This document shows, one piece after another, positions 1 through 14,672 of a DNA stretch of 14,672 nucleotides; the stretch's first letter is position 1, and each line of letters opens with the position of its first letter. The stretch lies in the IMG/VR virus record IMGVR_UViG_3300021166_000052, positions 261,424-276,095 of that record. One strand, 5' to 3'. The translations under genes and the position numbers were made by a program. Origin of the DNA: a virus. Lineage: Duplodnaviria > Heunggongvirae > Uroviricota > Caudoviricetes. The notes beneath the pieces were generated by a model. The model made no database searches and was not told the DNA's origin. It saw nothing but the letters and a program-made list of their open reading frames with translations.

Positions 1-17
1 TTTCCAGAATTATTTAT

Positions 18-40
18 ATAATATTGTAAAGCAATATTAT
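18..40. promoter_or_regulatory. 9-5-9 inverted repeat overlapping a TATAAT -10 box; possible operator
   Basis: ATAATATTG(18-26)-TAAAG-CAATATTAT(32-40); TATAAT at 17-22; any -35 would lie outside the window; very AT-rich, so chance is possible. Confidence 0.3.
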
Positions 41-49
41 TTAGAACAC

Positions 50-250
50 ATGGATTATGAGTTGTATATAACACGGGCAATCGAAATGCAGAATGAACGG
101 GGTATCGAAAATGCTTCTCGTTATTTATACTGTATTGTGTCAGAACTTACTGGATATGATTATGAATCTAGTAAATTGTTGTTATATCGATATAAAAAAT
201 CGGGGTTGATTGAATGTGATTCTAATTGTTATTTTGGTACATTGATATAA
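50..250 (+). CDS. Hypothetical phage protein (66 aa)
   Basis: ORF track; ATG start; stop overlaps the next ATG (TAATG). Confidence 0.65.
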   Translation: MDYELYITRAIEMQNERGIENASRYLYCIVSELTGYDYESSKLLLYRYKKSGLIECDSNCYFGTLI

Positions 251-405
251 TGTATATAATATATCCTTCACAGCGTTTATTATATGCCCGAAAAAAATGT
301 ATGTGGACAGGTTCGTGGCCATTATCATTCAATTGGATAATGTATAGGAACGCAGAAATTATTAAAGCAAAATATAATATAATATTATATACACCGGAGC
401 GTTAG
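250..405 (+). CDS. Small hypothetical protein (51 aa, MYIIYPSQRLLYARKKCMWTGSWPLSFNWIMYRNAEIIKAKYNIILYTPER), below ORF-track cutoff
   Basis: Translated by hand; TAATG coupling to the upstream stop; fills the 250-410 gap; TAG followed directly by TAA. Confidence 0.5.
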   Translation: MYIIYPSQRLLYARKKCMWTGSWPLSFNWIMYRNAEIIKAKYNIILYTPER

Positions 406-409
406 TAAT

Positions 410-745
410 ATGATAGAATTGACACCAAACCAATTAGAATATTATGATTGGGATGATATTGAAATGTTTATATGTCAACAATTAAATATCCCAGTTGATA
501 AATTTAGAGATTATCATACAATTGTGGGTGGAGATTATAAAGATTGGTGGCATGTATGGGTTTCTATGAACGATGGTATTGGTAATGGGGTATATGATCG
601 TTTATGGTTTGATGTAGGCGATAGTTTTATTACAAATTTAGTAAACGAGTATGGGGATTGGGTTTTACCTATATTTTCTATATTACAAGAATTACAAAAG
701 GCTACCGGAAATAAAGAGTATATTCATATTCATTATAGTTGGTAA
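410..745 (+). CDS. Hypothetical phage protein, acidic and Trp-rich (111 aa)
   Basis: ORF track; GGAG at about 396-399 upstream. Confidence 0.8.
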   Translation: MIELTPNQLEYYDWDDIEMFICQQLNIPVDKFRDYHTIVGGDYKDWWHVWVSMNDGIGNGVYDRLWFDVGDSFITNLVNEYGDWVLPIFSILQELQKATGNKEYIHIHYSW

Positions 746-772
746 TAATATATTATATAGGAAATTAAAAAA

Positions 773-1222
773 ATGGAAGCATGTGTATACGTTGACGGAC
801 AGGTTTTAAATTATTCATATTGTGATGCAGCAGGTAATGTTAGATCTGGTGGTTTTAGGGGAGACAATTGGTTTGTTAGGGATGATACCTGTATTAAATG
901 GGGACAACTCGCATATATAACATTTAATGTGGGAGATTTACTTAAAACCCGCAACGGATCGGTTGTTCAAGTTGCTGTTGATAATTATCCTTATACCTAT
1001 AAAGGCCCTAAAATCTCCCAGTTTTATATTATACAGGTTGGTAATGATATTACCAGTGATAATATAGGAAATAGAATATATTACGACTCTCAACTTTTCC
1101 ATCGGCCCGGCAACCATTATGAATATGATAGTGGGTGGGATATTATTGGTATATTTAATGGTAAATTGAAAAGTAGATGTCCCCATTGTGGTGAATATGT
1201 AGATGCATCTGAATTAACTTAA
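773..1222 (+). CDS. Hypothetical protein with C-terminal CPHC Zn-ribbon-like motif (149 aa)
   Basis: AGGA SD at 759-762; VGDLLKTRNG segment; CPHCG near the C-terminus. Confidence 0.85.
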   Translation: MEACVYVDGQVLNYSYCDAAGNVRSGGFRGDNWFVRDDTCIKWGQLAYITFNVGDLLKTRNGSVVQVAVDNYPYTYKGPKISQFYIIQVGNDITSDNIGNRIYYDSQLFHRPGNHYEYDSGWDIIGIFNGKLKSRCPHCGEYVDASELT

Positions 1223-1224
1223 TT

Positions 1225-1419
1225 ATGGGTGTACGTATTATAGATAATGGTTGGGCTGCAACTCCAACCTGTAATGAATGTGGTATCGCGTTATGTTGGG
1301 ATCTATCAATTGTTGAATATGAAGAAGATAAAGACTTTTGGGATGATTGGGTTTGTGAAGTTTGTAATGGCGGCAAACCAATGAGCTTGATTCAATATAA
1401 ACGGGATAAAAAAAAATGA
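1225..1419 (+). CDS. Small putative Zn-finger protein (CNEC...CEVC, 64 aa)
   Basis: Two CxxC pairs; ATGA overlap with the next gene. Confidence 0.75.
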   Translation: MGVRIIDNGWAATPTCNECGIALCWDLSIVEYEEDKDFWDDWVCEVCNGGKPMSLIQYKRDKKK

Positions 1420-1700
1420 AATTTCTAAAATATTATCACAAATGGGCCAGTGGTTACGATAAACCGGGATATAAAATAATTCATGATTCTGATCCTTTAA
1501 TGGTTGAAGAAATGGTACATGAATTAAATGATGAAAATGCATGGAGTGATAAATATCGAGGGTTAAATTATGAAGTCATTGACAACCCACCAAAAACATG
1601 GTTAATTGAAAAAATTAACTCAATTGAAAGTTCTATTGTATATCAAAATAAATTACTTATAGAATTAAATAAATTGGTTAACAAAAACAATGAAGATTGA
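1416..1700 (+). CDS. Hypothetical protein (94 aa)
   Basis: ORF track; ATGA coupling. Confidence 0.8.
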   Translation: MKFLKYYHKWASGYDKPGYKIIHDSDPLMVEEMVHELNDENAWSDKYRGLNYEVIDNPPKTWLIEKINSIESSIVYQNKLLIELNKLVNKNNED

Positions 1701-1726
1701 AATAATATATTCTAGGAAATTATTTG

Positions 1727-1963
1727 ATGCCAATCAGAACTAAAGAAGATGGTACTTTGAGTTATGAATTTGATTTGTTCATGAATCCATGTCCCCAATG
1801 TTTTTCAACTAATATTACACTTTTTGAAAATGGAGGTAAAAAGACTACCAAAGGTGGTGGTATTTGTAATAATTGTTTTTTTAAAGTTGAAATTGAAGGT
1901 ATACCCGGCGTTCCGAGTATGATGATGTTGTTAGATGTTTGGAATGCTGCCACATTAAAATGA
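1727..1963 (+). CDS. Lar-family (restriction alleviation)-like Zn-ribbon protein
   Basis: AGGA at 1714-1717 favours ATG 1727; NPCPQC...ICNNC...LDVWN matches the recalled Lar pattern PCPFCG...CxxC...AWN. Confidence 0.55.
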   Translation: MPIRTKEDGTLSYEFDLFMNPCPQCFSTNITLFENGGKKTTKGGGICNNCFFKVEIEGIPGVPSMMMLLDVWNAATLK

Positions 1964-1990
1964 AAATTTAAAAGAGTATAAGGAAATATT

Positions 1991-2251
1991 ATGGAACCAG
2001 TAACTATTGGTATTTTGATTGCAATTGGTATTGTTATTATTATGGGGGTATGTTGGGTGTCGGGTTTTGAAAATCGTAGACGTAATAAAATACAAAACGA
2101 TTGTACATCAAGACCCAATACAAGATCATATAGTAAATCATCTAATCGATATAACAATGATTCTGATGTTATATTTTTTAGTAGTGATAGTGACTATAGT
2201 GGTGGCGGTGACAGTGGTGGTGGATGTGACGGTGGAAGTTGTGGGGATTAA
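1991..2251 (+). CDS. Membrane-anchored protein with Ser/Gly/Asp/Cys low-complexity tail (86 aa)
   Basis: AAGGA SD; hydrophobic N-terminus VTIGILIAIGIVIIMGVCWV; tail DSDYSGGGDSGGGCDGGSCGD. Confidence 0.8.
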   Translation: MEPVTIGILIAIGIVIIMGVCWVSGFENRRRNKIQNDCTSRPNTRSYSKSSNRYNNDSDVIFFSSDSDYSGGGDSGGGCDGGSCGD

Positions 2252-2281
2252 TTTTTTTTAAAACTAAAAAGGGGTTCATAT

Positions 2282-2587
2282 ATGTTAAAACCACAAAATG
2301 TTAGTTGGAATTCTGATATTAATAAAATTATTCCCAAATGGAACAATATCCCGGAAGAATTTAAGAATATGAATAATACTAACAAATGGACGGATATTGT
2401 ATCAAAATGGTTTTTCCAAGGATTACCAAGAGATACCAAATTTATTCCTAAACACGATATCGATGCAAAACAGGCATTGGTTCATGTATCTCATATTTTA
2501 CAATCATTTGAACCGAAACATGAACATAAAACCGCCGCTTGCGCCTATCTTTTGTATTTATGGTTCGATGATATTATTATCCATTGA
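2282..2587 (+). CDS. Conserved-looking phage hypothetical protein (101 aa)
   Basis: AAGGGG SD; motifs IPEEFK, KWFFQGL and SFEPKHEHK..AYLL.LWF resemble phage hypotheticals I recall; function unknown. Confidence 0.85.
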   Translation: MLKPQNVSWNSDINKIIPKWNNIPEEFKNMNNTNKWTDIVSKWFFQGLPRDTKFIPKHDIDAKQALVHVSHILQSFEPKHEHKTAACAYLLYLWFDDIIIH

Positions 2588-2613
2588 CATTTATTATATC
2601 TATTGTATAGTAT
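2584..2613 (+). promoter_or_regulatory. Sigma70-type promoter
   Basis: TTGACA 2584-2589; TATAGT 2606-2611 (16-nt spacer) or TAGTAT 2608-2613 (18-nt spacer); intergenic and upstream of a GGAGG SD. Confidence 0.7.
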
Positions 2614-2642
2614 GAAATATCAACCCATTGGAGGATATTATC

Positions 2643-3065
2643 ATGGATCGTAAAAAATTTGTCTGTAATATCATTATACCGCATGAACATTTTGTTGGGG
2701 CCGATAAAATGCAGGTGTTTGATCGTTGCTTGGAAATGGTAATGGTGTATCGTCGCCATATGCTCAAATCGGCCTTATCATATGTGTTGGATCTTGAAAT
2801 TTCAGATGATGATTTGAATAATGTTGTCATCTCTGGTTTTAAAAATTTACTCAATGATAATAAAGTAATTTATAATCGTGAATGTGATGCGGTATACATC
2901 GAAGACACTCATATTATAACATTTTATGAGCCTATTCAAAATGATGTCCGGTTAATGGAAAATATATTATCAATTGACCTTTACTATTCATCGGATATGG
3001 ATTATATTGATTCGATTAATGATCAATATATCCCTAAAGAAAATGCTGAACAATATTATAATTGA
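2643..3065 (+). CDS. Hypothetical protein (140 aa)
   Basis: GGAGG at 2630-2634 favours ATG 2643 over the TTG 2628 used in the track. Confidence 0.8.
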   Translation: MDRKKFVCNIIIPHEHFVGADKMQVFDRCLEMVMVYRRHMLKSALSYVLDLEISDDDLNNVVISGFKNLLNDNKVIYNRECDAVYIEDTHIITFYEPIQNDVRLMENILSIDLYYSSDMDYIDSINDQYIPKENAEQYYN

Positions 3066-3253
3066 TGATGATACGTTACTATAAAAGCCTTTTTATATTA
3101 TTCATGATACTACCATATTTAATGAGTTGTACCCCCCGTGATGCGTCTGAAACGTGTATTAAGGGGGTGGTGTATCATCGGAGCCATAGACATTTAGCGG
3201 TTGCGTTTAAACCCGATGGCTCCATAAATACCTGTAATCCTAACTATAAATAA
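3065..3253 (+). CDS. Putative small lipoprotein
   Basis: TGATG overlap; basic N-terminus, hydrophobic stretch, lipobox-like LMSC; two further Cys (CIKGVVY...DGSINTC). Confidence 0.65.
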   Translation: MMIRYYKSLFILFMILPYLMSCTPRDASETCIKGVVYHRSHRHLAVAFKPDGSINTCNPNYK

Positions 3254-3261
3254 ATAATATT

Positions 3262-3900
3262 ATGCTTATATCTGCGGTGAGTGATTTATTAGCTCTATTA
3301 GAAAAACAGGAAGAAAATTCTAATGGAAATTTATTTCATCCTACTACAATTTCATCATGTAGAACGATGGATATAATTGAACTTGAACGGATTTTAACAA
3401 TCATGAAATCTGAAGTCAATAAATCTACTCCATTAATGAATACGATGCATTTGGTATTAGGAGATTGGTCTAATGATGGACATGGTAAATATGAAAAAGT
3501 AATATGTCGCGCTAATAAAACAATTGATGAAGTGCGCGATGCTTATAAAGCGTCTTGTAAATTAATGGGATTTTCTTTTAATCATAATAATGATTACACT
3601 GAAGTAAAAAGATCCTATACAATTGCTAGTAAATATCAAGTATGTACTGAATATGAAAATAATACAATATCAACTAAGGTAGTTAATCTTTTAATTCAAT
3701 TCGAGTGTCCGCTCGTTGATCAAATTAAAGAAGCTCACCGATATCTCGACGTGGAATTGTTTACAGATTTGTGGTGGTGGTTTGTGGGAGTATCATTACC
3801 CGGCTTGATATATGAAAAAGTTGAGGGTGATGTCCCTGTTATTAATGGATTTTGGAATAACTCACTCAATTGTCAATTTGGTTATGGATTATATAATTAA
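3262..3900 (+). CDS. Phage hypothetical protein (212 aa)
   Basis: ORF track; LGDWSNDGHG...AYKASC segment looks conserved; function unknown. Confidence 0.85.
   Translation: MLISAVSDLLALLEKQEENSNGNLFHPTTISSCRTMDIIELERILTIMKSEVNKSTPLMNTMHLVLGDWSNDGHGKYEKVICRANKTIDEVRDAYKASCKLMGFSFNHNNDYTEVKRSYTIASKYQVCTEYENNTISTKVVNLLIQFECPLVDQIKEAHRYLDVELFTDLWWWFVGVSLPGLIYEKVEGDVPVINGFWNNSLNCQFGYGLYN
3870..3897 (+). promoter_or_regulatory. Sigma70-type promoter
   Basis: TTGTCA 3870-3875, 16-nt spacer, TATAAT 3892-3897; GAGG SD at 3918-3921 downstream. Confidence 0.55.
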
Positions 3901-3925
3901 TCAACCCATTATTTAATGAGGCGAT

Positions 3926-4225
3926 ATGTTAACTGGTAAAACTTGTACAACTAAAAAAGATATCCCCGTAGAAGATCATTTTGTTATTCTTGAATTCTAT
4001 TCAATTCATATCCCCGGTGATGAACGTAGTAGAACATGCCCCGGTCATGGATACCCCGAAAGTATAGAACGAGCAGTGCGTTATATTGCATTTACTGATC
4101 AACTTGAATGGGAGAATGATATTAAACGAAGAATGCAACAGGGATATAGCAGTCCTGAAAAATTTATACCACTAAAAGTGAGTGGTGTAACTATTAAAAC
4201 AACTTTTGATATAAAGGTGAGTTAA
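3926..4225 (+). CDS. Phage hypothetical protein (99 aa)
   Basis: GAGG SD; distinctive IPGDERSRTCPGHGYP motif; function unknown. Confidence 0.85.
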   Translation: MLTGKTCTTKKDIPVEDHFVILEFYSIHIPGDERSRTCPGHGYPESIERAVRYIAFTDQLEWENDIKRRMQQGYSSPEKFIPLKVSGVTIKTTFDIKVS

Positions 4226-4226
4226 T

Positions 4227-4508
4227 ATGTCAACCGCTGCATTTATGATTACTGAACAATATCTTAAAAAAGAAGAATTGGTTCGTGTAGCTAAAGCAAT
4301 TTTAAGATCCCAAGATATTCGTGAAGAATCTTGGATACCTACTGAAACTAATTATAAACTAAATGAACAGGAAGCATCTGTACAGGCGGTTGATGAATTT
4401 AAATTGGATAATATTTGGAAATATGTAATTACTGAATGGAATATGTTTTATTGGAATGATGTACAAGGCTGGGCTGAAGCTATAATCGAAGCACTTGATA
4501 ATAAATGA
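4227..4508 (+). CDS. Hypothetical protein (93 aa)
   Basis: AAGGTGA SD; ATGA overlap with the next gene. Confidence 0.8.
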   Translation: MSTAAFMITEQYLKKEELVRVAKAILRSQDIREESWIPTETNYKLNEQEASVQAVDEFKLDNIWKYVITEWNMFYWNDVQGWAEAIIEALDNK

Positions 4509-4852
4509 TGTCTGAAATTTATTTATTTATAATGGGATATACTTTATGTTCGGTCATTTTACGACTAGAAGGAAAAGTTCCCAATGATGATATCATTTAT
4601 CCTATCCTTATATTTATTGTAGCAGTTATGGGTGTAATTATCAATAAATTTTATTATACAACGGGGACATTAATGGGTACTATGGTCGGTTCTAAAACAT
4701 ATTTTCAATGTGATACTTGTAAAGAAACCAGCGTTCCTTATTATGATCAAATTGAAGCTAGAGAAGCTGCTTATAAGGCCGGTTGGTTCAAGAATAGTAA
4801 TACTGGTAAAACATATTGTCCCAAATGTAGGAAGGGATTAAATGAAATATGA
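4505..4852 (+). CDS. Two-TM membrane protein with C-terminal Zn ribbon (CDTC...CPKC)
   Basis: Two hydrophobic segments followed by two CxxC pairs. Confidence 0.75.
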   Translation: MMSEIYLFIMGYTLCSVILRLEGKVPNDDIIYPILIFIVAVMGVIINKFYYTTGTLMGTMVGSKTYFQCDTCKETSVPYYDQIEAREAAYKAGWFKNSNTGKTYCPKCRKGLNEI

Positions 4853-5108
4853 TTATAATGTAATTCATCAAGATGAATGTATTGATAATGATTTCATTGA
4901 AATAAATAGAATTCTTGAACGGGGTGATATAGTTAAAATAAAAGGAACAAAATATATCGTCCAAAGAGCAGCAAGAATAAATAATAATCTATACGTAACT
5001 AGATTAAAAGTAAAAAAATCTGATATCATTAGAGATAAACTTATTAACACCTTTGAGAACGCTATTAAAAAGCTAAAGAAGGGTGATAATAGAGTAAAAT
5101 ATAGTTAA
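4842..5108 (+). CDS. Basic hypothetical protein (88 aa)
   Basis: AGGAAGGG SD; overlaps the upstream stop. Confidence 0.75.
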   Translation: MKYDYNVIHQDECIDNDFIEINRILERGDIVKIKGTKYIVQRAARINNNLYVTRLKVKKSDIIRDKLINTFENAIKKLKKGDNRVKYS

Positions 5109-5109
5109 C

Positions 5110-5184
5110 ATGTTCAATATCAATGGATTTTTCCTAAGAATAAAAAAGAATACTAAAGTAACAGCTAATAAGGACTCGGATTAA
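5110..5184 (+). CDS. Possible microprotein (24 aa, MFNINGFFLRIKKNTKVTANKDSD)
   Basis: Translated by hand; starts 1 nt after the upstream stop and its TAA abuts ATG 5185; weak SD. Confidence 0.3.
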   Translation: MFNINGFFLRIKKNTKVTANKDSD

Positions 5185-5646
5185 ATGAAAAGTGTTGCAG
5201 AGTTATATTCTGAAAAAATGGACCATATGAAGACCGTTTTAGAGCAACGGCGATTGAGTAAAGAAGAGGCTCTAATGCAAAGAATGTGTCAAGATTTTGA
5301 CAATGAATTAAATATTTTCATAACAGAATTTGAAAAGAATGTATTTTCACTTAAATCTACTAATGAAGATGTAGCCAATTATATAATTTCTGATAAATTT
5401 ATTGTAACTCATAAGTATTTCTTACAGATATCATTTAGAGATGTTAAAGATGCAGTAATATTTGCACCCGGAAAGACATCTATTTATACCAGTGATAAAT
5501 TCAATCAATGGAAAGATTTATTAGAAAATAAATTTAAAATCACATTAAATTTTAATGAGTATTCAACTACTGAAATCACATCAGGTGATGGTGACTATAG
5601 TATTGATTATCATGGAATTGCAGTAAATATTATTATAAATAAATAA
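5185..5646 (+). CDS. Hypothetical protein (153 aa)
   Basis: AAGGA at 5170-5174; ORF track. Confidence 0.85.
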   Translation: MKSVAELYSEKMDHMKTVLEQRRLSKEEALMQRMCQDFDNELNIFITEFEKNVFSLKSTNEDVANYIISDKFIVTHKYFLQISFRDVKDAVIFAPGKTSIYTSDKFNQWKDLLENKFKITLNFNEYSTTEITSGDGDYSIDYHGIAVNIIINK

Positions 5647-5657
5647 GGAAATATACA

Positions 5658-6266
5658 ATGAAAGTAAATTATATTATTGATGGTTTAAAAAATGTCGTAT
5701 TTAATAATGAATTTCCTCGTTTAGATGAACATGTTAAATCGATGGCTGAAGCTATAGTTGATGCCGATAAATTAGAATTTCATATAACCAATGAAGTTGT
5801 ATTATCAGAATGTGGATACAGTCCGTTAATTAGCAGTATATGTTATTATGAAATTTATTTAGATAAAAATCCAGCGGTCGATCCAATTTATACATTGTTG
5901 TATCAACCAGAAGATGACATAACAATCATTAATATGATTCTACCAAATCATGACAACGATTCATTTTTTACACTATCTTGTTATATAATGGTAGCTCCAG
6001 ATCCTGATGATGATAATTTATATATATATCAAGTAATTGATCTTACTCAAGATCCTGATGATGTAGCAACACATATTTATGAAGATCATCGTATGATGAA
6101 TACTATTATAAAAATAATGGATATCGTTATGCGGATCAATAAAAAAATTAATAGTGGTCCCGTTGATGTTCGGCAAGTTACTCCAAAACCAGAAGCGGAC
6201 ATTGAGTGGGTTGCAGCGGGTCATACTGCACTTTGTCCATACCAATCTATAAACATTGAATTATAA
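5658..6266 (+). CDS. Acidic hypothetical protein (202 aa)
   Basis: TAAGGA SD; ORF track. Confidence 0.85.
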   Translation: MKVNYIIDGLKNVVFNNEFPRLDEHVKSMAEAIVDADKLEFHITNEVVLSECGYSPLISSICYYEIYLDKNPAVDPIYTLLYQPEDDITIINMILPNHDNDSFFTLSCYIMVAPDPDDDNLYIYQVIDLTQDPDDVATHIYEDHRMMNTIIKIMDIVMRINKKINSGPVDVRQVTPKPEADIEWVAAGHTALCPYQSINIEL

Positions 6267-6279
6267 TAGGAACATTCAC

Positions 6280-6516
6280 ATGAAATGCACTAGCCCCCTT
6301 CTTTTACCTGTTAATTGTTTTATTAATGATGTAAATTGTACAATGCATATTAACGTACACCATATTGTTGGTATTTGTGGAGATCCTACCCAACCGGGAG
6401 TAACTTTACTATATGTAATAGGACAAGAGATGCCTTTTATTTTAATTGGCACCACACCAGAAGTACTAATTGAAAGACTTAATAATATGTTTAGTACTAA
6501 CCAAACGTTTTATTAA
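6280..6516 (+). CDS. Small beta-rich protein, FlbD-like pattern (78 aa)
   Basis: AGGA at 6268-6271 favours ATG 6280; MHINVHHIVGI...VTLLYV...PFILI pattern. Confidence 0.6.
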   Translation: MKCTSPLLLPVNCFINDVNCTMHINVHHIVGICGDPTQPGVTLLYVIGQEMPFILIGTTPEVLIERLNNMFSTNQTFY

Positions 6517-6546
6517 TATTAACCCCTTTTACGTAATAATTAGGCT

Positions 6547-6747
6547 ATGATAATTAATGGAAAAACCGCCATTCAACGTTTAAAGGAATGGGAAACGAAA
6601 GAACGTGATAATGGGTTGATTGATGTTAAAATTACCATTGGTGATTTAAATACAACCAATGAAGACGCTGCTCAATCTATTTTAAATATGATCGAAGCTG
6701 AACAGCGTGGTGATTATATTACAATCGCATCTTTTAATAATAATTAA
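6547..6747 (+). CDS. Hypothetical protein (66 aa)
   Basis: ORF track; TAGG upstream. Confidence 0.75.
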   Translation: MIINGKTAIQRLKEWETKERDNGLIDVKITIGDLNTTNEDAAQSILNMIEAEQRGDYITIASFNNN

Positions 6748-6761
6748 CATTTGGTGATATA

Positions 6762-6962
6762 ATGTGGATTTTAATTGTATTTTTCGCTGTTGGAACCGGT
6801 GGTTATCAGCATGGTATGGCTGTTAATTTTCAAGAATTTAATACTAAAGCAACATGTGAAGCAGCCATTAAATCAATCAATGATAAAACTGACCGCAATG
6901 CACCGTGGCCGTCATCCGATACAATTGTTAAAAATTTTGCAGGATATTGTGTTGAAAAGTGA
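6762..6962 (+). CDS. Small exported/membrane protein with two Cys (66 aa)
   Basis: Hydrophobic N-terminus MWILIVFFAVG; QEF...TCEAA...YCVEK. Confidence 0.75.
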   Translation: MWILIVFFAVGTGGYQHGMAVNFQEFNTKATCEAAIKSINDKTDRNAPWPSSDTIVKNFAGYCVEK

Positions 6963-6970
6963 GGGATTGT

Positions 6971-7144
6971 ATGGAACGGGATATTGTGTTGAATATTGAT
7001 AGGTTGAGTTGTATAGTAAGTGAAATGAAACGTATAATCGACTCAAACGAATTCAGTCATGTTAAAATAAATTTTACTGACACTGAATGTAAAATCACAC
7101 CTATCACAGAAACTGTAAAAGTTGTAATTTCATCTCCCTTATGA
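6971..7144 (+). CDS. Hypothetical protein (57 aa)
   Basis: GAGGG at 6961-6965 favours ATG 6971; GTG 6959 is the alternative start. Confidence 0.65.
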   Translation: MERDIVLNIDRLSCIVSEMKRIIDSNEFSHVKINFTDTECKITPITETVKVVISSPL

Positions 7145-7320
7145 AAATTCATAAATCGGGGCCGCAAACTGTCACAGCCTATATTGGTCTGGGGCAATAT
7201 TCTACAATGAAAGCGCCCCTATGTGTTGGTGCCAAAGCAGTATATAATGGTAAATCATATCATACCCATCGACTTTGGAAATATGTTACCTGTGAACATT
7301 GTTTAAAGAAAAAAAAATGA
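7141..7320 (+). CDS. Small His/Cys Zn-finger-like protein (59 aa, MKIHKSG...PLCVGA...VTCEHCLKKKK), below ORF-track cutoff
   Basis: Translated by hand; ATGA overlaps at both ends; IH...LC...VTCxxCL arrangement. Confidence 0.75.
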   Translation: MKIHKSGPQTVTAYIGLGQYSTMKAPLCVGAKAVYNGKSYHTHRLWKYVTCEHCLKKKK

Positions 7321-7556
7321 ATAAACATTTATTAAAATTAAAGTCTGCAATTGAATTACTTGATCCTACATTTGATTGGACAGATTTTAATAATTATGAA
7401 ACCAGAAAAAGATTACAGTATTTAACATATACTTTACAAGAAACTGGTAAAATGTTATTCGGTTATAGTTGGGAGTTACGTATAAATGGTATATTCTGCT
7501 CCCAATTATATGAAGATGGTTTAACAATCTATAATTATGTAAAGGAAAATAAATGA
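7317..7556 (+). CDS. Truncated Panacea/SocA (DUF4065)/YwgA-like domain protein (79 aa)
   Basis: ATGA overlap puts the start at 7317; RKRLQYLTYTLQ..G..LFGYSW...GIFCSQL.ED resembles recalled RKKLQKLVYLLQ..G...Y.F....GPYS..L. Confidence 0.5.
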   Translation: MNKHLLKLKSAIELLDPTFDWTDFNNYETRKRLQYLTYTLQETGKMLFGYSWELRINGIFCSQLYEDGLTIYNYVKENK

Positions 7557-7918
7557 AAAAGCCTTATGATGAAAACCATTATTGTGATGTCCCAGTTAAT
7601 GATGATGATATTGATGGAATTTATAAATATTTAGCATGGCATATGAATAAAGAAGGAATGAGTAGCAATTGTTTTCATTATTTGGAAGTATTAAAAAAGA
7701 AAGCAGAGCATAAAGAACATTATACGTTTGAAAATTTTCCCAAAGATACCACCTGTGTCATATGTGGTACAAATGAAAATACTGAAATGTTTTTAATGGG
7801 AATGGATGGTACACAAAATGGTGATGTTATTGAAGCCAGACCGACACACCTTAAATGTTTACTATCCCATGATTATCGATATAATAATAAAATGGGTATC
7901 ATTTACCGATTTATTTAA
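7553..7918 (+). CDS. Hypothetical protein with CVIC...HLKC putative Zn site (121 aa)
   Basis: ATGA coupling; ORF track. Confidence 0.8.
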   Translation: MKKPYDENHYCDVPVNDDDIDGIYKYLAWHMNKEGMSSNCFHYLEVLKKKAEHKEHYTFENFPKDTTCVICGTNENTEMFLMGMDGTQNGDVIEARPTHLKCLLSHDYRYNNKMGIIYRFI

Positions 7919-7935
7919 TAATATAAGGAATTATT

Positions 7936-8196
7936 ATGAATATCAAAGTAACATATGATAAAGAAACCACTGAGTTAATGGAAAAGTGGGAGAATATACG
8001 AAACCAATATATAAAAAAATTAAATCAATTTATAAAAGACCGGCCTTATACATCAACTAGTCAGGCCATTGAACTTAGTGAAAATGATAATGGCCTTAGA
8101 AAAATAAACAAACAGATTGACAAATTATATAAATTAAGTATCCCCATTTCTATTGAAATCATAGAAGAACATATTCATAAATTTCCCAATGTGTAA
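7936..8196 (+). CDS. Hypothetical protein (86 aa)
   Basis: TAAGGA SD; ORF track. Confidence 0.8.
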   Translation: MNIKVTYDKETTELMEKWENIRNQYIKKLNQFIKDRPYTSTSQAIELSENDNGLRKINKQIDKLYKLSIPISIEIIEEHIHKFPNV

Positions 8197-8198
8197 AA

Positions 8199-8405
8199 AT
8201 GATATCTTATCAATTTTCGATGTTCATTATCATTGTTTTATGCGTGGCCCCAATAACATCAATCGTATTAGAGGGGGTATGTACAGATAATCCATTTACT
8301 TTATTATTAAAATGGATGTTAAATATAATAATAAGTTGTATTATTATATTAGCAATCGAGGGTTTACATTATATTTTAAATCATATAAGAGTTAATGTAA
8401 TTTAA
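8199..8405 (+). CDS. Small two-TM membrane protein (68 aa)
   Basis: Two long hydrophobic stretches. Confidence 0.65.
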   Translation: MISYQFSMFIIIVLCVAPITSIVLEGVCTDNPFTLLLKWMLNIIISCIIILAIEGLHYILNHIRVNVI

Positions 8406-8420
8406 TAAGGTGATTATATA

Positions 8421-8939
8421 ATGACTATACAATTTGGAACCAACTGTTCCGATCAAAAAAAATTTGGCGATGAATATTTTTGTCATCATGTAAAAAGTGG
8501 AGTATTAGGGTCCACTATTTGTAAATTTGAACATTGCCCGATTTGTATTATTTCAGATACATTCGAACATAATATTAAGTTATATAATGAAATATATCTT
8601 AAATTAGATACTTATGTATGGAGAATATTTAGTCGATATGTTAATGAATTTGAAATAAATTTCAATCGGCCCGATTGGTGGCGAGTAGATGGCCCAGATA
8701 TTCATTTTGAAGGTGAAGATGGGTGTTGTGGGTGTTATGACTCGATGTCATTGGATATTCCTATGCAATTCTTTATCGATACCCAAAAAGCATTTGATGA
8801 ACGCCATGAAGTAATTCGGATCAAAAGAGAAAATGAAATATTGGCAAATAATCGAAAAGCTATGGCCAAATCTCAACAAACTGAACAGAGCGAACGTGAA
8901 TTATACGAAGTGCTCAAGAAAAAATTTGGTGACGTATAA
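8421..8939 (+). CDS. Hypothetical protein; Cys/His-rich N-terminus, charged helical C-terminus (172 aa)
   Basis: TAAGGTG SD; C-x11-CHH-x10-C-x4-CPIC; ends ERELYEVLKKKFG. Confidence 0.85.
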   Translation: MTIQFGTNCSDQKKFGDEYFCHHVKSGVLGSTICKFEHCPICIISDTFEHNIKLYNEIYLKLDTYVWRIFSRYVNEFEINFNRPDWWRVDGPDIHFEGEDGCCGCYDSMSLDIPMQFFIDTQKAFDERHEVIRIKRENEILANNRKAMAKSQQTEQSERELYEVLKKKFGDV

Positions 8940-8964
8940 AAAGTTAATTAACTAGGAGAATATT

Positions 8965-9183
8965 ATGGGTTGGTGTAGTGCAACGGTTATATTTGATGTA
9001 GTGGCAGAGCATATATTATCAGATGCTCCAATTGATAAAAAAGCAATATTACTTCTTATAGCAAATATATTAGAAGATGGTGATTGGGACTGTCAACAAG
9101 ATAGCGTTTATTATGAGCATCCATTAGTACAAGAAATAATGAAAGAGTTACATCCCCATTGGTTTGAGGAGGATGACGATTAA
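8965..9183 (+). CDS. Acidic small phage protein (72 aa)
   Basis: AGGAG SD; MGWCS...LEDGDWDC motif; 17 D/E versus 3 K. Confidence 0.85.
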   Translation: MGWCSATVIFDVVAEHILSDAPIDKKAILLLIANILEDGDWDCQQDSVYYEHPLVQEIMKELHPHWFEEDDD

Positions 9184-9300
9184 GTGGTTCTTATTTTACA
9201 AGCATTACAAGGCCCAAATTACAGCCCCACTATACTTGATATTTGTATAGTATTTGGTATATTAGTTATTACCATTATTATTGCTAAATATTTATCATAA
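9184..9300 (+). CDS. Possible single-TM microprotein (38 aa, MVLILQALQGPNYSPTILDICIVFGILVITIIIAKYLS)
   Basis: Translated by hand; GTG directly after the upstream TAA; GAGGAGG upstream; fills the gap. Confidence 0.5.
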   Translation: MVLILQALQGPNYSPTILDICIVFGILVITIIIAKYLS

Positions 9301-9316
9301 AATAATATAGAGATTT

Positions 9317-9574
9317 ATGTTAATGAAAATTATAGTAGCATTATTTATCCTAATTGGTTTAACAGCATGTAAGGATTCGTCCGAAATATTAAATTTTCCA
9401 GCGGCCCCGCTTGAACTTAAAGATTGTTCATTTTTTAGATTGGAGAATAGTGATGGTTATACCATCCGAGTCGCACGTTGTCCTAATAGCACCACAACCA
9501 CAACATATCAAGTAGGTAAAACTACCCAATCTGTGGTTACTATTGACGGAGTAGAATACATCAAAAAAGATTAA
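9317..9574 (+). CDS. Putative phage lipoprotein (85 aa)
   Basis: Signal peptide with lipobox LTAC; P.ELKDC...VARCPNS.TTT.Y..GK. Confidence 0.75.
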   Translation: MLMKIIVALFILIGLTACKDSSEILNFPAAPLELKDCSFFRLENSDGYTIRVARCPNSTTTTTYQVGKTTQSVVTIDGVEYIKKD

Positions 9575-9590
9575 CTTAATATAAATTGAT

Positions 9591-10421
9591 ATGATAGTAA
9601 AACAAGCAGATATTATTATTAAATGGCTCAAGGCTAACGGTTATCACGAAGATAATAACGGTAATTGGTTTAGAGAACCAGACGATCTATCCTTCCATAA
9701 AGTCATGTTTAAACGGTGTGGTAAAACCCCATCAGACAATACATTATGGATGGATGAATGGTTAGAGTTTGAAACATATAGCACTATTAGAATTGGTCAG
9801 CAACATAGAGCGCATATATTTGATCATTTTAATAATAAAGTGTTATGTGGTGTTAATCGATTTCAACATCCCCCATTTAAAATAAATGTCACAGAATTTG
9901 ATATTAAAGAAATGGGTAAAACGTTTTTAGGATATTCTAAATCACGTGGCGGTCCAAATCCAAACAAGTTTACATGTATAAAATGTGAAAACATATTGGA
10001 AAAAATGTTAATAAGTAGTGGAATAAAAAAAGCTAAGAAGAAAAAAGTTATAAATACTAAAATAAAAGGTAATCCAGATTTAGAAATTTATGACGTGGAA
10101 TTTAATGATATAGAAATTAAATTCACTAATGAATTTAGAAAAACTGAGATGGAAACTCTTATTCATAGTTATATTAACAAGACGGAACCATTATATGATC
10201 CAAATACAAAAGAACGAATGACAGAGGCTGGTAGTCTATCTCTAAACGGATTTTGGAAAGCGTTTGATGGTTTACAGTATACGATGTTTAAAGCTAAAAC
10301 AAGAACTACTACATGGTATGTATACTATACAGCCGGAACAAAAGTGCGTGAAGCAATATGTAAAAAACATAATCTTAAATTTAAACTCGATACTAAAACT
10401 CCAACGTTTATGAATATATAA
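9591..10421 (+). CDS. Lys-rich hypothetical protein, possibly multi-domain (276 aa)
   Basis: Long ORF in the track; no family recognised. Confidence 0.85.
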   Translation: MIVKQADIIIKWLKANGYHEDNNGNWFREPDDLSFHKVMFKRCGKTPSDNTLWMDEWLEFETYSTIRIGQQHRAHIFDHFNNKVLCGVNRFQHPPFKINVTEFDIKEMGKTFLGYSKSRGGPNPNKFTCIKCENILEKMLISSGIKKAKKKKVINTKIKGNPDLEIYDVEFNDIEIKFTNEFRKTEMETLIHSYINKTEPLYDPNTKERMTEAGSLSLNGFWKAFDGLQYTMFKAKTRTTTWYVYYTAGTKVREAICKKHNLKFKLDTKTPTFMNI

Positions 10422-10476
10422 ATACTGGTAATACAAACGAAGTAAAAAATAAAAAAATTATAAGGAGTTACTAACA

Positions 10477-10722
10477 ATGCCACCAGCTAGAGCAGCAAAA
10501 TTTATTGTATTAAAAATTGATTGGTCGGGCCGTAATATGTTGGATGAAATGACAGTCAATGTAGATAGAATTGATTACATTAAACGTGGTAATAGGATTA
10601 ATACAACTGAACTATATATCAGTAACCGGTCACATGCGTTTCTCATTGAACAAGATTATGACAGTGTTCAACATGCTATAGATTATGCTCATACTGAGAT
10701 TACTATTTATAAAGAAGATTGA
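10477..10722 (+). CDS. Small beta-rich protein, FlbD-like pattern (81 aa)
   Basis: TAAGGAG SD; MTVNVDRIDYI...TTELYI...AFLIEQ. Confidence 0.75.
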   Translation: MPPARAAKFIVLKIDWSGRNMLDEMTVNVDRIDYIKRGNRINTTELYISNRSHAFLIEQDYDSVQHAIDYAHTEITIYKED

Positions 10723-10823
10723 CCCCAAAACTAAAGGATAATGAAGCAGTAACCTTTCCGACGCGGACAGCCGTCCAGCACCCGCGCTGACAATGCCAAT
10801 ATCGGAGAAAGTACTTCGGGTCA
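10720..10823. ncRNA. Candidate structured RNA / cis-regulatory leader
   Basis: 42 of 70 nt are G+C at 10753-10822; nested stems TGACCC/GGGTCA, CTT-TCCGA/TCGGA-AAG, CGCGG/CCGCG and GGAC/GTCC; no Rfam family recognised. Confidence 0.5.
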
Positions 10824-10838
10824 TCCTATAAATAATGA

Positions 10839-10867
10839 TTGACATAAGTTCTCCTTGGGGATATATT
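10839..10867 (+). promoter_or_regulatory. Sigma70-type promoter embedded in the inverted repeat
   Basis: TTGACA 10839-10844, 17-nt spacer, TATATT 10862-10867. Confidence 0.7.
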
Positions 10868-10898
10868 AAGTATATAACTTTTATCCCCAAGGAGAACT
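10847..10898. repeat. Perfect 17-bp inverted repeat containing the SD of the next gene
   Basis: AGTTCTCCTTGGGGATA 10847-10863 / TATCCCCAAGGAGAACT 10882-10898 with an 18-nt spacer; AAGGAG at 10889-10894; ATG at 10901. Confidence 0.95.
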
Positions 10899-10900
10899 AA

Positions 10901-11308
10901 ATGAATAATTTACCCGAACTGACCGTAGTTTTAAATTCATCTAATGGAATTGAAATACGAGCAAAACTCGAAGAAAATTATAATTGTGTAGAATTTACAT
11001 TAAATAGTAATCCTCAACCAATCTTCATTTCTCCATGGATGCAATTTGAACCCTCTAAAATGGCAGATGAAAGAGCCAGAATCGCCTATGAAATTGTCCA
11101 CCGGGCCACCAACTACCAGAAACTCCTCGAAGAAGTAGACAAATTAAAAAAACAACTCGACAATCAACATGATTACTCTGATAGGCTTGTAAAACAGAAG
11201 TTTGCACTGGTTGATATGTGGAGAGCCGAACGTAAAAAAATGGGATTACCAGATGATTTTAGTGATATAACCGAATGGCCCCCCGAAACAATGAGTGATT
11301 ATGTGTAA
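10901..11308 (+). CDS. Hypothetical protein with coiled-coil segment (135 aa)
   Basis: AAGGAG SD; YQKLLEEVDKLKKQLD heptad-like stretch. Confidence 0.85.
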   Translation: MNNLPELTVVLNSSNGIEIRAKLEENYNCVEFTLNSNPQPIFISPWMQFEPSKMADERARIAYEIVHRATNYQKLLEEVDKLKKQLDNQHDYSDRLVKQKFALVDMWRAERKKMGLPDDFSDITEWPPETMSDYV

Positions 11309-11329
11309 ACAATAAAGGTATATAATGGG

Positions 11330-11548
11330 ATGAATATAAATATAATAACATTACCTAACAAATGGTCAATCATAATCAATGGTGAGCTACATCAAGAAAT
11401 TGAAGGCACTAGACCATCCGAGTTGTTTACCAAAGCGGGTCAAGTGATTGATGAATATTTATATTGGCATACGGTTAGTACCGATTGTGTTGTCATTACC
11501 ATGAATGGTGTAATAACCTGCGATGTAACGACAGTTGTTATAAGTTAA
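11330..11548 (+). CDS. Hypothetical protein (72 aa)
   Basis: AAAGG upstream; ORF track. Confidence 0.7.
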   Translation: MNINIITLPNKWSIIINGELHQEIEGTRPSELFTKAGQVIDEYLYWHTVSTDCVVITMNGVITCDVTTVVIS

Positions 11549-11565
11549 AAATAAAGGATTATATC

Positions 11566-11775
11566 ATGGATTATGTAAAACATTTTAAAAAATGTGAAAA
11601 AACTGGCGTTGATACCTGTCCTATATGTGGTGAAGAATTGGATATGCAATCATCAGACTATCTGAAGCGTGTCGAAGGTGAAGCGGTTGTCTTCTCTGCT
11701 ACCTGTTGTCGATATGATTGGAATGTGATTTGTAAATGTGTGAATGGCAACTATGTATTTGTTAGTATGGCATAA
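11566..11775 (+). CDS. Small Cys-rich Zn-ribbon-like protein (69 aa)
   Basis: AAGGA at 11555-11559 favours ATG 11566; CPICG...TCC...CKC. Confidence 0.75.
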   Translation: MDYVKHFKKCEKTGVDTCPICGEELDMQSSDYLKRVEGEAVVFSATCCRYDWNVICKCVNGNYVFVSMA

Positions 11776-11933
11776 TGTGTAAACATAACGATGATGATTA
11801 CGATTGCCTTGATTGTTGCTTTGAAATGGGCGCGAATGATGCAATTGATGATTTAGCATGTGACCCACCATATAAAAATTTCGATCAATGCGATGCTTAT
11901 CGAGATGGTTGGTTTAGCATGATCGAGGAATAA
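11775..11933 (+). CDS. Acidic Rmf/CrpP-like microprotein (52 aa), below ORF-track cutoff
   Basis: Translated by hand: MCKHNDDDYDCLDCCFEMGANDAIDDLACDPPYKNFDQCDAYRDGWFSMIEE; TAATG coupling; G-x12-PY-x8-Y-x2-GW spacing. Confidence 0.65.
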   Translation: MCKHNDDDYDCLDCCFEMGANDAIDDLACDPPYKNFDQCDAYRDGWFSMIEE

Positions 11934-12061
11934 TTGCTAGGAAATCAAACGGATTGTAGCATATATAAATTCATAAAAAATGATTGTATAAAATTTTAAT
12001 ATATGATATTTATATTAAAATAAAATATTTACCCTTACCCTAATTAAACAGAGGAATAAAA

Positions 12062-13192
12062 ATGGTAATAGTACCCACCGCCACAATTTCATCATTTACA
12101 TCTAAATATTTACCAGTCGTTAAAAAAAGTAAATTATCAGTAGATGATAAAATGAAATTATATAAAACAGCTAAAACTGGTGTATTGAATTTATTTCAAC
12201 TATTTAAAGCAAAAGCATTAAAATTGAGCAATGGGGGATTTGTAGTTGAAATGAAAATAACTCCCGAAATAGCAAGATTATTAATTGCAGCTAATCCTGT
12301 TCATATTAAAAATGATAAAAAAACTGCGGAAACGCCTAATCGAGCATTGGGTGCAACAAGAGCAAAAGAATATTCTACTCAAATGAAATTGAGTAAGTGG
12401 AAAGTAACAGGCGACTCTGTAAGATTTTCTATAGATGGAACACTTATTGATGGGCAACATCGTCTTGAGGCGTGTATTAAAGGTAATATCACATTTAATA
12501 CACTTGTTATTTTTAATCTTCCTACTGATACAATGGAAGCAATTGATATTGGAAAAAGTAGGGACGATAATGATTTGCTTAAAATGAAAGGGTATCAAAA
12601 TCATACCAAATTTACAGCAAGTATTAAATTTGCTATGATGTATAATAAATCATTAAATAGAGTTCCTTCCGCCTACTCACAAAAAATGAAAATTAGAACA
12701 TCACTGTTGGAAAACGAAGAAGTTCCTCAATTCCTAGAAAGAATTGGATTCGGTGATAAATATGATAATACATTATATAATAATTTAACAAAAGCTCTGG
12801 ATATTCGTAAAGCAAACCTCGATAATACTGATATTATTACACCATCTAAAATTGCTGTTCTATCATATCTTATTGAGGAAGCACTAGGTAAAGATATATC
12901 AACGGCTTTTATTAAGAAAGTGTATACAATGTATAATTTTGTTAATAATGATCCTCTTTCAATGTATAGAAATACAATTATCAACCTTAAAACAAAAGGT
13001 CAAGAAACAACTATGCATGGGAAGGAATTTCGGTATCTTATCAGAGCATGGAATCAGTTTATTTCAGGAGAAACCCCTAAACAATTAAGTAGTAAAAATA
13101 TTGAACATGCGGTCCCTTTAATTACTGTACCCAACTCGTCAATAGAATTGTATATTGATAAAGAAGGTATCCTCCAACGTAAATTTGTTTAA
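12062..13192 (+). CDS. ParB-N/Srx-like DGQHR-motif protein (376 aa)
   Basis: GAGGA SD; ITPEIA...NR.L...Y..QM...W...GD.V.F..DG.LIDGQHRL...IDIGK.R is the typical pattern of phage ParB-N-domain proteins; DGQHR at 12449-12463. Confidence 0.8.
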   Translation: MVIVPTATISSFTSKYLPVVKKSKLSVDDKMKLYKTAKTGVLNLFQLFKAKALKLSNGGFVVEMKITPEIARLLIAANPVHIKNDKKTAETPNRALGATRAKEYSTQMKLSKWKVTGDSVRFSIDGTLIDGQHRLEACIKGNITFNTLVIFNLPTDTMEAIDIGKSRDDNDLLKMKGYQNHTKFTASIKFAMMYNKSLNRVPSAYSQKMKIRTSLLENEEVPQFLERIGFGDKYDNTLYNNLTKALDIRKANLDNTDIITPSKIAVLSYLIEEALGKDISTAFIKKVYTMYNFVNNDPLSMYRNTIINLKTKGQETTMHGKEFRYLIRAWNQFISGETPKQLSSKNIEHAVPLITVPNSSIELYIDKEGILQRKFV

Positions 13193-13195
13193 CAG

Positions 13196-13393
13196 ATGTG
13201 CGGTAATGGTAAGAGTTGTGAAGAATGTAGCAGGGGTCCATGTGGCCCCTCATATGATGATATAAAATATGTAGGACGCAAAGGAAAGTGTATTGACTGT
13301 GATAATTATGACTTTTGGTTATGTGGTTGTAAAAAAGGAATAAAGCACTCTCAGTGTCAATGTTTTGAAGAGCGTCAACTATTGAGATACTAA
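13196..13393 (+). CDS. Cys-rich small protein (65 aa, 10 Cys)
   Basis: CEEC, CIDC, CGC and CQC motifs; TAATG coupling to the next gene. Confidence 0.7.
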   Translation: MCGNGKSCEECSRGPCGPSYDDIKYVGRKGKCIDCDNYDFWLCGCKKGIKHSQCQCFEERQLLRY

Positions 13394-14028
13394 TGGAAAT
13401 TACATATAAAACAATGGGACAACTTATTGAAGAATTTAATATTATTGATGATGGTGGGCATTTAACATTAGAAATAAAACATCCTGATTTGAATGTTAGA
13501 ATAAATGACGATATTTATAAAAAGTGTGAGCAAGTATTCAACCCATATACTATTATAATAAAGAATAAGAGAGAAGAAAAGATAGGGGAGCTAACATTTT
13601 ATAAATCAATTAAATTAAGTGATTATAACATTATACGACCGTCATTTTATGGACATAATTATCGTTGTAGCGATATATTAAATGGTAATAATCACGCAGT
13701 AGCATCATTCGCGCCAATTTCAGGTATTGTTGAATCTATAATAGATGCTGACATTAATATTGAAAATATTATCCTATTATATAAAGTTGAATTGCATGAG
13801 GAATATAGAAATAAAAAACTACTACCATATATAATGAATACTGTCTTCGATAACTTCATAACAAATAAGAGTTTGGTTATATTAGAAGCCATATCATTAA
13901 GTGAAAGGAGAAGAAAACCGGAATATCAACAAAAACAAACAGAAAAACTTATTAAATATTATAACAGTATATTTAATAATGTAACTAGGGTTGACGATAC
14001 TAACTTTATGTATATGATTAAGTACTAA
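13393..14028 (+). CDS. Putative GNAT-fold N-acetyltransferase (211 aa)
   Basis: IILLYKVELHEEYRNKKLL...LVILEA...KLIKYY matches GNAT beta4/motif A/motif B layout; the glycines of R-x-x-G-x-G are absent. Confidence 0.55.
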   Translation: MEITYKTMGQLIEEFNIIDDGGHLTLEIKHPDLNVRINDDIYKKCEQVFNPYTIIIKNKREEKIGELTFYKSIKLSDYNIIRPSFYGHNYRCSDILNGNNHAVASFAPISGIVESIIDADINIENIILLYKVELHEEYRNKKLLPYIMNTVFDNFITNKSLVILEAISLSERRRKPEYQQKQTEKLIKYYNSIFNNVTRVDDTNFMYMIKY

Positions 14029-14045
14029 CAAGAGGATTATATAAA

Positions 14046-14462
14046 ATGAAAAAAGTAATAAAATTTAATGAAAAAGAACAATGGCACATTTATCCCCATT
14101 CAAATAGAAATGAAATAATGGATCGGGTTGGTGGTAATGTTATTTTAATAGGATCAGATTTTCCATCGGATGATTATATAGAGGTTGTAGTAAAAACGCC
14201 TCAGATGTTCCAAATAATTATGGAATTGGATAAATATTACAATTCTACTGATAATGTTTCTACCATCCCATCAGACATTATTAATAAAGCGCATACTATC
14301 ATTGAAGATATTAAAACTGCTTTACATGATAATAAAAAACAACTTAAACGAATAAGAAATGCTGGTAAAGGAACAGTTATATATGAAGATAATCCATTGT
14401 ATCATTTAGGTGATGAAATTGCAATGGATTATGATATAGATGATATTCCCGGTCATAGATAA
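14046..14462 (+). CDS. Hypothetical protein (138 aa)
   Basis: GAGGA SD; ORF track. Confidence 0.8.
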   Translation: MKKVIKFNEKEQWHIYPHSNRNEIMDRVGGNVILIGSDFPSDDYIEVVVKTPQMFQIIMELDKYYNSTDNVSTIPSDIINKAHTIIEDIKTALHDNKKQLKRIRNAGKGTVIYEDNPLYHLGDEIAMDYDIDDIPGHR

Positions 14463-14499
14463 AGTGTGAGTGATTATGGGAGATGGCTTGTGGTGGAAT

Positions 14500-14672
14500 T
14501 GATAAGGAACTGGTAATGTGATTGGAAGAACCTTATTATATAAATGATAGGGTTTGATAAGGAACTGGAATGTAATTGATAAGGTTTGATTATATAAATG
14601 AAAGAACCTTATTATATAAATGATAAGGAACTGGAATGTAATTGATAAGGTTTGATTATATAAATGAAAGAA
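14500..14672. repeat. Modular 66-bp tandem repeat, truncated by the window end
   Basis: 14555-14620 is repeated exactly for 52 nt at 14621-14672; degenerate copy at 14500-14554; TGATAAGG x5 (14500, 14555, 14577, 14621, 14643); TTATATAAATGA x4 (14536, 14590, 14612, 14656). Confidence 0.95.

Follow-up and report, generated by a model that had tools for sequence, protein, structure and literature searches.

A GC-rich island between two small genes of a phage genome departs from its surroundings in composition beyond chance, and both the anomaly and the complementary segments within it are real. Our preferred reading, held at a probability of roughly 0.35, is that the island forms a hairpin in the 3' untranslated region (3'-UTR) of the upstream gene and that this hairpin protects or processes the upstream message. 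The island would in that case be a lineage-specific, transcribed, non-autonomous RNA element.

The window, by which is meant the whole stretch of 14,672 nucleotides that was analysed, makes up the final 14.7 kb of an IMG/VR virus record of 276,095 bp. The 276-kb phage is probably lytic, and no integrase was found. The genes of the window are small, densely packed and all on the plus strand. The "direct terminal repeat" of the record (window 14500-14672 and genome 1-118) is a 118-bp overlap within a 66-bp tandem array, which may have arisen in assembly across a repeat and not be a physical terminal repeat. The following features surround or make up the island.

10422-11329, no strand: segment of about 0.9 kb absent from the related contig L066 (tblastx and alignment)
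10477-10722, plus strand: 81-aa gene with a strong Shine-Dalgarno (SD) sequence and a positive coding score; its TGA stop is part of the island's closing stem
10720-10823, plus strand: full element, a predicted long imperfect hairpin closed by UGACCC/GGGUCA (minimum free energy, MFE, -25.2 kcal/mol, z -1.3)
10748-10815, plus strand: core hairpin with AGUA/UACU, UUUCCGA/UCGGAGA and a weak irregular upper stem (MFE -18.8 kcal/mol, z -2.5)
10753-10822, no strand: GC island, 42/70 G+C
10839-10867, plus strand: sigma-70-like promoter TTGACA-17-TATATT, matching at 11/12 positions, the best-placed match in the window
10847-10898, plus strand: perfect 17-bp hairpin (-30.5 kcal/mol, z -7.0, 0/300 shuffles as good)
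10901-11308, plus strand: 135-aa gene of a promiscuous phage family, with 33 relatives besides itself at 46-87% identity

Composition and setting of the island

The preliminary description had reported 42 G+C among the 70 nucleotides of 10753-10822, in an intergenic gap of a genome of about 30% GC. A recount gives the same 42/70, genome GC is 29.5%, and the placement holds as well, with the TGA stop of the upstream gene at 10720-10722 and the next start codon at 10901. The genome averages 20.7 G+C per 70 nt (sd 5.7). A count of at least 38/70 is reached at only 63 places in 276 kb; about one fifth of these are tRNA or tRNA-like, and most of the others seem to be coding. At 178 nt, the gap 10723-10900 is the largest internal gap of the window. 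Its GC content is 42.7%, and the other gaps of the window have 19.5-30% with the exception of a smaller patch at 3066-3261. Gaps of at least 80 nt, 206 in all as delimited by crude gene calls, were also ranked by their best 60-nt stretch. The island gap is joint highest among them with 37 G+C, a value that is also the 99th percentile of the non-tRNA gaps. Seven gaps reach 36-37 G+C, namely four annotated tRNAs, one tRNA-like gap, one GC-rich unit near 31.6 kb and the island gap. Meyer et al. (2009; PMC2704228) found, in another genome of 29% GC, that most intergenic regions enriched in GC are structured RNAs. The premise that GC peaks often mark structured RNA, from which the preliminary description had started, is borne out there and also here, where the GC-richest gaps are mostly tRNA or tRNA-like.

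The exceptional patch at 3066-3261 is a second GC-enriched gap, probably non-coding if a 63-aa TTG ORF at 3062-3253 is not real. It holds a CCCCCC...GGGGG hairpin and a 9-bp CGGAGCCAU/AUGGCUCCG stem, its fold has a z of -2.8 (0/200 shuffles equally good), and its sequence is unrelated to that of the island.

The genome encodes tRNAs of 41-59% GC, of which ARAGORN detects 22 and RF00005 19. Additional GC-rich patches in the tRNA cluster (G000:C1:5058-5129, 8870-8919 and 10272-10421) contain the T-arm-like GGxTCGAACC without a call by ARAGORN or Rfam, and these may be unusual or intron-bearing tRNAs. One tRNA has a CUA anticodon (G000:C1:112953-113043). When TAG is read as sense, coverage by ORFs of at least 100 aa rises from 74% to 88%, the ORF count changes from 381 to 385 and the longest ORF grows from 1003 to 2547 aa. 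These gains cluster at 110-220 kb, a pattern that reads as a signature of TAG recoding in late genes. The gene calls near the island are the same under TAG=Q.

The island spans the interval from the stop codon of the upstream gene to 15 nt before the near-consensus promoter. The 81-aa gene that precedes it is an orphan. Its sole match among 5.8 billion proteins is itself, and it has no Pfam or PHROG match; its ESM Atlas model has a pLDDT of 0.72, and the fold look-alikes are small phage proteins. An extension of this gene by read-through or frameshifting is rejected, as in-frame TGA, TAA and TAA codons follow, the shifted frames close quickly and TAG=Q has no effect.

On the other side of the island, the promoter spacer coincides with the left arm of the 17-bp hairpin, and the SD sequence AAGGAG of the 135-aa gene lies within the right arm. 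From this arrangement, transcripts started in the hairpin loop would carry a free SD, and in read-through RNA with both arms the SD would not be free. The same TTGACA-17 promoter type also precedes ncRNA-like units at genome 30.6-32 kb. These are two paralogous GC-rich non-coding units outside the window (L050:10780-12200; G000:C1 about 30,580-32,000). Each follows the promoter, an SD and a mini-ORF (MNKIRDGP or LNNLRDGPESNNK, each ending in a stop), and each is closed by an identical canonical hairpin and T-run terminator; "atgaataagattcgagat" occurs three times. They match no Rfam family at E<=1. The island differs from these units, as neither a promoter nor a terminator belonging to it could be found. 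As candidates for new RNA genes or leader-peptide genes the two units surpass the island, and a search for new RNA families in this phage should take up 30.6-32 kb before the island.

Known families, relatives and predicted fold

The preliminary description proposed an undescribed RNA that resembles neither a tRNA nor a riboswitch, and suggested a search of Rfam. No Rfam 15 family matches the window at its gathering score, and over the whole genome Rfam 15 matches only tRNAs. With the island alone at E<=10, the sole match is the archaeal C/D sRNA sR12, at 13.4 bits versus a cut-off of 38. The stated dissimilarity is upheld, in that ARAGORN calls no tRNA at the island, RF00005 is absent even at E<=10 and no riboswitch family is matched. 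A tRNA or tRNA remnant is rejected on the same grounds; the island shows no cloverleaf, though both tools detect the genome's tRNAs.

Several other classes of site were tried and rejected. An intrinsic (Rho-independent) terminator is absent, since the plus strand of the gap has no hairpin followed by a T-run and GGGTCA is followed by TCCTATAAAT; textbook terminators with 6-7 T are present elsewhere in the genome. A box C/D sRNA or TIGR-Tas guide would have to rely on an imperfect C box (UAAUGA versus RUGAUGA) and a score far under the cut-off, in a genome without a Nop domain (PF01798) and at a place without a tandem array. For a 3' element of a diversity-generating retroelement (DGR) target gene, the genome has no reverse transcriptase (RVT_1) and no second copy of 10400-10900. 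An integrase att site finds no tyrosine recombinase (PF00589) in the genome, and 18-mer matches in 185,579 species genomes are all chance. An attC-like cassette site is rejected by inspection, as the closing stem is TGACCC/GGGTCA and not a GTTRRRY core.

Relatives of the island were sought widely. Within the 276-kb genome, BLAST, tblastx and a covariance model (single-sequence, 27 pairs) find only the island itself, and no long complementarity to the rest of the genome was found. Neither the 50,697 phage records nor the 72,556 plasmids yield a match in distant-mode blastn. A 25-mer and a 22-mer sought in IMG/VR, and two 22-mers sought in JGI metagenomes, return nothing; the large collections were searched by exact words, which diverged copies would escape. 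The 18-mer search yields 38 matches, all in GC-rich bacteria and with flanks about 25% identical to the island, as expected by chance. A gapped pattern built from the best-supported stem matches 54 IMG/VR sequences, none of which scores with the covariance model. The island leaves no trace in L066, its only syntenic relative (covariance model, filters off). It is also absent upstream of the homologues of the 135-aa gene in nine distinct contexts, where similarity to the gap is not above that of shuffles. An all-against-all comparison of 15 GC-rich non-coding patches reveals no family. Because no relative was found in any collection searched, there is nothing to compare for covariation. A motif needs recurrence and none was found, so the proposal of a new motif is neither confirmed nor refuted.

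The fold was first drawn by hand, from the five complementary pairs TGACCC/GGGTCA, AGTA/TACT, CTT+TCCGA/TCGGA+AAG, CGCGG/CCGCG and GGAC-AGCC-GTCC, and each of them is found in the sequence where it had been drawn. The multi-stem RNA that was deduced from them is not supported. Its outer stems are probable in the Boltzmann ensemble (0.5-1.0 overall), with pair probabilities of 0.54-1.0 for UGACCC/GGGUCA (P1), 0.52-0.63 for AGUA/UACU (P2) and 0.90-0.96 for UCCGA/UCGGA (P3). The two inner stems, however, are improbable. CGCGG/CCGCG and GGAC/GUCC overlap and compete for G10765-66, and each has a probability of 0.03. RNAfold predicts a single irregular hairpin, the upper half of which is a series of 2-3-bp helices with no junction, and the hand-drawn structures reach -14.1 to -17.8 kcal/mol versus the MFE of -25.2. 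The core at 10748-10815 lies outside the footprint of a ribosome terminating at 10720.

Folding energies were compared with those of dinucleotide shuffles, 300 per element, which the preliminary description had named as a check. Of the 300 shuffles, 2 are equally good for the core (z -2.5) and 38 for the full 104 nt (z -1.3). The minus strand of the island gives z -1.0 to -1.5, and a separate run on 10715-10830 gives -1.99 (plus) and -1.61 (minus). Both strands thus fold equally well or badly and neither is preferred. As a control, the 22 tRNAs of the same genome were put through the same test and range from +0.05 to -3.97 (median -1.7). The island, at -1.3 to -2.5, falls within the range of the phage's own tRNAs, so the energy test neither supports nor refutes the claim of an RNA. 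There is a methodological lesson here, in that a shuffle z-score cannot separate real RNAs from background in this genome, where tRNAs score alike.

A proposed 3'-UTR hairpin and competing explanations

We propose that the island, which lies within an accessory insertion of the early-gene region, serves the orphan 81-aa gene as a structured 3' untranslated tail. Since all genes of the window are on the plus strand, the island would be co-transcribed with the upstream gene unless RNA polymerase stopped. With no canonical terminator in the gap, early transcripts would read through it, and the GC-rich stretch in the read-through RNA is predicted to fold into one long imperfect hairpin with its core at 10748-10815. 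The 17-bp hairpin at 10847-10898 is a plausible target for a double-strand RNase. Once the RNA had been cleaved there, or had decayed from its 3' side, the upstream message would end close to the GC-rich hairpin, which may then shield it from 3'-to-5' exonucleases and so stabilise it. The hairpin would also insulate the upstream message from the next, moron-like unit with its own promoter.

The cis-acting 3'-UTR reading is preferred because the island starts at a stop codon, ends 15 nt before a promoter and has neither promoter nor terminator of its own. The outer stems are robust in the ensemble, and the 17-bp hairpin next to the island departs strongly from random expectation (z -7). A neutral patch of 60% GC should decay in a genome whose gaps have 20-30% GC. 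The GC content of the island is as high as that of the tRNAs, the other gaps have 19.5-30% and the genome drifts to AT, which argues for selection or for recent arrival. Several observations count against the 3'-UTR reading. There is no homologue, and hence no conservation or covariation. The energy of the full element is matched by 13% of shuffles, its upper half consists only of 2-3-bp helices, and the phage genome yielded no RNase III gene. The window's other operon boundaries carry no such island, though the patch at 3066-3261 is also GC-enriched and structured. If the island is a 3' stabilising or processing hairpin, it represents ordinary phage mRNA engineering, of local interest only.

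The strongest rival, only slightly less probable than the 3'-UTR hairpin, is that the island is an inert relic, that is, a short piece of foreign DNA richer in GC (flanking sequence from a donor cassette, a decayed gene or a decayed RNA gene) at a mosaic junction, not yet decayed towards AT and functionless. In favour of a relic, the island lies within an indel of 0.9 kb that shows in comparison with the sole syntenic relative. That relative, L066, is a 16-kb contig of 33.6% GC, and it carries the sole relative (64% identity) of the 276-aa gene two positions upstream. Window 9591-10421 corresponds to L066 6001-6867 (64% aa), window 11330-11548 to L066 6888-7079, just 20 nt after the preceding homologue, and window 11775-11933 to L066 7089-7277. 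The segment missing between them, 10422-11329, contains the orphan 81-aa gene, the island, the promoter with its hairpin and the 135-aa gene. With a single relative, insertion and deletion are not polarised. The island is thus part of an accessory unit of 0.9 kb that can be swapped, in an early region of pronounced mosaicism.

The 135-aa gene also fits a relic, since it is promiscuous and found elsewhere in phages of 44-59% GC. In the nine distinct contexts that were retrieved, the upstream neighbours mostly differ and are unrelated (integrase, a UvrD-helicase-linked gene, RF-1-domain genes, gp32/RecA). Homology between the 135-aa gene and its closest relative begins at the coding sequence. 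In two GC-rich phage contigs (L009:1667-2335 and L064:1173-1634), relatives of the gene come directly after small RF-1/PCRF-domain genes, which are phage-borne release-factor fragments. Uniqueness of the island in the genome and in all collections searched, and a fold that is not above many shuffles, are likewise what a relic would show. Against this, no donor was found. The gap is not above shuffles in comparison with the upstream flanks of the nine homologue contexts, and tblastx of the gap against the phage's own genome and against the relatives' loci gives nothing. A coding relic or antisense gene was rejected, as the 86-aa minus-strand ORF at 10630-10890 has 0 relatives among 1.84 billion protein representatives. 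All 38 of the 18-mer matches are chance, and no tRNA remnant is seen. In the closest relative the 135-aa gene is AT-richer than its surroundings, so transfer was probably outward from the AT-rich lineage and not into it. Moreover, the AT-rich promoter and hairpin stand between the island and the 135-aa gene.

The undescribed RNA of the preliminary description could be a novel small stable RNA, cut from an early polycistronic transcript and acting in trans. Phage tRNAs and the T4 species 1 and 2 RNAs are cut out of longer transcripts in this manner. In size (about 70-105 nt) and GC content the island is like the phage's tRNAs, its fold z lies within their range, no known family is matched and the base rate of RNA among GC-rich gaps is high. 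We nevertheless consider a trans-acting RNA unlikely. The island lacks its own promoter and terminator, both of which the ncRNA-like units at 30.6-32 kb possess; neither a paralogue nor a homologue turned up, the island has no long complementarity elsewhere in the phage genome, and it is predicted to fold as a simple irregular hairpin with no junction. It is similarly doubtful that the island is a singleton of an unsampled class of small structured RNAs, cut from early transcripts and borne on mobile accessory cassettes of AT-rich jumbo phages, for instance a decoy or guide acting in trans against a host function.

The island could also act as DNA. A transcription factor of the phage or its host, controlling the 135-aa gene, would then bind the island's nested inverted repeats, which lie about -60 to -125 relative to the promoter's start point. 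The position directly upstream of the -35 and UP region of the 10839-10867 promoter is suitable, the nested palindromic pairs (TCCGA/TCGGA, CGCGG/CCGCG and GGAC/GTCC) are present, and the strands fold comparably with no strand preference. Yet the half-sites lie at irregular distances, the rest of the genome has no further copies of them, and no neighbour of the island was recognised as a DNA-binding protein. Such a site is quite improbable.

Very improbable indeed is a riboswitch-like or other cis-regulatory leader, in which the island would be a sensor deciding whether the 17-bp hairpin hides the SD of the 135-aa gene: a GC-rich structured part with an SD-sequestering hairpin after it resembles a translational riboswitch, and an SD mimic in the island (GGAGAA) could pair with the hairpin's left arm, but the reading is rejected mainly because the platform hairpin is not switchable (17 perfect pairs at -30.5 kcal/mol, which a 6-bp alternative cannot open) and because a strong promoter stands between "sensor" and "platform," so that its transcripts would be without the sensor; in addition, no riboswitch family is matched and homologues of the 135-aa gene are without such a leader.

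Likeness to known systems

The composition of the island gap invites comparison with the survey of a genome of 29% GC by Meyer et al. (2009; PMC2704228), in which a gap of more than 100 nt with 42.7% GC would be placed with the regions of tmRNA and riboswitches. That survey, however, required metagenomic homologues and covariation before it accepted a candidate, and the island has neither.

The segment that carries the island resembles the phage morons, the definition of which includes extra DNA with its own promoter and terminator (PMC3594210). The 0.9-kb segment is extra DNA relative to a related phage, as the comparison with L066 indicates, and a promoter-like 11/12 site lies at 10839-10867; no terminator was found after 11308. 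The right half of the segment thus appears to bear moron hallmarks, namely extra DNA, its own promoter and a travelling gene, without the terminator. As in morons, the DNA lies between genes that are adjacent in the relative, its GC content is unlike that of its neighbours, and it combines a promoter with a gene that travels among unrelated phages. It differs from them in that no terminator was found, two genes are in the insertion and the indel is unpolarised, and in that the phage is a 276-kb, probably lytic one without an integrase.

The neighbouring element at 10839-10898 is like the SD-hiding hairpins in read-through transcripts of T4 (reviewed in PMC3014915), as a promoter start in the loop would leave the SD free. 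The likeness concerns the adjacent hairpin, and the island would be merely the upstream part of the read-through RNA.

For the island itself, the nearest parallel to the proposed 3'-UTR hairpin lies in the early mRNAs of phage T7. The present case differs from T7 in several respects. T7 has five related sites and there is a single copy here; RNase III was not detected among the genes of the present phage; the hairpin here is known by its predicted geometry; and the island is far GC-richer than its surroundings. In T7, according to work attributed to Dunn and Studier and to Panayotatos and Truong, intercistronic RNase III sites are said to lie in the early mRNAs, and 3' hairpins reportedly stabilise the upstream message. 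The two cases share an irregular hairpin with internal loops between the early genes of a polycistronic transcript.
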